In this document: piece by piece, positions 1 through 64,000 of the stretch | Position numbering within the stretch: position 1 is the stretch's first letter | Layout: each line of letters starts with the position of its first letter | Source of the DNA: Escherichia coli | GTDB lineage: Bacteria > Pseudomonadota > Gammaproteobacteria > Enterobacterales > Enterobacteriaceae | Length of the DNA stretch: 64,000 nucleotides | Direction: 5' to 3' (one strand) | NCBI RefSeq assembly: GCF_016026235.1 | Contig: NZ_CP065613.1 | Notes under the pieces: generated by a model | The model's input: the letters and a program-made list of their open reading frames with translations, nothing else | Databases searched by the model: none | What the model was told of the DNA's origin: nothing | Position numbers and translations under genes: made by a program

Positions 1-77
1 CGCCTGCAACCGACTTGCATAAGATAAACTAATTGTTCATTGTTTATGCTCACTTGTAGGTCGGAGTTAACGTAGGT

Positions 78-893
78 ATGACGGAAGTTAGACGGCGCGG
101 CAGGCCAGGACAGGCGGAGCCTGTGGCACAGAAGGGCGCACAGGCATTAGAGCGGGGAATTGCGATTCTGCAATATCTGGAAAAAAGTGGGGGAAGTTCG
201 TCGGTTAGCGATATTTCTCTCAATCTGGATTTGCCGCTCTCCACGACCTTTCGCTTGCTGAAGGTTTTACAGGCAGCGGATTTTGTCTATCAGGACAGTC
301 AGTTAGGCTGGTGGCATATAGGATTAGGTGTCTTTAACGTCGGTGCAGCGTACATCCATAACCGCGATGTCCTCTCCGTCGCCGGGCCGTTTATGCGCCG
401 CCTGATGTTACTTTCCGGCGAAACGGTCAATGTCGCGATCCGTAACGGCAATGAAGCGGTATTAATTGGTCAGTTAGAGTGTAAATCGATGGTCAGGATG
501 TGTGCTCCACTGGGCAGTCGTCTGCCACTGCATGCTTCCGGTGCGGGCAAAGCGCTGCTTTATCCGCTGGCGGAAGAGGAGTTGATGAGCATCATTCTGC
601 AAACCGGTTTGCAGCAGTTTACGCCAACTACGCTTGTGGATATGCCCACTCTGCTGAAGGACCTGGAACAAGCGCGTGAACTGGGCTATACCGTAGATAA
701 AGAAGAGCATGTTGTAGGTCTGAATTGCATAGCTTCAGCAATTTACGATGATGTAGGTAGCGTTGTTGCCGCTATCTCCATCTCCGGGCCTTCATCAAGA
801 CTGACAGAAGATCGTTTTGTCAGTCAGGGTGAGCTGGTCAGAGACACCGCCCGCGATATCAGCACGGCGTTGGGACTGAAAGCACATCCATAG
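78..893 (+). CDS. allR: IclR-family transcriptional repressor of allantoin/glyoxylate genes
   Basis: 271-aa ORF with IclR-type N-terminal HTH and C-terminal effector domain; position upstream of gcl matches K-12 synteny. Confidence 0.9.
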
Positions 894-905
894 TGTCTGT
901 CGCAT

Positions 906-930
906 CCCGCTCTGCGGAGCGGGTTTTTTT
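906..930 (+). terminator. Rho-independent terminator after allR
   Basis: GC hairpin cccgctc-tgcg-gagcggg followed by a T7 run, starting 13 nt after the allR stop. Confidence 0.7.
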
Positions 931-945
931 GACAAAATTTGAAAG

Positions 946-962
946 TTGGAAAATTTTTCCAA
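946..962. promoter_or_regulatory. Probable AllR operator in the gcl promoter
   Basis: Perfect palindrome TTGGAAAATTTTTCCAA about 20 bp upstream of the gcl start; AllR is known to bind an inverted repeat in the gcl promoter. Confidence 0.6.
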
Positions 963-982
963 TTAATAGGGGTAGGAATAAA

Positions 983-2764
983 ATGGCAAAAATGAGAGCC
1001 GTTGACGCGGCAATGTATGTGCTGGAGAAAGAAGGTATCACCACCGCCTTCGGCGTTCCGGGAGCTGCAATCAATCCGTTCTACTCAGCGATGCGTAAGC
1101 ACGGCGGTATTCGTCACATTCTGGCGCGTCATGTGGAAGGTGCTTCGCACATGGCGGAAGGTTATACCCGCGCAACGGCAGGGAATATCGGCGTATGTCT
1201 GGGGACTTCCGGTCCTGCGGGCACGGACATGATCACCGCGCTCTATTCCGCTTCTGCTGATTCCATTCCTATTCTGTGCATTACCGGCCAGGCACCGCGC
1301 GCCCGTCTGCATAAAGAAGATTTTCAGGCTGTTGATATTGAAGCAATTGCTAAACCGGTCAGCAAAATGGCGATTACAGTACGTGAAGCGGCGCTGGTGC
1401 CTCGCGTGCTGCAACAGGCATTTCACCTGATGCGTTCTGGTCGTCCGGGTCCGGTACTGGTGGATTTACCGTTCGACGTTCAGGTTGCGGAAATCGAGTT
1501 TGATCCTGATATGTACGAACCGCTGCCGGTCTACAAACCTGCTGCCAGCCGTATGCAGATCGAAAAAGCTGTAGAAATGTTAATCCAGGCCAAACGTCCG
1601 GTGATTGTTGCCGGGGGCGGGGTAATTAATGCTGACGCAGCTGCACTGTTACAACAGTTTGCTGAACTGACCAGCGTTCCGGTGATCCCAACGCTGATGG
1701 GCTGGGGCTGTATCCCGGACGATCATGAACTGATGGCCGGGATGGTGGGTCTGCAAACCGCGCATCGTTACGGTAACGCAACGTTGCTGGCGTCCGACAT
1801 GGTGTTTGGTATCGGTAACCGTTTTGCTAACCGTCATACCGGTTCGGTAGAGAAATACACCGAAGGGCGCAAAATCGTTCATATCGATATTGAGCCGACG
1901 CAAATTGGTCGCGTGCTGTGTCCGGATCTCGGCATTGTCTCTGATGCTAAAGCGGCGCTGACACTGCTGGTTGAAGTGGCGCAGGAGATGCAAAAAGCGG
2001 GTCGTCTGCCGTGTCGTAAAGAATGGGTCGCCGACTGCCAGCAGCGTAAACGCACTTTGCTGCGCAAAACCCACTTCGACAACGTGCCGGTGAAACCGCA
2101 GCGCGTGTATGAAGAGATGAACAAAGCCTTTGGTCGCGATGTTTGTTATGTCACCACCATTGGTCTGTCACAAATCGCTGCGGCACAAATGCTGCATGTC
2201 TTTAAAGACCGCCACTGGATCAACTGTGGTCAGGCTGGTCCGTTAGGCTGGACGATTCCGGCTGCGCTAGGGGTTTGTGCCGCTGATCCGAAACGCAATG
2301 TGGTGGCGATTTCTGGCGACTTTGACTTCCAGTTCCTGATTGAAGAGTTAGCTGTTGGCGCGCAGTTCAACATTCCGTACATCCATGTGCTGGTCAACAA
2401 CGCTTATCTGGGGCTGATTCGCCAGTCGCAGCGCGCGTTTGATATGGACTACTGCGTGCAACTCGCTTTCGAGAATATCAACTCCAGCGAAGTGAACGGT
2501 TACGGCGTCGACCACGTAAAAGTAGCGGAAGGTTTAGGTTGTAAAGCGATTCGCGTCTTCAAACCGGAAGATATTGCGCCAGCCTTTGAACAGGCGAAAG
2601 CCTTAATGGCGCAATATCGGGTACCGGTAGTCGTGGAAGTTATTCTCGAGCGTGTGACCAATATTTCGATGGGCAGCGAACTGGATAACGTCATGGAATT
2701 TGAAGATATCGCCGATAACGCAGCGGACGCACCGACTGAAACCTGCTTCATGCACTATGAATAA
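983..2764 (+). CDS. gcl: Glyoxylate carboligase (tartronate-semialdehyde synthase), ThDP enzyme
   Basis: 593 aa from the ATG ([18 protein letters not shown]); the track ORF from 893 is an in-frame upstream extension; ThDP-enzyme family features. Confidence 0.92.
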
Positions 2765-2776
2765 GGGAGATAAATA

Positions 2777-3553
2777 ATGTTACGTTTCTCTGCTAATTTA
2801 TCGATGTTATTTGGAGAATATGATTTTCTCGCCCGTTTTGAGAAAGCTGCGCAGTGTGGTTTTCGCGGCGTTGAATTTATGTTTCCTTATGACTACGACA
2901 TTGAAGAATTAAAACAGGTGCTGGCGAGTAATAAACTCGAACATACGCTGCACAATTTACCGGCGGGTGACTGGGCGGCGGGGGAGCGCGGTATTGCCTG
3001 TATTCCTGGCCGTGAAGAAGAGTTTCGGGATGGCGTAGCAGCAGCGATTCGTTATGCCCGTGCGCTGGGTAATAAAAAAATTAACTGTCTGGTCGGTAAA
3101 ACGCCGGCTGGTTTCAGCAGTGAACAGATTCACGCAACGCTTGTAGAAAACCTGCGTTATGCCGCGAATATGCTGATGAAAGAAGATATTTTATTACTGA
3201 TTGAACCTATTAACCATTTTGATATTCCTGGTTTCCATCTCACCGGAACTCGGCAGGCGCTGAAATTGATTGATGATGTTGGTTGCTGCAATTTGAAAAT
3301 TCAGTATGACATTTATCACATGCAGCGGATGGAAGGTGAATTAACCAACACCATGACTCAGTGGGCTGATAAAATTGGTCACCTGCAAATTGCCGATAAT
3401 CCGCATCGCGGCGAACCGGGAACCGGAGAAATTAATTATGATTATCTCTTTAAGGTAATCGAAAATTCTGACTACAACGGTTGGGTTGGGTGTGAATATA
3501 AACCCCAAACCACCACGGAAGCCGGTTTACGCTGGATGGATCCGTACCGTTAA
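2777..3553 (+). CDS. hyi: Hydroxypyruvate isomerase
   Basis: 258-aa ORF, xylose-isomerase-like TIM barrel; SD-like AGGGAGA upstream; synteny gcl-hyi-glxR. Confidence 0.9.
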   Translation: MLRFSANLSMLFGEYDFLARFEKAAQCGFRGVEFMFPYDYDIEELKQVLASNKLEHTLHNLPAGDWAAGERGIACIPGREEEFRDGVAAAIRYARALGNKKINCLVGKTPAGFSSEQIHATLVENLRYAANMLMKEDILLLIEPINHFDIPGFHLTGTRQALKLIDDVGCCNLKIQYDIYHMQRMEGELTNTMTQWADKIGHLQIADNPHRGEPGTGEINYDYLFKVIENSDYNGWVGCEYKPQTTTEAGLRWMDPYR

Positions 3554-3652
3554 AACGTAACGCTATTCAGACAATGCTTTTTTAGGCCGCTAAGTTGGCA
3601 GGGGATCGTGTTGTCTGAATTCAGGAAAAGCGAAATTTAAAAGAGGTTAATT

Positions 3653-4531
3653 ATGAAACTGGGATTTATTGGCTTAGGCATTATGGGTACACCGATGGCC
3701 ATTAATCTGGCGCGTGCCGGTCATCAATTACATGTCACGACCATTGGACCGGTTGCTGATGAATTACTGTCACTGGGTGCCGTCAGTGTTGAAACTGCTC
3801 GCCAGGTAACGGAAGCATCGGACATCATTTTTATTATGGTGCCGGACACACCTCAGGTTGAAGAAGTTCTGTTCGGTGAAAATGGTTGTACCAAAGCCTC
3901 GCTGAAGGGCAAAACCATTGTTGATATGAGCTCCATTTCCCCGATTGAAACTAAGCGTTTCGCTCGTCAGGTGAATGAACTGGGCGGCGATTATCTCGAT
4001 GCGCCAGTCTCCGGCGGTGAAATCGGTGCGCGTGAAGGGACGTTGTCGATTATGGTTGGCGGTGATGAAGCGGTATTTGAACGTGTTAAACCGCTGTTTG
4101 AACTGCTCGGTAAAAATATCACCCTCGTGGGCGGTAACGGCGATGGTCAAACCTGCAAAGTGGCAAATCAGATTATTGTGGCGCTCAATATTGAAGCGGT
4201 TTCTGAAGCCCTGCTATTTGCTTCAAAAGCCGGTGCAGACCCGGTACGTGTGCGCCAGGCGCTGATGGGCGGCTTTGCTTCCTCACGTATTCTGGAAGTT
4301 CACGGTGAGCGCATGATTAAACGCACCTTTAATCCAGGTTTCAAAATTGCGCTGCACCAGAAAGATCTCAACCTGGCACTGCAAAGTGCGAAAGCACTTG
4401 CGCTGAATCTGCCAAACACCGCGACCTGCCAGGAGTTATTTAATACCTGTGCGGCAAACGGTGGCAGCCAGTTGGATCACTCTGCGTTAGTGCAGGCGCT
4501 GGAATTAATGGCGAATCATAAACTGGCCTGA
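3653..4531 (+). CDS. glxR: Tartronate semialdehyde reductase (2-hydroxy-3-oxopropionate reductase)
   Basis: 292-aa ORF with N-terminal Rossmann motif GFIGLGIMG; synteny. Confidence 0.9.
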   Translation: MKLGFIGLGIMGTPMAINLARAGHQLHVTTIGPVADELLSLGAVSVETARQVTEASDIIFIMVPDTPQVEEVLFGENGCTKASLKGKTIVDMSSISPIETKRFARQVNELGGDYLDAPVSGGEIGAREGTLSIMVGGDEAVFERVKPLFELLGKNITLVGGNGDGQTCKVANQIIVALNIEAVSEALLFASKAGADPVRVRQALMGGFASSRILEVHGERMIKRTFNPGFKIALHQKDLNLALQSAKALALNLPNTATCQELFNTCAANGGSQLDHSALVQALELMANHKLA

Positions 4532-4699
4532 TACCCGCAATAAAAATGGCCGATATCAGAATATGAATCGGCCAGCAATATTAAAAAAGAAAGCAGCCAA
4601 AGATGTTGCTTCAGTATTAAAAATAATATTTTTATTTTATTTGTTCCTCATAGCTAGATTAAAACAACGTTATTCGATACGTGAAATTAAGAGGGATTT

Positions 4700-6154
4700 A
4701 TGGAACATCAGAGAAAACTATTCCAGCAACGCGGCTATAGCGAAGATCTATTGCCGAAAACGCAAAGCCAGCGGACCTGGAAAACATTTAACTATTTTAC
4801 CTTATGGATGGGTTCGGTTCATAACGTTCCCAATTATGTGATGGTCGGCGGCTTTTTTATTCTCGGCTTGTCTACCTTTAGTATTATGCTGGCAATTATC
4901 CTCAGCGCCTTTTTCATTGCCGCGGTAATGGTATTAAACGGCGCTGCGGGCAGTAAATACGGCGTACCGTTTGCCATGATCCTGCGTGCTTCTTACGGCG
5001 TACGTGGCGCACTGTTTCCCGGATTATTAAGAGGCGGTATTGCTGCCATTATGTGGTTTGGCCTGCAATGTTACGCGGGGTCACTGGCCTGCTTGATTCT
5101 GATTGGCAAAATCTGGCCGGGATTTTTAACTCTCGGTGGTGATTTCACGCTGTTAGGGCTTTCTCTACCGGGCTTAATTACTTTCTTACTCTTCTGGCTG
5201 GTCAACGTTGGTATAGGTTTTGGCGGTGGCAAAGTTTTAAATAAATTCACTGCCATTCTTAACCCGTGCATCTATATCGTTTTCGGCGGTATGGCGATTT
5301 GGGCGATTTCGCTGGTCGGGCTCGGTCCAATCTTTGACTACATTCCGAGCGGTATTCAGAAAGCAGAAAACAGTGGCTTCCTGTTCCTGGTGGTGATAAA
5401 CGCGGTAGTTGCGGTCTGGGCGGCACCGGCGGTGAGCGCATCCGACTTTACGCAAAACGCCCACTCGTTTCGTGAGCAAGCGCTGGGGCAAACGCTGGGT
5501 TTAGTTGTGGCCTATATTCTGTTTGCGGTCGCGGGGGTATGTATTATTGCCGGAGCCAGTATTCATTACGGCGCTGATACCTGGAACGTGCTGGATATTG
5601 TTCAGCGTTGGGACAGCTTGTTCGCCTCGTTCTTTGCGGTACTGGTTATTCTGATGACGACTATCTCCACTAACGCCACCGGTAATATTATTCCTGCCGG
5701 TTATCAGATTGCCGCTATTGCACCGACGAAACTGACTTATAAAAACGGCGTACTGATTGCCAGTATTATCAGCCTGCTGATCTGCCCGTGGAAATTAATG
5801 GAAAATCAGGACAGTATTTATCTGTTCCTCGATATTATCGGCGGAATGCTTGGTCCGGTAATTGGTGTCATGATGGCGCATTATTTTGTGGTGATGCGTG
5901 GGAAAATTAATCTTGATGAACTGTATACCGCACCTGGCGATTATAAATATTACGATAACGGTTTTAACCTCACTGCGTTTTCAGTAACTCTGGTGGCCGT
6001 TATTTTATCTCTTGGCGGTAAGTTTATTCCCTTTATGGAACCGTTATCGCGTGTTTCATGGTTTGTCGGCGTCATCGTCGCCTTTGCGGCCTACGCCTTA
6101 TTAAAGAAACGTACAACAGCAGAAAAAACAGGAGAGCAAAAAACCATAGGTTAA
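4700..6154 (+). CDS. ybbW: NCS1-family allantoin transporter
   Basis: 484-aa polytopic membrane ORF located between glxR and allB. Confidence 0.85.
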   Translation: MEHQRKLFQQRGYSEDLLPKTQSQRTWKTFNYFTLWMGSVHNVPNYVMVGGFFILGLSTFSIMLAIILSAFFIAAVMVLNGAAGSKYGVPFAMILRASYGVRGALFPGLLRGGIAAIMWFGLQCYAGSLACLILIGKIWPGFLTLGGDFTLLGLSLPGLITFLLFWLVNVGIGFGGGKVLNKFTAILNPCIYIVFGGMAIWAISLVGLGPIFDYIPSGIQKAENSGFLFLVVINAVVAVWAAPAVSASDFTQNAHSFREQALGQTLGLVVAYILFAVAGVCIIAGASIHYGADTWNVLDIVQRWDSLFASFFAVLVILMTTISTNATGNIIPAGYQIAAIAPTKLTYKNGVLIASIISLLICPWKLMENQDSIYLFLDIIGGMLGPVIGVMMAHYFVVMRGKINLDELYTAPGDYKYYDNGFNLTAFSVTLVAVILSLGGKFIPFMEPLSRVSWFVGVIVAFAAYALLKKRTTAEKTGEQKTIG

Positions 6155-6213
6155 TTAATCCCGATATTGAACATTGAGTTAAAAACCAATCTGTATTTTA
6201 CAAGGAGTTTGTT

Positions 6214-7575
6214 ATGTCTTTTGATTTAATCATTAAAAACGGCACCGTTATTTTAGAAAACGAAGCTCGCGTTGTAGATATCGCCGTTAAAGGCGGAAAA
6301 ATTGCTGCTATCGGTCAGGATCTGGGCGATGCAAAAGAAGTTATGGATGCGTCTGGTCTGGTGGTTTCGCCGGGCATGGTTGATGCGCACACCCATATTT
6401 CTGAACCGGGTCGTAGCCACTGGGAAGGTTATGAAACCGGTACTCGCGCAGCGGCAAAAGGTGGTATCACCACCATGATCGAAATGCCGCTCAACCAGCT
6501 GCCTGCAACGGTTGACCGCGCTTCAATTGAACTGAAGTTCGATGCCGCTAAAGGCAAGCTGACTATCGATGCGGCACAACTCGGTGGCCTGGTGTCTTAC
6601 AACATCGACCGTCTGCATGAGCTGGATGAAGTGGGCGTTGTCGGCTTCAAATGCTTCGTTGCGACCTGTGGCGATCGCGGTATCGACAACGACTTCCGTG
6701 ATGTAAACGACTGGCAGTTCTTCAAAGGTGCGCAGAAGCTGGGCGAACTGGGGCAGCCGGTGTTGGTGCACTGCGAAAACGCGCTGATCTGTGACGCACT
6801 GGGCGAAGAAGCGAAACGTGAAGGTCGCGTAACTGCCCATGACTATGTGGCTTCGCGTCCGGTATTTACCGAAGTGGAAGCGATTCGCCGCGTGCTGTAT
6901 CTGGCGAAAGTTGCCGGTTGCCGTCTGCACGTTTGCCATATCAGCAGCCCGGAAGGTGTTGAAGAAGTGACTCGTGCACGTCAGGAAGGTCAGGATGTTA
7001 CCTGTGAATCCTGCCCGCATTACTTTGTACTGGATACCGATCAGTTCGAAGAAATCGGCACTCTGGCGAAGTGTTCACCGCCGATCCGCGATCTGGAAAA
7101 CCAGAAAGGCATGTGGGAAAAACTGTTTAACGGTGAAATCGACTGCCTGGTTTCCGACCACTCACCATGCCCTCCGGAAATGAAAGCCGGCAACATCATG
7201 GAAGCATGGGGCGGTATTGCCGGTCTGCAAAACTGTATGGACGTGATGTTCGATGAAGCGGTACAGAAACGCGGAATGTCTCTGCCAATGTTCGGCAAAT
7301 TAATGGCGACTAACGCAGCAGATATTTTCGGTCTGCAGCAAAAAGGCCGTATCGCCCCAGGAAAAGATGCCGACTTCGTCTTCATTCAGCCGAATAGCAG
7401 CTATGTTCTTACCAATGACGATCTGGAATATCGCCACAAAGTCAGCCCGTATGTTGGCCGTACCATTGGCGCGCGTATCACGAAAACCATCTTACGTGGT
7501 GATGTGATTTACGACATCGAACAGGGCTTCCCTGTTGCGCCGAAAGGTCAATTTATCCTTAAACATCAGCAGTAA
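6214..7575 (+). CDS. allB: Allantoinase (cyclic amidohydrolase)
   Basis: 453-aa ORF with metal-binding DAHTH motif; synteny. Confidence 0.92.
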
Positions 7576-7625
7576 TCTGGCCCCTGCAATGCCCGTCCTT
7601 GCGGCGGGCATTCTCCGGTTAAGGT

Positions 7626-8933
7626 GTGTTTATGTTCAATTTTGCAGTCAGCCGCGAAAGCCTGTTATCAGGATTTCAGTGGTTTTTCTTTATTTTTTGC
7701 AACACGGTTGTGGTTCCTCCTACGCTACTTTCTGCTTTTCAGTTGCCGCAAAGTAGCCTGCTTACACTCACACAATATGCTTTTCTTGCTACCGCACTGG
7801 CCTGCTTCGCTCAGGCGTTCTGTGGCCATCGTCGCGCTATTATGGAAGGGCCGGGGGGCCTGTGGTGGGGAACCATCCTAACTATCACCCTTGGCGAAGC
7901 ATCGCGCGGGACACCGATCAACGATATCGCCACCAGCCTGGCAGTGGGGATTGCGCTCTCCGGCGTGCTGACGATGTTGATTGGTTTTAGCGGATTAGGC
8001 CATCGCCTGGCACGGTTATTTACGCCGTCGGTGATGGTCTTGTTTATGTTGATGCTGGGCGCACAGCTGACCACTATCTTTTTCAAAGGTATGCTCGGGC
8101 TGCCGTTTGGCATAGCCGACCCAAATTTTAAAATTCAGTTACCACCGTTCGCGCTCTCGGTGGCGGTGATGTGCCTGGTACTGGCGATGATTATTTTCCT
8201 GCCGCAACGTTTTGCCCGTTATGGCCTGCTGGTCGGTACGATAACCGGCTGGTTGTTGTGGTACTTTTGCTTTCCTTCTTCGCATTCGCTCTCCGGTGAG
8301 TTGCACTGGCAGTGGTTTCCGCTCGGCAGTGGCGGTGCTTTGTCGCCGGGAATTATTCTGACGGCGGTGATTACAGGTCTGGTAAATATCAGCAATACCT
8401 ACGGTGCGATTCGGGGCACGGATGTTTTTTATCCGCAGCAGGGCGCGGGGAATACGCGTTATCGTCGTAGCTTTGTGGCGACCGGATTTATGACACTGAT
8501 AACCATACCGCTGGCGGTAATTCCATTTTCACCGTTTGTTTCATCCATTGGTTTATTAACCCAGACTGGCGATTACACGCGGCGTTCGTTTATTTATGGC
8601 AGCGTTATTTGCCTGCTGGTGGCGCTGGTTCCTGCACTCACGCGACTGTTTTGCAGTATCCCTTTACCCGTGAGTAGTGCGGTCATGCTGGTTTCTTATC
8701 TGCCTTTACTCTTTTCCGCGCTGGTGTTTAGCCAGCAAATAACGTTTACCGCTCGCAATATTTATCGACTCGCATTGCCGTTATTTGTCGGCATATTTTT
8801 AATGGCATTACCGCCTGTGTATCTGCAAGACCTTCCATTAACGCTTCGTCCTCTGCTCAGTAACGGCTTATTGGTCGGGATTTTACTGGCTGTTCTTATG
8901 GATAACCTTATTCCGTGGGAACGCATCGAATAA
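7626..8933 (+). CDS. ybbY: Putative purine/uracil permease (NCS2 family)
   Basis: 435-aa hydrophobic ORF between allB and glxK; start may be the second Met at 7632. Confidence 0.8.
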   Translation: MFMFNFAVSRESLLSGFQWFFFIFCNTVVVPPTLLSAFQLPQSSLLTLTQYAFLATALACFAQAFCGHRRAIMEGPGGLWWGTILTITLGEASRGTPINDIATSLAVGIALSGVLTMLIGFSGLGHRLARLFTPSVMVLFMLMLGAQLTTIFFKGMLGLPFGIADPNFKIQLPPFALSVAVMCLVLAMIIFLPQRFARYGLLVGTITGWLLWYFCFPSSHSLSGELHWQWFPLGSGGALSPGIILTAVITGLVNISNTYGAIRGTDVFYPQQGAGNTRYRRSFVATGFMTLITIPLAVIPFSPFVSSIGLLTQTGDYTRRSFIYGSVICLLVALVPALTRLFCSIPLPVSSAVMLVSYLPLLFSALVFSQQITFTARNIYRLALPLFVGIFLMALPPVYLQDLPLTLRPLLSNGLLVGILLAVLMDNLIPWERIE

Positions 8934-8954
8934 TTTGTTGAAAAAGGATTGATA

Positions 8955-10100
8955 ATGAAGATTGTCATTGCGCCAGACTCTTTTAAAGAGAGCTTAAGTG
9001 CAGAAAAATGTTGTCAGGCAATTAAAGCCGGGTTTTCGACCCTCTTTCCCGATGCGCACTATATCTGTTTACCGATAGCGGATGGCGGCGAAGGGACAGT
9101 GGATGCGATGGTCGCCGCGACGGGCGGCAACATCGTGACACTTGAAGTCTGCGGGCCGATGGGCGAAAAAGTGAATGCTTTTTATGGCCTTACCGGCGAC
9201 GGGAAAACGGCGGTGATTGAGATGGCGGCAGCAAGTGGCCTGATGCTGGTCGCACCTGAAAAGCGTAATCCGTTGCTGGCCTCCAGTTTTGGTACGGGGG
9301 AGTTAATTCGTCATGCGCTGGATAACGGCATTCGCCATATTATTCTCGGCATTGGCGGCAGTGCGACGGTCGACGGCGGTATGGGCATGGCGCAGGCGCT
9401 TGGTGTGCGTTTTCTCGATGCCGACGGTCAGGTGCTGGCAGCTAACGGCGGCAATTTAGCGCGCGTGGCAAGCATTGAGATGGAGGAATGCGATCCGCGT
9501 CTGGCGAACTGCCATATTGAAGTAGCATGTGACGTTGATAACCCGCTGGTAGGGGCACGCGGCGCGGCGGCGGTGTTTGGCCCGCAAAAAGGGGCAACGC
9601 CGGAGATGGTCGAAGAGCTGGAACAGGGGCTGCAAAATTACGCCCGTGTTTTACAACAGCAAACTGAAATTAATGTCTGTCAGATGGCGGGCGGCGGCGC
9701 TGCGGGCGGTATGGGTATTGCGGCGGCGGTATTCCTCAATGCGGATATTAAACCGGGTATTGAGATTGTACTGCGGGCGGTCAACCTGGAGCAGGCGGTG
9801 CAGGGCGCAGCACTGGTGATCACAGGGGAAGGGCGCATCGACTCGCAAACGGCAGGCGGTAAAGCGCCGCTGGGCGTTGCGTCGGTGGCGAAGCAGTTTA
9901 ATGTACCGGTGATTGGGATTGCTGGCGTATTGGGTGATGGCGTGGAAGTGGTACACCAGTACGGCATTGATGCGGTATTCAGCATTTTGCCACGTCTGGC
10001 ACCTTTAGCCGAAGTGCTCGCCAGCGGTGAAACCAATCTCTTCAACAGCGCGCGAAATATTGCCTGCGCCATTAAAATAGGTCAGGGAATTAAAAACTGA
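8955..10100 (+). CDS. glxK: Glycerate 2-kinase
   Basis: 381 aa from [11 protein letters not shown] (track ORF starts 2 codons earlier at 8949); glycerate kinase family. Confidence 0.9.
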
Positions 10101-10147
10101 CCCTTACCTTTAAAGCGGATGCGATTTATTTCGCATCTTTTTTTACC

Positions 10148-10156
10148 TGAATTTAC
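10148..10156. repeat. IS1 target-site duplication, left copy (tgaatttac)
   Basis: 9-bp direct repeat immediately flanking the IS1 left inverted repeat. Confidence 0.8.
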
Positions 10157-10211
10157 GGTAATGCTGCCAACTTACTGATTTAGTGTATGATGGTGATTTT
10201 AAGGTGCTTGC

Positions 10212-10487
10212 GTGGCTTCCATTTCCATCAGATGTCCTTCCTGCTCCGCTACTGAAGGCGTGGTGCGTAACGGCAAAAGCACTGCCGGACATCAGCGCTA
10301 TCTCTGCTCTCATTGCCGTAAAACATGGCAACTACAGTTCACTTACACCGCCTCTCAGCCCGGTACGCACCAGAAAATCATTGATATGGCCATGAATGGC
10401 GTCGGATGTCGCGCCAGTGCACGCATTATGGGCGTTGGCCTCAACACGGTTTTACGTCACTTAAAAAACTCAGGCCGCAGTCGGTAA
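10212..10487 (+). CDS. insA: IS1 InsA (transposition inhibitor / N-terminal part of InsAB' transposase)
   Basis: 91-aa [40 protein letters not shown], recognisably InsA; the A6C frameshift motif at 10463-10469 is intact. Confidence 0.92.
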
Positions 10488-10909
10488 CCTCGCGCATACA
10501 GCCGGGCAGTGACGTCATCGTCTGCGCTGAAATGGACGAACAGTGGGGCTACGTCGGTGCTAAATCACGTCAGCGCTGGCTGTTTTACGCGTATGACAGG
10601 ATACGGAGGACGGTTGTGGCGCACGTCTTCGGTGAACGCACTCTGGCCACACTGGAGCGTCTTCTGAGCCTGCTGTCGGCCTTTGAGGTCGTGGTATAGA
10701 TGACGGATGGCTGGCCGCTGTATGAATCACGCCTGAAGGGAAAGCTGCACGTTATCAGCAAGCGTTACACTCAGCGCATTGAGCGACATAATCTGAATCT
10801 GAGACAACATCTGGCAAGGCTGGGACGGAAGTTACTGTCGTTCTCAAAATCGGTGGAGTTGCATGACAAGGTCATCGGGCATTATCTGAACATAAAACAC
10901 TATCAGTAA
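10406..10909 (+). pseudogene. insB: IS1 insB frame interrupted by an in-frame TAG stop at 10697-10699
   Basis: The InsB frame is split into two track ORFs (10406-10699 and 10700-10909, same frame); the stop lies where canonical InsB, as I recall it, has Trp (…[10 protein letters not shown]). Confidence 0.7.
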
Positions 10910-10924
10910 GTTGGAGTCATTACC

Positions 10925-10933
10925 TGAATTTAC
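10925..10933. repeat. IS1 target-site duplication, right copy (tgaatttac)
   Basis: 9-bp direct repeat identical to 10148-10156. Confidence 0.8.
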
Positions 10934-11005
10934 TACAAAAAAAGCCACGGTATAAACCGTGGCAAAATCCAACATAGCTAAAAATAATCAGGCGAGTGGT
11001 ATGAC

Positions 11006-11791
11006 TTAAATCTCTACGTCGCGGTTGCAATCTTTCGAGTAAATATAGCTGAACGCTTCACCACGCCCTACGCCATAACCAGCCTGTAAAGAATAAGCGC
11101 CCATAAAGATGTAATCGCCTTTTTTCACCGGGATCCAGTTATTGTCGAGGTTATAAACCCCCTGACCGGAAAGAATATAGGCACCGTGTTCCTGAACGTG
11201 TGTTTCGATATAACCATGGCTGGCACTTGGTGCAAAAGAGAGGATATGCATGTTCATATCAAAACCTAACTCTTTGGGCAGAAAATCCAGCAGGATCACA
11301 TCATCCATACCTTCATAGTGAATGCGTTCCAGTTCGCTGGCATTGCCAGAAACCAGCCACGGTGCATGGCCTTCTACCGGAACATAGCGGCGCTTATATA
11401 AAAAGATTTGGCTGTCTTCGGACTGGGCGTTAACAAACGTCATTAAGGAGCCTGGCGGGCAATAAAGATAGCCACCTTCGCTTAAGGCAAATGTTTTGCC
11501 TTCGGCTTTGGCAGTGATATTTCCAGAGATCACATACAGGAACGTTTCAATGCCTTCGCCACCGAAGCCCTGTTGGTTGCCACCGTTTTGATGCAGTGTG
11601 ACCAGATAATCAACAAAAGAGGCACCCAGCTTTGGCGTGGAGAGGATTGTCGCGTCACAATTTTCAAAGCCCGGAATAATATTTTTTACCAGACCGTCTG
11701 GTGTTAACAGTGCGAAATTACCGTGTTTCACAATCGCACGGTTAGCCAGTAAATCATCGCGGTAACCGGTGACGTTATTTAAATATCCCAT
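11006..11791 (-). CDS. allE: (S)-ureidoglycine aminohydrolase (cupin)
   Basis: 261-aa ORF, last gene of the allD-allC-allE operon by synteny (K-12 ylbA). Confidence 0.88.
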   Translation of the reverse strand: MGYLNNVTGYRDDLLANRAIVKHGNFALLTPDGLVKNIIPGFENCDATILSTPKLGASFVDYLVTLHQNGGNQQGFGGEGIETFLYVISGNITAKAEGKTFALSEGGYLYCPPGSLMTFVNAQSEDSQIFLYKRRYVPVEGHAPWLVSGNASELERIHYEGMDDVILLDFLPKELGFDMNMHILSFAPSASHGYIETHVQEHGAYILSGQGVYNLDNNWIPVKKGDYIFMGAYSLQAGYGVGRGEAFSYIYSKDCNRDVEI

Positions 11792-11801
11792 TTATGACTC
11801 C

Positions 11802-13037
11802 TTATTTCTGCCAGGCAAGTTGATAAAGCATGAGTGCCAACGTTTTGACCCCTTCGGCAAGGTCGGTAATATTGGTGCGTTCCGCCGGGTTATGGCTGAT
11901 CCCGTTGATGCTGGGGATAAAAATCATGCAGGTTGGTACGCGAGGCGCGAAAATTTGCGCGTCGTGCCCGGCACCACTGTGCATCACCCGGTAATTCAGT
12001 TTTTCACTTTCACACAATTCTGTCAGGGTGGCGACCAGGTCCTTATTCATCGGCACGGGTTCTTCGTCCATCCATAAATCGATATCAATACCAATGTCCA
12101 TTTCATCGCAAATCGCCCGCATGTCGTTTTCTAACTGTTGGGTGAAATCATGCAGCACGGCGGCGTCGGTATGACGACAATCAATGGTGAACGTGGTTTT
12201 ACCCGGCACCACATTCACCGTATTCGGGCGCGGCTCTACTTTCCCAAAGGTCAGAACCAGCGGATCGCCCATCTTTTTCGCTTTTTCGATCGATTGATGG
12301 CAAATGCGACTGAAAGCGTAAACCGTATCACGACGATAACCCATCGGCGTGGTGCCTGCATGGTTTGATTCGCCGTTCAGCGTCACCGTATAGCGACGTT
12401 GCCCGACAATTGCATTCACCACGCCAATTGATTGCCCATTACTTTCCAGCACACAGCCCTGTTCGATATGCAGTTCGACAAAGGCTTTAATATCCTGACG
12501 CGGAGTTAGCGGGGCGTCCGGCAGAGTAAATCCGCAAGCCTTCATCGCATCGACAAAACTATTTCCTTTGGCATCACAGATATTCCGCACGTCGTCAGGA
12601 TTCGCCAGTCCAAAGATATTTTTACTGCCCCAGAAAACATACGGGAAGCGGCTGCCTTCTTCTTCCGCCATCGCCACCACTTCAACCGTACGCAGCGGTG
12701 CGCCGTATTGAGTTTTCAGCCAGTCAATTGCCAGCCACGCCGCCAGCGCGCCGAATTGCCCGTCGAGGTTACCGCCGTTAACCACGGTATCGATATGCGA
12801 ACCGCTCAGAACCACTTCCTGTGGATATTCGGTGCCATTCAGGCGACCGTATAAATTCCCCACTTCATCGAAACGTGTTTCCAGCCCGCTTGCTGCCATT
12901 CTTTTTTTAAATTGCTGCTGGGTTTCCAGCCATTCCGGCGAATAAAGTAAACGGGTCATCCCACCCGTTGGGTCAGCGCCAAATGAGGAAAGCCAGGGCA
13001 GCGCTTCTTCTATGGCTTGACGAAAATGTGTAATCAT
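11802..13037 (-). CDS. allC: Allantoate amidohydrolase (M20 peptidase family)
   Basis: 411 aa from MITHFRQAIEE (track ORF extends 6 codons upstream to 13055); synteny. Confidence 0.9.
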   Translation of the reverse strand: MITHFRQAIEEALPWLSSFGADPTGGMTRLLYSPEWLETQQQFKKRMAASGLETRFDEVGNLYGRLNGTEYPQEVVLSGSHIDTVVNGGNLDGQFGALAAWLAIDWLKTQYGAPLRTVEVVAMAEEEGSRFPYVFWGSKNIFGLANPDDVRNICDAKGNSFVDAMKACGFTLPDAPLTPRQDIKAFVELHIEQGCVLESNGQSIGVVNAIVGQRRYTVTLNGESNHAGTTPMGYRRDTVYAFSRICHQSIEKAKKMGDPLVLTFGKVEPRPNTVNVVPGKTTFTIDCRHTDAAVLHDFTQQLENDMRAICDEMDIGIDIDLWMDEEPVPMNKDLVATLTELCESEKLNYRVMHSGAGHDAQIFAPRVPTCMIFIPSINGISHNPAERTNITDLAEGVKTLALMLYQLAWQK

Positions 13038-13058
13038 AAGAAAGTCCTGTCTCAATAA

Positions 13059-14108
13059 TTATTGCGCAAAGGGATTTTTCGTTTCGTATGACGTGTTATA
13101 AAGCGCGTCGGAAATTAAATACTGGTAAATATCATCAACAATTTCGATGCCTTCGACGGCGGCTTTGCGTTGTTTAATATCCTGATCCTGTCCGGGATAA
13201 TAAACCTGATTAAAACCGGGCGCGGGGGTAATGGCATTTAATTCGCGCATGGTCTGGCTAAGATGTTGACGGAATAATTCGCTGGAGGAGAAAAAGTTCG
13301 GGTTAATAACTACATGTAATTGCCCCAAATTACGCCCGGCGTGTAAATCGTCATACATCGAACTAACCTGTCGCCCGAACGGTAAGCCGAGTAAGACGCC
13401 TGAGAGGACGTCAATCATCATCATCAGGCCATACCCTTTCGGCCCGGCTGCGGGGAGCAGAGCATGTACCGCGAACGGATCGGTTGTTGGTGCACCGTTT
13501 TTATCGACCGCCCAGGTATCCGGGATAGACATATTACGCGAGCGGGCGTCGAGCACTTTTCCCCATGCCTGTACGGTAGTCGCCATATCAAAGGTAAGGA
13601 TCTCGTCGCCTTCTCCCGGCGCGGCAAAGGCCAGTGGGTTAGTACCGTAGTAAATTTCCGCGCCGCCAAACGGCACCACCATTGGATCGGACTGGCACAT
13701 CGAAATGCCAATTAATCCGGCGCGGGCTGCCTGCTGCACAAAATAAGAGATTGCGCCGCTGTGACCCATCCGGCTGATACCGACCACCGCAACGCCATTT
13801 TGCTGGGCGGTTTCGATGGCATGTTCCATACCCATTTTCGCCGCGACCTGTCCGGCGGCATTGTCGGCATGTAAAATTGCCGAGCACGGCCCGGTTTCCT
13901 CAAGACGAAACTCCGGTTCGCGGTTGGTGCCGCCTTTTGAAATGCGTTCCGCGTAGTATTCCACGCGCACCGCGCCATGAGAGTGGATCCCTCTGGCATC
14001 GGCGTAAACCAATACTTCAGCCACGGTTGCAGCGTGCTCACGTTTTAACCCAGCCTGGCAGAGTTTATTCTCAATTAGCTGGTGGAGTGTTTCCCGACTG
14101 ATTTTCAT
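13059..14108 (-). CDS. allD: Ureidoglycolate dehydrogenase
   Basis: 349-aa ORF, Ldh_2 (malate/L-lactate dehydrogenase-like) family; synteny. Confidence 0.9.
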   Translation of the reverse strand: MKISRETLHQLIENKLCQAGLKREHAATVAEVLVYADARGIHSHGAVRVEYYAERISKGGTNREPEFRLEETGPCSAILHADNAAGQVAAKMGMEHAIETAQQNGVAVVGISRMGHSGAISYFVQQAARAGLIGISMCQSDPMVVPFGGAEIYYGTNPLAFAAPGEGDEILTFDMATTVQAWGKVLDARSRNMSIPDTWAVDKNGAPTTDPFAVHALLPAAGPKGYGLMMMIDVLSGVLLGLPFGRQVSSMYDDLHAGRNLGQLHVVINPNFFSSSELFRQHLSQTMRELNAITPAPGFNQVYYPGQDQDIKQRKAAVEGIEIVDDIYQYLISDALYNTSYETKNPFAQ

Positions 14109-14424
14109 CTGTCTTCCTTTTTAACGACGGTGTGAAGCATGACTGCAATTAACATACAGGGAAAATATCTGGATTATGTGATCCAGACAGGCAAAAAAAT
14201 ATAGTTAGAATTTATTTGATAATCTTCGCGCTTTTAACCTGGTTTTTAAAACAACCATGCTTATTAAAAAATAACGCGTAATAGTCTGGCGGTTATTTGA
14301 ATTCTTTTGTTAATAATCCCTGTGTGATATTCATCACCTTATTTACCCGTTGTCATCGATACCGTAATCGCCACATTAACACTGCTCGTGCAATTGCCAT
14401 GGGTGCAATTTTTAAGGAGTTGTT

Positions 14425-16092
14425 ATGATCCACGCCTTTATTAAAAAAGGGTGTTTTCAGGATTCGGTCAGTTTAATGATTATTTCACGAAAACTCAGCG
14501 AATCAGAAAATGTTGATGATGTTTCCGTAATGATGGGTACGCCCGCCAATAAAGCGTTATTAGATACCACAGGTTTCTGGCATGACGATTTTAATAACGC
14601 CACGCCGAACGATATTTGCGTGGCAATTCGTAGCGAAGCGGCGGATGTGGGGATCGCGCAGGCGATTATGCAGCAGCTTGAAGAGGCGCTAAAACAACTG
14701 GCGCAGGGGTCAGGCAGCAGCCAGTCCTTGACGCAGGTGCGTCGCTGGGACAGTGTCTGTCAGAAATTACCCGATGCCAATCTGGCGCTGATTTCAGTGG
14801 CTGGCGAGTATGCGGCGGAGCTGGCGAATCAGGCGCTGGATCGCAACCTCAACGTGATGATGTTCTCCGATAACGTCACGCTGAAAGATGAAATCCAACT
14901 TAAAACCCGCGCGCGAGAAAAAGGCTTGCTGGTGATGGGGCCGGACTGCGGTACGTCGATGATTGCCGGCACGCCGCTGGCTTTTGCTAACGTGATGCCG
15001 GAAGGCAATATTGGCGTCATTGGCGCTTCCGGTACCGGGATTCAGGAGCTGTGCTCGCAGATTGCGCTGGCAGGGGAGGGAATTACTCACGCGATTGGCC
15101 TTGGCGGCCGCGACCTCAGCCGTGAAGTGGGCGGCATCAGTGCGCTAACAGCGCTGGAAATGCTCAGTGCAGACGAGAAAAGCGAAGTGCTGGCATTTGT
15201 TTCAAAACCACCTGCCGATGCTGTGCGTCTGAAAATTGTTAATGCCATGAAAGCAACCGGCAAACCGACGGTGGCGCTGTTTTTAGGTTATACCCCGGCG
15301 GTGGCCCGTGACGAGAATGTCTGGTTTGCCTCCTCGCTGGATGAGGCCGCACGCCTGGCTTGCCTGCTTTCACGCGTTACGGCGCGACGTAACGCGATAA
15401 CGCCAGCCAGCAGCGGATTTATTTGCGGTTTGTATACCGGCGGTACGCTGGCTGCCGAAGCGGCGGGATTACTTGCCGGACACCTTGGCGTGGAAGCCGA
15501 TGATGCCCATCATCACGGCATGATGCTCGACGCCGATGGTCACCAGATTATTGACCTCGGCGATGATTTCTACACAGTCGGGCGTCCCCATCCGATGATC
15601 GACCCAACCTTACGCAACCAGTTAATTGCCGATCTCGGCGCTAAACCGCAAGTGCGTGTGCTGCTGCTTGATGTCGTGATTGGCTTCGGTGCGACTGCCG
15701 ATCCTGCCGCCTCGCTGGTAAGCGCCTGGCAAAAAGCCTGTGCTGCGCGTTCAGACAATCAACCACTGTATGCCATTGCCACGGTGACAGGCACTGAACG
15801 TGACCCGCAATGCCGCTCGCAGCAAATCGCCACGCTGGAAGATGCGGGGATTGCGGTCGTGAGTTCGCTACCGGAAGCCACCTTGCTGGCGGCAGCGTTA
15901 ATTCATCCGCTCTCACCTGCCGCACAGCAACACACACCGTCATTACTGGAAAACGTCGCCGTGATTAACATCGGATTACGCAGTTTTGCGCTGGAGCTAC
16001 AAAGCGCCAGCAAACCGGTTGTGCATTACCAATGGTCGCCAGTCGCCGGCGGCAATAAAAAACTGGCTCGTTTATTAGAACGTTTGCAATAA
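14425..16092 (+). CDS. fdrA: FdrA (acyl-CoA synthetase/succinyl-CoA ligase alpha-like); proposed oxamate carbamoyltransferase component
   Basis: 555-aa ORF with CoA-binding Rossmann-like region; synteny after allD. Confidence 0.85.
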   Translation: MIHAFIKKGCFQDSVSLMIISRKLSESENVDDVSVMMGTPANKALLDTTGFWHDDFNNATPNDICVAIRSEAADVGIAQAIMQQLEEALKQLAQGSGSSQSLTQVRRWDSVCQKLPDANLALISVAGEYAAELANQALDRNLNVMMFSDNVTLKDEIQLKTRAREKGLLVMGPDCGTSMIAGTPLAFANVMPEGNIGVIGASGTGIQELCSQIALAGEGITHAIGLGGRDLSREVGGISALTALEMLSADEKSEVLAFVSKPPADAVRLKIVNAMKATGKPTVALFLGYTPAVARDENVWFASSLDEAARLACLLSRVTARRNAITPASSGFICGLYTGGTLAAEAAGLLAGHLGVEADDAHHHGMMLDADGHQIIDLGDDFYTVGRPHPMIDPTLRNQLIADLGAKPQVRVLLLDVVIGFGATADPAASLVSAWQKACAARSDNQPLYAIATVTGTERDPQCRSQQIATLEDAGIAVVSSLPEATLLAAALIHPLSPAAQQHTPSLLENVAVINIGLRSFALELQSASKPVVHYQWSPVAGGNKKLARLLERLQ

Positions 16093-16101
16093 GGGGTTCC
16101 C

Positions 16102-17361
16102 ATGTTTACATCAGTGGCGCAAGCCAATGCTGCGGTTATCGAACAAATTCGTCGCGCTCGTCCACACTGGCTGGATGTGCAACTGGCTTCTTCACTTATC
16201 AGCGAACTACACCCGGGCAAAACACTGCTTCACGCCGGGCCGCCAATGCGCTGGCAGGAGATGACCGGACCCATGAAAGGGGCGTGCGTGGGCGCATGTC
16301 TGTTCGAAGGTTGGGCGAAAGATGAAGCGCAGGCGCTGGCAATACTGGAGCAGGGGGAAGTGAACTTCATTCCTTGTCACCATGTGAATGCCGTCGGGCC
16401 AATGGGCGGTATTACTTCTGCCAGTATGCCGATGCTGGTGGTCGAGAACGTGACCGACGGCAACCGGGCGTACTGCAACCTCAACGAAGGTATCGGCAAA
16501 GTGATGCGTTTTGGCGCTTACGGCGAAGATGTCCTGACTCGCCATCGCTGGATGCGCGATGTGTTAATGCCAGTATTAAGCGCGGCGCTGGGGCGCATGG
16601 AGCACGGTATCGATCTCACGGCGATGATGGCGCAGGGCATTACCATGGGCGATGAGTTCCATCAACGCAATATTGCTTCCTCAGCACTGTTAATGCGTGC
16701 GCTGGCCCCACAAATTGCTCGCCTCGATCATGATAAACAGCACATCGCGGAAGTGATGGATTTCCTCAGCGTGACCGATCAGTTCTTCCTCAACCTTGCG
16801 ATGGCTTACTGCAAGGCGGCGATGGATGCTGGCGCGATGATCCGCGCAGGCAGCATCGTCACGGCTATGACCCGCAACGGCAATATGTTCGGGATTCGGG
16901 TAAGCGGGCTGGGCGATCGCTGGTTTACTGCGCCTGTAAACACTCCGCAAGGTCTGTTTTTCACCGGCTTCTCGCAGGAGCAGGCGAACCCGGATATGGG
17001 CGATAGCGCGATTACCGAAACCTTTGGTATCGGAGGTGCGGCAATGATCGCAGCGCCTGGCGTAACGCGCTTTGTCGGTGCGGGTGGCATGGAAGCCGCC
17101 AGAACGGTATCTGAAGAGATGGCGGAAATTTACCTTGAACGCAATATGCAGTTGCAGATCCCTGGCTGGGATTTCCAGGGCGCGTGCCTGGGGCTGGACA
17201 TTCGTCGCGTGGTAGAAACCGGCATTACGCCACTCATCAATACCGGTATCGCCCATAAAGAGGCGGGGATCGGGCAGATTGGCGCAGGCACCGTGCGGGC
17301 ACCGCTGGCGTGTTTTGAACAGGCCCTGGAAGCACTGGCTGAAAGTATGGGGATTGGTTGA
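16102..17361 (+). CDS. ylbE: DUF1116 protein YlbE, intact
   Basis: Uninterrupted 419-aa ORF starting 10 nt after the fdrA stop; synteny. Confidence 0.85.
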
Positions 17362-17371
17362 GGAACGCACA

Positions 17372-18187
17372 ATGACGATCATCCATCCTCTGCTTGCCAG
17401 TAGTAGCGCACCGAATTATCGCCAGTTCTGGCGGTTAGCGGGAGTGTGGCGGCGGGCGATTAACCTGATGACGGAAAGCGGCGAACTGTTAACGCTGCAT
17501 CGTCAGGGTAGTGGTTTCGGCCCCGGAGGATGGGTGCTTCGCCGCGCGCAATTCGATGCGTTATGCGGTGGATTATGCGGCAATGAACGACCACAGGTTG
17601 TGGCTCAAGGGATTCGCCTCGGACGTTTCACGGTTAAACAGCCACAGCGTTATTGTTTGCTGCGTATTACGCCGCCTGCGCATCCTCAACCGCTTGCAGC
17701 TGCATGGATGCAACGCGCGGAGGAAACCGGGCTTTTCGGGCCACTGGCGTTGGCGGCAAGCGATCCGCTGCCCGCTGAATTACGCCAGTTTCGTCACTGT
17801 TTTCAGGCCGCGCTCAATGGCGTTAAGACCGACTGGCGGCACTGGCTGGGTAAAGGCCCCGGATTAACGCCAAGTCATGATGACACGCTGAGCGGAATGC
17901 TGCTGGCGGCCTGGTATTATGGTGCTTTAGATGCGCACTCCGGTCGTCCGTTTTTTGCCTGTTCCGACAATCTTCAACTCGTTACCACAGCGGTGAGCGT
18001 CAGTTATTTACGTTATGCCGCGCAAGGATATTTCGCCTCGCCACTCCTGCATTTTGCTCATGCTCTGAGTTGCCCGAAACGTACCGCTGTTGCGATTGAT
18101 TCGCTGCTGGCGCTGGGGCATACGTCAGGGGCAGATACGCTGCTGGGGTTCTGGCTTGGTCAACAATTATTACAAGGAAAACCATGA
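17372..18187 (+). CDS. ylbF: DUF2877 protein YlbF
   Basis: 271 aa from [10 protein letters not shown] (track ORF 17279 is an upstream extension overlapping ylbE); synteny. Confidence 0.8.
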
Positions 18188-19077
18188 AAACACTGGTTGT
18201 AGCTCTTGGGGGCAACGCCTTACTCCAGCGCGGTGAGGCGCTGACGGCGGAAAATCAATATCGCAATATCGCCAGTGCTGTCCCCGCGCTGGCGCGCCTG
18301 GCCCGTTCTTATCGGCTGGCGATTGTTCACGGCAACGGGCCGCAGGTGGGGCTGCTGGCATTACAGAATCTGGCGTGGAAAGAGGTAGAACCGTATCCGC
18401 TGGATGTGCTGGTAGCGGAAAGTCAGGGGATGATTGGCTATATGCTGGCGCAGAGTTTGAGCGCACAGCCGCAGATGCCGCCTGTCACGACGGTGCTGAC
18501 GCGCATTGAAGTTTCGCCTGATGATCCGGCGTTTTTGCAGCCAGAGAAGTTTATCGGTCCGGTTTATCAGCCAGAAGAACAAGAGACACTAGAAGCGGCT
18601 TACGGCTGGCAGATGAAACGTGATGGTAAATATTTACGCCGGGTGGTGGCGTCTCCGCAACCGCGTAAAATTCTCGACAGCGAAGCCATCGAGTTGTTGC
18701 TCAAAGAGGGGCATGTGGTGTTTTGCAGTGGCGGCGGCGGTGTGCCTGTGACGGATGACGGAGCAGGGAGTGAAGCAGTGATTGATAAAGATCTCGCCGC
18801 TGCGTTGCTCGCCGAGCAGATTAATGCCGATGGACTGGTGATCCTCACCGATGCTGATGCGGTATATGAAAACTGGGGAACGCCGCAGCAACGTGCCATT
18901 CGCCATGCCACACCGGATGAGTTAGCGCCATTTGCCAAAGCCGATGGTTCGATGGGGCCGAAGGTAACGGCGGTGAGTGGTTATGTCAGAAGCCGTGGTA
19001 AACCCGCGTGGATTGGGGCGTTATCGCGAATTGAAGAGACGCTGGCGGGCGAAGCGGGGACCTGTATTTCGCTGTAG
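18184..19077 (+). CDS. ybcF: Carbamate kinase-like protein (arcC paralogue)
   Basis: 297-aa ORF, amino-acid kinase fold; start overlaps the ylbF stop by 4 nt (ATGA). Confidence 0.88.
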
Positions 19078-19107
19078 TGATGAGAGCATCCGGCAATCGG
19101 CGCACCA

Positions 19108-19198
19108 TGCCTGATGCGACGCTTGACGCGTCTTATCAGGCCTACAATGGGTACCGGATCGGTGTAGGCCGGATAAGGCGTTCACGCCGCATCCGGCA
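19108..19198. repeat. REP/BIME palindromic repeats
   Basis: gcctgatgcgacgct…gcgtcttatcaggcctaca and gtaggccggataaggcgttcacgccgcatccggca units between convergent ybcF and purK. Confidence 0.8.
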
Positions 19199-19215
19199 AT
19201 CAAATGAGCACCAGG

Positions 19216-20283
19216 TTAACTGAACTTACTCTGTGCCCACATCACGCCGCTGGCATACTCCGGCGGCAGCAGCGGGATTAAGGCTTCCAGCGTCGCGGAC
19301 AGACGCGATGTGTCGCTGTCGGTCAAATTCAGATGCCCCACTTTACGGCCCGGACGGACTTCTTTGTCGTACCAGTGCAGATGCACCAGCGGCAGTTTCA
19401 GCCAGTCATAATTCACATCGCTACCAATCAGATTGATCATCACCGACGGATTATTCACCACTGGTTGCGGTAACGGCAGATCGGTAATCGCCCGCAGATG
19501 TAGCTCAAACTGGCTGATGCTGGCACCGTTTTGTGTCCAGTGACCGCTGTTATGCACACGCGGTGCCAGTTCGTTGATCAACAGACCTTGCGGGGTGACA
19601 AAACACTCCATTGCCATCACGCCTACATAGCCCAGCTCCTGCATAATCGCCGAAAGCATCTCTTCGGCTTGCGCTTGCTGCTGCGCATTGGCCTGCGGGA
19701 AAGCGACGCTGGTGCGCAAAATACCGTCCTGATGCAGGTTATGCGTCAGCGGATAAAACACGGTGCTGCCATCAAAGCCGCGCGCGCCAACCAGCGACAC
19801 TTCACCAGAGAAGTTTATGCCCTGCTCGACAATACATTCGCCGTAGCATTCAGCCGGTAACTGTTCGGTTTCATCGGCGCGTAAACGCCATTGACCGCGT
19901 CCGTCATAGCCACCAGTGCGACGCTTAACAATCGCCAGCTCACCTAAACGATCAAACACCGCAGGCCACTCGCTGCGTTCGGCAAGTAACTGCCACGGTG
20001 CAGTCGGCAGGTGGAGCTTATCGAAAAGCTGCTTCTGAGTCAGACGGTCAGCAATAATCGGGAACACATCGCGGTTCACAAAGGCCGGATGGCGCGCCAG
20101 CTCGCGGGTTAATGCGGTTTCCGGCCAGCGTTCGATCTCAGCGGTAATCACGCTTTGTTGAAAAGGCACCGCCGCCGGTTCAGCGTCCAGCCCGACCGGC
20201 CAGACAGCAATGCCTAACGGTTCGCCGGCCTGGCGCAACATACGGCCTAACTGCCCGTTCCCGAGGACGCAAACCTGTTTCAT
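19216..20283 (-). CDS. purK: N5-carboxyaminoimidazole ribonucleotide synthase
   Basis: 355-aa ATP-grasp ORF; start overlaps the purE stop. Confidence 0.93.
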
Positions 20284-20789
20284 GCCGCACCTCGCGGGTC
20301 CGGGTTTTCCAGCACTTCGTCGGTCTGGGCTTTGCGCCAGTCATTCAGACGCTGGTGCAGTTCTTTATCATGAGTCGCAAGAATTTGTGCTGCCAGTAAC
20401 GCCGCGTTTGCCGCGCCAGCTTTACCAATCGCCAGCGTACCCACCGGAATGCCACGCGGCATTTGTACGATAGAGTAGAGGCTATCGACACCGCTCAGTG
20501 CGGCGCTCTGTACTGGCACGCCCAGCACTGGCACCAGCGTTTTGGCGGCAATCATGCCTGGCAGGTGCGCTGCGCCGCCTGCGCCCGCAATAATCACCTG
20601 ATAACCGTTCTCTTCGGCGCTTTCGGCGAAGCTGAACAGTTTATCGGGGGTGCGGTGAGCAGAAACCACTTCAACGTGGTGCGGGACATTCAGGATTTCG
20701 AAGATTTCGGCGGCGAACTGCATGGTAGCCCAGTCGCTTTTGGACCCCATCACGATGGCGACACGCGCCGGATTATTGCGGGAAGACAT
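20280..20789 (-). CDS. purE: N5-CAIR mutase
   Basis: 169 aa from [16 protein letters not shown] (track ORF is extended upstream to 20816). Confidence 0.93.
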
Positions 20790-20906
20790 GCGTCTTAAAA
20801 CTCCTGTGGTGCACAACTCTCGGCTTTAGAGGGCACAGAGAATAGCACGGAAAGAGAGCAAGGAAAACGGTTGCGTGGCTGTGAAATCAGCAAAGTTGCG
20901 GGTTTT

Positions 20907-21629
20907 TTAAAACGGAAAATGAATTAGCTCAACGTCATCCGCCGTGACTTTCACCATCGAACCTTCCGTATGCCAGGCACCCAGTACCACGCGAAAAGCA
21001 GGTTGCTGATTGGCGATAAGTTCATGCACCGCCGGGCGATGGGTATGCCCGTGGATCAGCCATTGCACCTGATGTTTTTCCATCGCACTGACTACCGCGT
21101 TTTGGTTAACGTCCATGATCGCCAGCGATTTACTGCTGTTGGCTTCTTTACTGTTCGCGCGCATTCGCGCGGCAATGCGTTTGCGCATAAACAACGGCAG
21201 AGCGAGGAATAGCGTTTGCAGCCAGGGTTTGTGGACTTTGGTGCGAAAAGCCTGATAACCCGCGTCATCGGTGCACAGCGTGTCGCCATGCATAATCAAC
21301 ACCCGACGACCATAAAGTTCGAGCACCTTTTCTTCCGGCAATAACGTCATGCCGCTTTCACGGGCAAAGCGTTTGCCGAGCAGAAAATCACGGTTGCCAT
21401 GAATGAAATAACAGGGAACGCCGGAATCGGACACCGCTTTGATCGCTGCCGCCATCTGGCGATGGAGTGGGTTGGGATCGTCGTCGCCAATCCACGCTTC
21501 AAACAGATCGCCAAGAATATACAGCGCGTCGGCCTTGCGAGCTTCCCCCGCTAAAAAACGCAGAAAACCGGCGGTGATCGCCGGTTCTTCCACGCAGAGA
21601 TGAAGATCTGCAATAAAGAGTGTCGCCAC
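20907..21629 (-). CDS. lpxH: UDP-2,3-diacylglucosamine hydrolase (lipid A pathway)
   Basis: 240-aa calcineurin-like phosphoesterase ORF (DLHL…GDLFE, GNRD motifs). Confidence 0.92.
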
Positions 21630-21631
21630 GA

Positions 21632-22126
21632 TTACTCGCTAACGGTCACGCTTTCAATGATAACGTCTTCTTTTGGCACGTCCTGGTGCATACCGCTACG
21701 ACCGGTTGCAACACCTTTGATTTTGTCTACCACGTCCATGCCTTCAACCACTTCAGCAAACACGCAGTAGCCCCAACCTTGCAGGCTTTCGCCAGAGAAG
21801 TTCAGGAAGTCGTTATCAACCACGTTGATGAAGAACTGTGCAGTTGCAGAGTGCGGAGCCTGAGTACGGGCCATTGCCAGCGTACCACGGGTATTTTTCA
21901 GGCCGTTGTTGGCTTCGTTTTTGATCGGTTCTTTGGTGGCTTTTTGTTTCATGCCCGGTTCAAAACCGCCGCCCTGAATCATAAAGCCGTTGATAACACG
22001 GTGGAAAATGGTGTTGTTGTAAAAACCTTCGCGGCAGTAGTCCAGGAAGTTTTTAACTGTTTCAGGTGCTTTATCGTCAAAAGTTTTGATGACAATATCG
22101 CCGTGATTGGTGTGGAAAGTAACCAT
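21632..22126 (-). CDS. ppiB: Peptidyl-prolyl cis-trans isomerase B (cyclophilin)
   Basis: 164-aa cyclophilin ORF ([15 protein letters not shown]). Confidence 0.95.
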
Positions 22127-22299
22127 TTTTGCATCCTGTTCCGTTTGATTGGTGCTTCAACCCGGTTCGGGTCATATATAGGGTGGTGTTATAGCATAAC
22201 CGCACGATCGGATCATCACGCAATGTATGCTGATTCGCGCGGGAAATATGGGTATTATACGCAACTCAATTACCCACACATGTATAAACGGAATCTTCG

Positions 22300-34375: not shown

Positions 34376-37348
34376 TTACCAGTGCACTCCAATGGTGAGA
34401 AACGCGTTGTTGCGCTCTCCGTTACGTTGATTAATCGCCTTAAAGGTATGTTGATACTCGACGCCGAGACTGACTTTGTGCGGCCAGGCGTCGTAGTGCG
34501 TCTCGCCGGTCCAAATATTCCAGCGGACCCCGACACCGCCAAGCTGCGCGCCCTGAGTGCCTTTATCACGATAGCCGTTGTCCTGAACGTGAGCGTAAGG
34601 CTCAATAGTCTGTCCGTTAGCTACCTTCTGATGCCAGCTGACGCGATAATCTGCCGTCCACGCCTGAATATCTTGGCGGATATATTGCGCCGCATCGAGG
34701 TACAGGTTTTGGGCAAACCAGCCTGAACCGTTCGGGTGCCATTCGTCGCTGTATTTGCCGCCATTAAAGAATGAGACGCTGGCGCGCAGCATGGTATCGG
34801 ATGCGCCATTTTGCCCGTTCAGCGGCAACTGCTGTTCGACGGCGAGGAAAAAGATCTGATCGCGCAGCGGCTTCCAGCGTAGACCGGTGCCGGACATCGG
34901 ATTTTTCACCGGCATCATCACCCCGTTTTCTCCGGTATCGGCAAAGACGCGGCTATAAACTGAAAGCAGGTCGCCTTCCAGCAGCATATTGCGTCCGATG
35001 CGGTATTCGGCTTCCAGTTGCCCGTAGCTACGATAGCTTTTCCCTGGCGCTGCGCCGCCGACATTATTGTTAGCGGTACTCATTGCGCCGGAACGCAAGC
35101 CGATGGAAGAATCGAAACTGAACGTCCAGCGGCGACCGACCTCCTCATGCAAACGGCGGAAATTGAAGCGTTGCTGATTTTGCTCTGGGGTGAGTGGGGT
35201 TATCAGCGCCTGATTATCAATGTCATCAATCACCAGCCGGGCGTAGTGCTGCGTCGCAGGCATGTCATCCAGACGCTGGTTCACATAGGCCAGTTGTCGG
35301 ATCAGTGCCGGATCGTCCGGTAGCCCTTTATGCGCCTGTTCGAGCATTTCCCGCGACTGTGCGATATCACCGCTATCCCACAAGGCGTAACCAAGCGCTG
35401 CCTGGGTGTTGCTATTATTCGGTTCCAGTTCCAGCGCGGCGCGCAAATCACTCACCGCGGCCGGGACATTATGACGTTGGCGATAAATTGTCGCCCGCGC
35501 AACGTAAGCGTTGGCAGAAGGCGCAATATTGATTGAGCGCGTGAGATCGTTCAGTGCGAGTTCCGGCTGACCAGGAATGTAACGTTGCGCATGCAGCCAC
35601 CAGTAGAGCGCATTGCTTCCCAGTCCACGTTGTTCTGCCTGTTGTAGCCAGCGATCGCGAGCCGCACCATTTCCTGCCGCCTGGGCGGTATTGGCAGCAG
35701 CAAGCAGATCCTCATTGCTCATGTCGTGAAGACTGATTTTCTGCCAGGCCGCCAGTGCGGTGGCGTAGTCCTCAACCTGATACGCCTGATAGGCTACCGC
35801 ACGATGTTGCCAGGCGTTCGGTTGTCGTTGTTCGGCCTGAAGCCATGCATACAACGCCACACCGGGTAGCGTGTCCCGATAACACTTTGCCAGACGGTTC
35901 CAGGCGGCGGCATCGTAGGAAGGCGACATATCGCCCAGCAAGCGAACTATTGCCGGGCAATTATCTGCAATACCCGGCAACTGGCTTTGCCACTGACGTT
36001 GCGCCGCCAGCGGCAAGGGTTTTGATAAAATCGCCACCTTCGCTGGAGTTGCCAGGTAAGGATGACTTTCCAGCAGAGACGCCAGTCGCGCCATTAAAGT
36101 CTGGCTGACACGCGCATCGCCCTGGAAAGGATAGCGTTGCAGCAATAAATCGGCAGCTTCGCGTGACTGCTCGTTCTGCATCAGTTGCCAGGTCAGTTGA
36201 TCCAGGCGGGTAAGATTTGCCGGTTCTTGCTGATACAGCAATCGTGCCAGACGCAAAGCTTCAGTCTTGTTACGGGTCGCCACGCTGACAGCATAACGCT
36301 CCTCAAGCATTTCATTGGCGGGGAGGGTGGCGAGCAGTTTTTGCGCTGCGTCGTACTGACCTTCTTTTAACAGCACCGGTAGCGTCGCGCCAACAACATA
36401 CTGGCGGTTATCGGCAAACTGCACCGTATAATTCGCCAATGCCTGAACGGGGTTGGCGCTGTATTTAGATAACAGATAGAGCCAACTTTTCTCTTGTGCG
36501 TCCGTGGTAAACAGCGGCTTATTTTCAATGAGATAATGCTGGAGGCGTGCTTTTTCGCCACGATAAGCCAGCGCGGTCGCGTAAGTAATATATGACTGAG
36601 GATCGGTGAAGATCCCCTGTGATTGCAGCGCCAGGATCCGATCGTCCAGCTGCCCGGCAAGAAGCACGTCAAACCACTGACGGCGTTCTGCCGCGCTTAA
36701 TGTGTTCTGCTGGCGTGCTTCATTGTATAGCGTATCTGCCTGGGACCATTGTTTCAGGTAGATTGCCCGTTGCAGCAGATCGGTTCGCAGCGTTTTTCCT
36801 TCCGGCGATGCAGCAAACGTCGCATCGTTCAGTTGCGCTCTGGCGACAGGTAACTGTGCCAGCCGCAGGGCATTCTGCCCGACTTCACTGCGACAACGCA
36901 GGGTCGGCGCAGCATCGCACGCTTTTTGCTGGGCAAGCAGTTCTTCAACTGTCGTAACGCTTTTCACTTCAACTGGAATAGCCGCCAGACTGCGCTCAAG
37001 TCGGGCATCTCCTGGGTGACGTTTCAGTTGATCCTCAAGCAACTGCCGCGCCCGGTCATCATGACCAAAATGGCGATAGGCTTCCGCAAGGTATAAAGTC
37101 AGCGGAATATTATCCGGCACCTGCTGGTGTATATATTCAAATTCGCGGATGGCGGTTGCTTCGTCGTTATTTTTCTGTGCCTTCAGCGCCTTATCGAGAC
37201 GGGGATAAATAACAAAATGGCGATAATCGCTCAGCCCCAGCTCTTCTGCGCTGGTGCCGATATTGTCTGCGAGTGCGCTGGTACTCAATAAAGACGTCAG
37301 CAGTAAACCAGACCATCCGATGACGCGATTAAGGTTATTCTCCTTCAT
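34376..37348 (-). CDS. nfrA: Outer-membrane TPR/beta-barrel protein NfrA (phage N4 adsorption; PgaA-like exporter)
   Basis: 990-aa ORF with signal peptide, N-terminal TPR repeats and a C-terminal beta-barrel ending in aromatic residue; overlaps nfrB by 14 nt. Confidence 0.9.
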   Translation of the reverse strand: MKENNLNRVIGWSGLLLTSLLSTSALADNIGTSAEELGLSDYRHFVIYPRLDKALKAQKNNDEATAIREFEYIHQQVPDNIPLTLYLAEAYRHFGHDDRARQLLEDQLKRHPGDARLERSLAAIPVEVKSVTTVEELLAQQKACDAAPTLRCRSEVGQNALRLAQLPVARAQLNDATFAASPEGKTLRTDLLQRAIYLKQWSQADTLYNEARQQNTLSAAERRQWFDVLLAGQLDDRILALQSQGIFTDPQSYITYATALAYRGEKARLQHYLIENKPLFTTDAQEKSWLYLLSKYSANPVQALANYTVQFADNRQYVVGATLPVLLKEGQYDAAQKLLATLPANEMLEERYAVSVATRNKTEALRLARLLYQQEPANLTRLDQLTWQLMQNEQSREAADLLLQRYPFQGDARVSQTLMARLASLLESHPYLATPAKVAILSKPLPLAAQRQWQSQLPGIADNCPAIVRLLGDMSPSYDAAAWNRLAKCYRDTLPGVALYAWLQAEQRQPNAWQHRAVAYQAYQVEDYATALAAWQKISLHDMSNEDLLAAANTAQAAGNGAARDRWLQQAEQRGLGSNALYWWLHAQRYIPGQPELALNDLTRSINIAPSANAYVARATIYRQRHNVPAAVSDLRAALELEPNNSNTQAALGYALWDSGDIAQSREMLEQAHKGLPDDPALIRQLAYVNQRLDDMPATQHYARLVIDDIDNQALITPLTPEQNQQRFNFRRLHEEVGRRWTFSFDSSIGLRSGAMSTANNNVGGAAPGKSYRSYGQLEAEYRIGRNMLLEGDLLSVYSRVFADTGENGVMMPVKNPMSGTGLRWKPLRDQIFFLAVEQQLPLNGQNGASDTMLRASVSFFNGGKYSDEWHPNGSGWFAQNLYLDAAQYIRQDIQAWTADYRVSWHQKVANGQTIEPYAHVQDNGYRDKGTQGAQLGGVGVRWNIWTGETHYDAWPHKVSLGVEYQHTFKAINQRNGERNNAFLTIGVHW

Positions 37349-39572
37349 TTTCGGACTCCAGTTGCGTAACCTGTTCTGTGCTTAAACCTGCTTTGAGTAA
37401 TAGTGATTGCATCGAAACTTGTAATTCGCGTTGAATTGTCAGGACGCGATCCAACGTTTCCTGGCTGATAACGCCTTCGGTGACCAAAAACTTGCCGAGC
37501 GGCAGAGAACTGCGTTCATGGCGCAATAACAACACGTTAATTGCTGAACGATTAATATGACCGAGCGTGGTCAGTATTTCGGCGAACAGGAACTGATGCG
37601 GCACATATTGCCGCCAGATTTCACCGGCCTGCTGTTCCGTGAGCCACTGATGCTGAACCGCATTGTACAACATTGCCCGCGGATCGTGACCGCGTCGGCG
37701 TGCATACCAGTGACGTAACCCCGTGACAATTTGTCCCAGCAGAACAATGACGTAACGCACTTTGCGTCCGACTTTACGCGTCAGGGCCGCCAGCGAAACT
37801 GGGTCAATACCATCTTCACTGCCGACAATTAACTCATCATTTTCCAGACGCAGCGGCAGTACCGCATAATGCAGCGCCACGGAGGCCGGCATTTCGGCAA
37901 TCAGCGAGGAAGGGATCTGCCAGGCATCGATGGATTCCCACGCCACGCCGTTTTGCTCTGCCAGCGCCTGTGCCAGTTGCTCGGCGCTAATCAGCCCCTG
38001 CATCAGCATTGAACCGCCCAGGCGTAGACCTTCGACGCGATTACGCAGTGCTGTATCGAGTTGTTCTTCAGTGATGACCTGATTTTCCAGCAGAATTTGA
38101 CCTAACGGGCGCAACGAGCGGGTATCGCCAGTGACGCTGGGGAAGTCATGCGTTGTTTTATCCCACGCCACGCGACGTGGATCGCCGTGTTGAAGTACCT
38201 GTTTTAACGCGCGCCAGTTGGCCATGAAGTTAATCAGGTTGCCCCAGAAAAGACGCAGGACGGAAAGCAGCCCCTGCGTCAGGCCGTAGTAGCCAGTAAC
38301 GAAAATCACCCGCTGCACGATGCGGTTAACCATCAAACCAAAGTTTAGCCACAGCAGGGTCATTAACCATGCGCTGCCGCTGAAAATAGAAAGGAAATGC
38401 CAGGCATCGGGCCACAAACTTTCATACGCCAGCAACAGCAAAAGCTGGATCATCACCAGCATCGCGAGGAAGCTGACAAAGTTACTGATTGCCCCTTTGC
38501 GGTCGCGCCAGAGAAAGTAGTTCAGCGTCAGGCTGGAGGTCCATTTATGGGTTTTAAAGCCCTGGAAAACAATGCCGATGATCCAGCGGGATTTTTGTCG
38601 AACCGCAGTCGAAAAGGTATCGGGGAAATATTCGCGCACGCAGATCATGTTTGACGTCCGTGCGTGCTGTAAAAATTTACGCTGCTCGCGTTCTTTGGCT
38701 TCGTCCACCACCGGAAAACGGACAAAAATTTCCGTCATACCTTTTTCTTTCAGGCGGAAGCCAATGTCGTAATCTTCAGTAAGACTCTGCACGTCGAAAG
38801 CAATACCGTCACCGTCAGCTAACAGTGCGGTCACGGCGCGGCGGCTGAAACAGGTGCCGACGCCTGCGCTGGGCACTTGTCCGGCGAGGGCTTCACGCAC
38901 CGGAACATCTTTGCCATGCAGCTCTGAAAACTCATCAATGTAAGTCATGCTAGTGAAGTGCGTCCATTCGCGTTCAAACGGATACACCGGGATCTGAATC
39001 AGATCTTTACGCTCGACCAGATAGTTGAACAGACGCAATTCCATCGGTGAAATCACATCTTCGGCGTCATGCAGAATAAAACCAGCAAAAGCGAAATTGG
39101 CGCTACGCTCAAACTGGGTGATGGCGTCCAGCACGTTGTTCAGACAGTCGGCTTTGCTGGTGGGGCCAGGACGCGCGCAGACTACCTTATGCACATTCGG
39201 GAAGCGAGCGCACACTTCGTCAACATCACGCTGAGTGTCCGGGTCGTTGGGGTAGGTGCCAACAAAGATATGATAGTTTTCGTAGTCGAGCGTGGTCGCC
39301 GCCAGCTCGGCCATATTGCCGATGACGCCCGTTTCATTCCACGCCGGAACCATAATCGCTAACGGTTTTTCATCTGGTTTATACAGTTCGCGGTAACTCA
39401 TTCGCGGGTAGCGGCGATAAACACTCAACTTGCGTTTAATGCGGCGTACCCAGTAGACGACATCAATAAAAAAATCGTCCAGCCCGCTGATGAACATGAT
39501 GACCGCTAACGTTATCGCGATTACTTTTAAGCCATAGAGCCAGGTAGCAAAAACATCAAGAAGCCAGTCCAC
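37335..39572 (-). CDS. nfrB: Inner-membrane family-2 glycosyltransferase with C-terminal c-di-GMP-binding MshEN domain
   Basis: 745-aa ORF with GT2 core and two C-terminal RLGxx…G(I/L)…Q motifs. Confidence 0.9.
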   Translation of the reverse strand: MDWLLDVFATWLYGLKVIAITLAVIMFISGLDDFFIDVVYWVRRIKRKLSVYRRYPRMSYRELYKPDEKPLAIMVPAWNETGVIGNMAELAATTLDYENYHIFVGTYPNDPDTQRDVDEVCARFPNVHKVVCARPGPTSKADCLNNVLDAITQFERSANFAFAGFILHDAEDVISPMELRLFNYLVERKDLIQIPVYPFEREWTHFTSMTYIDEFSELHGKDVPVREALAGQVPSAGVGTCFSRRAVTALLADGDGIAFDVQSLTEDYDIGFRLKEKGMTEIFVRFPVVDEAKEREQRKFLQHARTSNMICVREYFPDTFSTAVRQKSRWIIGIVFQGFKTHKWTSSLTLNYFLWRDRKGAISNFVSFLAMLVMIQLLLLLAYESLWPDAWHFLSIFSGSAWLMTLLWLNFGLMVNRIVQRVIFVTGYYGLTQGLLSVLRLFWGNLINFMANWRALKQVLQHGDPRRVAWDKTTHDFPSVTGDTRSLRPLGQILLENQVITEEQLDTALRNRVEGLRLGGSMLMQGLISAEQLAQALAEQNGVAWESIDAWQIPSSLIAEMPASVALHYAVLPLRLENDELIVGSEDGIDPVSLAALTRKVGRKVRYVIVLLGQIVTGLRHWYARRRGHDPRAMLYNAVQHQWLTEQQAGEIWRQYVPHQFLFAEILTTLGHINRSAINVLLLRHERSSLPLGKFLVTEGVISQETLDRVLTIQRELQVSMQSLLLKAGLSTEQVTQLESENEGE

Positions 39573-39721
39573 ACAAAAACCTTACATTAACGCTGGTTAT
39601 GTTTAGGGTGGCGTATATTAAGGTTTTTTATGAATTGTGACAGCTTTTTACCATTAATAGGTATGACTATTGCGGCACGTTATTTTTACACTGGTTATAA
39701 AAGTTGCCGTTTGCTGAATAA

Positions 39722-41164
39722 TTAAGCGGGTAATGTGATAACAAACCTTGTCCCCCGCGCATCTGACGTTACGGCAACCGTGCCTTTATGCGCGACAACA
39801 ATTGATTTCACTATCGCCAGCCCAATGCCGCTACCTTCGCCTTTTCGCTGGCGGGAGGGGTCAACGCGGTAGAAACGGTCAAACAATCGCGGTAAGTGTT
39901 CGGGCGCAATGGGCGTACTGGGGTTTTCGACGATAACTTGCACCTGATGCTCGACCGTCTGGCAGCGCACTACAATAGCCTCACTGGGTGGCGTATAACG
40001 TAGGGCATTAGAAAGCAGGTTGCTTAATGCCCGACGCAGCATCAGCGGATCGCCCGCAACCTGACATTCGTCGCCAACAAATCGCAACTCCACGCCGCGA
40101 TCTTCCGCTAACGCCTCGAAAAAATCGAACACTTTGCCGACTTCATCCGCCAGGTTGAGCATTTTCTTTTCGGGGATTAGCTGGTTGTTATCGGCCTGAG
40201 CGAGAAACAGCATATCGCTGACCATTTTCGCCATTCGCGTCAGCTCTTCGAGATTAGAGTAGAGCACATCTTCCAGCTCCTTCTGGCTGCGCGACTGGCT
40301 GAGGGCGATTTCGGTTTGCGTTATGAGATTCGTAATTGGTGTGCGAATTTCGTGGGCGATGTCCGCTGAGAAATTGGACTGGCGGGTAAAGACATCCTCA
40401 ATACGCTCGATCATATGGTTGAACGACAGTACCAGCTGTTCCAGCTCAATGGGCACGGTCTGCGGGTCAAGGCGGACGTCGAGATCTTTCGAGGTGATAT
40501 TCTGGATTTGACGGCTGACGCTGCGGATCGGCGCGTGACCTTTATGTACCGCCAACAGTACGATAAAGACGATCAGGATGCTGATGATCGATGCGGTCAT
40601 AATAAGTTTATTCATCAAATCATTTATGTAATGAAGATGAAAATCGATCGAAAGCGCGATATAGAGCGTATAAATCGGTTTTCCGTCCACCAACGGGCCA
40701 ACCGGCAAGTTAATCATCCGCCAGTTGCTGTGTTCCATATGCCCGTGACCGTGGCCTGGCATCATCATCGTCGGGCCGGAAAGGAGATACACCTCACCGC
40801 CCCGCGCGTCTTTATCGGGTATGGCGTCACACGCAAACTCGCGGATATCCGGCGCACCGGGGGAGTGATACACCGTTTTACCCTGACTATCTGCCAGGGA
40901 AATCAACACGTTGGAATAACCACTGACGATATCTTCCAGCGTCATTAAGCGTCGGGCTTGCGTTTCGTCAGGGTGATTTAGTACCCGTTCAAGGGTGGCG
41001 CTAATCTCTTTTAAATCATTAATATCCTGCTCGGCAAAATGCACTTTTACTGAGTGGATCATGATCCATGCAAAGGCGAAAAACGCCGCGATGGTGGCCA
41101 GGCTGATAAAAAAGGTCAGGCGGGTTGCCAGCGAAAACGGACGCTGAAATGGTTTACTGACCAT
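39722..41164 (-). CDS. cusS: Copper/silver-sensing histidine kinase
   Basis: 480 aa from [13 protein letters not shown], HisKA and HATPase regions; overlaps cusR. Confidence 0.92.
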
Positions 41165-41837
41165 CCGGCACCTCAAGCATGTAGCCCACGCCGCGCACGG
41201 TTTGAATCAGCTTCGGCTCAAAGTCGTTGTCGATTTTGCCGCGCAGCCGCTTCACCGCCACATCAATAGCATTGGTATCGCTGTCAAAATTCATGTCCCA
41301 TACCTGCGAGGCGATAAGCGAGCGGGGCAGCACTTCGCCCTGATGGCGGAGAAAAAACTCCAGCAGAGTAAACTCTTTACTGGTCAAAGTGATGCGCGTG
41401 CCGCTGCGGGTGACTTTGCGGCTGACGAGATCGACCATCAGATCGGCAACCTGAAACTGACTTTCGATAATCACCGCCGCCCCGCGCCGCAGGAGAGTGC
41501 GCACCCGCGCCAGTAGTTCAGCAAAAGCGAATGGTTTCACCAGGTAGTCATCTGCCCCCAACTCCAGCCCCTTGACGCGATGTTCAATGGTGCCAAGCGC
41601 GGTAAGCAACAGAATCGGCATCCCTTTATTGGCGGAGCGCAACATGTGCACGATATCCCAGCCGTTCACGTCCGGCAGCATAATATCGAGGATTATCAGA
41701 TCATAATCACCGGTCATCGCCAGATGGTAGCCATTCAGCCCGTTGTCGGCCAAATCGACCACAAAACCGGCTTCGGTTAACCCTTTGGTCAAGTATTCTC
41801 CGGTTTTCTTTTCATCTTCGACAATCAACAGTTTCAT
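41154..41837 (-). CDS. cusR: OmpR-family response regulator for the cus operon
   Basis: 227-aa ORF with receiver and winged-helix domains. Confidence 0.93.
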
Positions 41838-41902
41838 ATTTCCTCCGCATGTTGCCCGGGCAATTCTAGAGTAGCGGGATCAGATGGCAATCGCTTATTG
41901 GT

Positions 41903-41924
41903 AAAATGACAATTTTGTCATTTT
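41903..41924. promoter_or_regulatory. CusR box in the cusR/cusC divergent promoter
   Basis: Palindrome AAAATGACAATTTTGTCATTTT centred between cusR and cusC. Confidence 0.7.
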
Positions 41925-41993
41925 CCTGTCACCGGAAAATCAGAGCCTGGCGAGTAAAGTTGGCGGCATAAAATCACCAGAAATTATGAGCCT

Positions 41994-43376
41994 ATGTCTC
42001 CTTGTAAACTTCTGCCATTTTGTGTGGCCCTTGCGCTAACCGGTTGTTCACTGGCACCGGATTATCAGCGTCCGGCAATGCCCGTTCCTCAGCAGTTCTC
42101 ACTCAGCCAGAACGGCCTCGTTAACGCAGCAGATAACTATCAGAACGCGGGCTGGCGCACCTTTTTTGTTGATAATCAGGTGAAGACGCTGATTAGCGAG
42201 GCGCTGGAGAATAACCGGGATTTGCGCATGGAGACGCTGAAAGTGCAGGAGGCACGGGCGCAATATCGTCTGACTGATGCCGACCGCTACCCACAGCTCA
42301 ATGGTGAGGGCAGCGGCAGCTGGAGCGGCAATCTTAAAGGCGATTCAGCCACGACGCGGGAGTTTTCTACTGGCCTTAACGCCAGCTTTGACCTCGATTT
42401 TTTCGGGCGCTTAAAGAACATGAGCGAAGCCGAGCGACAAAATTATTTAGCCACTGAGGAAGCTCAGCGCGCGGTGCATATTCTGCTGGTTTCTAATGTC
42501 GCGCAAAGCTATTTCAATCAGCAGCTGGCGTATGCGCAATTGCAAATAGCCGAAGAAACGCTGCGTAATTATCAGCAGTCATATGCGTTTGTCGAAAAAC
42601 AACTGTTGACAGGTAGCAGTAATGTTCTGGCGCTGGAACAGGCTCGCGGGGTGATTGAAAGTACCCGCAGCGACATCGCTAAACGTCAGGGGGAACTGGC
42701 GCAGGCGAATAATGCATTGCAACTGTTATTGGGAAGCTACGGCAAGCTGCCGCAAGCGCAGACAGTAAACGGCGGCAGTCTGCAAAGCGTTAAATTACCG
42801 GCGGGCTTGTCGTCGCAAATCTTATTGCAGCGCCCGGATATTATGGAAGCTGAACACGCGTTAATGGCGGCTAATGCCAATATTGGCGCTGCACGCGCGG
42901 CATTTTTCCCATCTATAAGCCTGACCAGCGGAATATCAACCGCCAGCAGCGATCTGTCGTCATTATTTAACGCCAGCAGCGGGATGTGGAATTTTATTCC
43001 TAAAATTGAGATCCCCATTTTTAATGCCGGACGCAACCAGGCCAATCTGGATATCGCCGAAATTCGCCAGCAGCAGTCGGTGGTGAATTATGAACAGAAA
43101 ATCCAGAACGCCTTTAAAGAAGTGGCAGATGCGCTGGCATTACGTCAAAGCCTGAACGATCAAATTAGCGCCCAGCAGCGTTATCTGGCATCGCTGCAAA
43201 TTACTTTGCAACGGGCGCGGGCATTATATCAGCACGGAGCAGTAAGTTATCTGGAAGTGCTGGATGCCGAGCGTTCGTTATTTGCAACCCGACAAACTTT
43301 ACTTGACCTGAATTATGCCCGTCAGGTTAACGAAATTTCTTTATATACCGCACTTGGTGGCGGTTGGCAGCAATAA
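41994..43376 (+). CDS. cusC: Outer-membrane factor of the Cu(I)/Ag(I) efflux pump
   Basis: 460-aa ORF with lipoprotein signal (LTGCS); OMF family. Confidence 0.93.
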   Translation: MSPCKLLPFCVALALTGCSLAPDYQRPAMPVPQQFSLSQNGLVNAADNYQNAGWRTFFVDNQVKTLISEALENNRDLRMETLKVQEARAQYRLTDADRYPQLNGEGSGSWSGNLKGDSATTREFSTGLNASFDLDFFGRLKNMSEAERQNYLATEEAQRAVHILLVSNVAQSYFNQQLAYAQLQIAEETLRNYQQSYAFVEKQLLTGSSNVLALEQARGVIESTRSDIAKRQGELAQANNALQLLLGSYGKLPQAQTVNGGSLQSVKLPAGLSSQILLQRPDIMEAEHALMAANANIGAARAAFFPSISLTSGISTASSDLSSLFNASSGMWNFIPKIEIPIFNAGRNQANLDIAEIRQQQSVVNYEQKIQNAFKEVADALALRQSLNDQISAQQRYLASLQITLQRARALYQHGAVSYLEVLDAERSLFATRQTLLDLNYARQVNEISLYTALGGGWQQ

Positions 43377-43399
43377 CTTTTAACTCCAGGAGAGAATAA

Positions 43400-43732
43400 A
43401 TGAAAAAAGCACTGCAAGTCGCAATGTTCAGTCTGTTTACCGTTATTGGCTTTAATGCCCAGGCTAACGAACATCATCATGAAACCATGAGCGAAGCACA
43501 ACCACAGGTCATTAGTGCCACCGGCGTGGTAAAAGGTGTTGATCTGGAAAGCAAAAAAATCACCATCCATCACGATCCGATTGCTGCCGCGAACTGGCCG
43601 GAGATGACCATGCGCTTTACCATCACTCCGCAGACGAAAATGAGTGAAATTAAAACTGGCGACAAAGTGGCGTTTAATTTTGTCCAGCAGGGCAACCTTT
43701 CTTTATTACAGGATATTAAAGTCAGCCAGTAA
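43400..43732 (+). CDS. cusF: Periplasmic copper/silver chaperone
   Basis: 110-aa ORF with signal peptide and small beta-barrel. Confidence 0.93.
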   Translation: MKKALQVAMFSLFTVIGFNAQANEHHHETMSEAQPQVISATGVVKGVDLESKKITIHHDPIAAANWPEMTMRFTITPQTKMSEIKTGDKVAFNFVQQGNLSLLQDIKVSQ

Positions 43733-43747
43733 CCCAGGTTTAATGAG

Positions 43748-44971
43748 ATGAAAAAAATCGCGCTTATTATCGGCAGCATGATCGCGGGCGGTATTATTTC
43801 TGCGGCAGGTTTTACCTGGTTTGCAAAGGCTGAACCACCCGCAGAAAAAACGTCGACCGCAGAACGTAAAATCTTATTCTGGTACGACCCGATGTACCCC
43901 AATACGCGGTTCGATAAACCTGGTAAATCGCCGTTTATGGATATGGATCTGGTGCCGAAATATGCCGATGAAGAGAGTTCTGCGTCTGGTGTGCGCATTG
44001 ACCCGACTCAGACGCAGAATCTGGGGGTGAAAACGGCTACCGTCACGCGCGGGCCGCTGGCTTTTGCCCAGAGTTTCCCGGCGAATGTCAGTTACAACGA
44101 GTATCAGTATGCCATTGTGCAGGCTCGCGCCGCCGGGTTTATCGACAAGGTGTATCCGCTTACCGTGGGCGATAAAGTGCAAAAGGGCACACCGCTTCTC
44201 GACCTGACCATTCCCGACTGGGTGGAAGCGCAGAGTGAGTATTTACTGCTGCGCGAAACCGGCGGTACGGCGACCCAGACTGAAGGCATTCTTGAGCGGC
44301 TGCGACTGGCGGGAATGCCGGAGGCGGATATTCGCCGCCTGATCGCCACGCAAAAAATCCAGACTCGCTTTACGCTCAAAGCGCCCATTGATGGCGTGAT
44401 CACCGCGTTTGATCTGCGCGCGGGAATGAATATCGCCAAAGATAACGTGGTAGCGAAAATTCAGGGTATGGACCCGGTGTGGGTCACTGCTGCGATCCCG
44501 GAGTCCATCGCCTGGCTGGTGAAAGATGCCTCGCAGTTTACGCTCACCGTTCCGGCGCGACCTGATAAAACACTCACCATCCGCAAATGGACGCTACTAC
44601 CTGGCGTGGATGCCGCGACCCGCACGCTGCAGCTGCGTCTGGAAGTCGACAACGCCGACGAGGCGCTAAAACCGGGAATGAACGCCTGGTTGCAACTCAA
44701 TACCGCCAGCGAACCGATGCTGCTCATTCCGTCACAGGCGCTGATTGATACCGGCAACGAACAGCGGGTGATTACCGTTGATGCCGACGGGCGCTTTGTA
44801 CCGAAACGCGTTGCCGTTTTCCAGGCATCGCAAGGTGTCACCGCGTTACGCTCTGGTCTGGCGGAAGGTGAAAAGGTGGTTTCCAGCGGCCTGTTCCTGA
44901 TTGATTCCGAAGCCAATATTTCTGGCGCACTGGAGCGGATGCGCTCTGAAAGTGCTACCCATGCGCATTGA
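43748..44971 (+). CDS. cusB: Membrane fusion protein of the Cus efflux system
   Basis: 407-aa ORF, HlyD/MFP family. Confidence 0.93.
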   Translation: MKKIALIIGSMIAGGIISAAGFTWFAKAEPPAEKTSTAERKILFWYDPMYPNTRFDKPGKSPFMDMDLVPKYADEESSASGVRIDPTQTQNLGVKTATVTRGPLAFAQSFPANVSYNEYQYAIVQARAAGFIDKVYPLTVGDKVQKGTPLLDLTIPDWVEAQSEYLLLRETGGTATQTEGILERLRLAGMPEADIRRLIATQKIQTRFTLKAPIDGVITAFDLRAGMNIAKDNVVAKIQGMDPVWVTAAIPESIAWLVKDASQFTLTVPARPDKTLTIRKWTLLPGVDAATRTLQLRLEVDNADEALKPGMNAWLQLNTASEPMLLIPSQALIDTGNEQRVITVDADGRFVPKRVAVFQASQGVTALRSGLAEGEKVVSSGLFLIDSEANISGALERMRSESATHAH

Positions 44972-44982
44972 GGGAATAACCA

Positions 44983-47900
44983 ATGATTGAATGGATTATT
45001 CGTCGCTCGGTGGCGAACCGTTTTTTGGTGCTGATGGGCGCGTTGTTTCTAAGTATCTGGGGCACCTGGACCATCATTAACACGCCAGTGGATGCGTTGC
45101 CGGATCTCTCCGATGTGCAGGTGATTATTAAAACCAGCTATCCCGGTCAGGCACCGCAAATCGTTGAAAATCAGGTGACTTATCCGCTAACTACCACCAT
45201 GTTGTCGGTGCCTGGCGCGAAGACTGTGCGTGGTTTCTCGCAGTTTGGCGACTCTTATGTGTATGTCATTTTCGAAGATGGCACCGATCCGTACTGGGCG
45301 CGCTCGCGGGTGCTGGAGTACCTCAACCAGGTACAGGGTAAGCTGCCTGCGGGAGTCAGCGCCGAGCTGGGACCAGATGCCACGGGTGTTGGCTGGATCT
45401 ATGAATATGCACTGGTGGATCGCAGCGGTAAGCACGATCTGGCCGATTTACGCTCATTGCAGGACTGGTTTCTCAAATATGAGCTAAAAACCATCCCTGA
45501 CGTTGCGGAAGTGGCGTCGGTGGGCGGTGTGGTGAAAGAGTATCAGGTGGTTATCGATCCTCAGCGCCTGGCGCAATATGGCATCAGTCTCGCCGAAGTA
45601 AAAAGCGCGCTGGATGCTTCAAACCAGGAAGCGGGCGGTTCGTCGATCGAACTGGCGGAAGCGGAATATATGGTGCGCGCCAGCGGCTATCTGCAAACGC
45701 TCGACGACTTTAATCACATCGTTTTAAAAGCCAGTGAAAATGGCGTGCCCGTTTATCTGCGCGATGTTGCGAAGGTCCAGATTGGCCCGGAGATGCGCCG
45801 GGGCATTGCCGAACTAAACGGCGAAGGCGAAGTGGCGGGCGGGGTGGTGATCCTGCGCTCCGGCAAAAACGCCCGAGAAGTAATCGCCGCCGTGAAGGAC
45901 AAACTGGAAACGCTGAAAAGTAGTCTGCCGGAAGGCGTGGAGATAGTTACAACATACGATCGCAGCCAGCTCATTGACCGCGCCATCGACAACCTCAGCG
46001 GCAAGTTGCTGGAAGAGTTTATTGTGGTGGCGGTAGTCTGTGCGCTGTTTCTCTGGCATGTGCGCTCGGCGCTGGTGGCGATTATTTCGTTGCCGCTGGG
46101 GTTGTGTATTGCTTTTATTGTCATGCACTTCCAGGGACTGAATGCCAATATTATGTCGTTGGGTGGCATTGCGATTGCCGTCGGGGCGATGGTCGATGCC
46201 GCTATCGTCATGATCGAGAATGCACATAAACGGCTGGAAGAGTGGCAGCACCAGCATCCTGACGCCACGCTGGATAATAAAACGCGCTGGCAGGTGATTA
46301 CCGATGCATCTGTTGAAGTGGGGCCGGCGCTGTTTATCAGTCTGCTGATTATCACGCTGTCGTTTATCCCGATCTTCACCCTGGAAGGGCAGGAAGGGCG
46401 TCTGTTTGGCCCGCTGGCGTTCACTAAAACCTATGCGATGGCGGGTGCGGCGCTGCTGGCGATCGTAGTGATCCCTATCCTGATGGGTTACTGGATCCGT
46501 GGCAAAATTCCGCCGGAAAGCAGTAACCCGCTCAATCGCTTTTTGATTCGTGTTTATCATCCTCTATTGCTGAAAGTACTGCACTGGCCGAAAACCACGC
46601 TGTTGGTGGCAGCGCTTTCGGTGCTGACGGTTCTCTGGCCGCTCAATAAAGTTGGCGGGGAATTTTTACCGCAGATCAATGAAGGCGACTTGTTGTATAT
46701 GCCATCGACGCTGCCGGGGATTTCCGCAGCAGAGGCGGCGAGTATGCTGCAAAAAACCGACAAGCTAATTATGAGCGTACCTGAAGTGGCGCGGGTATTT
46801 GGCAAAACCGGGAAAGCGGAAACCGCCACCGACTCTGCTCCGCTGGAGATGGTGGAAACGACCATCCAGCTTAAGCCACAGGATCAGTGGCGGCCAGGCA
46901 TGACGATGGACAAAATCATTGAGGAACTGGATAACACCGTGCGTCTGCCGGGGCTGGCGAATCTGTGGGTGCCGCCAATTCGTAACCGTATCGATATGCT
47001 CTCAACCGGCATTAAAAGCCCCATCGGCATTAAAGTTTCCGGCACTGTGCTGGCGGATATCGACGCGATGGCGGAGCAAATTGAAGAGGTGGCACGAACG
47101 GTGCCAGGCGTGGCTTCTGCGCTTGCCGAGCGTCTGGAAGGTGGGCGCTATATCAACGTTGAGATTAACCGTGAAAAAGCCGCACGTTACGGTATGACGG
47201 TGGCGGATGTGCAGTTGTTTGTGACTTCTGCGGTGGGCGGGGCGATGGTTGGCGAAACGGTGGAAGGGATTGCCCGTTATCCCATTAATCTGCGTTATCC
47301 GCAAAGCTGGCGCGATAGTCCGCAGGCACTGCGCCAGTTGCCGATCCTGACGCCGATGAAGCAGCAAATCACTCTGGCAGACGTGGCCGATGTTAAAGTC
47401 TCTACCGGACCGTCGATGCTGAAAACCGAGAATGCGCGCCCGACGAGCTGGATTTATATCGATGCCCGCGATCGTGACATGGTGTCGGTGGTTCACGATT
47501 TGCAAAAAGCGATAGCTGAAAAAGTGCAGTTAAAACCGGGCACCAGTGTGGCATTCTCCGGGCAGTTCGAGCTACTGGAGCGCGCCAACCATAAGCTTAA
47601 ACTCATGGTGCCGATGACGTTGATGATTATCTTCGTGCTGTTGTATCTGGCGTTCCGTCGGGTGGGCGAAGCGTTGCTGATTATTAGCAGCGTACCGTTT
47701 GCGCTGGTGGGCGGCATCTGGTTGCTGTGGTGGATGGGCTTTCATCTTTCCGTGGCGACGGGCACCGGTTTTATTGCCCTTGCCGGGGTCGCCGCCGAAT
47801 TTGGCGTGGTGATGCTGATGTATTTACGTCACGCCATAGAGGCCGAGCCGTCGTTGAATAATCCGCAAACATTCAGCGAGCAGAAGCTGGATGAGGCGTT

Positions 47901-48126
47901 GTATCACGGCGCGGTACTGCGCGTGCGCCCGAAAGCGATGACGGTGGCGGTGATTATCGCTGGTCTGCTGCCGATTCTGTGGGGAACAGGAGCAGGGTCA
48001 GAGGTGATGAGCCGGATTGCCGCGCCGATGATTGGCGGCATGATCACCGCACCTTTGCTGTCGCTGTTTATTATCCCGGCGGCGTATAAGCTGATGTGGC
48101 TGCACCGACATCGGGTACGGAAATAA
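44983..48126 (+). CDS. cusA: RND heavy-metal efflux transporter
   Basis: 1047-aa ORF with 12 TM segments, RND family. Confidence 0.95.
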
Positions 48127-48227
48127 AAGCAGGATACCCCGTTTAACCGTGTGGATTGTGTCTTGCGACGATGGGCACTAAATGTTAAAAGGTGCCCCTC
48201 AACAAAAAAGACACACAGGGGAAAGGC

Positions 48228-49604
48228 GTGAAAAACGCGTCAATCGTATCGGAAGATACTGCGTCGAATCAAGAGCCGACGCTTCATCGCGGATTACATA
48301 ACCGTCATATTCAACTGATTGCGCTGGGTGGCGCCATTGGTACTGGTCTGTTTCTTGGCATTGGCCCGGCGATTCAGATGGCGGGTCCGGCTGTATTGCT
48401 GGGCTACGGCGTCGCCGGGATCATCGCTTTCCTGATTATGCGCCAGCTCGGCGAGATGGTGGTCGAAGAGCCTGTATCCGGTTCATTTGCCCACTTTGCC
48501 TATAAATACTGGGGACCGTTCGCCGGGTTCCTCTCCGGCTGGAACTACTGGGTGATGTTCGTGCTGGTGGGAATGGCAGAGCTGACCGCTGCGGGCATCT
48601 ATATGCAGTACTGGTTCCAGGATGTTCCAACGTGGATTTGGGCTGCCGCCTTCTTTATTATCATCAACGCCGTTAACCTGGTAAACGTGCGCTTATATGG
48701 CGAAACTGAGTTCTGGTTTGCGCTGATTAAAGTGCTGGCAATCATCGGTATGATCGGCTTTGGTCTGTGGCTGCTGTTTTCTGGGCACGGCGGCGAGAAA
48801 GCCAGTATCGACAACCTCTGGCGCTACGGTGGTTTCTTCGCCACCGGCTGGAATGGGCTGATTTTGTCGCTGGCGGTAATTATGTTCTCCTTCGGCGGTC
48901 TGGAGCTGATCGGGATTACTGCCGCTGAAGCGCGCGATCCGGAAAAAAGCATTCCAAAAGCGGTAAATCAGGTGGTGTATCGCATCCTGCTGTTTTACAT
49001 CGGTTCACTGGTGGTTTTACTGGCGCTCTATCCGTGGGTGGAAGTGAAATCCAACAGTAGCCCGTTTGTGATGATTTTCCATAATCTCGACAGCAACGTG
49101 GTAGCTTCTGCGCTGAACTTCGTCATTCTGGTAGCATCGCTGTCAGTGTATAACAGCGGGGTTTACTCTAACAGCCGCATGCTGTTTGGCCTTTCTGTGC
49201 AGGGTAATGCGCCGAAGTTTTTGACTCGCGTCAGCCGTCGCGGTGTGCCGATTAACTCGCTGATGCTTTCCGGAGCGATCACTTCGCTGGTGGTATTAAT
49301 CAACTATCTGCTGCCGCAAAAAGCGTTTGGTCTGCTGATGGCGCTGGTGGTAGCAACGCTGCTGTTGAACTGGATTATGATCTGCCTGGCGCATCTGCGT
49401 TTTCGTGCTGCGATGCGACGTCAGGGACGTGAAACACAGTTTAAGGCGTTGCTTTATCCGTTCGGCAACTATCTTTGCATTGCCTTCCTCGGCATGATTT
49501 TGCTGCTGATGTGCACGATGGATGATATGCGCTTGTCAGCGATTCTGCTGCCGGTGTGGATTGTATTCCTGTTTGTAGCATTTAAAACGCTGCGTCGGAA
49601 ATAA
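48228..49604 (+). CDS. pheP: Phenylalanine-specific permease (APC family)
   Basis: 458 aa from a GTG start (MKNASIVSED); the track ORF begins at an upstream in-frame ATG (48192). Confidence 0.9.
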   Translation: MKNASIVSEDTASNQEPTLHRGLHNRHIQLIALGGAIGTGLFLGIGPAIQMAGPAVLLGYGVAGIIAFLIMRQLGEMVVEEPVSGSFAHFAYKYWGPFAGFLSGWNYWVMFVLVGMAELTAAGIYMQYWFQDVPTWIWAAAFFIIINAVNLVNVRLYGETEFWFALIKVLAIIGMIGFGLWLLFSGHGGEKASIDNLWRYGGFFATGWNGLILSLAVIMFSFGGLELIGITAAEARDPEKSIPKAVNQVVYRILLFYIGSLVVLLALYPWVEVKSNSSPFVMIFHNLDSNVVASALNFVILVASLSVYNSGVYSNSRMLFGLSVQGNAPKFLTRVSRRGVPINSLMLSGAITSLVVLINYLLPQKAFGLLMALVVATLLLNWIMICLAHLRFRAAMRRQGRETQFKALLYPFGNYLCIAFLGMILLLMCTMDDMRLSAILLPVWIVFLFVAFKTLRRK

Positions 49605-49637
49605 GGCATTCACGCTACATCCGACAAAACGATGTCC

Positions 49638-49669
49638 GCTCTCATCCATTCGATGAGAGCGTTTTTTTT
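49638..49669. terminator. Bidirectional terminator shared by convergent pheP and ybdG
   Basis: Hairpin gctctcatc-cattc-gatgagagc followed by a T8 run (A-rich on the opposite strand). Confidence 0.75.
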
Positions 49670-49671
49670 AA

Positions 49672-50967
<1,296 letters not shown>

Positions 50968-51029
50968 TTATGCAAATCAGGAGAATCTGAGGGGGGATTT
51001 CCTGCGAGGGCTGATGGCAAATACAAAAT

Positions 51030-51118
51030 TGCCTGATGCGCTACGCTTATCATGCCTACCTGAATGAATTGGCACGAACTTGTAGGCAGGATAAGGCGGT
51101 CACGCCGCATCCGGCATA
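51030..51118. repeat. REP/BIME palindromic repeats
   Basis: gcctgatgcgctacgcttatca… and gtaggcaggataaggcggtcacgccgcatccggca units between ybdG and nfsB. Confidence 0.75.
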
Positions 51119-51176
51119 AACAAAGCGCACTTTGTCAGCAATCTGAGCCGGGATGGGGTCCCGGCTGTCAGGAGAA

Positions 51177-51830
51177 TTACACTTCGGTTAAGGTGATGTT
51201 TTGCGGCAGACGAGATTTCGGCAGCGTAGCGTTAAAATCTTCAACGCTGTGATGACCTACCGGAACAACCACCAGACTGGTGTAGCCTTTCTCTTTCAGA
51301 CCAAATTCTGCATCGAGGATGGCGGCGTCAAAACCTTCGATGGGTACCGCGTCCAGACCCAGAGCCGCCACGCCGAGCAGGAAGTTACCGACGTTGAGAT
51401 AAACCTGTTTTGCCATCCACTCTGCATCATCATGCAGATCTTTACGGTGCATATCAGCGAAGAACTTGCGACCTTTATCGTTCGCGGCTTTCGCTTCCGG
51501 CGTGGCAAAGCGGCCATCAGCATCTTCCTGGTCAACAACCAGCTTCAGCCAGGCATCGTCCATCGCGGTTTTTGCACAGAACACCACGACGTGCGAGGCA
51601 TCAAGTATTTTACGTTCGTTGAACACATAATTACCGGCAGCGGATTTGGCAACACGCGCTTTACCTTCTTCCGTGCTGGCAACAATAAAATGCCACGGCT
51701 GGGAGTTGGTGCTGGATGGGCTGTATTGCAGGAGAGTTTTGATCTGCTCGGCCTGTTCCGGGGTAAGTTTTTTGCTGGCATCAAATGCCTTAGTGGAATG
51801 ACGCTTTAAGGCGACAGAAATGATATCCAT
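51177..51830 (-). CDS. nfsB: Oxygen-insensitive NAD(P)H nitroreductase
   Basis: 217 aa from [17 protein letters not shown]. Confidence 0.93.
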
Positions 51831-51923
51831 AAAGACTCCATGTGAAAGTAATTTTGCGTGCCAGCAGATTACAAGGTTCAACGAGAAATGGTAAGCGAGA
51901 AAAATGCGCTATAGATTTCCGCT

Positions 51924-52292
51924 TTAGCCTGGACGCACTCTTTTTTGATCGCGTTTAGCCAGACCATCAACCACCAGATTCCACGAATCGTTGATCAGAT
52001 CGCGAAGTAACGCTTCGGAGATTTCCTCGCCGGGATACACCGAAATCCAGTGCTTTTTATTCATGTGATACCCTGGCTTAATGCTCGGGTATATCTGCTG
52101 ATTTAACAGGGATTTTTGTGGATCGGACTTCAGATTGATAAAGGGGACGCCGCGTAGCTCCGACGACAGCATAAAAATCTTGCCGCCAATTTTAAAAACA
52201 TCGAACTCCGGGCCAAAAGGCCAGCAAAGCTCGACAAAGGGTAACTCAAGGGCCAGGCGTTTCGCCGTTTCGTGCAGTGATTGTTTATCCAT
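51924..52292 (-). CDS. ybdF: Uncharacterised DUF419-like protein
   Basis: 122 aa from [13 protein letters not shown]; the track ORF is extended upstream and would overlap ybdJ. Confidence 0.75.
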
Positions 52293-52356
52293 AAACGTTC
52301 CTTTAGGCGAAGGAGAATAAGCAAAGTATGCCGCGAAGTACGGCGATAATCGACGT

Positions 52357-52605
52357 TTAATCCGCCAGCGAGAACCAGCGTCGCCAGATAAAGCGCAGAA
52401 CAAAATACTCAATAGCGCCCAGCACTAAAAACCACAGACAAAACAATAAAGTGTAAAGCTGACTAAGATCCATCAGATGGAACGTGGTCACCAGTTTTTG
52501 TGCCAGCGTCAGCCCCAGTGCGGGGGCGGGCAGCAGCAGGCAAGAGAGGAAAGCCATCAGCAAAATGCCTGCTGCGGTGGTCAAGGTTTCTAAAGGGTGT
52601 TTCAT
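52357..52605 (-). CDS. ybdJ: Small inner-membrane protein (DUF1158)
   Basis: 82-aa ORF with two hydrophobic segments; synteny. Confidence 0.75.
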
Positions 52606-52670
52606 AACATTGTTAAATGTAAGTTAAAACACCATTGTCAGGGATATTCTTCTGTAAGGCAATTCCCGAC

Positions 52671-53798
<1,128 letters not shown>

Positions 53799-54126
53799 TT
53801 ATGTTGGCGTTTTCTATTCAGTATAGAAGTCGGAGCGGCTGGGCGAGATGCGGAAGTTCTGGAATGTTTCTTTTTTTGATGATGGTGACTGAAGCAAATT
53901 GGCTACATTTTGCAATGTGACCAGTTGCGTCATAGTTGGCTGGCGGCGAAGAATTTTGACGATTGCGGCATGCAGAAAAAAACGGGTTCAGCTTCAGTTG
54001 ATTAAATGAGGAGTGAGAAGTCCGAAACAGGATTCACTGTATAAATAAACAGCCATTTTGTTGAGGAAGGGTAAGATAACGGCGGGTGCCTGAAGCTTTC
54101 CGGTTTCAGGTTTACTCTGAGGTCTG

Positions 54127-54185
54127 GAAAGATGAAGCCCCAGGAGATATTTCTATCAACCCTGGGGCTGCCACTCCAAACCAGA
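54127..54185 (-). ncRNA. sokE: Putative Sok-type antisense RNA, hok copy 1
   Basis: Placed by analogy with known hok/sok loci (antisense to the mok leader 45-100 nt upstream of hok); exact ends were not determined. Confidence 0.35.
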
Positions 54186-54229
54186 CAATTTGGATGGTAG
54201 TTCCTTCTTCGCATGGAGGCAATATAAAC

Positions 54230-54382
54230 ATGCTGACGAAATATGCCCTTGTGGCAGTCATAGTGCTGTGTTTGACGGTACTGGGATTTACGCTTCTGGT
54301 CGGAGACTCGCTGTGTGAGTTTACGGTGAAGGAACGTAATATTGAGTTCAGGGCTGTTCTCGCTTACGAACCGAAGAAGTAG
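54230..54382 (+). CDS. hokE: Hok-family type I toxin (50 aa), copy 1
   Basis: [50 protein letters not shown]; overlapped in frame by a mok-like ORF starting at GTG 54086. Confidence 0.88.
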
Positions 54383-54404
54383 CCGTTGTGCGGGGAGTAA
54401 TCCC

Positions 54405-55698
54405 CTGAGGGATCCCCAGAAAATTTAGTAAACCATTATCATATTGGTATACCGTTGCTGTAGAACTTTCAGCCCTGCGTCAAGTGACAGTGTGTTTAGT
54501 ATGAGTGGAGAATGTCGAATCACATTCTCCGCCAGTTTTAATAACGAGATGACTCGCCTGTGCTTCACTGTATTTGCCTGATATTTATGATGTATCCCTT
54601 TGTTTTCCAGGCTGAAACCGCTTAACCACATAATGATACTGGCTAATGTTGCGATCAGACTCAATACCGTGACCCGCCCGGATGAATGACTGGCACCAAA
54701 CCGTAGTCCAAATCCCCAGCGAGGATTTTTTTCATCCCTGAAATTTTGCTCAATTTGCATTCTACGGCTGTATAATTTCATTACCTGTTTTGGCGAGAAC
54801 TCAGTACTGTTTGTGAAAATAAACCATGGTGATTTCCCGGCAGTACGAGCTTTAGCCGTCACCGATGGTCTGGTTGCTCTTTCCTTCGAGCGTTTAAATC
54901 TACGACCTTTAGGCTTACTTTTATAAAGATAAAAATGCCCTTCATGTTGTGCATTTTTATCTCGACCCAGCAGGCCTTCACCTAAATAAATTGCTGTCGT
55001 TGATGCTTTTGTGCCTGAGTCCGACACCTTTTCCCAGCCATTACCAACATTGTAATAATGATTGCCCAGTACCCGGCAAATATAGGTCCAGCCACGGGAG
55101 CGGAGCTGTTGGAACCATCGCCCCTGAAAACCGGCATCTGTAATAACAATGACATCAGTCCCGGGGGAAAAGCACTCAGCAAGCGATTCCAGAAAACGCT
55201 CATGTACATCTGCATTCGCTGTCTGTGATGATGGAACGACACAACTCATCAACGGTAAAGAACGCCCGTCACATGCCAGGCTTGCCCGCAAAAGCTGAAA
55301 ACGAGAGGCATGATAAGCACTCCAGTCAATGAGTATCACAACACGAGACATTCCCCGCGTAATCTTTTGGGTAATTCGCTGAAAAATGGTGGAAACCTCA
55401 TTTTGCAAATGTCGATTCCCCAACAGTCGATCCACCCGCTTTATTTTGTTTTTAACTGATGCCGTACCGGTTAAATGACGCCCGATACTGGTAAGTGTGA
55501 GGGAAGCGCCATTTATTACAGCATTAGTTGCGTCAATCAGTGATTTTTGACGGTAAAGATGCAAAGGGGCCAGTATATTGTTAAGGAAATTTTGGCATAA
55601 TGAACGTGCAGGCATAGTGGTGATCTCCTTGAAATTGTTAGCACAATCAATTAGATCACATCTCACTATGCCTGTCTTGTTTTCTGGGGATTCCTCAG
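54405..55698 (-). mobile_element. IS4-family insertion sequence, about 1.3 kb (IS186-like by position and target, IS10-like by ends and transposase)
   Basis: Imperfect terminal inverted repeats ctgagggatccccagaaaa / ctgaggaatccccagaaaa; flanked by a roughly 10-bp direct repeat (gagtaatccc); inserted in a GGGG-N-CCCC hairpin 22 bp after the hok stop; boundaries uncertain by 1-2 nt. Confidence 0.8.
54425..55615 (-). CDS. DDE transposase, IS4 family
   Basis: 396 aa from MPARSLCQNFLNN; DDE residues (VILIDWS, VITDAGF) and the YSRRMQIEQNFRDEK signature; the 568-aa track ORF is a read-through from flanking DNA. Confidence 0.85.
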   Translation of the reverse strand: MPARSLCQNFLNNILAPLHLYRQKSLIDATNAVINGASLTLTSIGRHLTGTASVKNKIKRVDRLLGNRHLQNEVSTIFQRITQKITRGMSRVVILIDWSAYHASRFQLLRASLACDGRSLPLMSCVVPSSQTANADVHERFLESLAECFSPGTDVIVITDAGFQGRWFQQLRSRGWTYICRVLGNHYYNVGNGWEKVSDSGTKASTTAIYLGEGLLGRDKNAQHEGHFYLYKSKPKGRRFKRSKERATRPSVTAKARTAGKSPWFIFTNSTEFSPKQVMKLYSRRMQIEQNFRDEKNPRWGFGLRFGASHSSGRVTVLSLIATLASIIMWLSGFSLENKGIHHKYQANTVKHRRVISLLKLAENVIRHSPLILNTLSLDAGLKVLQQRYTNMIMVY

Positions 55699-55932
55699 GA
55701 GTAATCCCCGCATATCCGGTTGTCAGGTCAGGATGGTAAGGCACCTGCTTTACACTTTCGCCCGCGGTCAGTGATGGCTGCGGGCGATTTCGTTTTAAGA
55801 GCAATGATGAGTTTTGCCGACAGAAGTCCGAAACAGGACTCACTGTATAAATAAACAGCCATTTTGCTAAGGAAGGGTAAGATAACGGCGGGTGCCTGAA
55901 GCTTTCCGGTTTCAGGTTAACTCTGAGGTCTG

Positions 55933-55992
55933 GAAAGATGAAGCCCCAGGAGATATTTCTATCAATCCTGGGGCTGCCACTCCGAGCCTCAA
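55933..55992 (-). ncRNA. Putative Sok-type antisense RNA, hok copy 2
   Basis: Homologous position to copy 1; exact ends were not determined. Confidence 0.3.
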
Positions 55993-56036
55993 CAACTCGG
56001 ATGGTAGTCCCTTCTTCGCATGGAGGCAATATAAAC

Positions 56037-56189
56037 ATGCTGACGAAATATGCCCTTGTGGCAGTCATAGTGCTGTGTTTGACGGTGCTGGGATTTACGC
56101 TTCTGGTCGGAGAGTCGCTGTGTGAGTTCACCGTAAAGGAACGTAATATTGAGTTTAAGGCTGTTCTCGCTTACGAACCGAAGAAGTAG
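56037..56189 (+). CDS. Hok-family type I toxin (50 aa), copy 2
   Basis: [50 protein letters not shown]; intact 3' hairpin gcggggagcaatccccgc downstream. Confidence 0.85.
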
Positions 56190-56310
56190 TCGTTGTGCGG
56201 GGAGCAATCCCCGCATATCCGGTTGTCAGGTCAGAGTGGTAAGGCACCTGCTTTACACTTTCGCCCGCAGTCAGTGATGGCTGCGGGCGAATCGTACCAG
56301 ATGTTGTCAA

Positions 56311-56940
56311 TTAATCGTGTTGGCACAGAGTTATGACTATTTTTTCTTTTATCTGCCAGTGCACAGCAAACATCTCATTCTCACGATGAATGATGACCTG
56401 CTGTTTATTCCAGCTAATTATCTGATAGTCCAGAAAACCTGCATCAGTTTGGATCTCACTTGCCTTAAATGCGCTCTCTTTGGCGGAAAATGCCAGTGTC
56501 AGCGCCAGAGAAAAGGCTAAACCGCAGTCTGCGAGTCGCTCGTGTTCTGCTGGTGTAATAATGTTGTCTGCCAATTCGGTCGCTGTTTGCGCAGAAAAAA
56601 TTTCTTCGATATCAACGCCAATCGGTTGACGGGAAACCACGGCCAATGCCGTAGCCCCGCAGTGGCTAATACTGCCGTATACCTCCGCAGGCCACACCGG
56701 TTGGCGTAGCTCGCCGATTGCGGGCACACATTTATAGCCATATTCCCGCAAGGCATAAACAGCAGCGATCCGTCCGGCTAAATGCTCTGTTTTACGTTTA
56801 CGTCCAGCGTGTTGCAGTTGTGCGTAGTGCGGCAGCCAGAGTAAATCCTGCTCACAAAAATTCGCCGGATCGAACTCAACAAAATGCAGCGTATGTCCGG
56901 CAAAGGGGAGGGAGGTATGCGTAGTTTTCATATCGACCAT
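56311..56940 (-). CDS. entD: Enterobactin synthase phosphopantetheinyl transferase
   Basis: 209 aa from MVDMKTTHTSLPFAGHTLHF; the track ORF is extended upstream into the REP region. Confidence 0.88.
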   Translation of the reverse strand: MVDMKTTHTSLPFAGHTLHFVEFDPANFCEQDLLWLPHYAQLQHAGRKRKTEHLAGRIAAVYALREYGYKCVPAIGELRQPVWPAEVYGSISHCGATALAVVSRQPIGVDIEEIFSAQTATELADNIITPAEHERLADCGLAFSLALTLAFSAKESAFKASEIQTDAGFLDYQIISWNKQQVIIHRENEMFAVHWQIKEKIVITLCQHD

Positions 56941-56944
56941 ATCC

Positions 56945-57070
56945 GAGACTGATGACAAACGCAAAACTGCCTGATGCGCTACGCTTATCAGGCCTACATG
57001 GTCCTGCAATATATTGAATTGGCAAGATTTTTGTAGGCCGGATAAGGCGTTCACGCCGCATCCGGCATGA
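56945..57070. repeat. REP/BIME palindromic repeats
   Basis: ctgatgcgctacgcttatcaggcctaca and gtaggccggataaggcgttcacgccgcatccggca units between entD and fepA. Confidence 0.75.
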
Positions 57071-57105
57071 ACGACGCGCACTTTGTCAACAATCTGACGT
57101 TAGCA

Positions 57106-64000: not shown

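Follow-up and report, generated by a model that had tools for sequence, protein, structure and literature searches.

In Escherichia coli K-12, DNA binding by the repressor AllR has reportedly been studied by EMSA and footprinting in work published by Rintoul et al. in 2002, Walker et al. in 2006 and Hasegawa et al. in 2008, the first of whom are said to have footprinted the protein on both operators and to have noted a conserved inverted repeat. The repressor binds in the control region of allS-allA and at the promoter of the gcl operon; glyoxylate serves as its inducer and allantoin as its corepressor (PMC12535856), and glyoxylate lowers the DNA binding of AllR (PMC11323563, citing Walker 2006). 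The protein is described as a factor of high specificity that has only very few sites in the genome; one of these lies upstream of gcl and shows in vivo occupancy in IPOD-HR data (bioRxiv 10.64898/2025.12.25.696506). Enrichment of AllR at allA has been shown by ChIP (PMC3459970), and allD-allF is reported to lack an AllR site (PMC12535856). A comparative study of the IclR family, citing Rintoul et al. 2002, gives the AllR motif as KTTGGAAWAWTWTTCCAAC (PMC8222616 Table 1), and the genes from gcl to glxK (983-10100 in the DNA analysed here) are described in the literature as one operon (PMC12535856, PMC10163214).

Here, we compare with these systems a palindrome at positions 946-962 of a 64-kb stretch of E. 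coli DNA, hereafter the window. A sequence-only reading had proposed it as the site through which AllR represses the gcl operon until relieved by glyoxylate. With high confidence, we identify the 17-mer as the operator through which AllR acts on the gcl promoter; AllR binding, release by glyoxylate and occupancy are taken from the literature, and the rest of this reading derives from sequence.

The palindrome and its surroundings

Positions 946-962, read directly from the sequence, are TTGGAAAATTTTTCCAA. The repeat finder resolves them into two 8-nt arms, TTGGAAAA (946-953) and TTTTCCAA (955-962), which are 100% complementary across a 1-nt gap. The description as a perfect 17-bp palindrome thus holds in the odd-length sense, i.e., for two perfect arms around a centre base, T954, that is unable to self-pair. 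Its placement between the allR terminator and the gcl start codon, likewise part of the sequence-only reading, is borne out by the sequence itself, a terminator scan and the open reading frames (Table 1).

Curated family models and the RefSeq annotation of near-identical E. coli loci confirm the identity of both flanking genes. The upstream reading frame scores 619 bits against the NCBIfam equivalog NF007548 ('HTH-type transcriptional repressor AllR'; cut-off 406), its product is 100% identical to AllR of K-12 MG1655 over 271 aa, and residues 95-271, the C-terminal domain, match PDB 1tf1 (E 2e-110). The downstream reading frame scores 1280 bits against the glyoxylate carboligase equivalog TIGR01504. 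The first 3 kb of the window find a match in 5407 of the 5426 complete E. coli genomes (90-99.9% identity), annotated as allR, gcl and hyi, and the collinear locus of E. coli GF3-3 is annotated as gcl-hyi-glxR-allW-allB-ybbY-glxK, followed by allE/C/D and fdrA-ybcF. In the terminator scan, allR ends in a 7-bp stem with six GC pairs followed by TTTTTTT; in Serratia and Providencia, the sequence of this stem differs and its pairing is retained.

Table 1. Coordinates of the site, its candidate promoter elements and the surrounding genes in the window.
Feature	Position	Strand	Description
allR	78..893	+	IclR-family repressor AllR, taken to recognise the palindrome
allR Rho-independent terminator	906..930	+	stem 906-923, T-run 924-930
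Candidate gcl -35, TTGACA	929..934	+	putative; perfect consensus hexamer read from the sequence
AllR operator (very probable)	946..962	no strand	TTGGAAAA-T-TTTTCCAA
Candidate weak gcl -10, AATTTT	952..957	+	putative, placed by geometry only; 17 nt after TTGACA, inside the operator
gcl ribosome-binding region	968..976	+	GGGGTAGGA; nearly all other E. coli have GAGGTAGGA
gcl	983..2764	+	glyoxylate carboligase; the repressed operon begins with this gene; ATG at 983, 593-codon ORF
hyi	2777-3553	+	ORF list and annotation of the collinear E. coli GF3-3 locus
glxR	3653-4531	+	as for hyi
allW/ybbW	4700-6154	+	as for hyi
allB	6214-7575	+	as for hyi
ybbY	7632-8933	+	as for hyi
glxK	8955-10100	+	as for hyi

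Several other elements were observed around these genes. The K-12 small RNA AllZ (b4831; 533629-533863) corresponds to 696-930 (+) of the window. It is derived from the 3' UTR, comprising the last ~200 nt of allR plus the terminator, so that its 3' end is the terminator T-run that abuts the gcl promoter; RIL-seq and northern blotting both detected AllZ, and grcA has been proposed as a target (PMC8175672). The glxK-allE spacer contains, at 10933-10999 (+), a match to the Rfam family of the enterobacterial sRNA STnc480 (87 bits; gathering score 72). Insertion sequences occur at this locus in two other strains: E. coli MS 198-1 carries IS4 in the loop of the allR terminator (equivalent to ~912-920), just upstream of the gcl promoter, and E. 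coli FDAARGOS_943, the strain closest to the window, carries IS1 between gcl and hyi.

Taken alone, a palindrome of this size is not unusual. The window contains five perfect palindromes in which the arms are 8 nt or longer and the gap is 0-1, compared with 2.45 +/- 1.5 in 300 dinucleotide-preserving shuffles of the window, 9% of which contain five or more. The other four lie at 598-613, 4618-4634, 30014-30029 and 31537-31553: TGCAAACCGGTTTGCA falls within allR, TAAAAATAATATTTTTA within the 168-nt glxR-allW spacer, and the remaining two in a fimbrial region. The same spacer also holds a GGCCGAT...ATCGGCC hairpin (4549-4574), with neither a terminator nor a promoter called there. It is the specific sequence, the position and the conservation of the site at 946-962, not its size as a palindrome, that identify it as an operator. 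By compositional expectation, 1.2e-5 exact chance matches per window are expected for TTGGAAAANTTTTCCAA and 0.003 for TTGGAA-N5-TTCCAA. The site is the sole match to TTGGAAAANTTTTCCAA in the 64 kb, even with three mismatches allowed, and no further AllR site is found elsewhere in the window at that tolerance, which agrees with the literature report of no AllR site at allD-allF. Two candidate extra half-sites, both 83% complementary to the right arm, were rejected: TTGACAAAATTT (929-940) is unconserved outside E. coli, and AATGGCAAAAAT (982-993) is accounted for by the conserved codons for MAKM. A full-text literature search returned no match to the literal operator sequence.

Match to AllR, conservation and rival readings

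Positions 945-963 of the window, GTTGGAAAATTTTTCCAAT, agree with the AllR consensus KTTGGAAWAWTWTTCCAAC at 18 of 19 positions, the sole mismatch being the last one (T for C). The site lies in the promoter region of a unit of the AllR regulon, 37 nt upstream of the gcl ATG and downstream of the allR terminator. In a gap-free alignment, the same columns of K-12 MG1655 read TTGGAAAAATTTTCCAA and differ only in the centre base. As this base is the symmetry axis, reading the 17-mer of the window on its opposite strand gives exactly the K-12 17-mer. Orthology to the K-12 site, the fit to the consensus and half-sites that are invariant in every allR-gcl locus examined together uphold the proposal that the palindrome is the AllR operator.

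The conservation was assessed by scanning one genome per species with Gcl as a query, which gave 80 loci, 12 from Enterobacterales (Citrobacter, n = 3; Klebsiella, n = 2; Superficieibacter, n = 2; Serratia, n = 2; Izhakiella, Providencia and Pragia, one each) and 68 non-enterobacterial. In each of the 12 Enterobacterales loci, gcl is directly preceded by an allR orthologue (63-91% identity), and TTGGAA-N5-TTCCAA lies 31-66 nt before the gcl ATG. An allR homologue occurs within the 3-kb flanks of none of the 68 non-enterobacterial gcl loci, and TTGGAA-N5-TTCCAA is absent from the operator position of all loci without allR in these flanks. Among 15 aligned sequences from eight genera, variation within the palindrome is confined to the four central positions, columns 946-952 and 957-962 being invariant; TTGGAAA and TTCCAA are unchanged upstream of gcl in the 12 other Enterobacterales genomes, which represent seven genera. 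The mean column identity is 0.96 for the palindrome versus 0.63 for the preceding 15 nt and 0.70 for the following 20 nt, making the operator the best-conserved block of an allR-gcl intergenic region whose flanks diverge. Not a single insertion or deletion separates the terminator T-run from the operator in any of the 15 sequences. The same Enterobacterales orthologues of AllR hardly vary in the predicted helix-turn-helix segment; together with the invariant half-sites, this is the joint conservation that a regulator and its operator should show.

Outside the Enterobacterales, boxes of a related type were observed in Halomonas and Billgrantia. Eight loci (L060, L067, L070-L072, L075, L079 and L081) have two or three TGGAAA-N3-TTTCCA-like boxes at ~40-175 nt upstream of gcl, which bracket a promoter-like TTGACGGC...TAGTCT stretch. 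No AllR homologue is present within the 3-kb flanks of the Halomonas/Billgrantia gcl loci, and in L072, the only one of them whose upstream genes were checked, these encode a TRAP transporter, an amidohydrolase and an FAA hydrolase. An unlinked regulator of the IclR/AllR type may therefore control gcl at these loci.

Among the alternatives, the reading that survives best is that the palindrome is an IclR box and that the paralogous, glyoxylate/pyruvate-sensing IclR is the main regulator or a cross-regulator of gcl. The IclR motif TGGAAATNATTTCCA does match 947-961 with two mismatches, and AllR reaches 248 bits with the IclR family model, short of its 380-bit cut-off, a score that shows the two proteins to be paralogues. 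However, both mismatches flank the central N (positions 7 and 9 of the 15-mer), where AllR sites have A/T in the opposite sense, and the AllR consensus fits the site better. A true IclR box would match TGGAAATNATTTCCA and lie upstream of aceB or iclR, whereas the neighbours here are allR and gcl. The strict co-occurrence of the site with a directly upstream allR in the enteric loci argues in the same direction, as does the literature, which places gcl under a highly specific AllR with very few genomic sites. Control by IclR is therefore very improbable.

Action at the RNA level, as a hairpin in the 5' leader of the gcl mRNA that affects translation or stability, deserves still less credence. 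RNA of 944-964 folds as a 9-bp stem of -7.1 kcal/mol, but this fold is weak (z = -1.3), 21 of 200 shuffles fold as well, and no Rfam family overlaps the palindrome. Moreover, the half-sites are invariant in sequence across genera and show no compensatory changes, a pattern of protein-DNA recognition rather than of a base-paired RNA stem, and part or all of the palindrome is probably upstream of the transcription start. Finally, a chance A/T-rich palindrome without a specific ligand in an A/T-rich promoter is hardly conceivable: the palindrome count in the shuffles given above would allow it, but the exact core, for which so few chance matches are expected, recurs at the same position in eight genera with diverging flanks and matches an independently derived transcription factor motif, and this cross-genus conservation excludes it.

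Variation within E. coli and the gcl promoter

Within E. coli, the centre base is a balanced A/T dimorphism. Of the 5426 genomes, 2467 (~46%) carry the T allele of the window, counted with its left flank, and 2511 (~46%) the A allele of K-12, and both states are present in other genera too. Most of the genomes counted with neither allele probably carry SNPs in the flank, as exemplified by ATCC 25922, where position 943 is G. The 13 E. coli sequences read, namely the window and 12 genomes, all keep an intact TGGAAAA-N-TTTTCCA core. A natural change from GT to CC at the equivalent of 945-946 was observed in E. coli 2012C-4227, where the outermost T946 of the left arm is altered and the 15-bp core is intact. 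Downstream of the operator, in the gcl leader and ribosome-binding region, G970 of the window is rare, giving AGGGG where nearly all E. coli have AGAGG (A970); over 926-975, a sequence identical to that of the window is present in only 3 of 5404 genomes.

The gcl promoter itself is bounded to 894-975 by an 82-bp K-12 fragment equivalent to these positions, which includes the operator and which drove lux as the gcl promoter (Pgcl) in a 2026 study; the low basal lux output was regarded by its authors as consistent with AllR-mediated repression (PMC13300388). The TTGACA hexamer at 929-934 lies within this fragment, and a hexamer of the TTG/TTA type occupies the same gap-free columns, 11 nt before the palindrome, in all 15 aligned sequences. 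A consensus promoter scan called no gcl promoter. It did not accept AATTTT, which matches at 3/6 positions, and its only hit, TTTCCA-17-TAAAAT (956-984), was rejected as the gcl promoter, since transcription would then start inside the gcl ORF. The alignment shows a GAGGTAG ribosome-binding block (968-974) to be conserved across enteric genera, which places the transcript start upstream of ~966 and thus the -10 and the start on or next to the palindrome. A RutR site has also been stated to lie upstream of the gcl operon (PMC10163214). Allowing up to three mismatches, no match to the RutR box TTGACCANNTGGTCAA is found near 900-1000, the nearest ones being at 11598 and 11845.

This geometry points to a likely case of classical steric repression, in which the promoter hexamers are putative and the occlusion is inferred from geometry. 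AllR would bind the inverted half-sites TTGGAAA and TTTCCAA via its winged helix-turn-helix, at a position between the likely -35 and the ribosome-binding site and over the -10/start region, and the bound protein would sterically block RNA polymerase at the promoter of gcl-hyi-glxR-allW-allB-ybbY-glxK. Glyoxylate would free AllR from the operator and de-repress the operon, and allantoin would strengthen the repression, as reported. Published K-12 reports support the corresponding part of the sequence-only reading, i.e., repression of the gcl operon by AllR and its relief by glyoxylate.

As the operator overlaps the probable -10 region, the two centre alleles may differ in promoter strength: the T allele gives GAAAAT at 949-954, where K-12 has GAAAAA. 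That the alleles do affect the basal or the induced activity of the gcl promoter, or the affinity of AllR via accessory bases, is in our view unlikely. If true, the dimorphism would represent a lineage-specific tuning of glyoxylate/allantoin catabolism and not a neutral flip of a symmetric site.

Comparison with described operators

The feature is already known as the gclP operator of AllR, and the window carries the allele found in roughly half of E. coli. A textbook repressor site was correctly recognised by a reader that saw the sequence only, and nothing new is added on allantoin or glyoxylate regulation. The invariance of the half-sites in at least eight genera, the dimorphism of the axis base and the indel-free spacing between T-run and operator are minor, unsurprising points that are possibly useful for motif models or biosensor design.

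Among the described operators, the IclR box of aceBAK/iclR shares with the window site an A/T-rich palindrome of the TGGAAA/TTTCCA type and a regulator that is a paralogous, glyoxylate-responsive repressor of the IclR family. Relative to TGGAAATNATTTCCA, the window site has two symmetric mismatches beside the centre, and the IclR-box regulon is a different one, unlinked to allR. The allS-allA operator, TTGGAAAAATATTCCAA in K-12 and GF3-3, has the same inverted repeat, TTGGAAAA...TTCCAA, and is bound by the same repressor. Its centre is AAATA as opposed to AATTT in the window, its arms are imperfect, and it controls two divergent promoters from a location just upstream of the window, outside it. 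The K-12 gclP operator corresponds most fully. In both, the site lies 53 nt after the allR stop and 37 nt before the gcl ATG, and both 8-nt arms as well as the regulator protein are identical. The differences comprise the centre base, T in the window and A in K-12, and two SNPs downstream of the operator, T963, which is common in E. coli, and the rare G970.

Follow-up and report, generated by a model that had tools for sequence, protein, structure and literature searches.

A conserved CRP site and a candidate mirror element in the known divergent control region between allD and fdrA (allF) of Escherichia coli

INTRODUCTION

In malEp-malKp and melAB, a short AT-rich divergent spacer carries back-to-back catabolic promoters that are driven jointly by CRP and a specific activator, which is MalT in the first case and MelR in the second. 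The spacer between allD and allF (fdrA) of Escherichia coli differs from these in that its specific activator is of the LysR type, in that it has a third, anaerobic input, and in that its dependence on CRP is here a prediction. A link between cAMP-CRP and the allantoin regulon exists in Klebsiella pneumoniae, in which CRP control of allS has been described (Xue et al. 2016, Gene 593:28, as cited in PMC11495319); as presented by the citing paper, both the promoter (allS rather than allD or allF) and the species differ from the case analyzed here.

The K-12 orthologue of this spacer has been studied with reporter fusions, EMSA, and RT-PCR. The fdrA-ylbE-ylbF-ybcF genes form a single transcript by RT-PCR, and a low-GC stretch of roughly 400 bp before fdrA was earlier proposed as the promoter region (PMC9843812). 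The allFGH genes encode oxamic transcarbamylase and allK encodes a catabolic carbamate kinase (PMC11326118, PMC9843812). A plasmid-borne allF'-'lacZ fusion gave 19 MU under aerobic conditions, 105 MU under anaerobic conditions with ammonium, and 4007 MU under anaerobic conditions with allantoin, with an induction by anaerobiosis plus allantoin of about 38-fold (Kim & Kim 2025; PMC12535856). The same study found 115 MU in a delta-allS mutant and 102 MU in a delta-arcA mutant, compared with 4155 MU in the wild type; both mutants were successfully complemented (plasmid-borne arcA restored 3786 MU), and deletion of allR left the fusion unaffected, with no direct effect of AllR. In EMSA, lysate of AllS-overproducing cells shifted the fragment from -203 to -144, and phosphorylated lysate of ArcA-overproducing cells shifted the fragment from -142 to -83 (PMC12535856). 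On the other side of the spacer, expression of allD'-'lacZ was AllS dependent and occurred only under anaerobic conditions (Rintoul 2002, as cited in PMC12535856). A literature search, in which Rintoul 2002 was represented by its citation, returned no mapped transcription start site for allD or allF.

RESULTS

Identity of the allD-allF spacer

The first-pass annotation of the 64-kb stretch of E. coli DNA analyzed here (the window) had placed an AT-rich gap of 316 bp between two divergent units, allD-allC-allE and fdrA-ylbE-ylbF-ybcF. The length is exact, since the minus-strand ORF ends at position 14108 and the plus-strand ORF starts at 14425, and the start codons of allD and allF both face the intervening spacer (14109-14424), which is a divergent-promoter arrangement. 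The gene order also holds, based on ORFs, NCBIfam matches, and the K-12 annotation, which was carried over (window position equals K-12 position minus 532255) and in which the gene order is identical to that of the window. On the minus strand, allD (ureidoglycolate dehydrogenase; 13059-14108; NCBIfam AllD equivalog, 715 bits) is the first gene of its operon and is followed by allC (about 11802-13037) and allE (11006-11791), each identified by an NCBIfam equivalog and the K-12 annotation. On the plus strand, allF (fdrA; 14425-16092; NCBIfam FdrA, 1039 bits) is preceded by a Shine-Dalgarno sequence, AAGGAG (14414-14419), 5 nt before the ATG, and is followed by allG (ylbE; 16102-17361), allH (ylbF; about 17372-18187), and the carbamate kinase gene allK (ybcF; 18184-19077). 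The AT-richness of the spacer was likewise borne out: its GC content is 0.358, compared with 0.514 for the whole window and about 0.57 for the flanking genes, and only 0.8% of 316-bp segments of the window are as AT-rich.

The spacer is the orthologue of K-12 NC_000913.3 546364-546679. It has the same length as the K-12 spacer and differs from it by 13 substitutions (95.9% identity), all of which are within 14225-14347 and 11 of which are within 14225-14290. Nine of the differences fall in the AllS-shifted fragment and three in the ArcA-shifted fragment (14285, 14290, and 14318), while no difference affects the CRP site, the motif at 14293-14316 (both described below), or the outermost 116 and 77 bp. 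Among 5426 complete E. coli genomes, the locus is matched in 5420 and the spacer is present at a coverage of at least 80% in 5307; it carries an annotated feature in none of them. The haplotype in the window is the rarer one, with at least 99% identity in only 616 of 5338 genomes.

Several observations concern the surroundings of the locus. The window opens just upstream of allR (78-893), and allS and allA fall outside it, so that the activator acting on the spacer, AllS, has its gene elsewhere. The closest genome is that of E. coli FDAARGOS_943, in which the spacer is 100% identical. Its allantoin cluster is decaying, with IS1 copies in allB and downstream of both gcl and glxK, an IS5-family element within fdrA, and an internal stop in allE; unlike this cluster, the window has intact ORFs for allE, allC, allD, fdrA, ylbE, and ybcF. 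Farther along the window, tRNA-Arg(TCT) (argU) is located at 32419-32495, and envY follows argU directly in FDAARGOS_943. The ArcA box of K-12 ybdJ, TTGTTAAATGTAAGTTAA, is at 52610, which is 38 kb from allF; in K-12 the distance is about 59.5 kb, with allF taken to lie at 545,902 in the K-12 coordinates of Park 2013. Based on the shorter allF-ybdJ distance and the position of envY next to argU in the closest genome, the DLP12 prophage of K-12 appears to be absent from the window.

Conservation across genera and within Escherichia

We searched genome contigs with FdrA and obtained 78 loci. A divergent allD/fdrA pair occurs in Escherichia, Citrobacter, an Enterobacteriaceae MAG, Serratia, Erwinia, Pantoea, Ewingella, and Providencia, and the same arrangement is present in 20 loci besides that of the window, in 8 genera, with spacers of 310 to 494 bp and GC contents of 0.22 to 0.37. 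We aligned 8 close sequences and 21 spacers in all. The 21 spacers share a collinear order of elements, which runs from allD through a TGTGATC site, one or more LysR-type dyads, a variable center, a T-rich element ending in TAAyAAT, a TGTGA-N6-TCAC site, and a TA-N3-T hexamer to allF. The T-rich element corresponds to window positions 14300-14318 and to the right half of the motif at 14293-14316. The two TGTGA elements are 143 to 152 bp apart in every genus.

Among 12 Escherichia sequences, the segments 14109-14192, 14196-14224, 14322-14344, and 14372-14424 are free of variable sites, and 23 of the 39 variable columns are within 14225-14290. For the window/K-12 pair, the clustering of substitutions has a scan-statistic P of 3.5e-5. 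This segment has several distinct haplotypes between invariant flanks, a pattern that could reflect either relaxed constraint or recombination between alleles.

The CRP site and the allF promoter

The first-pass annotation had predicted promoters and activator sites in the spacer. This prediction stands for AllS and ArcA, for which sites are published, but it did not foresee the CRP site TGTGATATTCATCACC (TGTGA-N6-TCAC; 14323-14338), here called site D, whose center at 14330.5 is at -94.5 from the allF ATG. Scored with a matrix built from 39 other footprinted CRP sites, and thus independent of site D, it reaches 18.5 bits, a high score that ranks first of about 64,000 positions in the 64 kb (the runner-up has 11.5). 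Its arms are invariant in the 21 spacers from 8 genera, while the 6 bp between them vary freely. The K-12 equivalent of site D is listed as a novel CRP site (546586, 'allD / fdrA') in Table 1 of a 2026 Footprint-seq preprint, in which purified CRP protects the site in vitro with an inferred Kd of about 9.8 nM and in which the 21-mer given, tgTGTGAtattcaTCACCtta, is identical to window positions 14321-14341 (PMC12871828). The preprint reports in vitro binding alone, without a promoter assignment, a function, or a second site; a class II register, as suggested by the alignment, and the deep conservation of the site would be our addition to it. Glycerol is a carbon source on which CRP is expected to be active. 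In the main regulatory paper on the region, in which the CRP site goes unmentioned, high allF'-'lacZ expression was always measured on glycerol (PMC12535856).

When site D is set at -41.5, 18 of the 21 spacers have a TA-N3-T hexamer (TACCGT, TACCTT, TAGCTT, TAGTTT, or TAATTT) precisely at -12 to -7, and in the remaining 3 it is displaced by one base. In the window, the predicted -10 hexamer is TACCGT (14360-14365, plus strand). The position of site D at -41.5 together with that of the hexamer therefore predicts an allF start near 14372, which would give a leader of 53 nt. A simple sigma-70 scan of the spacer found only two plus-strand matches (14149-14177 and 14184-14211), which is the number expected from shuffled sequences, and neither coincides with the predicted allD or allF promoter.

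Site A and the allD promoter

The TGTGATC site on the allD side, here called site A (14177-14192), has a perfect CRP left half plus spacer and a right half that is degenerate in Escherichia. The sequence ATGTGATCyAGA, to which TGTGATCCAGA (14177-14187) corresponds in the window, is present without exception in the 21 spacers, which come from 8 genera. It lies 68 to 81 bp from the allD ATG except in one Serratia, whose spacer has an insertion. Scored as a full CRP site, site A reaches only 1.4 bits in Escherichia and 10 to 14 bits in Providencia, an Erwinia MAG, and Serratia DD3 and Ag1. The position and conservation of TGTGATCCAGA suggest that site A mirrors site D on the allD side. The predicted -10 hexamer of allD is TATGTT (14151-14156, minus strand; TACATT in Serratia and Erwinia), a conserved TA-N3-T sequence that, relative to site A, misses the exact class II register by one base in every genus. 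From this we infer an allD start at about 14144 and a leader of about 36 nt.

Site A is overlapped by a perfect palindrome, TCTGGAT-N6-ATCCAGA (14168-14187), that is found only in the Escherichia lineage and is flagged as terminator-like on the minus strand. Since Citrobacter and the more distant genera lack its left arm, we rejected it as a regulator site and regard it as probably incidental. In Serratia sp. Ag1, an imperfect palindrome of roughly 127 bp (2032-2158 of that sequence) is inserted between the allD start and TGTGATC, which puts the TGTGATC element 200 bp from the allD ATG. The insert has 27-nt arms that are 85% complementary, and its core, GTGAATCCCCAGGAGCTTAC...GTAAGTGACTGGGGTGA, resembles an ERIC/IRU repeat.

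AllS and the center of the spacer

Published EMSA and PRODORIC positions were converted by setting the allF ATG at 14425, which places the PRODORIC centers at 14244 for AllS and at 14308, 14291, and 14262 for ArcA. The AllS-shifted fragment of K-12 (allFp-203/-144; PMC12535856) is equivalent to 14222-14281. It contains the dyad TTTTAA-N8-TTAAAA (14232-14251), which is the PRODORIC AllS site centered at -181. This fragment is the most polymorphic and least conserved part of the spacer: 9 of its 60 positions differ between the window and K-12, with the arms of the dyad intact. The neighboring block B1, AAATATAGTTAGAATTTATTTGATAATC (14197-14224), is invariant in Escherichia, Citrobacter, and UBA3516, contains the LysR-type dyads ATA-N9-TAT (14201-14215) and TTA-N12-TAA (14205-14222), and shares just one base with the published AllS EMSA fragment. 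Based on this conservation and these dyads, we consider block B1 a candidate AllS recognition site. Both LysR-type dyad candidates, ATA-N9-TAT in the invariant block and TTTTAA-N8-TTAAAA in the polymorphic stretch, are motifs that carry little information in AT-rich DNA. In distant genera, the best match to block B1 is a TTAGAA-N3-TTCTAA dyad at +58 from site A, and whether block B1 or the -181 dyad is its orthologue is ambiguous from the alignment. PRODORIC also gives a match for OxyR, another LysR-type protein, in block B1 at -224, and an oxyR mutant kept expression (PMC12535856).

The AllS paralogue AdnB (YdhB) recognizes a palindromic site, TsttwTCAAwAwwwTTGaaGGCA (bioRxiv 10.1101/2020.05.03.074617), whose TTCAA/TTGAA arms are similar to TTCAAATTTTCTTTGAA, an element that Erwinia, Pantoea, and Serratia spacers carry at +28 from site A. 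The spacing differs, being N5 in the AdnB site (TCAA-N5-TTGA) and N7 in the TTCAA-N7-TTGAA element that takes the equivalent position in the Erwinia and Serratia spacers. The Escherichia block at this position has TTAGAATTTATTTGATAA.

The ArcA fragment and the motif at 14293-14316

The fragment shifted by phosphorylated ArcA lysate in K-12 (allFp-142/-83; PMC12535856) is equivalent to 14283-14342 and holds both the motif ttatttgaattcttttgttaataa (14293-14316; -132 to -109 from the allF ATG) and the whole of site D. Of the ArcA sites predicted by PRODORIC, the one at -117 is covered by the motif and the one at -134 is next to it. It had been quoted in the first-pass annotation as an inverted repeat. 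The sequence is present, but only 6 of its 12 mirrored positions pair (TTATT/AATAA plus one), which is the chance level: 300 of 300 dinucleotide shuffles hold a 24-mer that is equal or better, and on this test we rejected a real dyad. A repeat search of the spacer did not list the motif, and the number of short inverted repeats in the spacer is 15, compared with 8.1 ± 4.0 in shuffled sequences, of which 8.7% reach 15, so that the excess is not significant. The motif is conserved, with 1 of 24 positions variable among 12 Escherichia sequences and the right half kept in other genera; its core is TTCTTTTGyTAATAAT, which in distant genera becomes TTTTTTCTAACAAT.

Two other candidates in the spacer were rejected. 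The direct repeats CATGnnTGCAATT near both start codons are treated as chance, since their AATT part is unconserved in Citrobacter. An ORF of 43 amino acids with a TTG start (14297-14428) overlaps conserved binding-site blocks, and we found no reason to give it gene status.

Within the motif and the base that follows it, TGTTAATAAT (14308-14317) agrees at 9 of 10 positions with the old ArcA consensus, which we take to be WGTTAATTAW. We also scored the spacer with an ArcA-box matrix made from 115 ChIP-derived boxes (Park 2013, Table S3), for which the training minimum is 9.2 bits. Nothing above 5 bits was found in 14283-14342, in which no box of two TGTTA-type direct repeats 11 bp apart therefore scores like the ChIP-defined ones. 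The best matches in the spacer, which rank 9 and 11 in the window, are at 14234-14251 (minus strand, 10.2 bits) and 14409-14426 (plus strand, 9.6 bits); they fall on the published 'AllS' dyad and the allF ribosome-binding region and not on the ArcA sites of the literature. ChIP-seq/chip during glucose fermentation defined 176 ArcA regions (Park 2013), none of which is assigned to allD, fdrA, or K-12 474-578 kb; this absence is a weak negative, since the growth condition was not allantoin.

These results bear on whether ArcA acts at the spacer itself. It may instead act only indirectly, for example via allS expression or physiology, in which case AllS or some other protein would bind the conserved element at 14300-14318 and the 'ArcA-P' shift would come from CRP or a different lysate protein. 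In addition to the low matrix scores in the shifted fragment and the lack of a ChIP peak at the locus, the EMSA probe includes the whole CRP site, which is bound at 10 nM, and both EMSAs were made with crude lysates and with EBNA as the negative control instead of a vector-only lysate (PMC12535856). Moreover, deletion of arcA abolishes all allantoin use, which is broader than the loss of allF alone (PMC12535856), and distant genera carry TTTCTAACAA both in the LysR-type dyad and beside site D, which suggests that a single protein binds both. On the other hand, delta-arcA causes a 40-fold loss of allF'-'lacZ expression that is fully complemented, and it was an in vitro phosphorylated lysate of ArcA-overproducing cells that gave the shift (PMC12535856). 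The agreement of TGTTAATAAT with the older consensus and the PRODORIC score of 0.96 for the site also favor direct binding, the ChIP experiments were done on glucose, where the allF promoter is silent and AllS is absent, and CRP requires cAMP, none of which is reported to have been added to the EMSA. On balance, we regard a purely indirect role for ArcA as rather less likely than not.

Other readings of the spacer

A different anaerobic switch would be provided if site A and site D were used by FNR rather than by CRP. Both operons are strictly anaerobic, the consensus sites of FNR and CRP are related, and site D fits TTGAT-N4-ATCAA with two mismatches. Both mismatches, however, affect outermost half-site positions, where site D has G and C for T and A; these bases are invariant in 21 of 21 spacers, and it is here that CRP sites are told from FNR sites. 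Furthermore, purified CRP binds at about 10 nM (PMC12871828), and a published scan contains no FNR site (PMC12535856). As the sole FNR match in the spacer is the CRP site, with CRP-type discriminator bases, we rejected an FNR site there and consider control by FNR to be unlikely.

It is less probable still that 14372-14424 is a cis-acting leader RNA (attenuator or riboswitch) controlling allF. The segment is invariant in Escherichia and has a terminator-like hairpin with a T-run at 14383-14405, but Rfam at a permissive E-value gave only two chance matches far below threshold, and the predicted fold of the allF leader is no more stable than those of shuffled sequences (z = +0.47). The block at 14385-14410, 5' of the Shine-Dalgarno sequence, is kept within the Escherichia-Citrobacter group; beyond this group the segment is not conserved, and the leaders there are 83 to 106 nt and unrelated.

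Transcription of allF from a sigma-54 promoter, for which an iPro54-PseKNC score of 0.91 has been quoted (PMC9843812, PMC12535856) and with which nitrogen regulation of the operon agrees, is highly improbable, as the spacer has no match to TGGCAC-N5-TTGCW at 2 or fewer mismatches, its sole 3-mismatch matches (14377-14393) lack the GG, and the number of matches in the window is that expected by chance. Elsewhere in the window, positions 27526-27541 (plus strand) are a perfect sigma-54 consensus, TGGCAC-N5-TTGCT, the only one without a mismatch among the matches listed; by position it falls inside a fimbrial usher gene (sfmD region) and may be due to chance.

DISCUSSION

Based on gene arrangement, base composition, conservation, and the published work on the K-12 orthologue, the spacer is very probably a bidirectional control region that the allDCE and allFGHK operons of the anaerobic allantoin pathway share. 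The first-pass annotation had arrived at the same interpretation, including its naming of AllS as the allD activator, which matches Rintoul 2002 as cited in PMC12535856, and it was right in this, as the interpretation is already in print for K-12. The spacer is thus the already-known allD-allF control region and an ordinary one; since its regulators AllS and ArcA have been published, there is nothing new in kind.

In the mechanism that we propose, the spacer would contain two sigma-70 promoters, placed back to back, that have poor -35 elements and depend on activators. For an allF start near 14372, cAMP-CRP would bind at about -41.5 (class II), and for an allD start near 14144, the TGTGATCCAGA element would hold the mirror position. 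AllS, which would be made once glyoxylate has released AllR and nitrogen is limiting, would bind the center of the spacer (14197-14252) and give the pathway signal to both sides. The anaerobic signal would come from ArcA, which would act either at 14283-14318 itself or by an indirect route.

A more specific version of this model goes further than the bidirectional control region itself, and we advance it tentatively, at rather less than even confidence. According to this version, both promoters would be of the class II CRP type, back to back at a fixed spacing of about 146 to 152 bp that is conserved in the Enterobacterales from Escherichia to Providencia and Erwinia, and cAMP-CRP would be an unrecognized, obligatory coactivator beside AllS. 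The true AllS site would then be 14197-14224 rather than the dyad at -181, and the binding of ArcA at -142/-83 would be at least partly a probe artifact due to the CRP site.

What the present analysis adds is a footprint of conservation across genera, a strong CRP site that is verified in vitro and appears to be in class II register for allF, and, on the allD side, a putative mirror element. Two weak points of the published model also emerge, namely the position of the AllS site and the directness of ArcA binding. These points refine a known system and do not define a new one. For the organism, the spacer is of consequence in that it decides whether E. coli, when in the anaerobic gut, draws one ATP and the last nitrogen out of allantoin.

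Follow-up and report, generated by a model that had tools for sequence, protein, structure and literature searches.

The question raised by this locus is whether four closely packed genes beside the allantoin genes of an Escherichia coli genome form an intact oxamate branch of allantoin catabolism, and whether their uninterrupted ylbE sets this genome apart from K-12. The genes lie on the plus strand at positions 14425–19077 of the window, i.e., the whole stretch of 64,000 nucleotides that was analysed. Three of them are assigned to subunits of oxamic transcarbamylase (OXTCase): fdrA/allF (14425–16092, ATG to TAA, 555 aa), ylbE/allG (16102–17361, ATG to TGA, 419 aa), and ylbF/allH (17372–18187, ATG to TGA, 271 aa). 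The fourth, ybcF/allK (18184–19077, ATG to TAG, 297 aa), is assigned to a catabolic carbamate kinase. Both the ORF list and direct translation gave zero internal stops in the four genes; thus, fdrA is intact, and ylbE is the single unbroken ORF that the earlier note had described. The close packing on one strand is equally borne out, with 9 nt between fdrA and ylbE, 10 nt between ylbE and ylbF, and a 4-nt overlap (ATGA) between ylbF and ybcF. Shine-Dalgarno-like purine runs (AAGGAG, GGGG, GAGGA, and AAGGA, in gene order) precede the four starts. For ylbF, the start was set at the ATG at 17372, which is the K-12 start, whereas the mechanical ORF list extends the frame to a TTG at 17279. Antisense or overlapping ORFs in the block, such as one of 230 aa on the minus strand at 16690–17382, were rejected as genes; they are taken for by-products of the conserved sense genes, and none is annotated in K-12, W3110, or FDAARGOS_943. 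A scan with Rfam at gathering thresholds placed no RNA family within 14109–19215.

Comparison with K-12 MG1655 identifies the block. In tblastn searches with the K-12 proteins, all four products matched over their full length without gaps at 98.0–99.0% amino acid identity (fdrA 98.0%, ylbE 98.3%, and ylbF 98.9%). At least 80% of the region 14000–19500 is present in 5,407 of 5,426 complete E. coli genomes. The four ORFs are therefore not chance reading frames. The K-12 allFGHK genes (b0518, b4572/b0519, b0520, and b0521) have the same order, lengths, starts, stops, and spacers as those of the window, and their neighbors also agree, with allDCE divergent upstream and purK convergent downstream. 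Between the two loci there are 91 nucleotide and 24 amino acid substitutions (11 in fdrA, 7 in ylbE, and 3 in ybcF), and the amino acid changes fall outside invariant columns. Gene order from allR to cysS is collinear with K-12, and tblastn with the K-12 proteins recovered all 15 all/glx genes of the window at full length. Among them, allE (11009–11791), allC (11805–13037), and allD (13059–14108), which belong to earlier pathway steps, lie intact on the minus strand and are gapless and 98.1–98.9% identical to their K-12 counterparts. The block had been placed downstream of the allantoin genes; its position is described more precisely as adjacent to allDCE and divergent from it, with 316 nt of intergenic sequence in between. 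These comparisons establish orthology, integrity, and gene order. Judged from its sequence, the segment 14425–19077 is almost certainly orthologous to allFGHK of E. coli, the operon for the oxamate branch by which allantoin is broken down anaerobically.

The uninterrupted ylbE had drawn attention because the K-12 gene was described as split by a frameshift. An alignment of the window, MG1655 v3, W3110, and FDAARGOS_943 located that frameshift in a run of five G residues at 16349–16353 (plus strand; nt 248–252 of ylbE, codons 83–84). The window and MG1655 v3 have G5, whereas W3110 has G4, and with one G fewer its reading frame is truncated past codon 86, terminating after EQGK. The W3110 RefSeq record accordingly lists a ylbE of 1259 nt annotated as frameshifted, and the old MG1655 reference also carried a frameshifted ylbE (PMC5460176, PMC4759930). 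This description holds for these two records. It does not hold for the current MG1655 record, NC_000913.3, where ylbE is intact with 419 aa (b4572, YP_009029994.1). An identical intact ylbE in K-12 references had been named as evidence that would overturn the contrast; the current MG1655 gene essentially provides it, being intact and equal in length, start, and stop, although it is not identical, differing at 22 nt and 7 aa. When exact matches to this specific G4 allele alone were counted, the frameshifted 64-mer occurred in 5 of 5,416 matching complete E. coli genomes, while the 65-mer with G5 occurred exactly in 3,814. In the species, ylbE is normally intact and the window is no exception; the G4 split is confined to a few K-12 records. 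The idea of a ylbE pseudogene in K-12 goes back to the old reference and to the W3110 record, and is unsuitable as a contrast. As a side observation, the AllG protein is identical in GCA_021505815.1, GCA_017137395.1, GCA_901482675.2, and GCA_016026335.1, whose loci are 1–5 nt off over 7.3 kb.

To date, the function of the operon has been worked out in K-12 by others, who have shown the activities, the need for all three OXTCase genes, the co-transcription, and the regulation. The AllF-AllG-AllH complex was purified and shown to be an active OXTCase, and its kinetics were determined (Kim & Kim 2024, PMC11326118): carbamoyl phosphate has a Km of 1.3 mM and oxamate one of 36.9 mM, Vmax is 15–27 U/mg, and the activity depends on Mg2+. 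The assay was run in the reverse direction only, from oxamate and carbamoyl phosphate to oxalurate. In the same study, the wild type yielded 17.7 mM oxamate, the ΔallF and ΔallG mutants 0 and the ΔallH mutant 1.2 mM, and a triple mutant was restored only by allFGH together. For YbcF/AllK, carbamate kinase kinetics were obtained with the purified protein, and the four genes were found to be co-transcribed (Kim & Kim 2022, PMC9843812). AllS and ArcA act as activators of the operon (Kim & Kim 2025, PMC12535856); anaerobic cells given allantoin expressed about 4,000 MU from an allF'-'lacZ fusion, a value that dropped to about 100 MU in ΔallS or ΔarcA strains, and EMSA showed binding in the allF promoter area. 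The deletion mutants and enzyme assay that the earlier note had proposed are therefore already in the literature for K-12, where the activity is present and each gene is needed. The note was right about the gene identities and the pathway role, but its description of a candidate route with limited biochemical characterisation has been overtaken by these reports. The observation is confirmed but known.

By orthology, the window would encode the following route. AllD would oxidise ureidoglycolate to oxalurate. AllF-AllG-AllH (OXTCase, EC 2.1.3.5) would use phosphate to split oxalurate, yielding carbamoyl phosphate and oxamate. The latter would be a dead-end product without further metabolism, and AllK (carbamate kinase, EC 2.7.2.2) would pass the phosphate to ADP, giving ATP, NH3, and CO2. 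Transcription would proceed from the allD-allF intergenic region, with AllS conveying the allantoin signal and ArcA that of anaerobiosis. The pairing of a transcarbamylase with a carbamate kinase parallels that of OTCase and ArcC in the catabolic arginine deiminase pathway. AllFGH belongs to the same reaction class as the classical transcarbamylases (ATCase PyrB, OTCase ArgI/ArgF, and YgeW), in that a carbamoyl group is transferred to or from carbamoyl phosphate.

Profile searches agree with these assignments. FdrA matched NCBIfam NF004760 over residues 1–555 of 555 with 1039 bits (cut-off 433), and its counterpart in the PDB is 3DMY, "Protein fdrA" (E = 4e-303). AllG matched PF06545 with 326.8 bits (cut-off 27), and AllH matched PF11392 with 100.8 bits (cut-off 25) and retains the family-invariant motifs. 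AllK matched the NCBIfam equivalog NF006926 (617 bits, cut-off 416), TIGR00746 (423 bits, cut-off 358), and the Pfam domain AA_kinase. The OTCace_N and OTCace domains of the ATCase/OTCase superfamily were looked for and were not found, and AllG and AllH have no informative fold relatives among solved structures. In K-12 as in the window, AllFGH would be a three-subunit transcarbamylase without the OTCase fold.

The domains of FdrA could suggest a different chemistry. FdrA contains Pfam CoA_binding and Ligase_CoA domains, with a second Ligase_CoA domain at residues 336–491, and both NCBIfam and PGAP name it "acyl-CoA synthetase FdrA". It is homologous, at residues ~100–290, to the α subunit of succinyl-CoA synthetase and the ADP-forming acyl-CoA synthetase superfamily. 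In BLASTP, FdrA 118–290 aligns to SucD 66–238 (E = 4e-9), with the SGT of FdrA (202–204) falling on that of SucD. FdrA might then be an acyl-CoA synthetase or an oxamate:CoA ligase, and the block a site of CoA-dependent chemistry rather than of transcarbamoylation. In the succinyl-CoA synthetase α subunit, however, a GHAG phospho-histidine loop follows the second domain; the FdrA alignment stops at SucD residue 238, ahead of this loop, and searches of FdrA for the motifs GHAG, GH[AS]G, and HAG found none. FdrA scored 54 bits against the succinyl-CoA synthetase equivalog, far under the cut-off of 336, BLASTP against SucC returned nothing significant, and Pfam gave no ATP-grasp match in FdrA, AllG, or AllH. 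FdrA thus differs from the α subunit in lacking both GHAG and an ATP-grasp partner subunit, and in carrying an extra N-terminal domain, PF27530 (HMA_AllF_N). Moreover, purified AllFGH makes oxalurate in a mix of Mg2+ and buffer to which neither CoA nor ATP is added (PMC11326118), and FdrA by itself showed no activity. A CoA ligase is accordingly an extremely improbable reading of the block.

For the oxamate branch itself, the same homology points to a possible mechanism, drawn from a pairwise alignment at 21% identity together with the motifs of succinyl-CoA synthetase. FdrA may supply a site for phosphate or acyl phosphate that resembles the one in the α subunit. Since it keeps SGT but has neither GHAG nor ATP-grasp, carbamoyl phosphate would be released instead of phosphorylating the enzyme. 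In a more speculative reading, AllFGH would be a derivative of succinyl-CoA synthetase, in which the SGT phosphate site of FdrA would serve an acyl-phosphate-forming phosphorolysis of oxalurate and AllG and AllH would stand in for the β subunit. We put this latter reading forward tentatively, as an idea that is rather unlikely to be right, along with the smaller possibility that promoter substitutions alter the strength of induction.

These substitutions lie in the divergent allD-allF intergenic region (14109–14424, 316 nt), which contains the promoter of the allF operon together with the binding area of AllS and ArcA. The region keeps its K-12 length and differs from K-12 by 13 substitutions (95.9% identity), of which eleven cluster at −200 to −135 from the allF ATG. 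This span overlaps the AllS EMSA fragment (−203/−144) of PMC12535856 as well as the ArcA sites predicted there. This cluster may alter induction of the oxamate branch in the lineage. A consensus promoter scan of 14000–19300 gave 2 sites against 3.6 expected from shuffled sequence and is uninformative on the real allF promoter; the corresponding terminator scan gave 5 against 6.3 expected.

If the promoter were altered or an activator lost, the operon could be intact in sequence yet silent or decaying in its lineage. The cluster just described would suit this explanation, as would an IS1-like element that the window has between glxK and allE, and the absence of allS, although the latter simply lies outside the window, which begins just past allA, itself also outside. 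In FDAARGOS_943, the complete genome closest to the window (99.9% identical), fdrA is interrupted by an IS5-family element and allB by an IS1, and allE contains a stop codon within its frame; all three genes are inactivated, which indicates that the pathway is dispensable in the lineage. Yet the window keeps all of its all/glx genes at full length, its amino acid changes spare invariant columns, and its promoter allele, at least 99% identical in 616 of 5,338 matching complete E. coli genomes, is a common natural variant. Silencing or decay is very unlikely, and an intact allFGHK operon remains the preferred reading.

For annotation, the family names AllG and AllH are already in Pfam, while the labels "acyl-CoA synthetase FdrA", "DUF1116", and "DUF2877" persist in many RefSeq annotations, which could be brought up to date. 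What is new is minor: the fold isolation of AllG and AllH, an FdrA without the phospho-histidine motif, and the IS-broken fdrA of the nearest complete genome. At the other end of the operon, the convergent allK-purK spacer (19078–19215) measures 138 nt in the window and 194 nt in K-12, i.e., 56 nt shorter. It contains REP/BIME-type repeats, of which a 36-nt unit recurs at 57032–57067 and 51081–51116, and these repeats explain why the genome search gave, at the median, 34 matching places per genome.

Four closely packed genes lie on the same strand of the window: fdrA (allF; 14425–16092, +, 555 aa), ylbE (allG; 16102–17361, +, 419 aa), ylbF (allH; 17372–18187, +, 271 aa), and ybcF (allK; 18184–19077, +, 297 aa). 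The ORF list and direct translation confirm both this arrangement and the earlier note's reading of ylbE as a single frame, and all four genes are uninterrupted. The start of ylbF was taken at ATG 17372, the K-12 start, whereas the mechanical ORF list runs to TTG 17279. fdrA and ylbE are separated by 9 nt and ylbE and ylbF by 10 nt, while ylbF and ybcF overlap at ATGA; a Shine-Dalgarno-like purine-rich run is located upstream of each start. The block is real and correctly identified, and it is ordinary: it represents the characterised allFGHK operon, intact as it normally is.

All four genes are identical in length, start codon, and stop codon to those of K-12 MG1655 (NC_000913.3). For fdrA, ylbE, ylbF, and ybcF, respectively, the two strains differ at 36, 22, 14, and 19 nucleotides and at 11, 7, 3, and 3 amino acids. 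None of the seven substitutions of AllG (L28, H37, P38, H168, D272, T335, and G355) falls in a column that is invariant in an alignment of 26 sequences, and the window residue at position 272 is the family consensus. From allR to cysS, 20 of 20 K-12 proteins matched the window full-length and without gaps (tblastn). The gene order, starting just past allA, is collinear with that of K-12, except for an IS1-like insertion (10136–10934) and the lack of the DLP12 prophage. At least 80% of window 14000–19500 is present in 5,407 of 5,426 complete E. coli genomes.

The earlier note described ylbE as split in K-12. This is true only of W3110 and of an MG1655 record that has since been superseded; the current MG1655 RefSeq entry (b4572, YP_009029994.1) is annotated intact with 1260 nt, and the K-12 contrast was built on an outdated reference. 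In the W3110 RefSeq record (NC_007779.1; 2582–3840 of its locus, L004), ylbE is 'frameshifted' and has 1259 nt. Alignment of the alleles located the lesion to one missing G, i.e., GGGG in W3110 versus GGGGG in the window, MG1655, and E. coli FDAARGOS_943, at nt 248–252 (codons 83–84, window 16349–16353); the W3110 frame terminates past ...EQGK. W3110 also has A for G at nt 114, a synonymous change. These are the same two positions at which differences from the old MG1655 reference have been reported (A>G at 547,694 and +G at 547,831). The resulting sequence has been named the 'ylbE+ allele' of MG1655 stocks (PMC4759930), and the change in NCM3722 has been described as having 'restored an intact ancestral gene' (PMC3045373). 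Of 5,416 matching genomes, only 5 contain an exact copy of a 64-nt probe with the four-G run; four of them, among the matches listed, are W3110 and the K-12-like assemblies CIT, LIM, and CAR. The five-G 65-mer from the window is exact in 3,814 genomes, and substitutions account for the remainder. These counts, together with the MG1655 annotation, indicate that an intact ylbE is the norm for E. coli and for the current K-12 MG1655 reference. The extra G presumably entered MG1655 with revision U00096.3, following stock-culture resequencing; the W3110 RefSeq record retains the frameshift, since dropped from the MG1655 reference, be it a genuine allele of W3110 or a sequencing error left uncorrected.

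The nearest complete genome is that of FDAARGOS_943 (99.9% identical), the others among the matches listed reaching at most 98.6%. In its locus (L002), fdrA (20426–23011) is broken by an IS5-family element inserted at the equivalent of window 14561–14563, with a 3-bp overlap at the junction; allB (11438–13576) is broken by IS1, and allE (17007–17792) has an internal stop. All three genes are intact in the window strain (tblastn). Judging from these lesions, the allantoin pathway is decaying in the sister strain; in the window it is intact. Several NCBI assemblies have near-identical loci. The IS1-like element of the window is located between glxK and allE, a site without an element in K-12. 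It shows ~91% identity to the IS1A copies of FDAARGOS_943, in whose annotation it is labelled IS1F and carries an internal stop. Its right end adjoins a match to the Rfam sRNA family STnc480 (10933–10999).

The 316-nt allD-allF intergenic region (14109–14424) has 13 substitutions relative to K-12, 11 of which cluster at −200 to −135 from the allF ATG (window 14225–14290), where they overlap two predicted ArcA sites as well as the AllS fragment of the published EMSA. The variant is natural and common, since 616 complete E. coli genomes are at least 99% identical to it; identities range down to 95.9% (K-12/BW25113 type).

The predicted products are assigned unambiguously by curated profiles. FdrA scores 1039 bits against NCBIfam NF004760 (cut-off 433) and also hits the Pfam families CoA_binding and Ligase_CoA. 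YlbE falls in PF06545, currently titled 'Oxamate carbamoyltransferase subunit AllG', and YlbF in PF11392, 'Oxamate carbamoyltransferase subunit AllH'. YbcF scores 617 bits against NF006926, the equivalog model for carbamate kinase (cut-off 416). The earlier note regarded the route as a candidate with limited characterisation. Published mutants, enzymology, and regulation instead make it an established pathway, and the mutant and enzyme-assay checks it proposed are already in the literature. Oxamate is 0 in ΔallF and ΔallG and 1.2 mM in ΔallH, compared with 17.7 mM in the wild type, and the triple mutant is rescued only by allFGH together (Kim & Kim 2024, PMC11326118). Purified 6xHis-AllF/AllG/AllH-6xHis converts carbamoyl phosphate and oxamate to oxalurate, with Km values of 1.3 mM and 36.9 mM, respectively, and an optimum at pH 9 and 10 mM Mg2+ (PMC11326118). 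The four genes are co-transcribed, and carbamate kinase kinetics have been measured for purified YbcF (Kim & Kim 2022, PMC9843812). Anaerobic allantoin induces allF'-'lacZ ~38-fold, ΔallS and ΔarcA abolish this induction, and AllS and ArcA binding was seen by EMSA (Kim & Kim 2025, PMC12535856).

In the established pathway, AllFGH converts oxalurate and Pi to oxamate and carbamoyl phosphate, AllK generates ATP and carbamate from carbamoyl phosphate and ADP, and carbamate decomposes to NH3 and CO2. From each allantoin, the oxamate route thereby obtains one ATP and a third NH3, and in a urease-negative organism it is the sole route recovering that third nitrogen.

The structural mechanism of AllFGH is the sole scientific question tied to the locus, and it is general rather than window-specific. 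A domain profile search detected an ATCase/OTCase domain in none of the three subunits, and AllG and AllH have no solved relatives that are informative, in keeping with the published view of a new type of transcarbamylase. Two AllH motifs invariant among 28 homologues, GxGxGLTPxxDD (160–171) and GHTSGAD (249–255), are candidates for elements of the active site or for ligand binding. FdrA 118–290 aligned to residues 66–238 of SucD, the E. coli succinyl-CoA synthetase alpha subunit (E 4e-9), with GASGTG opposite SRSGTL. In succinyl-CoA synthetase structures, the SGT common to both caps the phosphoryl-binding helix. The alignment ends just short of the SucD phospho-histidine loop; a motif search found no GHAG-type motif in FdrA, and neither domain profiles nor comparison with SucC revealed an ATP-grasp partner. 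FdrA may supply a succinyl-CoA synthetase-like site for phosphate or acyl-phosphate chemistry. In that case, with no phospho-histidine relay, carbamoyl phosphate would be released and then passed to AllK.

The allK-purK spacer (19078–19215) consists of REP/BIME-type repeats, which account for the ~34 matching places that the first similarity search gave per genome. One 36-nt unit is found again at 51081–51116 and 57032–57067, and the K-12 spacer is 56 nt longer. Farther along, argU (tRNA-Arg, 32419–32497) is directly followed by envY, the 21-kb DLP12 cryptic prophage of K-12 being absent. Two hok/sok-type loci at 54016–56291 form a ~390-nt direct repeat (95–96%), a length unlike that of an ordinary target-site duplication, with Rfam sok matches at 54084–54238 and 55890–56045 and a Hok-like ORF at each. 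Between them is a region that contains a minus-strand, transposase-like ORF of 568 aa (54425–56131) and is bounded by 20-nt inverted repeats at 54404–54423 and 55680–55699. In the cusC-cusF spacer (43373–43378), ~118 nt of K-12 (596,986–597,103) are missing from the window, which is probably another repeat-element polymorphism.

Follow-up and report, generated by a model that had tools for sequence, protein, structure and literature searches.

Three intergenic REP clusters in an Escherichia coli chromosome fall into two BIME classes

Gene context of the three sites

The DNA analysed here, called the window throughout, is a stretch of 64,000 nucleotides of an E. coli chromosome. The 901 nt round the first of its three sites of interest (site 1) match 5,425 of the 5,426 complete E. 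coli genomes on which all complete-genome comparisons in this work are based. The closest genome to this region is FDAARGOS_943, at 99.9% identity, whose annotation places ybcF and purK there, and the same genome is 100% identical at sites 2 and 3, where ybdG/nfsB and entD/fepA are annotated. An earlier note, written from the letters of the window, had used these very gene names and had placed a repeat cluster between the members of each pair. Both the names and the intergenic location agree with the RefSeq annotations of FDAARGOS_943 and K-12, and the annotated genes under the matches show that the names were right. The three spacers are as follows (strand in brackets).

Site 1, 138 nt, convergent: ybcF (+), stop codon 19075-19077; purK (-), stop codon 19216-19218.
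Site 2, 257 nt, tandem: nfsB (-), stop codon 51177-51179; ybdG (-), start codon 50917-50919.
Site 3, 174 nt, tandem: fepA (-), stop codon 57106-57108; entD (-), start codon 56929-56931.

By the annotation of FDAARGOS_943 and K-12, all the REP units described below lie between genes and 3' of stop codons. The RefSeq copy of K-12 used here has no REP repeat_region features, and hence the units carry no official REP numbers here.

Six REP units in three inverted pairs

What kind of sequence occupies these spacers? REPs have been described as non-autonomous sequences handled by a REP-associated Y1 transposase (PMC3333891). In E. coli they are arranged as BIMEs of two classes: BIME-1 joins a z1 and a y unit through a long conserved linker (L), often with an IHF site, and occurs in single copy, while BIME-2 joins z2 and y units through a short linker (S) and forms tandem arrays in which the number of units varies among strains (PMC3333891). 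The REP head GCC[G/T]GATGCG and the REP tail CTTATC[A/C]GGCCTAC can be read in the window in their textbook form. Taking as the + strand of a unit the one that reads GCC[G/T]GATGCG...CTAC, the window contains exactly six full REP units, which form three tail-to-tail inverted pairs, each made of a Z unit on the + strand, a linker and a y unit on the - strand. The units are imperfect palindromes, 29, 34 or 37 nt long, and all six end in CTAC.

The matches lie far above chance. The tail motif CTTATCMGGCCTAC, with up to two mismatches allowed, has 6 matches where 0.42 are expected, a count that 0/100 shuffles reached, and the full 37-nt z2 pattern has 1 match against 0.00 expected. When the y, z1 and z2 consensus sequences were compared with the whole window by blastn-short, only the six units appeared at E = 1e-9 to 1e-16, aligned over their full length with 94-100% identity to the consensus; the next matches, at E >= 0.004, are sub-matches inside the same six units or noise. 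As the whole window holds only six units, the list of three clusters drawn up in the earlier note was complete, and each cluster is present within 1-25 nt of where it had been put. A formal search with REP consensus models, the test on which that note had staked its reading, came out positive at all three sites. In this way some 400 nt of otherwise unexplained intergenic sequence are accounted for, and nothing else in the window is REP-like.

How alike are the units? They had been called near-identical, which is true of the y units (34/34 positions identical between sites 1 and 3, 32/34 at site 2) and of the two z1 units (28/29 between sites 2 and 3), and untrue of the Z unit of site 1, which belongs to the longer z2 class (37 nt). 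The clusters thus fall into two BIME classes and are not of a single kind. Queries containing canonical units match E. coli genomes at a median of 38-40 or more places, the count being capped at 40 and the cap reached in most of the 5,426 genomes, as befits a dispersed repeat family. The description of the clusters as routine for E. coli fails for the nfsB-ybdG copy, since only 78 of the 5,426 complete genomes have it.

Most of the units fold well as RNA. The hairpins of y (sites 1 and 3) and of z2 are predicted at -21.3 kcal/mol each, with z-scores of -4.9 for the y unit and -7.3 for the z2 unit of site 1. The y unit of site 2 reaches -15.0 kcal/mol (z = -3.9) and the z1 unit of site 3 -11.5 kcal/mol (z = -2.9); the z1 hairpin of site 2 is weak (-4.9 kcal/mol, z = -0.45). 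Overall, four of the six units fold with z between -3.9 and -7.3. The predicted y and z2 stems carry a 1x1 internal mismatch between two stem segments, which is typical of REPs; such non-complementary bases in the stem are needed for the binding of TnpA-REP (PMC3333891).

Judged by their sequences, the three stretches belong to the REP (palindromic unit) family of E. coli and are arranged as BIMEs; nothing contradicts this identity, and no defining sequence test failed. They share with the E. coli REP/BIME system described by Ton-Hoang et al. 2012 (PMC3333891) the unit sequences, the GTAG/CTAC foot, the stem mismatch and the tail-to-tail pairing, as well as the distinction between L and S linkers, the BIME-1 flanks, the extragenic 3' location and the BIME-2 variation in unit number, and at sites 1 and 3 there is no difference from it. 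We are highly confident in the explanation as a whole, namely REP/BIME identity, with a BIME-2-type element at site 1, a BIME-1 at site 3, a decayed BIME-1 at site 2 and a local function inferred from the family. Clusters of this kind are already known biology, and the rare nfsB-ybdG allele is a minor curiosity.

Site 1 (ybcF/purK): a BIME-2-type array

The elements of site 1 are the following.

19085-19108 (-): y-head stump AGCATCCGGCAATC at 19085-19098, then a head-to-head linker up to the z2 unit.
19109-19145 (+): z2 REP unit GCCTGATGCGACGCTTGACGCGTCTTATCAGGCCTAC, 37 nt, an exact match to the pattern, starting 31 nt past the ybcF stop codon.
19146-19163: tail-to-tail linker of S type, 18 nt, AATGGGTACCGGATCGGT, read from the sequence with the class definition of PMC3333891.
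19164-19197 (-): y REP unit, 34/34 to the y consensus, ending 18 nt before the purK stop codon.

The - strand of the stump reads GCCGGATGCT, one mismatch away from the REP head, and the stretch 19085-19108 aligns to the part of the Rfam naRNA4 (REP325) model that covers the y head and the head-to-head linker. In the same model, the Z2 hairpin is the part that aligns with the long Z unit, and the first hairpin scores 40 bits on the y unit. The alignment of the Z unit to the Z2 hairpin of a REP325-derived model thus marks site 1 as BIME-2-type. The layout found over 19085-19197 is indeed that of a BIME-2: a short S linker joins z2 to y, and a further y is left as a stump. REP325/naRNA4 (RF02564) resembles the site in alternating y and z2 units and in the head-to-head linker, of which site 1 keeps an aligned remnant. 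The two differ in size, with 12 units in REP325 against two full ones and a stump at site 1, which scores 36-40 bits against a threshold of 59.5.

K-12 carries at this site an extra complete z2 unit, about 60 nt, ahead of the y stump that both strains share. At 95% identity or more, about 2,171 genomes have the junction of the window type and about 1,922 that of the K-12 type. Site 1 therefore varies in unit number among strains, with both forms common, which is the behaviour described for BIME-2. The earlier note had remarked that the repeats are possible recombination substrates, and the strain-variable unit number at ybcF/purK lends that remark some support.

Site 3 (fepA-entD): a canonical BIME-1

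Site 3 has a richer layout, with conserved sequence on both sides of the REP pair.

56949-56968: conserved flank of the BIME-1 next to z1; entD (-) has its start codon at 56929-56931.
56969-56997 (+): z1 REP unit GCCTGATGCGCTACGCTTATCAGGCCTAC, 29 nt, matching the tail motif and the consensus.
56998-57032: full L linker, 35 nt, fitting the consensus of 10 BIME-1 loci.
57033-57066 (-): y REP unit, the same as at site 1 (34/34).
57067-57097: conserved BIME-1 flank on the y side, ending 8 nt before the fepA stop codon.

With its z1 unit, L linker, y unit and conserved flanks, site 3 (56949-57097) reads as a canonical BIME-1. The element is identical in K-12 and is found together with its junctions in 5,352 of the 5,426 complete genomes; it is fixed in the population.

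Does the linker bind IHF? On its - strand (57007-57019) lies ATTCAATATATTG, which agrees with the IHF consensus WATCAANNNNTTR at 12/13 positions. As the window has about 0.9 matches of this quality per kb, the sequence alone is no proof of IHF binding at site 3; the exact consensus has no match at any of the three sites. IHF binding here would be expected from the literature on the BIME-1 family rather than from this sequence by itself. BIME-1 elements of this sort are also reportedly known by the names RIP and RIB (REP-IHF-REP; IHF-binding BIME-1), which are said to go back to Oppenheim in 1993 and to Boccard and Prentki in 1993. Compared with RIP/RIB, site 3 has the whole palindromic layout and a putative ATTCAATATATTG core in the linker, whereas site 2 is without the core.

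A side observation concerns gene calling next to this element. A mechanical ORF of 256 aa with a GTG start (56311-57081, -) extends entD upstream through the entire BIME-1; with the RefSeq start at 56931, entD has 206 aa. Automatic gene calling could mistakenly draw the REPs into entD.

Site 2 (nfsB-ybdG): a degenerate BIME-1 in a minority of genomes

The elements of site 2 and its surroundings are listed below.

50991-51010: allele-specific filler, 20 nt, - strand CCCTCGCAGGAAATCCCCCC, separating the BIME-1 from sequence shared with K-12; identity to K-12 stops at 50991.
51011-51030: conserved BIME-1 flank on the z1 side, CTGATGGCAAATACAAAATT, direct-repeat family D5, common to site 3 and kept over 10 BIME-1 loci.
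51031-51059 (+): z1 REP unit, 29 nt, with a G-to-T change beside the tail (ATCAtGCCTAC), 28/29 to the z1 of site 3.
51060-51081: shortened L linker, 22 nt, 13 nt below the canonical length by the alignment of BIME-1 loci.
51082-51115 (-): y REP unit with two changes, one of them a tail-side G-to-T on its own strand, 32/34 to the y consensus.
51116-51146: conserved flank of the BIME-1 next to y, ATAAACAAAGCGCACTTTGTCAGCAATCTGA, which belongs to direct-repeat family D3, has 91% identity to site 3 and is kept across loci.
51147-51165 (-): GC-rich hairpin GCCGGGA-loop-TCCCGGC, outside the BIME, 11 nt past the nfsB stop codon.

Sites 2 and 3 have in common more than their REPs, as the 20-30 nt on either side are shared too (repeat families D3 and D5). 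An alignment of the two sites with BIME-1 copies from eight other loci (ridA-mgtA, artJ-rlmC, yggL-yggN, dppA-dppB, mog-satP, aspC-gloC, fbaA-mscS and avtA-ysaA) displays one conserved architecture of about 150 nt. Site 2 (51011-51146) has this layout in part, with the L linker cut to 22 nt, and is best read as a decayed BIME-1. Its L linker is 13 nt shorter than that of a canonical BIME-1 and lacks the IHF motif, the IHF consensus having no match in the linker even with one mismatch allowed, and each stem carries one substitution. As the stems are weakened and the IHF motif is absent, site 2 may do little, and it may even be functionally inert. The neighbouring hairpin at 51147-51165 is missed by the terminator scan because it has no T-tract; a diverged version of it occurs in genomes without the site 2 BIME.

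How common is this element? The nfsB-ybdG spacer of K-12 is 107 nt long and without any REP. A 196-nt query over the site 2 element and its junctions is covered in 78/5,426 genomes (about 1.4%), all at 99% identity or more, and its 37-nt junction is unique to the 78 carriers, with one place in each. The empty allele is present in about 5,400 genomes. One window thus samples three population states of a BIME (fixed, copy-number-variable and rare). REP content emerges as a strain-variable layer of 3'-UTR sequence, of which the three sites give a compact illustration. The rare nfsB-ybdG allele offers a ready-made pair of filled and empty sites, that is, a natural test of BIME effects on neighbouring genes.

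History of the nfsB-ybdG allele

How did a BIME-1 come to lie between nfsB and ybdG in so few strains? On balance we think it probable that this copy records a mobility event, either the insertion of a BIME-1 here in an Escherichia lineage or the movement of about 180 nt between lineages by a very short recombination tract. Site 2 would then be a marker of REP mobility and not a conserved regulatory element. Such a reading concerns history only and is compatible with the REP/BIME explanation given above. The frequencies favour it, with an empty site in K-12 and some 5,400 genomes against near-identical filled sites in 78, and so do the flanks, which are about 99% K-12-like right up to the edge of the indel.

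A scan for NfsB among GTDB species representatives gave at least 80 loci, with no E. albertii or E. fergusonii among the matches listed. In 77 other species representatives listed, mostly of other Enterobacteriaceae genera, there is no E. coli-type REP pair downstream of nfsB, and the empty state is therefore probably ancestral; one locus of the scan (L043) has a lone REP tail motif there. Among the matches listed, two other Escherichia-type contigs are without the filled allele. Escherichia sp. MOD1-EC7003, a non-coli lineage, has the filled allele at the same site with the same 257-nt spacer.

This orthologous copy speaks against a recent event. The filled alleles of the window and of MOD1-EC7003 are 94.9% identical and the flanking genes of the two lineages 95-96%; as the element has diverged (by about 5%) to nearly the same degree as its flanking genes, it is old and no fresh transposition. 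Two more observations count against mobility. Neither the element nor its 20-nt filler has a donor elsewhere in the E. coli genomes searched, where the best other BIME-1 is about 82% identical, and the junctions have no clean target duplication: the 20-nt filler at 50991-51010 is present and the neighbouring hairpin at 51147-51165 has also diverged. In the E. coli minority, the element either came in on a short introgressed tract or was retained as an ancestral allele.

An origin of the empty allele by deletion between two TCAGATT repeats was considered and rejected. Such a deletion would remove 9 nt (TATTTCYYC) that the empty alleles keep as extra sequence.

The REPIN-RAYT system (Pseudomonas model; PMC3116915, PMC3337134) provides a useful comparison. 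Like the pairs described here, a REPIN is an inverted REP doublet able to fold as one long hairpin, and site 2 further resembles it in its presence/absence polymorphism and in a coordinated change of the two arms that preserves the long hairpin. It differs in that the window has no RAYT gene and no near-identical sister copies of the element, and so no sign of recent copying.

The NfsB scan also returned a 7.8-kb contig (PYVH01000101.1) labelled 'Marinobacter sp. B9-2', with an NfsB 100% identical to that of the window and flanks more than 99% identical to E. coli. It is almost certainly E. coli contamination of the Marinobacter assembly.

A possible long hairpin in BIME-1

The coordinated change at site 2 deserves a closer description. 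The z1 and y units carry the same tail-side G-to-T, and each change breaks a C-G pair of the unit's own stem. If z1 pairs with y as one long hairpin, the paired changes keep a T-A pair. Is this a rule of the family? In an 11-sequence BIME-1 alignment the corresponding pair of the long hairpin is GC in 8 sequences; it is UA in 2, which are one locus taken from two lineages, and UG in the remaining one, yggL-yggN. The model in which each unit forms its own stem has only breaks over the same alignment. The covariation score is 0.038, compared with 0.008 in shuffles, of which 3/500 reached 0.038. As at most two independent events underlie it, the covariation is a hint and not a result. We consider it possible, though rather unlikely, that the pairing is no coincidence and that what is maintained in a BIME-1 is, as in a REPIN, the long hairpin as a whole rather than each REP hairpin, either by selection or by hairpin-templated (quasipalindrome) correction.

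The yggL-yggN copy (L089, 401-531, strain 28RC1) is of interest in its own right. Its L linker is truncated, its z1 unit carries the G-to-T variant of site 2, and the T faces a G in the y unit, which makes a U-G pair in the RNA long hairpin.

Small-RNA genes, terminators or chance

Could the elements be independent small-RNA genes (ES036/CssrF at site 3, naRNA4-like at the y and z2 units) and not passive repeats? A whole-window Rfam scan does place ES036 (RF02751) at 56990-57031 (-), with 40.5 bits against a gathering threshold of 37.6, and it gives partial naRNA4 matches of 29-40 bits on y and z2 units. The ES036 match covers most of the site 3 L linker and the adjacent z1 tail, and the ES036 consensus simply combines the L linker of BIME-1 with the GTAGGCC tail, a sequence common to many loci. 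The family CssrF thus appears to describe the BIME-1 linker, which at site 3, together with the z1 tail, reaches threshold; site 2 has no ES036 match. Since the model amounts to the BIME-1 linker, the match re-labels the repeat and reveals no gene. Every naRNA4 match lies under the gathering threshold of 59.5 (best 40.0 bits), because each match takes in only one of the two hairpins. A search for the sigma-70 promoter consensus found none in the three spacers, so that a small-RNA gene has no promoter-like site there. A recent preprint finds no measurable role of REP325 in nucleoid compaction (bioRxiv 10.64898/2026.03.23.713779). Small-RNA genes are therefore a very improbable account of the three sites, and the ES036 call invites caution with small-RNA annotation: a match at fepA-entD is no evidence of a separate gene. 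REPs have no Rfam family of their own.

It is less credible still that the hairpins are ordinary Rho-independent terminators that happen to look alike. Stable GC-rich hairpins just 3' of stop codons would suit them, but a terminator scan of the three spacers found 0 sites, with no T/U tract after any REP hairpin. Conservation extends beyond what a stem needs, to the loops, the CTAC foot and the 20-30-nt flanks, and the sequence recurs about 40 or more times per genome. The repeat-family evidence rules terminators out as a sufficient explanation. Chance palindromes in GC-rich intergenic DNA can be dismissed. The window does have many short head motifs (25 matches to a 10-mer with 1 mismatch allowed, against 13 expected), but full-length units at E = 1e-9 to 1e-16 have zero comparable matches in shuffles.

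Proposed function

REP/BIME elements remain the preferred reading; what might they do at these three sites? That REPs are mRNA-stabilising or insulating elements and recombination substrates, as the earlier note suggested, are published views (PMC3333891; bioRxiv 10.64898/2026.03.23.713779), and the 3'-UTR positions at all three sites fit them. It is also a published view that most REPs are no Rho-independent terminators, and the lack of promoters and terminators in the spacers fits. The mechanism outlined here is that of the family, added to the family identity, hairpin potential, extragenic 3'-proximal position, high copy number and population status observed in this analysis. Elements would be spread and reshaped by a single-copy TnpA-REP/RAYT encoded outside the window and, once fixed, would have local effects. 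In the 3' end of an upstream gene's transcript, the GC-rich hairpins would hinder 3'-to-5' exonucleases, and the same hairpins could cause partial, Rho-assisted termination and curb readthrough. At site 3 this would favour fepA over entD, and at site 2 it might favour nfsB over ybdG in the 78 carrier genomes. At site 1 both convergent transcripts, ybcF and purK, would be capped. As DNA, the L linker of BIME-1 is a putative IHF site and BIME-2 a putative gyrase site.

Such effects should be expected to vary. In the literature, the effects of REPs on mRNA half-life are context-dependent and sometimes absent, and genome-wide REP expression data have a large variance with no uniform effect on half-life. 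In genome-wide data, tandem pairs are biased towards the upstream gene, and in convergent pairs both genes are associated with higher expression. A literature search gave nothing useful on a REP at fepA/entD, on ES036 or on BIME polymorphism in ECOR strains.

Other features of the window

A perfect 10-bp hairpin, GCCGGATGCGagttttCGCATCCGG, lies at 23696-23721 and starts 10 nt past a TAA stop codon. Its arm is the first 10 nt of the y REP head and it is without the GTAG/CTAC foot; it is REP-head-like and by definition not a REP.

The Rfam small RNA STnc480 matches at 10933-10999 (+) with 87 bits. It overlaps the right arm of an inverted repeat (10122-10179 and 10902-10959; 58 nt, 71% complementary).

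The region 54016-56290 holds two hok/sok-type copies on either side of an IS4/IS186-like element. The Rfam sok matches are at 54084-54238 and 55890-56045, the direct repeats are 95-96% identical and about 1.8 kb apart, and the inverted ends of the element are at 54404-54423 and 55680-55699. In FDAARGOS_943 this region has an ISEc60 transposase and hokE annotated and is 503 bp shorter, which is the spacing of repeat D4.

The interval between purK and nfsB (19216-51177) measures 31,961 bp in the window and 53,244 bp in K-12, that is, about 21.3 kb less, and contains a tRNA-Arg(TCT) gene at 32419-32495. In K-12 the prophage DLP12 sits at argU, and its size matches the shortfall of about 21.3 kb; the window strain is therefore probably without DLP12. 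In FDAARGOS_943 the same interval is about 4.5 kb longer than in the window.

Follow-up and report, generated by a model that had tools for sequence, protein, structure and literature searches.

The c-di-GMP site of the MshEN domain consists of two adjacent 24-residue motifs that are connected by a joint of about five residues and fold into one four-helix bundle, with each motif holding half of the c-di-GMP molecule (PMC5013675). The supplementary alignment of Wang et al. (2016) includes residues 481–558 of NFRB_ECOLI, and MshEN-based control of NfrB by c-di-GMP is already known, having been predicted in 2016 and shown in 2021 in two mBio papers. A construct of NfrB residues 414–745, which spans both of the modules described below and for which the affinity was reported without a stoichiometry, binds c-di-GMP specifically with a Kd of 1.0 ± 0.35 µM (DRaCALA, MST; PMC8669469, PMC8669472), and the ligand is supplied to NfrB locally by DgcJ (2021 papers). 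Plating of phage N4 is lowered by the substitutions L490A, L490A/L537A and G491L (PMC8669469), and killing by N4 is abolished by G491L and partly by G519S (PMC8669472); phenotypes have been reported in this way for two mutants of the second motif, G519S and L537A (PMC8669469, PMC8669472). All of the published NfrB mutations (L490, G491, L505, L509, L518, G519, L537) fall within residues 489–512 and 517–540.

The other system that bears on the present locus is PilF of Thermus thermophilus, with three GSPII (MshEN) domains in a row; c-di-GMP is bound by B and C but not by A (PMC11731258, PMC12002112). GSPII-B binds the ligand without arginines (PilF papers), and an isolated MshEN N-subdomain binds it without the C-subdomain (PMC12002112). 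In the non-binding GSPII-A domain, motif positions 1, 3 and 24 are occupied by Ser, Ala and His, respectively; binding was regained only when these changes were reverted and structural hindrances were removed, with the exchange of Ala for Gly alone accounting for a difference of about 10-fold (PMC12002112).

The nfrB locus and its canonical MshEN domain

The stretch of Escherichia coli DNA analyzed here, referred to as the window, is 64 kb long (64,000 nucleotides). On its minus strand, a 745-codon open reading frame with a GTG start is nfrB, encoding E. coli NfrB, the c-di-GMP-activated glycosyltransferase required for phage N4 infection. The protein passes the NCBIfam equivalog model NF008411 (1330.1 bits against a cutoff of 1170), with residues 7–728 matching positions 1–722 of the 723 in the profile, and a megablast search of 5426 complete E. 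coli genomes detected it in 5092 of them, the best nucleotide identity being 99.6%. The order nfrB–nfrA–ybcH is intact, with all three genes on the minus strand and both NfrA and YbcH passing their equivalog models, and nfrB overlaps nfrA by 14 nt, in agreement with the overlap described in PMC8669469. Since the RefSeq product name of the gene now reads 'cyclic di-3',5'-guanylate-activated glycosyltransferase NfrB', the attribution of an MshEN-type c-di-GMP response to this protein adds, by itself, nothing new.

An earlier note made from the sequence of the window had placed two MshEN-type motifs in the C-terminal part of NfrB, both of the RLG type, and had taken them as support for second-messenger control of the glycosyltransferase. 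The minus-strand translation of positions 37431–38024 begins with RLGGSMLMQGLISAEQLAQALAEQ, which corresponds to NfrB residues 517–540, and ends with LPLGKFLVTEGVISQETLDRVLTIQ, residues 690–714. We searched for these motifs with the relaxed form of the 24-residue pattern, which had served Wang et al. (2016) for counting motifs in genomes, [RKPN]hGxxhhxx[GAS]hhxxxxhxxxhxx[QNKRYWST]. In the six-frame translation of the whole window, this pattern matches only residues 517–540 and 691–714, and at least one match was obtained in just 32 of 20,000 shuffles of NfrB; given this specificity, the two motifs are confirmed as non-chance features, present at the residues originally proposed. The strict expression RLGxx[LVI][LVI]xxG[LVI][LVI]xxxxLxxxLxxQ has no match in NfrB because M522 occupies position 6, the single position at which 517–540 deviates from the strict published pattern, and this motif is recovered once Met is allowed. 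The distal motif proper begins at P691, L690 being part of the spacer, so that its first residue is Pro in place of the consensus Arg. These points are minor corrections to an otherwise confirmed observation. The proposed second-messenger control itself agrees with experiment, as regulation of the NfrB glycosyltransferase by c-di-GMP through MshEN-type motifs has been demonstrated (PMC8669469, PMC8669472).

The assignment of partners is different from that implied by the earlier note, in which 517–540 and 691–714 were treated as a pair and two further units, 489–512 and a degenerate one at 662–685, were absent. It is with these two units that the reported motifs form tandem pairs. Motif I is placed at 489–512 because NF053729, a 53-residue NCBIfam model of a c-di-GMP motif, aligns end to end with residues 489–540, which by themselves score 55.2 bits against a cutoff of 38; the spacer between motifs I and II is VEGL, four residues. 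Motif II (517–540) fits the relaxed pattern, with G519 conserved in 28 of 28 and Q540 in 31 of 31 homologues. Motif I fits it at every position save position 10, where 24 of 28 homologues have Gly and the E. coli protein has Gln (Q498). It also lacks Arg at position 1 (P489), which is never basic among the 32 homologues examined, as well as Gln at position 24 (R512). Comparison with MshEN profiles, which the earlier note had suggested, gave a significant Pfam hit (PF05157, 49.8 bits against a gathering score of 23.1), but this hit covers only residues 542–628 and neither motif, and so can speak neither for nor against them; the motifs are covered by NF053729. In a phmmer search against PDB sequences, NfrB 488–625 was aligned to PilF, PilB and MshE over both motifs and the subdomain. 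Against c-di-GMP-bound MshE (5htl), an AF2 model of residues 480–745 (pLDDT 93.6, pTM 0.88) reaches a target-normalised TM-score of 0.75, and against PilF GSPII-B (8pdk/8pfa) it reaches scores of 0.70–0.72, over about 140 columns in each case. The functional c-di-GMP pair is therefore 489–512 and 517–540, which together with 542–628 make up a complete MshEN domain (Table 1).

We considered whether 517–540 and 691–714 could instead jointly form one c-di-GMP site, each binding one guanine. Either motif singly fits the published pattern, and the AF2 model of 480–745 is one compact body in which distant segments could, in principle, approach each other. The two motifs are, however, 150 residues apart and lie in different bundles, each next to an in-register partner of its own, whereas the defined MshEN site requires adjacent motifs within a single bundle. 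Furthermore, the strongest mutant phenotypes come from motif I (G491L, L490A), and the structural matches to MshE span 488–625 as a single unit. A joint site is thus very improbable.

Table 1. Features of nfrB and its operon in the window (residue numbers refer to NfrB)
Feature	Residues or length	Sequence	Window coordinates	Strand	Evidence
nfrB			37335..39572	-	NF008411 1330 bits; megablast
GT2 glycosyltransferase domain	70–382		38427..39365	-	Pfam Glyco_trans_2_3 E 2e-40, Glyco_tranf_2_3 E 3.5e-35
Motif I	489–512	PLGQILLENQVITEEQLDTALRNR	38037..38108	-	NF053729 positions 1–53 on 489–540; Wang 2016 supplement
Motif II	517–540	RLGGSMLMQGLISAEQLAQALAEQ	37953..38024	-	relaxed pattern; conservation; mutant phenotypes
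MshEN C-terminal alpha/beta subdomain	542–628		37689..37949	-	Pfam PF05157; PDB-sequence matches; AF2 model
Helical hairpin, MshEN-to-tail link	631–659		37596..37682	-	AF2 helices 631–640, 646–659
Motif I', degenerate	662–685	LFAEILTTLGHINRSAINVLLLRH	37518..37589	-	hhalign; NF053729; conservation
Motif II'	691–714	PLGKFLVTEGVISQETLDRVLTIQ	37431..37502	-	relaxed pattern; hhalign register
Terminal helical hairpin, weakly motif-like, poorly conserved	721–743		37344..37412	-	AF2 helices 721–727, 732–743
nfrA, outer-membrane TPR/beta-barrel protein	990 aa		34376..37348	-	NF007302 1889 bits
ybcH, DUF4434, third operon gene	296 aa		33485..34375	-	NF007404 520 bits

The tail module, residues 662–714

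A profile–profile search with hhalign, in which the tail and the canonical module were each represented by an NfrB-family profile, yielded a single strong alignment of 662–715 to 489–541 (97.1% probability, E-value 4.9e-11), with 53 columns in register. In this alignment, L662-F663-A664 correspond to P489-L490-G491, P691-L692-G693 to R517-L518-G519, and Q714 to Q540, which places 691–714 as motif II' in a second module, with 662–685 as its motif I'; the spacer between the two is five residues. Residues 652–745 alone score 47.9 bits with NF053729, above its cutoff of 38, with profile positions 4–53 aligned to 665–714. Motif II' passes the relaxed pattern. Motif I' fails it at positions 1 (L662) and 3 (A664); in the E. 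coli protein its position 2 is Phe and its position 24 is His (H685). The AF2 models show two tail hairpins, each made of a short helix, a loop and a long helix (663–669/675–685 and 692–698/704–717), which together adopt the four-helix-bundle fold. The nearest folds are those of ligand-bound MshE and PilF, with PilF GSPII-B as the best Foldseek match. When the tail was used as a phmmer query against 1.8 billion representative sequences, NfrB orthologues were retrieved first, followed by proteins containing 4–7 NF053729 modules. No alpha/beta C-subdomain follows the tail module, there being just the hairpin 721–743 and then the stop codon, with no second PF05157 hit. Within NfrB, the segment 662–714 is thus a second copy of the MshEN N-subdomain, duplicated internally, with hairpins on both sides and without the alpha/beta subdomain.

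Other assignments of these helices were rejected. Pairing of 691–714 with the terminal hairpin (692–734; 27 bits with our own HMM, 30 bits with NF053729) was discarded in favour of 662–714 on the strength of the single in-register hhalign alignment and because the columns of the terminal hairpin (719–742) are variable among homologues. Our own 53-residue HMM was used for alignment register only, since it is partly circular: the proteins from which it was made had themselves been found with the tail as query. The hairpin 631–659 has no detectable homology to the motifs, the alternative hhalign alignment having a probability of 0.8%.

Conservation was assessed in a set of 32 NfrB homologues reaching down to about 34–48% identity. 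In motif II', Q714 is invariant (32/32) and G693 and L696 are each found in 31 homologues; V697 and L707 are present in 29 and G700 in 23, and L692 is Leu in 26 and Phe in five. Motif I' has Leu or Phe at position 2 and either Gly (19 homologues) or Ala (12) at position 3, with G671 conserved in 27 of 32 and L682 in all; its position 24 is His in 16, Gln in seven and Tyr in five. Neither tail motif has a basic residue at position 1 in any homologue. The conservation of motif positions including G693 and Q714 indicates that selection acts on the motif-defining positions of the tail module. As the counterparts of these two residues touch the ligand in MshE (PMC5013675), their near-invariance argues that a ligand-related role may have been retained.

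These data also bear on the proposal that the likeness of 691–714 to the motif arose by chance in a helical tail of unrelated origin. Amphipathic hairpins rich in Leu and Gly are common, and the weak Pfam matches to FumaraseC_C and DUF4388 over the motif-like hairpins, which we considered uninformative, show that such a pattern is low in information. Yet the relaxed pattern is rare in shuffled NfrB, the profile–profile similarity extends over 53 columns, the NCBIfam score exceeds a curated cutoff, and homologues with about 45% overall identity still share the motif positions, so that a chance origin is already refuted.

Sellner et al. (2021) label the C-terminal region of NfrB a 'domain with unknown function', and in the literature that we searched we found neither a solved NfrB structure nor a mention of a second module. 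The duplicate at 662–714 is the sole new element of this analysis and a modest refinement of the known picture, with a useful by-product: the extreme C-terminus of NfrB, formerly of 'unknown function', is a conserved copy of a c-di-GMP-binding four-helix module.

Possible roles of the tail in c-di-GMP signaling

The best explanation of the data, to which we assign a probability of roughly 85%, is that the region is the cytoplasmic C-terminal regulatory part of NfrB, consisting of a canonical MshEN receptor and a conserved tail duplicate. Binding of c-di-GMP to the canonical bundle would activate the GT2 domain allosterically, and the activated domain would then produce the ManNAc-containing glycan that serves as the N4 receptor and is presumably exported by NfrA. 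In E. coli, the tail would most likely serve as a pseudo-receptor with a structural or regulatory role; at most, it would be a weak second site. A pseudo-receptor is favoured because A664, H685 and the lack of a basic residue at position 1 of either motif are deviations of the kind that abolish or weaken binding in PilF GSPII-A. The tail may perhaps act as a latch or docking surface.

Alternatively, residues 662–714 could form a second c-di-GMP site, in which case NfrB would take up two ligands, with cooperativity or a sharper threshold for the local DgcJ signal. Several observations are compatible with such a putative site. The tail scores above the curated NCBIfam cutoff for the c-di-GMP motif domain, its fold is closest to those of ligand-bound proteins, and ligand-contact positions are kept (G693, Q714, L692, L707, L711); in 19 of the 32 homologues, Gly occupies position 3 of motif I'. 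An isolated MshEN N-subdomain suffices for binding, and PilF GSPII-B can do without Arg. On the other hand, A664 stands at a Gly position, and the corresponding change from Gly to Ala costs about 10-fold in PilF; H685 replaces Gln, and a His at this position had to be reverted to regain binding by PilF GSPII-A; and neither tail motif has a basic position 1, where Ser abolished binding in a PilF construct. GSPII-A also shows that the presence of the motif alone is no predictor of binding. Furthermore, G491L in the canonical site by itself abolishes N4 infection, and the tail therefore cannot substitute for that site. Taken together, these considerations make a second site rather unlikely. Sequence deviations are, however, a weak predictor of binding, since the canonical motif I lacks both Arg 1 and Gln 24 and the domain nevertheless binds at 1 µM.

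As a tentative extension of the canonical-receptor model, and one that we consider doubtful, the tail might still bind c-di-GMP or close in a c-di-GMP-dependent manner onto the canonical site or the glycosyltransferase domain, which would make NfrB a two-site, cooperative receptor with a threshold-like response to DgcJ, the cyclase co-localised with it. If it were true that the tail binds ligand or latches, the dose–response view of this model 'local signalling' system would change.

Comparison with described systems

NfrB of E. coli K-12 (b0569), the GT2 exopolysaccharide synthase of the NfrBA-YbcH/DgcJ system (Junkermeier & Hengge 2021; Sellner et al. 2021), is the product of the same gene, and the equivalog assignment, the nfrB–nfrA–ybcH operon and the overlap of the first two genes are all shared. 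All four motif units in the window are identical to those of K-12-like database sequences. The allele differs from every E. coli-like representative retrieved by R612L, N731S and A736T, each of which lies outside the motifs.

Compared with MshEN of Vibrio cholerae (PDB 5HTL; Wang et al. 2016), the NfrB domain is located C-terminal to a membrane GT2 enzyme, whereas that of MshE is N-terminal to a secretion ATPase. The canonical spacer is one of four residues in NfrB and of five in MshE, and motif I of NfrB is distinct from that of MshE in that it begins with Pro (position 1), carries Gln at position 10 and ends with Arg (position 24). In the tail copy of NfrB, unlike in MshE, both the C-subdomain and Arg are missing.

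For the tail, two groups of repeat-containing proteins are relevant. The multi-copy 'c-di-GMP_motif' proteins (NF053729; PATAN/DUF4388-associated repeats), which make up the remote matches of the tail, contain 4–7 consecutive 53-residue modules without C-subdomains, which resemble the run of hairpins in the NfrB tail; they differ from NfrB in that they have no glycosyltransferase domain and in that their modules mostly retain the RLG or KLG start. PilF provides a precedent for repeated MshEN-type modules with unequal ligand competence within one protein, and its GSPII-A domain deviates from the consensus in the ways seen in motif I' of NfrB: residue 24 is His, residue 3 is Ala and residue 1 is not basic. 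The PilF repeats, however, are complete domains with C-subdomains, whereas the tail of NfrB consists of the four-helix module alone, set between additional hairpins.

Residue variants in NfrB

Codon 612 of nfrB (window 37737-37739), which falls within the MshEN alpha/beta subdomain, encodes Leu in the present sequence (VIVLLGQ). Each of the 34 E. coli-like representatives from the databases carries Arg here instead (VIVLRGQ), and the residue is Lys or Arg in most of the distant homologues. Searching 5,426 complete E. coli genomes with a 41-nt sequence that has this codon at its centre gave no hit, so Leu612 appears to be private to the present sequence. The terminal hairpin also differs: window 37365-37382, covering residues 731 and 736, encodes GLSTEQVTQLE, compared with GLNTEQVAQLE in 22 of the 22 E. 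coli-like sequences retrieved, and the allele therefore carries N731S and A736T. Both columns are weakly conserved.

Surroundings of the nfrB operon and RNA matches

The tRNA-Arg(UCU) gene, argU, which is the insertion site of the DLP12 prophage in K-12, directly adjoins a gene for an AraC-family regulator, and ybcH-nfrA-nfrB come next; a prophage-sized insert is absent from this locus of the window. Elsewhere, two enterobacterial sRNAs were matched. Two matches to sok, the antitoxin RNA of hok/sok, lie beside or overlap with an ORF that encodes a DDE transposase domain; the arrangement at 54084-56131 suggests that an IS element has inserted in, or duplicated, a hok/sok locus.

Features located in the window
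Feature	Position	Strand	Rfam match
STnc480	10933-10999	+	87 bits, above gathering score
tRNA-Arg(UCU) gene	32419-32495	+	
AraC-family regulator gene	32541-33302	-	
sok, first match	54084-54238		80 bits
ORF with DDE transposase domain	54425-56131	-	
sok, second match	55890-56045		86 bits
ES036/CssrF	56990-57031	-	40.5 bits, above gathering score

Fusion proteins and comparison with MshE

Several public proteins retrieved with the NfrB tail (P0083-P0087) have an N-terminal part that is Rhs-like or VgrG, fused to the C-terminal part of NfrB; in P0084, for instance, a VgrG/Phage_GPD domain comes first and NfrB continues from about residue 101. Such fusions may be either genuine nfrB rearrangements or chimeras of assembly or gene calling.

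The spacer between motifs I and II of the canonical NfrB module comprises four residues, VEGL (residues 513-516, window 38025-38036), whereas five are described for MshE of Vibrio cholerae; the tail module, with ERSSL, has the canonical five, as in MshE.

Follow-up and report, generated by a model that had tools for sequence, protein, structure and literature searches.

The region which separates cusR from cusC in the window (by which we mean the whole stretch of 64,000 nucleotides of Escherichia coli DNA analysed here) raises the question of which regulators it serves, and in particular whether the inverted repeat within it is the operator through which copper and silver switch on the operons on either side. 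A preliminary description of this DNA had named a palindromic CusR box, lying in the divergent promoter region of cusRS and cusCFBA, as the expected binding site of a response regulator. We consider the 22-bp inverted repeat at 41903-41924 to be the CusR box of the E. coli cus locus, acting through the mechanism proposed below, and put the probability of this reading at about 0.95.

The locus itself is recognised from the genes on both sides of the spacer, which are as follows.

39722-41176, minus strand: cusS, Cu(I)/Ag(I) sensor histidine kinase (NCBIfam NF007345, 978 bits, above the cut-off, residues 5-484)
41154-41837, minus strand: cusR, response regulator of the OmpR/PhoB family, 227 aa (NCBIfam NF007346, 505 bits against a cut-off of 420)
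41994-43376, plus strand: cusC, an ORF of 460 aa with an NCBIfam score above the cut-off
43400-43732, plus strand: cusF, NCBIfam score above the cut-off
43748-44971, plus strand: cusB, NCBIfam score above the cut-off
44983-48126, plus strand: cusA, of the CusA/CzcA family, above the NCBIfam cut-off
41994-48126, plus strand: cusCFBA, the regulated operon, as given by the ORFs, NCBIfam and the annotation of matching records

The cusS reading frame was called from a TTG which lies 4 codons upstream of the annotated start, the annotated gene being 1443 nt long in matching records. The PGAP/K-12 annotation of the matching E. coli records gives cusRS together with cusCFBA, and the gene order in the matching record and in K-12 MG1655 is nfrB, cusS, cusR, cusC, cusF, cusB, cusA, pheP. 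A 651-bp piece around the box found matches in 5336 of 5426 complete E. coli genomes, and these were always annotated as cusR and cusC. From the start codon of the cusR ORF on the minus strand to that of the cusC ORF on the plus strand, the spacer measures exactly 156 bp (41838-41993); the limits first proposed for it, and the placing of the box between divergently transcribed operons, are therefore correct.

On the cusC side of the spacer the locus differs from K-12 in two respects. A 125-nt insertion is present between cusC and cusF in K-12 (L002 4972-5132) and absent from the window (43374-43400); we take it to resemble an ERIC/IRU intergenic repeat. The K-12 cusC gene also stops 3 codons sooner, at a TGA where the window has TGG, and thus encodes 457 aa as compared with 460 aa.

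The element on which the question turns can be described in one line.

41903-41924, no strand assigned: CusR box, AAAATGACAA-TT-TTGTCATTTT, reported to be common to CusR and HprR

The 22-mer at these positions is AAAATGACAATTTTGTCATTTT, a perfect inverted repeat with arms of 10 nt each (41903-41912 and 41915-41924) which are 100% complementary and are separated by a 2-nt spacer. The place and the complementary arms given in the preliminary description hold, whilst the word palindrome is loose because the central TT is not self-complementary. A search with AAAATGACAANNTTGTCATTTT, allowing up to 3 mismatches, returned 1 match in the 64-kb window and none in 100 dinucleotide-preserving shuffles, and the match at 41903-41924 is exact, with 0 mismatches. 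The centre of the box falls at 41913.5, the ATG codons of cusR and cusC being 76.5 bp and 80.5 bp away, respectively. Elsewhere in the window a looser search for the core, TGACAANNTTGTCA, tolerating at most 2 mismatches, gave a single extra match, at 26044; as the shuffles gave a mean of 2.6, it was not retained as a second site. A further inverted repeat, ATTTTCCTGT / ACCGGAAAAT (41920-41929 / 41931-41940), has arms that are 90% complementary and shares bases both with the right end of the box and with the third half-site considered below. As sil, Citrobacter and Providencia do not conserve it, this repeat was treated as probably due to chance.

In sequence the repeat agrees with the CusR box published for E. 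coli, AAAATGACAAnnTTGTCATTTT (PMC11195947), and the binding data point to the same place. ChIP-chip of CusR in 2 mM copper gave a single genomic peak, in the cusR-cusC spacer (bioRxiv 10.1101/2020.08.17.251918), and genomic SELEX with unphosphorylated CusR, which is described as a repressor of its single target, recovered that same spacer as its only target (PMC8249747). PcusC and PcusR are both reported to be activated by phosphorylated CusR, and according to the available text of the Reg-Seq study the cusC promoter is expressed only when copper is added, a text in which no site-directed box mutant is described. Taken with the NCBIfam hits of the flanking genes, the agreement with the published consensus and the ChIP-chip and genomic SELEX peaks support the assignment to CusR. 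As an account of the regulators which act here, however, the original description was incomplete, as HprR and PhoB have also been published at this spacer. HprR, which responds to peroxide and hypochlorite, recognises the same sequence as CusR with a differing affinity; the box is reported to be its high-affinity target, and its strongest genomic SELEX peak in K-12 lies in the cusR-cusC spacer, exceeding that at its own hprR-hiuH spacer (PMC8249747).

These experiments were carried out with K-12, and their transfer to the window depends on how similar the two loci are. The 156-bp spacer is identical to that of K-12 at 154 of 156 positions, with the box unchanged, and CusR itself at 226 of 227 residues, the sole change (R64H) lying in the receiver domain and the DNA-binding domain being identical. 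Given this spacer identity and the unchanged DNA-binding domain, the K-12 results can be transferred with confidence, and the function of the box in the window is accordingly one predicted from near-identity to K-12. The two differences, at 41902 (C in K-12, T in the window) and 41925 (T in K-12, C in the window), both directly flank the box. When exact 60-mers were counted in 5334 E. coli records, the combination C..C at these two positions was found in 3291, the K-12 combination C..T in 1767 and that of the window, T..C, in 57; the spacer allele of the window is thus rare. A 60-mer that includes the exact box is present in at least 5115 of the 5334 records (96%). Across the records C occurs at 41925 in approximately 63% and T in approximately 33%, and since C is also found at this position in E. 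whittamii, C. koseri, Shimwellia and sil, the T of K-12 is probably the derived state.

On each side of the box lies a candidate promoter element.

41863-41890, minus strand: putative cusR promoter, with -35 TTGCCA (41890-41885), a 16-nt spacer and -10 TAGAAT (41868-41863)
41955-41960, plus strand: putative cusC -10, TAAAGT, whose T, A and final T do not vary among the 8 cus/sil spacers that were aligned

The cusR promoter was the sole sigma-70-like match in the promoter scan of 41700-42150, agreeing with the consensus at 10 of 12 positions. No -35 was recognisable at the cusC promoter, as would be expected of a promoter dependent on an activator. The box lies 12 nt upstream of the cusR -35, and TAAAGT lies exactly 30 nt past the box, distances which are the same in cus and sil. 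From the conserved hexamers, putative transcription starts would fall near 41856 for cusR and 41967 for cusC; no published promoter or transcription-start coordinates were found in the biosensor and systems papers with which these could be compared.

A mechanism can be put together from these elements and the literature. According to published work, periplasmic Cu(I) or Ag(I) activates the CusS kinase, which phosphorylates CusR; bound to the box in the 156-bp spacer, CusR turns on both divergent promoters, so that cusRS is positively autoregulated and the CusCFBA efflux pump is induced. If the conserved -10 elements are those used, the centre of the box would lie at about -53 relative to the cusC start and about -57 relative to the cusR start. 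The cusC promoter, having no -35, should depend fully on the activator, whilst the cusR promoter, with its good -35 and -10 (10/12), should give the basal expression that the sensor needs in addition to positive feedback.

Comparison with other genomes was used to ask what is conserved around the box. A scan for the exact box, with one genome per species, gave 37 loci; as these were picked by the box itself they are silent on its own conservation, but they do provide an independent test of what flanks it. Approximately 16 of the 37 adjoin cusR homologues, in Escherichia, Citrobacter koseri, Shimwellia, 6-7 Providencia, Psychromonas, Acinetobacter and a Rhodocyclaceae MAG. The exact box was also found upstream of a multicopper oxidase gene in Enterovibrio (L023 10944-10965) and of a CusB/HlyD-like gene in a Salinisphaera MAG (L017 765-786), and within the stretches fetched for these two loci no cusR homologue was found. 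Exact matches in low-GC genomes (Mollicutes, Clostridia and others) have no cus genes near them and were set aside as chance or unrelated A/T-rich palindromes.

Eight cus/sil spacers from four genera were aligned, and with the proviso that 6 of the 8 rows had been chosen by their exact box match, the sole invariant islands were ATTCTA at 41863-41868 (TAGAAT on the cusR strand), the box, a third TGTCA, A.CAG at 41939-41943 and the T, A and final T of TAAAGT. In cus, sil, Citrobacter and Providencia the box, the third TGTCA and the -10 on each side are kept at fixed spacing. The sil operon, whose spacer is paralogous to that of cus, was located through the similarity of silR to cusR and not through the box, and its silR-silC spacer carries AAAATGACAAcaTTGTCATTaT. 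On a sil plasmid the sequence upstream of silE includes TGACATCTTTGTCA (L040 13600-13613), which departs from the core at one position; the locus would be expected to hold a match this good by chance as well, so that it counts for little. A box-like site before silE recalls the reported CusR-dependent promoter of pcoE.

A related sequence occurs in quite different surroundings. The CG-centred palindrome AAAATGACAAcgTTGTCATTTT adjoins LacI-family genes in a Comamonadaceae MAG, Xylophilus and Klebsiella spallanzanii (L004 1529-1550, L008 3299-3320 and L026 4221-4242). In the first two loci transcription of the LacI-family gene runs away from the palindrome, the opposite flank of which holds an enolase-superfamily gene at L004 and a TctC-family gene at L008; at L026 the palindrome lies upstream of the LacI-family gene, and a ureidoglycolate-lyase-like gene occupies its opposite flank. 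There are no cus genes near the palindrome at any of these three loci, where it is probably the operator of an unrelated regulator family. Such copies beside LacI-family genes mean that the sequence alone is no proof of CusR binding. The box in the window was considered as a LacI-family operator and rejected, as its centre is TT and its neighbours are cusR and cusC.

The third TGTCA, at 41927-41931, lies 11 bp beyond that of the right arm, and together the two form a further element.

41916-41933, plus strand: Pho-box-like direct repeat, TGTCAT-TTTC-CTGTCAC-C, combining the right arm of the box with the third TGTCA

This overlapping repeat, TGTCATTTT(T/C)CTGTCACC (41916-41933), is a published PhoB site. 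Read from one base earlier, the 18-mer TTGTCATTTTCCTGTCAC (41915-41932; TTGTCAT-TTTC-CTGTCAC) agrees with the Pho box consensus CTGTCAT-AWAW-CTGTMAY at 14 of 18 positions; of approximately 128,000 positions scored in the window, just 3 attain this value. The 18-mer has the corresponding layout of two TGTCA-type 7-bp direct repeats around a 4-bp A/T-rich spacer with one C (T in K-12). The direct repeat of the window lies approximately 11 bp further from the putative -10 than in classical pho promoters. ChIP-seq of PhoB in K-12 identified the site TGTCATTTTTCTGTCACC at 595521, assigned to cusR/cusC, and expression of cusC fell approximately 4-fold, from 208 in the wild type to 50 in a phoB deletion (PMC10294691); an earlier study by ChIP-chip, reporter assay and EMSA also placed PhoB at the cusR-cusC spacer (PMC3465305). 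The window copy differs from TGTCATTTTTCTGTCACC by the one base at 41925, and this polymorphic position is inside the A/T spacer of the PhoB site; the window allele, with its C, is a candidate PhoB site by transfer from K-12. Three related response regulators, CusR, HprR and PhoB, thus converge on the cusR-cusC spacer, and with HprR on the same box and PhoB on the overlapping 41916-41933, signals of copper, oxidative stress and phosphate starvation would converge there too. The third TGTCA may extend the contact of CusR towards the cusC promoter. A further observation is that the invariant A.CAG at 41939-41943 lies 11 bp past the third TGTCA, and it may be a weak fourth half-site.

The arrangement of the half-sites leads to a different reading of how cusC is activated, in which the activator site is the head-to-tail TGTCA-N6-TGTCA at 41916-41931 and the left arm of the box serves only cusR or adds affinity. 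That layout is typical of winged-helix regulators of the OmpR/PhoB family, and the DNA complexes of BasR/PmrA, KdpE and PhoP use direct repeats; for CusR no complex with DNA is in the PDB, the nearest solved relative being the DNA-binding domain of PcoR alone. The third TGTCA is moreover invariant in Escherichia, Citrobacter, the sil plasmid and four species of Providencia, in spacers which have otherwise diverged around it, and it stands outside the search pattern by which the loci were collected. The 18-mer with its 14/18 agreement to the Pho box is also bound by PhoB in vivo (PMC10294691). Against this reading, the third site may be kept for PhoB and not for CusR, and there is no mirror-image third half-site on the cusR side. 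The second target of CusR and HprR, CATTACAAAATTGTAATG, is likewise an inverted repeat, and DAP-seq in Pseudomonas gave a CusR site described as a palindrome; on this account recognition of inverted repeats looks like a property of the subfamily. We regard activation of cusC from the direct repeat as unlikely, and retain the inverted repeat as the CusR operator.

The convergence of regulators could also be turned against CusR, by supposing that the repeat is primarily an operator of HprR or PhoB and that control by CusR in response to copper is secondary. The top genomic SELEX peak of HprR in K-12 is this very spacer (PMC8249747), and PhoB binds there, with cusC approximately 4-fold lower in its absence. 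Nevertheless, in every genus examined the box is linked to cusR and cusS and not to hprR or phoB; the cusR-cusC spacer is the single ChIP-chip peak of CusR under copper and the cusC promoter is expressed on addition of copper, whereas the effect of PhoB is small and the absolute expression low (208 against 50). A primary role for HprR or PhoB is thus very improbable. Least credible of all is that the repeat is an RNA hairpin, terminator or attenuator, or an A/T-rich palindrome of chance origin. A hairpin of 9 bp at -10.6 kcal/mol is possible, yet its fold z-score is -1.86, with 9 of 200 shuffles folding as well, and neither a terminator-like site (by scan) nor an Rfam match was found. The box is, besides, situated between two putative divergent promoters and, lying between their starts, would not be transcribed. 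Chance origin sits poorly with a window expectation of zero and with the recurrence of the exact sequence beside cusR homologues in distant genera.

Granted that the box is that of CusR, the operator might nonetheless be larger than 22 bp. It could comprise an inverted half-site at 41907-41911 followed by 2-3 half-sites repeated directly every 11 bp, two of them at 41916-41920 and 41927-41931 and the third, weak but conserved, reading xxxCA near 41938-41942; we hold this to be speculative and, on balance, improbable. Were it true, the phosphorylated forms of CusR, HprR and PhoB would assemble together on this array or compete for it, cusR would be driven from the palindrome whilst the direct-repeat extension would bring an activator to the missing -35 of cusC, and the polymorphism at 41925 would tune the input of phosphate and oxidative stress between E. 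coli lineages.

The results mean that the window holds the cus locus of E. coli, its regulatory spacer canonical and intact, and they add little beyond the annotation; as the spacer is intact, copper and silver inducibility can be assumed for the strain. Both the CusR box of E. coli and its cross-regulation by HprR and PhoB are fully known already, and nothing is new in the box, in its sharing with HprR or in the overlap with PhoB.

Among known systems the closest is the cus locus of K-12, whose CusR box (Munson et al., 2000; Yamamoto and Ishihama, 2005, as quoted in PMC11195947) is identical to that of the window over all 22 bp, and in which the position of the box, the flanking genes and the DNA-binding domain of CusR are the same. 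The sil operon (silRS / silCFBA) is divergent like cus, with its box at the same distances from TAGAAT on the silR side and TAAAGT on the silC side, and as in cus the spacer keeps the third TGTCA; in its regulator-side promoter TTGATA and TAGAAT are 16 nt apart, and 12 nt separate TTGATA from the box, just as the -35 is placed in cus. In contrast to cus, the sil box has one mismatch, in the outer right arm, the sequence of the spacer has diverged and the locus is mobile and plasmid-borne. The box of the hprR-hiuH spacer, CATTACAAAATTGTAATG, resembles that of the window in having inverted arms of 8-10 nt which end in ACAA / TTGT around a 2-nt centre and in its reported recognition by both CusR and HprR, but it has a half-site core of TTACA where cus has TGACA, belongs to another locus and differs in the reported relative affinities of the two regulators. 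The Pho box has the same core half-site, TGTCA, as the CusR box, yet it is a direct repeat, bound head-to-tail, whereas the CusR box is an inverted repeat, and in this spacer the two have one arm in common.

Follow-up and report, generated by a model that had tools for sequence, protein, structure and literature searches.

A common two-copy hokE/sokE locus between ybdK and entD of Escherichia coli, with ISEc60 inserted in the first copy

The window analysed here, a stretch of 64,000 nucleotides from an Escherichia coli genome (contig NZ_CP065613.1), contains two head-to-tail hokE/sokE units, with ybdK on one side and entD on the other, the first unit being split by an insertion sequence (IS). 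The features that make up the locus, in window coordinates, are the following.

52671..53789, minus strand: ybdK (carboxylate-amine ligase), left flank, a 372-aa ORF; relatives have an annotated ybdK at the same position
54016..54405, plus strand: 5' part of hokE/sokE unit 1, with the promoter region, the leader, sok, the hok CDS and the greater part of the post-stop hairpin, delimited by the direct repeats D1/D2 (95-96% identity) and by alignment to unit 2
54406..55697, minus strand: ISEc60 (IS4 family), 1292 bp, with boundaries from inverted repeat I2 and a pattern search
54425-55615, minus strand: ISEc60 transposase CDS, 396 aa
55698..55787, plus strand: 3' remnant of hokE unit 1 (repeat D3, 96% identical to 56201-56290), with a terminator-like site
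55788-55821, no strand: inter-unit spacer of 34 nt, unique and diagnostic of the tandem state
55822..56290, plus strand: hokE/sokE unit 2, with an Rfam RF01794 match at 55890-56045 (86.5 bits)
56311..56931, minus strand: entD, right flank, an ORF; relatives carry entD, 621 nt, at the same position

With ISEc60 and one target duplication removed, unit 1 (54016-54405 joined to 55710-55787) is 468 nt long and the uninterrupted unit 2 is 469 nt long; the two align with 24 substitutions and one indel, that is, 25 differences and 94.7% identity, and, with the IS discounted, the repeat has a period of 503 bp. The anchors AGAAGTCCGAAACAGG (54016 and 55822) and GTGATGGCTGCGGGCG (55771 and 56274) each occur exactly twice, the spacer is unlike either outer flank of the locus, and RF01794, with a gathering score of 59, matches twice, the match in unit 1 being at 54084-54238 (80.2 bits). 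Given the length and identity of the units and the two RF01794 matches, the repeat is far beyond chance. An earlier note on this DNA, made from the letters alone, had described two diverged tandem units of the hok/mok/sok type, and the anchors, alignment and Rfam matches bear this out; its unit size of about 490 bp and its count of about 20 nucleotide differences are replaced by the values above, its spacer of about 35 bp agrees with the 34 nt measured, and translation confirms its reading of a complete 50-aa Hok peptide in each copy with two residue differences. It had also correctly placed an IS in the post-stop hairpin of copy 1 and an intact 3' hairpin in copy 2. Within the units, the following elements are discerned.

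54037..54052, plus strand: LexA-box-like CTGTATAAATAAACAG of unit 1, lying 27-42 nt ahead of the predicted 5' end of the hok mRNA
54081..54090, plus strand: tac-like 5' element GGCGGGTGCC of unit 1, homologue of the tac-like element of unit 2
54132..54200, plus strand: leader ORF (mok-like) of unit 1, with 22 codons before the TAG at 54198-54200, out of the hok frame
54230..54382, plus strand: hokE copy 1 CDS, 50 aa with D26 and R41, from translation
55843-55858, plus strand: LexA box of unit 2, exact CTGTATAAATAAACAG
55887-55896, plus strand: tac-like element of unit 2, paired with the fbi-like element in the predicted fold
55938-56189, plus strand: mok-like ORF of unit 2, 83 aa, ATG at 55938, in frame through hok
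56037-56189, plus strand: hok CDS of unit 2, 50 aa with E26 and K41
56197-56214, plus strand: post-stop hairpin of unit 2, GCGGGGAGCAATCCCCGC, intact
56243-56251, plus strand: fbi-like element of unit 2, 3' partner of the tac-like element
56261-56290, plus strand: terminal hairpin of unit 2, with no T-run behind it

Judged by Pfam, Rfam and identity to HokE of E. coli K-12, both genes can be assigned to the Hok/Gef family, as hokE orthologues between ybdK and entD. The copy 2 protein matches PF01848 (HOK_GEF) over residues 5-46 (E = 6e-8), and each of the two proteins, which differ from one another by D26E and R41K only, is identical to K-12 HokE at 48 of 50 positions; the NCBIfam HokA/Hok-family models are hit with E values of 1e-10 to 1e-13 and scores below their curated cut-offs (49 vs 89 and 40 vs 73 bits).

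The exact string CTGTATAAATAAACAG is found only at 54037 and 55843. Of the 15 units compared, 14 have it unchanged and the remaining one reads CTGTATAAATATACAG; the CTGT...ACAG arms are invariant. With this predicted LexA box overlapping the promoter of each unit, both units are predicted members of the LexA regulon; hokE is described as SOS-induced in PMC1891008 (citing Fernandez De Henestrosa 2000), and its induction appears in ciprofloxacin data from enterohaemorrhagic E. coli (EHEC; PMC11125564). The promoter assignments rest on homology, and a simple sigma-70 scan missed the promoters of both hok and Sok.

The element in copy 1 can be identified as ISEc60, of the IS4 family, from its transposase, inverted repeats and target duplication. 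The transposase scores 360 bits against NCBIfam NF033591 (IS4 family transposase; cutoff 152), and 99.5%-identical copies are annotated in RefSeq as 'IS4-like element ISEc60 family transposase'; the 18-bp inverted repeats, TGAGGGATCCCCAGAAAA (54406-54423) and TGAGGAATCCCCAGAAAA (55680-55697), have one mismatch, and the 12-bp target duplication GGAGTAATCCCC lies at 54394-54405 and 55698-55709. IS186 was also considered and rejected: near-identical copies of the element are annotated as ISEc60, and its transposase shows no meaningful similarity to InsL. The insertion site is the 3' foot of the post-stop hairpin of copy 1. At the left junction, the GGGG/CCCC core is kept, and the two closing pairs and everything downstream are lost; this residual 4-bp hairpin might lend the copy 1 mRNA some stability. 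A terminator-like site lies within the element at 54505-54532. In the genome of FDAARGOS_943, ISEc60 is present at 35 places. The tandem pair together with ISEc60 was found in none of 5426 complete E. coli genomes, and the severing of copy 1 from its 3' control region by ISEc60 is the feature particular to this genome.

The 3' remnant of unit 1 holds an fbi-like element, GGCACCTGC at 55740-55748, and a terminator hairpin at 55758-55787 followed by TTTCGTTTTA, so that the partner of the tac-like element is now 1.65 kb distant. Because the IS separates the two partners, no tac/fbi closure was found in the predicted fold of the copy 1 read-through transcript. In unit 1 the leader ORF has lost the frame of hok through an old 1-nt deletion within the Sok-target loop (the indel at 54182/55989), and it ends 30 nt ahead of the hok ATG; the deletion allele is also present in other strains and species. 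The protein itself is identical to the copy 1 proteins of strains O145 RM9872 and GF3-3. Since ISEc60 parts the hok ORF from the fbi-like element and the terminator by 1.3 kb, copy 1 has most likely ceased to work as a regulated toxin.

In copy 2, every canonical hok/sok element that can be checked in the sequence is present, including the LexA box, which allows for a functional module, and this copy, with only three differences from copy 2 of O145 RM9872, is the only candidate active module at the locus. Both the minimum free energy (MFE) and the centroid folds of its mRNA pair GGCGGGUGCC with GGCACCUGC, a predicted closure of the full-length 5' and 3' ends (z = -8.5). A T-run after the terminal hairpin is absent from copy 2 and from the entD-proximal unit of every aligned genome; hence, the 3' end of copy 2 may not form as it does in plasmid R1.

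Each unit also appears to encode an antisense Sok RNA, and the segment that it would target is where the two copies diverge most conspicuously.

54128..54186, minus strand: putative sok of unit 1, 59 nt; its predicted fold has a single-stranded 5' tail of 10 nt, GUCUGGUUUG, and then a long hairpin
55934..55993, minus strand: putative sok of unit 2, 60 nt, with 5' tail GUUGAGGCUC, placed by positional homology to K-12 sokE, fold and duplex energies
54178..54191 (unit 2: 55984-55998), no strand: divergence hot spot, CCAAACC-AGACAATTTGG vs CCGAGCCTCAACAACTCGG, a target stem-loop matching the Sok 5' tail

The placement rests on the annotated 5' end of sokE in K-12 (b4835, lying between 103 and 44 nt before the hok ATG), a gene to which sok of unit 1 is homologous in position. 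The putative Sok promoter, which agrees with the consensus at 8 of 12 positions, consists on the minus strand of TTGCCT (54222-54217) and TACCAT (54199-54194) separated by 17 nt in unit 1, and of TTGCCT (56029-56024) and TACCAT (56006-56001) in unit 2. The matches of the Rfam 'sok' model that pass its gathering score are on the mRNA strand.

Eight of the 25 differences between the units fall within the 15 columns of the hot spot (corrected P about 3e-4), two A-U to G-C changes in the target stem are compensatory, and beyond their first 9 nt the Sok RNAs differ at one position only. The predicted energies of duplexes formed by the tail only are -25.6 and -29.2 kcal/mol for the cognate pairs and -16.0 and -9.7 kcal/mol for the non-cognate ones. 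This clustering of changes in the Sok tail and target loop, with compensatory changes in the stem, suggests copy-specific antisense recognition. It is possible, though in our view doubtful, that the paralogues are maintained as mutually insulated modules, each Sok nucleating efficiently only on its own mRNA; were this the case, deregulation of copy 1 by the IS would not be buffered by the Sok of copy 2, and vice versa. A simpler scheme, in which copy 1 has one fixed Sok-tail allele and copy 2 another, was rejected because it fails across species: the '-AGACAA' allele, which in E. coli and E. whittamii belongs to copy 1, is in copy 2 in Escherichia sp. MOD1-EC7003 and SCPM-O-B-8794. The loop differs between the copies in all six tandem genomes compared, which, with three to four alleles circulating, is not significant.

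Ranking of genomes by coverage of the whole locus proved misleading, the only match with at least 80% coverage (H1) being a single-copy locus with its pieces joined; therefore, a junction-specific query (window 55772-55838, spanning copy 1, spacer and copy 2) was used to search the complete E. coli genomes. The tandem junction is present in 1448 of the 5426, including those of O157:H7, O55:H7, O145:H28, O103 and O121 strains, and in O145 RM9872, GF3-3 and O55:H7 CB9615 both genes are annotated as hokE in RefSeq. Thus, the tandem pair is a common polymorphism that is already annotated and has little discovery value: the earlier note had implied that it was novel unless reference genomes showed the same arrangement, and they do. 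Its view that K-12 lacks a second copy was accurate, in that MG1655 has a single hokE with about 107 bp from IS186B to entD, and its contention that the pair is neither a fresh duplication nor an assembly artefact is upheld by the 25 differences and the spread of the junction. The genome paper on E. coli W likewise counts hokE once in K-12 and several times in W (PMC3032704).

E. whittamii, Escherichia sp. MOD1-EC7003 and SCPM-O-B-8794 likewise carry two units in tandem, joined by a homologous spacer. Because this spacer is shared with E. whittamii and these two other divergent Escherichia, the duplication is older than E. coli. Among E. coli strains, each copy forms a class of its own, with 3-7 differences in most within-class comparisons and 25-32 between classes; copy 1 of O145 is a within-class outlier (19-20 differences). 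The single copy in K-12 most likely reflects secondary loss. The single-copy alleles of K-12 and SMS-3-5 were also examined as simple crossover hybrids of copies 1 and 2, and this was rejected: they are mosaics carrying a third allele of the Sok tail, for which a single crossover cannot account. The locus has been struck repeatedly by IS elements (IS186/IS421, IS150, ISEc60), and a 99.9%-identical relative lacks copy 2.

The pN/pS ratio is 0.13 between the copies and 0.18 when pooled over 15 units; the hokE units evolve under purifying selection. At the RNA level, 19 of the 26 variable pairs of the consensus mRNA structure stay paired in all sequences, including those of the tac/fbi helix and the compensated target hairpin, and the only changes in the tac/fbi helix across the 15 units are from G-C to G-U.

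We consider it highly probable that the locus is a chromosomal hokE/sokE type I toxin-antitoxin in an old two-copy form that is common in E. coli, with copy 1 disabled by ISEc60 and copy 2 as the only active candidate. The data above establish the anatomy, population frequency, age of the duplication and purifying selection; expression, processing, toxicity and Sok specificity are proposed. Each unit would have a LexA box over the -35 region of its hok promoter and would produce a structured hok mRNA with pairing between the 5' tac-like and the 3' fbi-like element; a short mok-like leader ORF, its start codon masked by an antisense Sok transcribed within the leader, would precede the ORF of a 50-aa membrane toxin, followed by the post-stop and terminal hairpins. 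On the model of hok/sok of plasmid R1 (PMC9841398), the full-length mRNA would be closed and inert, trimming of the 3' end would open it, and Sok would pair with it through the single-stranded 5' tail, after which the duplex would be destroyed. Toxin would be made only if the hok mRNA outlasts Sok, here most plausibly after SOS induction. The lesion of copy 1 is of the same kind as that caused by IS186 in hokE of K-12, where hokA, hokC and hokE are reported as inactivated by IS elements (PMC12214031).

Other explanations fare differently against this evidence. The notion of a recent duplication, or of an assembly artefact, peculiar to this genome can be dismissed almost outright: the similarity of the units (94.7%) is all that speaks for it, and it is already refuted by the 25 differences, compensatory ones included, by the near identity of each copy to its counterpart in independent complete genomes, and by the occurrence of the junction in 1448 genomes and in other Escherichia species. 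More weight, although still the lesser share, goes to the view that both copies are inert relics, with copy 2 intact in sequence but not expressing toxin in vivo, and with persistence of the locus owing to drift or hitch-hiking. The lack of a T-run terminator in copy 2, the repeated IS strikes and the complete loss of copy 2 from a 99.9%-identical relative are all compatible with decay, and intact chromosomal hokA, hokB and hokC confer no post-segregational killing and no response to rifampicin, as summarised in bioRxiv 10.1101/2025.08.07.668861. Against it stand the low pN/pS ratios (0.13-0.18), RNA pairings kept across species in both copies, a LexA box that is essentially invariant over 15 units, the SOS induction of hokE in K-12 and EHEC, and the toxicity of the K-12 HokE CDS upon expression (bioRxiv 10.1101/2025.08.07.668861).

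It seems quite improbable that copy 1 is still an active source of toxin, its mRNA, devoid of the fbi-like element, being constitutively open and restrained by Sok alone. The hok ORF, the Sok gene, the LexA box and the leader are intact upstream of the IS, the short hairpin at the left junction is kept, and the terminator-like site within the IS could be counted in favour of such a transcript. However, in R1, toxicity is abolished when the last 3' stem-loop is destabilised or when mok is cut short ahead of the hok Shine-Dalgarno sequence (PMC9841398), and copy 1 has lesions of both types, having lost two closing pairs together with the 3' region and having a leader that stops 30 nt before the ATG; furthermore, hokE of K-12 also has an IS in this hairpin and is considered inactivated (PMC12214031). 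We therefore retain the reading of a disabled copy 1 next to a candidate copy 2.

Descriptions of IS insertions in hok loci go back to 1999. The hokE/sokE unit of K-12 (b4415/b4835) resembles those described here in its position between ybdK and entD, LexA box, leader, position of Sok and 3' elements, and IS186B lies within the same 12-bp hairpin target just past the stop codon. In contrast, K-12 has one unit where there are two here, the IS here is ISEc60, which is unrelated to IS186 InsL and in the opposite orientation, and its Sok-tail allele (CCCGAACAA loop) is unlike those of both copies. The tandem hokE-hokE loci of O157:H7, O55:H7, O145:H28, O103, O121, GF3-3 and others have the same units, spacer and order, but copy 1 in these genomes is free of an IS; O145:H28 strains match the window with 100% identity over 291 nt spanning the junction (55700-55990), and copy 1 of O55:H7 differs from that analysed here at five positions. 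These genomes form a natural series that runs from the intact pair (EHEC and others) through the IS-hit copy 1 described here and the loss of copy 2 (FDAARGOS_943) to the single IS-hit copy of K-12, and that could serve to probe the role of chromosomal hokE after DNA damage and the discrimination of targets by tandem type I antitoxins.

With hok/mok/sok of plasmid R1 the units share the general architecture: a predicted tac/fbi closure of the full-length mRNA, a leader start that would be covered by a putative antisense RNA with a single-stranded 5' tail, a membrane toxin of roughly 50 aa and a protective hairpin after the stop codon. They differ from R1 in that the locus is chromosomal and under a LexA box and that the leader of copy 2 shares the reading frame of hok, as it does in the hokE unit of K-12 and presumably also in mokC/hokC and mokB/hokB of K-12. 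Moreover, chromosomal loci are not known to mediate post-segregational killing (bioRxiv 10.1101/2025.08.07.668861).

In their arrangement as head-to-tail paralogues within one intergenic region, the units are comparable to zorO-orzO/zorP-orzP, ibs-sib arrays, ldr-rdl arrays, and hok 'islets'. The zor/orz type offers the further likeness that differences are concentrated in the antisense recognition segment: through the variable region V1, zorO is recognised by OrzO and not by OrzP (PMC3919570), whereas for the two SokE RNAs, nearly identical past their 5' tails, discrimination is predicted. Tandem repetition has been named a hallmark of type I toxin-antitoxin loci (PMC2887945), and 10% of Hok genes lie in islets of 2-6 (bioRxiv 10.1101/2025.08.07.668861).

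The tandem hokE pair in the ybdK-entD interval is a known, annotated arrangement that has additionally sustained a lineage-specific IS insertion. The two hokE/sokE units lie head to tail at the position occupied by hokE/sokE in K-12, with the following layout:

52671-53789, minus strand: ybdK, left neighbour of the units
54016-54405 and 55710-55787: unit 1, 468 nt with the IS and one copy of the target duplication taken out
54230-54382: Hok ORF of copy 1, 50 aa
54406-55697: ISEc60, 1292 bp, transposase on the minus strand
55740-55748: fbi-like element of copy 1
55758-55787: terminator of copy 1, followed by a T-run
55788-55821: inter-unit spacer, 34 nt
55822-56290: unit 2, 469 nt, uninterrupted
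55843-55858: LexA-box-like CTGTATAAATAAACAG, 27-42 nt upstream of the presumed copy 2 hok mRNA 5' end
55934-55993, minus strand: putative sok of copy 2, by homology to the annotated sokE of K-12
56037-56189: Hok ORF of copy 2, 50 aa
56197-56214: post-stop hairpin of copy 2, intact
56261-56290: terminal hairpin of copy 2, intact
56311-56931, minus strand: entD, right neighbour of the units

The earlier note had described two head-to-tail units encoding 50-aa peptides, with copy 1 interrupted by an IS in its 3' hairpin and that of copy 2 intact. This observation and its structural interpretation are confirmed, and both anchor strings that delimited the units occur exactly twice; the unit length of ~490 bp and the ~20 differences are to be corrected, the alignment containing 24 substitutions and one indel. 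The Hok peptides differ by D26E and R41K. The spacer shows no resemblance to either outer flank.

Rfam RF01794 matches both hok mRNA leaders (54084-54238 and 55890-56045, plus strand) with 80 and 86 bits, compared to a gathering score of 59; each Hok peptide is identical to K-12 HokE at 48 of 50 positions, and Pfam HOK_GEF matches the peptide of copy 2, the one scanned. The NCBIfam Hok models match as well, yet under their curated cut-offs. RF01794 bears the name 'sok antitoxin', yet sokE of K-12 is annotated on the strand opposite to these matches; what the model captures is effectively the hok mRNA leader.

The earlier note further implied that the pair was new, a view to be given up if reference genomes carried the same arrangement. 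Searching 5426 complete E. coli genomes with a 67-nt query spanning the unit 1-spacer-unit 2 junction, we found the junction in 1448, nearly always at >=99% identity and including O157:H7, O55:H7, O145:H28, O103 and O121 genomes, and the novelty is therefore gone. RefSeq annotates two hokE genes in this interval in all three genomes inspected, O145 RM9872, GF3-3 and O55:H7 CB9615; K-12 MG1655 has one, in keeping with the note, and so does SMS-3-5. That hokE is single in K-12 but present several times in W was already noted in the E. coli W genome paper (PMC3032704). PMC2887945 names repetition in tandem as a hallmark of type I toxin-antitoxin loci, and 10% of surveyed Hok genes sit in islets of 2 to 6 that stem from local duplication (bioRxiv 10.1101/2025.08.07.668861).

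Among the E. coli strains compared, the units sort into a copy 1 class and a copy 2 class: copy 1 of the window differs from that of O55:H7 and GF3-3 at 5 positions and copy 2 from that of O145 and GF3-3 at 3, compared to 25-32 differences between the copies across strains. Among GTDB species, each represented by one genome, the tandem pair was detected, with a spacer whose homology is still recognisable, in E. whittamii, Escherichia sp. MOD1-EC7003 and SCPM-O-B-8794 (labelled E. coli); the flanks of E. whittamii and SCPM-O-B-8794 match the window at no more than 92-94% identity. Its presence in three divergent Escherichia genomes indicates that the duplication is older than E. coli. Single copies are found in E. 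albertii and Escherichia sp. E1V33. From these comparisons we infer that the tandem state is probably ancestral; the single copy of K-12 would most simply reflect loss of one 503-bp period. The coding changes between the copies comprise 5 synonymous and 2 conservative non-synonymous ones (pN/pS = 0.13; 0.18 pooled over 15 units); in a consensus fold of 15 mRNAs, 19 of 26 variable pairs are paired in every sequence, and the only variation within the tac/fbi helix is from G-C to G-U. Thus, both copies have long been constrained in peptide and RNA structure. Copy 1 Hok of O55:H7 (L006, the CB9615 region, 2263-2415) carries L18P in the transmembrane helix, which may inactivate it in that lineage. 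E. whittamii has ~670 bp of extra, apparently protein-coding DNA between ybdK and the hokE pair (L011, 2012-2680) that is absent from E. coli.

ISEc60 is bounded by terminal inverted repeats (18 bp, one mismatch), is flanked on both sides by a 12-bp target duplication, GGAGTAATCCCC, and encodes a 396-aa IS4-family transposase (NF033591, 360 bits vs. a cutoff of 152); the RefSeq label comes from copies 99.5% identical to it. A relationship to IS186 was rejected, the transposase having just one short motif in common with K-12 InsL. K-12 IS186B nevertheless occupies the same 12-bp target in the opposite orientation (window 54394-54405; 2495-2510 of L004, the MG1655 region), within a GGGG-N6-CCCC hairpin directly after hokE. 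The two elements, both of the IS4 family, are mutually unrelated, and the insertions are independent events by different elements. In other genomes hokE is hit by IS150 or IS421; the hairpin seems to be an insertion hot spot for several IS types.

The insertion lies at the 3' foot of the hairpin that follows the hok stop codon, with the GGGG/CCCC core retained at the left junction, and puts 1.3 kb between the copy 1 hok ORF and its downstream 77 nt, which hold the fbi-like element and the terminator. Upstream of the IS, copy 1 has the same elements as copy 2 except for the leader ORF: a 1-nt deletion (54182/54183) in the Sok-target loop frameshifts the mok-like ORF, which stops at TAG 54198-54200, 30 nt ahead of the hok ATG. 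This TAG overlaps an ATG (54194) in frame with hok. The deletion allele is old: 1119 complete E. coli genomes have it, as do other Escherichia species. In R1, Hok synthesis is abolished when mok terminates early, before the hok Shine-Dalgarno sequence, and function is also lost through mutations that weaken the last 3' stem-loop (PMC9841398); by analogy, copy 1 would be doubly compromised, by the leader stop and the 3' lesion. When a copy 1 transcript extending into the IS was folded, no 5'-3' closure was seen. In many genomes the RefSeq annotation includes, antisense to the hok leader, a frameshifted pseudogene for a 'hypothetical protein' (window 54002-54214, minus strand; 3205-3472 of the FDAARGOS_943 region L001), which looks like an ORF-calling artefact over a structured leader.

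In copy 2, the mRNA 5' end was placed by homology to that of R1 hok. The predicted fold of the full-length RNA (55885-56296) has a z-score of -8.5 relative to shuffles; in it, the 5'-end GGCGGGUGCC pairs with GGCACCUGC near the 3' end, which is the tac/fbi closure by which hok mRNAs are defined (PMC9841398). The leader ORF, opening at 55938, is in frame with hok and continues through it (83 aa in all). The putative sok, preceded by TTGCCT-17 nt-TACCAT, overlies this start codon; its predicted fold has a single-stranded 5' tail of 10 nt and then a long hairpin. No T-run follows the terminal hairpin, either here or in the entD-proximal unit of any aligned genome.

Copy 2, intact in sequence, is best read as a putative DNA-damage-inducible, Sok-repressed toxin module, and copy 1 as probably disabled. 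Transcription of K-12 hokE is SOS-induced (PMC1891008); ciprofloxacin induces a hokE gene in EDL933 (PMC11125564), and overexpression of the HokE coding sequence is toxic (bioRxiv 10.1101/2025.08.07.668861). An addiction-type role is disfavoured by the lack of post-segregational killing by intact chromosomal hokA, hokB and hokC, as summarised in the same preprint. TadA is reported to edit hokE mRNA (A-to-I) at Y46, with ~40% editing and a Tyr to Cys change (PMC12214031); the TACG context is retained in both copies (54365-54367, 56172-56174).

Within 15 columns (54178-54191 / 55984-55998) fall 8 of the 25 inter-copy differences (corrected P ~3e-4). This segment is a stem-loop; the Sok 5' tail, predicted as GUCUGGUUUG and GUUGAGGCUC in the two copies, is complementary to its loop and 3' arm. 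The stem change from CCAAA/TTTGG to CCGAG/CTCGG amounts to two compensatory pairs. Computed tail-only duplex energies are -25.6 and -29.2 kcal/mol for cognate and -16.0 and -9.7 kcal/mol for non-cognate combinations. The clustered, compensated changes and these energies suggest copy-specific antitoxin recognition, as demonstrated experimentally for tandem zorO-orzO/zorP-orzP (PMC3919570). However, beyond the first 9 nt the predicted Sok RNAs differ at one position only, and the tail alleles are swapped between copy positions in other species, so that we consider such specificity a tentative and rather doubtful proposition.

The window's exact state, a tandem pair with ISEc60, was not found among the complete E. 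coli genomes in the collection. FDAARGOS_943, the IS-rich closest relative, with flanks 99.9% identical, lacks exactly one 503-bp period (L001, NZ_CP065615.1, 3400-5030 vs. window 54390-56290): its ISEc60 has copy 1 GGAGTAATCCCC on the left and, on the right, the copy 2 target GGAGCAATCCCC and a copy 2-type 3' end. Intramolecular transposition into the paralogous hairpin (adjacent deletion) or IS-IS recombination fits better than a plain crossover, for which just 4 nt would have been available. Thus, the hokE locus is still decaying in the window's lineage. Across window ~1-50500, the matching FDAARGOS_943 region (L061) contains several insertions of IS1, IS5-family elements and ISEc60, together with many disrupted genes, including nfrA, sfmF, fdrA, allB and allE, a genome-decay pattern like that of Shigella/EIEC. 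No complete E. coli genome matches window 42000-54400 in one piece at >98.7% identity. Elsewhere in the window, three Rfam matches exceed the gathering score:

10933-10999: STnc480 sRNA
32419-32492: tRNA
56990-57031: ES036 (CssrF), in the entD-fepA intergenic region

Follow-up and report, generated by a model that had tools for sequence, protein, structure and literature searches.

The one-nucleotide length difference between the leaders of two hok copies in a 64,000-nt stretch of Escherichia coli DNA (hereafter, the window) probably represents two natural alleles of the tip of the Sok-target hairpin in a tandem hokE/sokE locus. The concomitant changes in the frame of upstream ORFs would be by-products of this variation. 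A preliminary description had read the indel as a switch in which upstream start codon is in frame with hok, i.e., a GTG in copy 1 and an ATG in copy 2, with possible differential regulation of the two copies. The underlying frame arithmetic stands, but the GTG is not a plausible start, and most of the apparent switch would follow from variation at the hairpin tip.

Judging from homology and synteny, the region between ybdK and entD is the already known chromosomal hokE/sokE type I toxin-antitoxin locus, arranged here as a tandem pair. The order ybdK-hokE-entD agrees with the K-12 annotation of sokE and hokE in a synteny comparison; the K-12 locus (b4415/b4835) was reportedly described by Pedersen and Gerdes in 1999. 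Both coding sequences lie on the plus strand, specify 50-aa peptides, and pass the 22-bit cut-off of Pfam PF01848 (Hok/Gef), with 33.3 bits for copy 1 (54230-54382) and 32.7 bits for copy 2 (56037-56189). The preceding mRNA leaders, of 146 nt (54084-54229) and 147 nt (55890-56036), match the sok/hok leader model Rfam RF01794 over its full length and above its gathering score of 59 (54084-54238, 80.2 bits, E = 1.8e-17, and 55890-56045, 86.5 bits, E = 3.7e-19, respectively). The copy-to-copy junction was found in 3395 of 5426 E. coli genomes, and both copies are free of insertion sequences in Sakai and O145 strains. In the window, hokE copy 1 is split 23 nt past the hok stop by ISEc60 (IS4 family; 54406-55697; target duplication ggagtaatcccc). 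The element has moved the copy 1 fbi box 1.3 kb away, so that the displaced 3' UTR (55698-55795, plus strand) now carries the fbi motif AGGCACC at 55739-55745 and the terminator at 55758-55787. Copy 1 is in any case already parted from its 3' regulatory end. The copy 2 3' UTR (56190-56289, plus strand) is intact, with AGGCACC at 56242-56248 and a terminator hairpin at 56262-56289, and in the MFE fold of the full-length copy 2 mRNA the 5' tac sequence GGGUGCCU pairs with the 3' fbi sequence AGGCACCU.

The length difference between ccactcc and atggtag is as originally noted, with 16 nt in copy 1 (aaaccagacaatttgg, 54178-54193) and 17 nt in copy 2 (gagcctcaacaactcgg, 55984-56000), and the substitutions mentioned with it amount to six alongside the one-base indel. 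This segment is a divergence hotspot, since 7 of its 17 columns differ versus 14 of 347 elsewhere in the aligned copies (Fisher p = 1e-5). A perfect match to a 90-nt stretch containing the 16-nt allele was found in 348 complete E. coli records, O157:H7, EDL933, Sakai, and O55:H7 among them, and the allele is also present in Escherichia sp. MOD1-EC7003, E. coli SCPM-O-B-8794, and E. whittamii. As far as sequence records tell, the 16-nt variant is a common natural allele. An assembly error, or the homopolymer sequencing error that the preliminary description had allowed for, is practically out of the question. Nothing but the single-base size of the indel speaks for it, and it is contradicted by the lack of a homopolymer, the accompanying substitutions, and the recurrence of the same allele in those complete genomes and in several species.

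RNA structure prediction, which had been proposed for both leaders, places the variable segment at the apex of hairpin 3 (54164-54204 in copy 1 and 55970-56011 in copy 2, plus strand). In the MFE folds, this apex consists of a CCAAA/TTTGG stem with an 8-nt loop in copy 1 and a CCGAG/CTCGG stem with a 9-nt loop in copy 2. The hairpin is further backed by covariation; in an alignment of 55 leaders from more than 15 genera, the corresponding helix (helix 5) has 16 pairs, 6 of them changed on both sides, and 90% of its cells are paired. The window copies disagree at two of the covarying pairs, columns 104-118 (GC in 28 sequences, AU in 23) and 106-116. The copies thus differ by two compensatory swaps, A-U versus G-C, that keep the stem, plus one nucleotide of loop. 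Loops of both lengths are widespread in the family (8 nt in 21 leaders, 9 nt in 33). A YUNR U-turn is found in copy 2 (CUCA) and is absent from copy 1. We dropped this motif as a copy discriminator because just 28 of the 55 family loops contain it; for the same reason, the kinetic model of plasmid R1 may transfer incompletely to hokE.

The opposite strand of the variable segment encodes approximately the first 10 nt of the predicted SokE RNA, a stretch that closely follows the sok -10 box TACCAT. The arrangement TTGCCT-17-TACCAT, given as an RpoD promoter at ybdK/sokE (PMC3946193), is intact in both copies. Read from the minus strand, the -35 and -10 boxes lie at 54222-54217 and 54199-54194 in copy 1 (promoter 54194-54222; 17-nt spacer) and at 56029-56024 and 56006-56001 in copy 2 (promoter 56001-56029). 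Mapping of the K-12 sokE annotation onto the window positions Sok +1 inside the hairpin loop. With RNA ends taken from this annotation and the promoter position, copy 1 would specify a Sok of 59 nt (54128-54186, minus strand; positional homology to K-12 sokE b4835), made up of the 5' tail GUCUGGUUUG and a terminator hairpin, and copy 2 a Sok of 60 nt (55934-55993, minus strand; homology to K-12 sokE) with the 5' tail GUUGAGGCUC. In predicted folds, the initial 10 nt of each RNA are unpaired and precede a GC-rich hairpin and a U-rich tail. Both predicted Soks would therefore combine the attributes of cis-antisense RNAs, i.e., their own promoter, a free 5' tail, a terminator hairpin, and complementarity to the leader.

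The role of the Sok 5' tail has been described for plasmid R1 (PMC1635323), where this single-stranded stretch makes the first contact with the target hairpin loop. By analogy, the same may hold for the hokE copies, and the main consequence of the indel would then be a separate Sok/target recognition sequence for each copy. Predicted tail-target duplexes, whose energies are not binding rates, reach -34.5 and -39.6 kcal/mol for the cognate combinations and -26.6 and -19.2 kcal/mol for the cross combinations. Cognate pairing is thus favored by a predicted 8-20 kcal/mol, and the remaining 49-50 nt of the two Soks are nearly identical. Since the RNAs differ at one position outside the tail, cross-repression may still happen. 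On the analogy with R1, paralogue-specific Sok recognition is a more likely outcome of the indel than uncoupling of copy 1. A stronger proposal is that the tandem copies are kept as orthogonal antisense/target specificities, with the 146-, 147-, and 148-nt leaders forming a natural allelic series, in which the upstream ORF is cut short, joined in frame to hok, or overlapping it out of frame, that would serve as a natural experiment on the requirements of mok-type coupling; we advance it only tentatively and with more doubt than conviction.

The ORF frames reported earlier were recovered. The GTG ORF runs in frame through hok in copy 1 (54086-54382, plus strand; 98 codons), and its counterpart in copy 2 (55892-56125; 77 aa) is out of frame. 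The ATG(+49) ORF, with a GAGGT Shine-Dalgarno sequence (SD) in both copies, reads through hok in copy 2 (55938-56189, plus strand; 83 codons), whereas its counterpart in copy 1 (54132-54200, plus strand) comprises only 22 codons. Initiation at the GTG is another matter. A generic promoter/terminator scan missed the hok and sok promoters, and these were therefore set by homology and family alignment. The hok copy 1 -10 box TAAGAT (54072-54077, plus strand) lies 6 nt before the predicted mRNA +1 at 54084, and in the family alignment TAnnAT occupies -12 to -7, exactly 6 nt before GGGTGC, in 53 of 53 HokE-like loci. The Rfam model begins at the first G of GGGTGC, matching this 5' end. Because the -10 box is conserved at that distance, the GTG falls at mRNA positions +3 to +5, and without an SD it is no credible mok start; the involvement of the same 5' end in tac-fbi pairing also led us to reject it.

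We consequently deem it very improbable that the indel leads to a GTG-initiated Mok in copy 1 and an ATG-initiated Mok in copy 2, with the two copies regulated differently as a result. The frames would allow it, and gene callers sometimes emit the 98-aa and 83-aa models. These database entries are, however, automatic calls named Hok, which are no proof of translation, and an exact-sequence look-up found the extended ORFs solely in the output of automatic gene callers, under the names Hok or MokC. Furthermore, frame relative to hok is not conserved among mok genes (PMC9841398): in K-12, mokC shares the frame of hokC, unlike mokB with respect to hokB, and R1 mok is out of frame as well. Coupling of hok to Sok control through translation of mok, the premise of the preliminary description, is established for plasmid R1, where what counts is that ribosomes reach the hok SD (PMC9841398). 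A frame shared with hok is not the property that matters for mok.

In a canonical mok, the 5' base of the target hairpin holds an SD, a start codon follows after 7-10 nt inside the stretch to which the Sok tail binds, and the ORF extends to the hok start region. At the start position so defined, occupied in R1, mokB, and mokC, no ATG, GTG, or TTG exists in any Escherichia hokE allele examined, and just 11 of 50 related loci from outside the genus show GAGG-7 nt-ATG there. The K-12 annotation contains no mokE, and literature searches on hokE/sokE, including ribosome profiling, returned neither a mokE definition nor translation data. AUG(+111/112) is conserved everywhere and was considered as mok; it was discarded because it lacks an SD and its complement forms the sok -10 box, which makes its conservation uninformative. 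ATG(+49), a candidate mok start, is the sole upstream start with an SD. Among the related loci compared, it is restricted to Escherichia, it is covered by the Sok 3' end, and its SD is base-paired in the predicted folds of both mRNA forms. The comparison with hok leaders of other strains that had been called for revealed lengths of 146, 147, and 148 nt, which place the ATG(+49) ORF in all three frames with Hok intact; in the 148-nt leaders, this ORF has 62 aa.

Uncoupling of one copy, which the preliminary description had raised, is possible for hok copy 1 on sequence grounds because the ATG(+49) ORF is cut short in this copy, 30 nt before hok. If mokE translation did begin at ATG(+49), the ORF would, with the 8-nt loop allele, end at the UAG at 54198-54200, 15 nt before the hok SD, and hok copy 1 would go untranslated, the locus acting only as a Sok producer or decaying. 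The 8-nt spacing of the GAGGT SD and the position of ATG(+49) under the Sok 3' end are compatible with such a role, and in R1, toxicity is lost when mok terminates prematurely before the hok start. The ORF stays open across the start region of hok in 22 of 33 Escherichia copies, and the 16-nt allele is partnered by a read-through copy in 8 of the 9 examined tandem pairs that carry it. Moreover, E. whittamii has, besides the 16-nt allele, a +1 insertion that brings ATG(+49) and hok back into one frame, which hints that frame may matter in some lineages. Nonetheless, we consider this scenario rather unlikely. The 16-nt allele has a long history and a wide distribution among species, with Hok intact, one genome has two truncated copies, and the confinement of ATG(+49) to Escherichia and the predicted pairing of its SD add to the case against it. 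The UAG also overlaps the AUG at 54194 (AUGGUAG), which is in frame with hok, and termination-reinitiation could thereby preserve coupling.

Alternatively, chromosomal hokE loci might be largely inert, with the apex drifting within the limits imposed by hairpin stability and the overlapping sok promoter and with no effect on specificity or coupling. Chromosomal hok loci gave no post-segregational killing in earlier work (summarized in bioRxiv 10.1101/2025.08.07.668861), and both the repeated IS hits at the hokE locus and the wide variation of loop length and sequence fit neutral drift. Against it, Hok ORFs, promoters, tac/fbi boxes, and hairpins are conserved, with covariation, across genera. 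In addition, all 14 tandem pairs examined, which are phylogenetically non-independent, carry two different apex alleles, and these alleles swap between the first and second positions among the pairs. We therefore see inertness of the locus as conceivable but doubtful, and favor natural variation of the Sok-target hairpin tip.

If the indel is read as hairpin-tip variation, what looks like a start-codon switch probably reflects alleles that differ in the antisense-recognition hairpin of a toxin-antitoxin locus already known. The extended Hok models of 62, 83, and 98 aa, along with a 'frameshifted hypothetical protein' on the opposite strand, would then be annotation by-products of the polymorphism. 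Should the Soks be copy-specific, the paralogue discrimination of Sib/Ibs and Zor/Orz would extend to the hok/sok family, and the three leader-length classes would offer a simple test of coupling between the leader ORF and hok.

Sib/Ibs (PMC2943612) and the duplicated zorO-orzO/zorP-orzP of EHEC (PMC3919570) resemble the hokE pair in that the type I loci are repeated or arranged in tandem and their antitoxin RNAs vary in a short recognition region. Cognate-only repression has been shown experimentally for Sib/Ibs and Zor/Orz, whereas for the hokE pair it is suggested by sequence and duplex energies. hok/sok/mok of plasmid R1 shares with hokE the pairing of 5' tac with 3' fbi and a sok promoter overlapping the hok translation start (PMC9841398, PMC1635323). 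In both systems, a CCCC box has two possible partners, namely the 5' end and the G-rich target-hairpin base, and Sok combines a single-stranded 5' tail with a terminator hairpin. Inside the target hairpin, however, R1 has GAGG followed 7 nt later by the mok AUG, whereas hokE has GGGG and no start codon; unlike in R1, the only SD-preceded upstream start of hokE lies in hairpin 1, 99 nt before hok. mokC/hokC and mokB/hokB are like hokE in that upstream leader ORFs overlap hok. mokC is an in-frame extension comparable to the 83-aa ORF of copy 2, and the out-of-frame mokB parallels the 62-aa ORF of the 148-nt hokE leaders. Nevertheless, mokB and mokC begin 9-11 nt inside the Sok 5' end, whereas ATG(+49) of hokE is at the 3' end of the Sok-covered region. 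The closest relative is hokE/sokE of K-12, which shares with the window the ybdK/entD site, the leader, and the sok promoter and terminator, and whose Hok is 96-98% identical. K-12 likewise has an IS4-family element in the same GGGG-N6-CCCC hairpin just 3' of hok, but that element is IS186, to which ISEc60 of the window is unrelated. K-12 has a single hokE copy with the 17-nt allele, whereas the window has two copies, with the 16-nt allele in copy 1.

The best-supported reading of the two tandem hokE/sokE copies is that they differ allelically in the hairpin by which the antisense RNA recognizes its target, and that the upstream-ORF frame effects are by-products of this difference. The preliminary description had reported that the segment between ccactcc and atggtag differs in length by one nucleotide, and it does: 16 nt in copy 1 (54178-54193, aaaccagacaatttgg) and 17 nt in copy 2 (55984-56000, gagcctcaacaactcgg). 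This hotspot of divergence is genuine, with 7/17 columns differing versus 14/347 in the rest of the copy alignment (Fisher p = 1e-5). Retranslation of both copies also reproduced the frames described. On the plus strand, the GTG-initiated ORF is in frame with hok in copy 1 (54086-54382, 98 codons) and leaves hok out of frame in copy 2 (55892-56125, 77 codons); the ATG-initiated ORF is in frame with hok in copy 2 (55938-56189, 83 codons) and ends before hok in copy 1 (54132-54200, 22 codons).

In its anatomy the region corresponds to hokE/sokE, a known system whose tandem duplication is also known and whose IS hotspot is recurrent. The gene order is ybdK, hokE copy 1, ISEc60, the displaced 3' end of copy 1, hokE copy 2, and entD. 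Both Hok peptides match the Pfam Hok/Gef profile, and the leader matches to Rfam RF01794 span the whole model in each copy (80 and 86 bits). Whereas K-12 carries only one hokE, opposite an annotated sokE and with IS186 just 3' of hok, the window has two copies and ISEc60. The tandem arrangement is common, since the copy 1 tail/copy 2 head junction occurs in 3395 of 5426 complete E. coli genomes; Sakai and O145 RM9872 have both copies without any IS, and tandem hok "islets" have been described previously (bioRxiv 10.1101/2025.08.07.668861). In O157:H7 Sakai (locus L059, 2094-2246 and 1591-1743), the second copy is annotated "mokC" and the Hok of the first carries L18P in its membrane helix. A RefSeq minus-strand "hypothetical protein" spans the hok leader and sok (window 54002-54214; loci L001 1705-1972, L002 1705-1973, and L004 1099-1367) and in many strains carries a flag for a frameshift or internal stop; the ORF is probably spurious, with a frame that these same indels switch.

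ISEc60 (54406-55697, target duplication ggagtaatcccc) lies in a GGGG-AGTAAT-CCCC hairpin 23 nt past the hok stop (54383-54405 and 55698-55709). IS186 occupies the same hairpin in K-12 (locus L003, 2490-2510), each element having a target duplication of about 12 bp. Because blastn found no nucleotide similarity between ISEc60 and IS186, these are independent insertions into one hotspot. Whatever the frame effects, ISEc60 cuts copy 1 off from its own 3' regulatory end. A 568-aa minus-strand ORF (54425-56131) is the ISEc60 transposase frame, annotated at 396 aa in a related strain, with an upstream extension that runs antisense to hokE copy 2. E. coli FDAARGOS_943 (L001, NZ_CP065615.1) has the same insertion and the 16-nt allele in a single hokE copy, as would be expected if recombination between the repeated 3' tails had removed the second one.

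As the preliminary description had proposed, we folded the leaders, and in both copies the variable segment forms the tip of leader hairpin 3 (54164-54204 and 55970-56011). We compared 54 HokE-like loci from species representatives of Escherichia, Citrobacter, Klebsiella, Kluyvera, Pseudocitrobacter, Enterobacter, and others, with 55 distinct sequences in the leader alignment. Across these leaders the hairpin has 16 pairs, in 6 of which both partners vary, and pairing holds in 90% of cells, a figure that falls to 34-54% when partner columns are slid. The copies differ by CCAAA/TTTGG (copy 1) versus CCGAG/CTCGG (copy 2), and the two differing pairs are the covarying columns 104-118 (GC 28, AU 23) and 106-116. 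The single extra base of copy 2 belongs to the loop. In the family, 33 leaders have a 9-nt loop and 21 an 8-nt loop, lineages without the upstream ATG included.

Directly 3' of the segment, the minus-strand promoter TTGCCT-17-TACCAT is intact; it is the one catalogued for the ybdK/sokE spacer by RpoD SELEX (PMC3946193). By homology with K-12 sokE, Sok +1 would fall inside the hairpin loop, in which case the segment would encode roughly the first 10 nt of SokE. The resulting tails (GUCUGGUUUG in copy 1, GUUGAGGCUC in copy 2) are predicted to be single-stranded and are followed by a terminator hairpin common to both copies. In plasmid R1, the 11-nt Sok 5' tail first touches the loop of the corresponding hairpin in processed mRNA (PMC1635323). 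The full-length fold predicted for copy 2 follows the same scheme as R1: 5' GGGUGCCU pairs with 3' AGGCACCU, the CCCC box with the GGGG of the hairpin base, and the hairpin 5' arm with a 3' UTR segment, and the apex loop becomes accessible only once the 3' end is removed (predicted unpaired probability 0.24 to 0.82). The 3' UTR segments complementary to this arm, GGAUGGUA (55729-55736, copy 1 tail) and AGAGUGGUA (56233-56241, copy 2), pair with the Sok-target hairpin in the full-length fold, and here too the copies differ in sequence.

The preliminary description had proposed that the indel switches the in-frame upstream start, and that the copies may be regulated differently or one of them uncoupled. 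This mechanism is only partly supported, and its GTG alternative does not hold. In 53/53 loci, GGGTGC is preceded by a TAnnAT hexamer at a distance of exactly 6 nt (T 92%, A 98%, A 98%, T 100%), which places the mRNA start at the G that opens GGGUGCC and the GTG (54086) at +3 to +5; inspection of the leader found no SD for it, and we rejected it as a translation start. A conserved motif, TATAAATAAACAG, lies 31-44 nt 5' of the mRNA start (54040-54052 and 55846-55858) in Escherichia and several other genera (loci L014, L027, L037, L042, L052, and L055) and is a putative UP-like element or second promoter. Being in frame with hok also fails as a criterion. R1 has the mok SD at 105-108, the mok AUG at 116-118, and the hok AUG at 174-176 (PMC9841398), and Mok is therefore out of frame; toxicity is lost when mok stops prematurely, ahead of the hok start (PMC9841398). 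K-12 mokC shares its frame with hokC, mokB lies in a different frame from hokB, and each begins 9-11 nt inside the Sok 5' end. No Escherichia hokE allele has a start codon at this canonical position, which holds GGGG followed by CUGCCACUCC; GAGG-7 nt-ATG occurs in only 11 related loci (Klebsiella, Kluyvera, Pluralibacter, and Enterobacter), in frame 0 or frame 2. The sole upstream start with an SD (GAGGT, 8-nt spacing) is ATG(+49) (54132, 55938), whose SD lies in a predicted helix in either mRNA form and which is confined to Escherichia hokE, other genera having ACA, ACG, AAG, or GTG in its place. AUG(+111/112) (54194, 56001) is universal, complements the sok -10 box, and lacks an SD.

What stands of the proposal is that copy 1 might be uncoupled by its truncated ATG(+49) ORF, which we consider unlikely. 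Comparison with leaders of other strains, also suggested there, found the 16-nt allele in 348 complete E. coli records by exact match, including all listed O157:H7 and O55:H7 (2113 for the K-12 17-nt allele, 1099 for that of copy 2), and in three further Escherichia species-level genomes. Two variable sites, the loop (8 or 9 nt) and an optional C within hairpin 2, CAGGA(C)GATATT (L062-L069; L009 1054-1203), together yield three leader length classes among 33 Escherichia copies. The ATG(+49) ORF spans 22 codons in 146-nt leaders, with its UAG stop overlapping AUG(+111), 83 codons fused in frame to hok in 147-nt leaders, and 62 codons overlapping hok out of frame in 148-nt leaders. The ORF is of the read-through type in 22 of these copies and truncated in the other 11, and Hok is intact in 33/33. 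Strict dependence on read-through is argued against by the age and spread of the truncated allele and by a genome with two truncated copies (L006). Some constraint is nevertheless suggested by E. whittamii, where an extra C on the 16-nt allele restores the ATG(+49)-hok frame, and by the read-through partner copy in 8/9 tandem pairs with the 16-nt allele. Conceivably, AUGGUAG in the 146-nt class would allow termination-reinitiation onto the AUG in frame with hok.

Allelic difference in the recognition hairpin, the reading we favor, extends to all 14 tandem pairs compared (the window, L004, L006, L007, L009, L059, and L062-L069; 9 distinct allele combinations, not phylogenetically independent). 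In none of them are the two apex alleles alike, and a given allele can occupy either the first or the second position. Predicted tail-target duplexes favor cognate over cross pairs: Sok of copy 1 gives -34.5 kcal/mol with its own target and -26.6 kcal/mol with that of copy 2, and Sok of copy 2 gives -39.6 and -19.2 kcal/mol with the copy 2 and copy 1 targets, respectively. For the first 11 nt of Sok alone, cognate values are -17.5 and -19.5 and cross values -9.6 and -2.5. Outside the tail, the two Sok RNAs differ at only one position across 49-50 nt. Judged from sequence, tandem pairs may, though this is less likely than not, represent orthogonal Sok specificities together with a natural three-frame allelic series, the latter usable as a natural test of mok-type coupling. 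In their predicted duplex preferences the tails of the hokE pair resemble the Sib and Orz antitoxins, whose variable recognition regions give cognate specificity (PMC2943612; PMC3919570).
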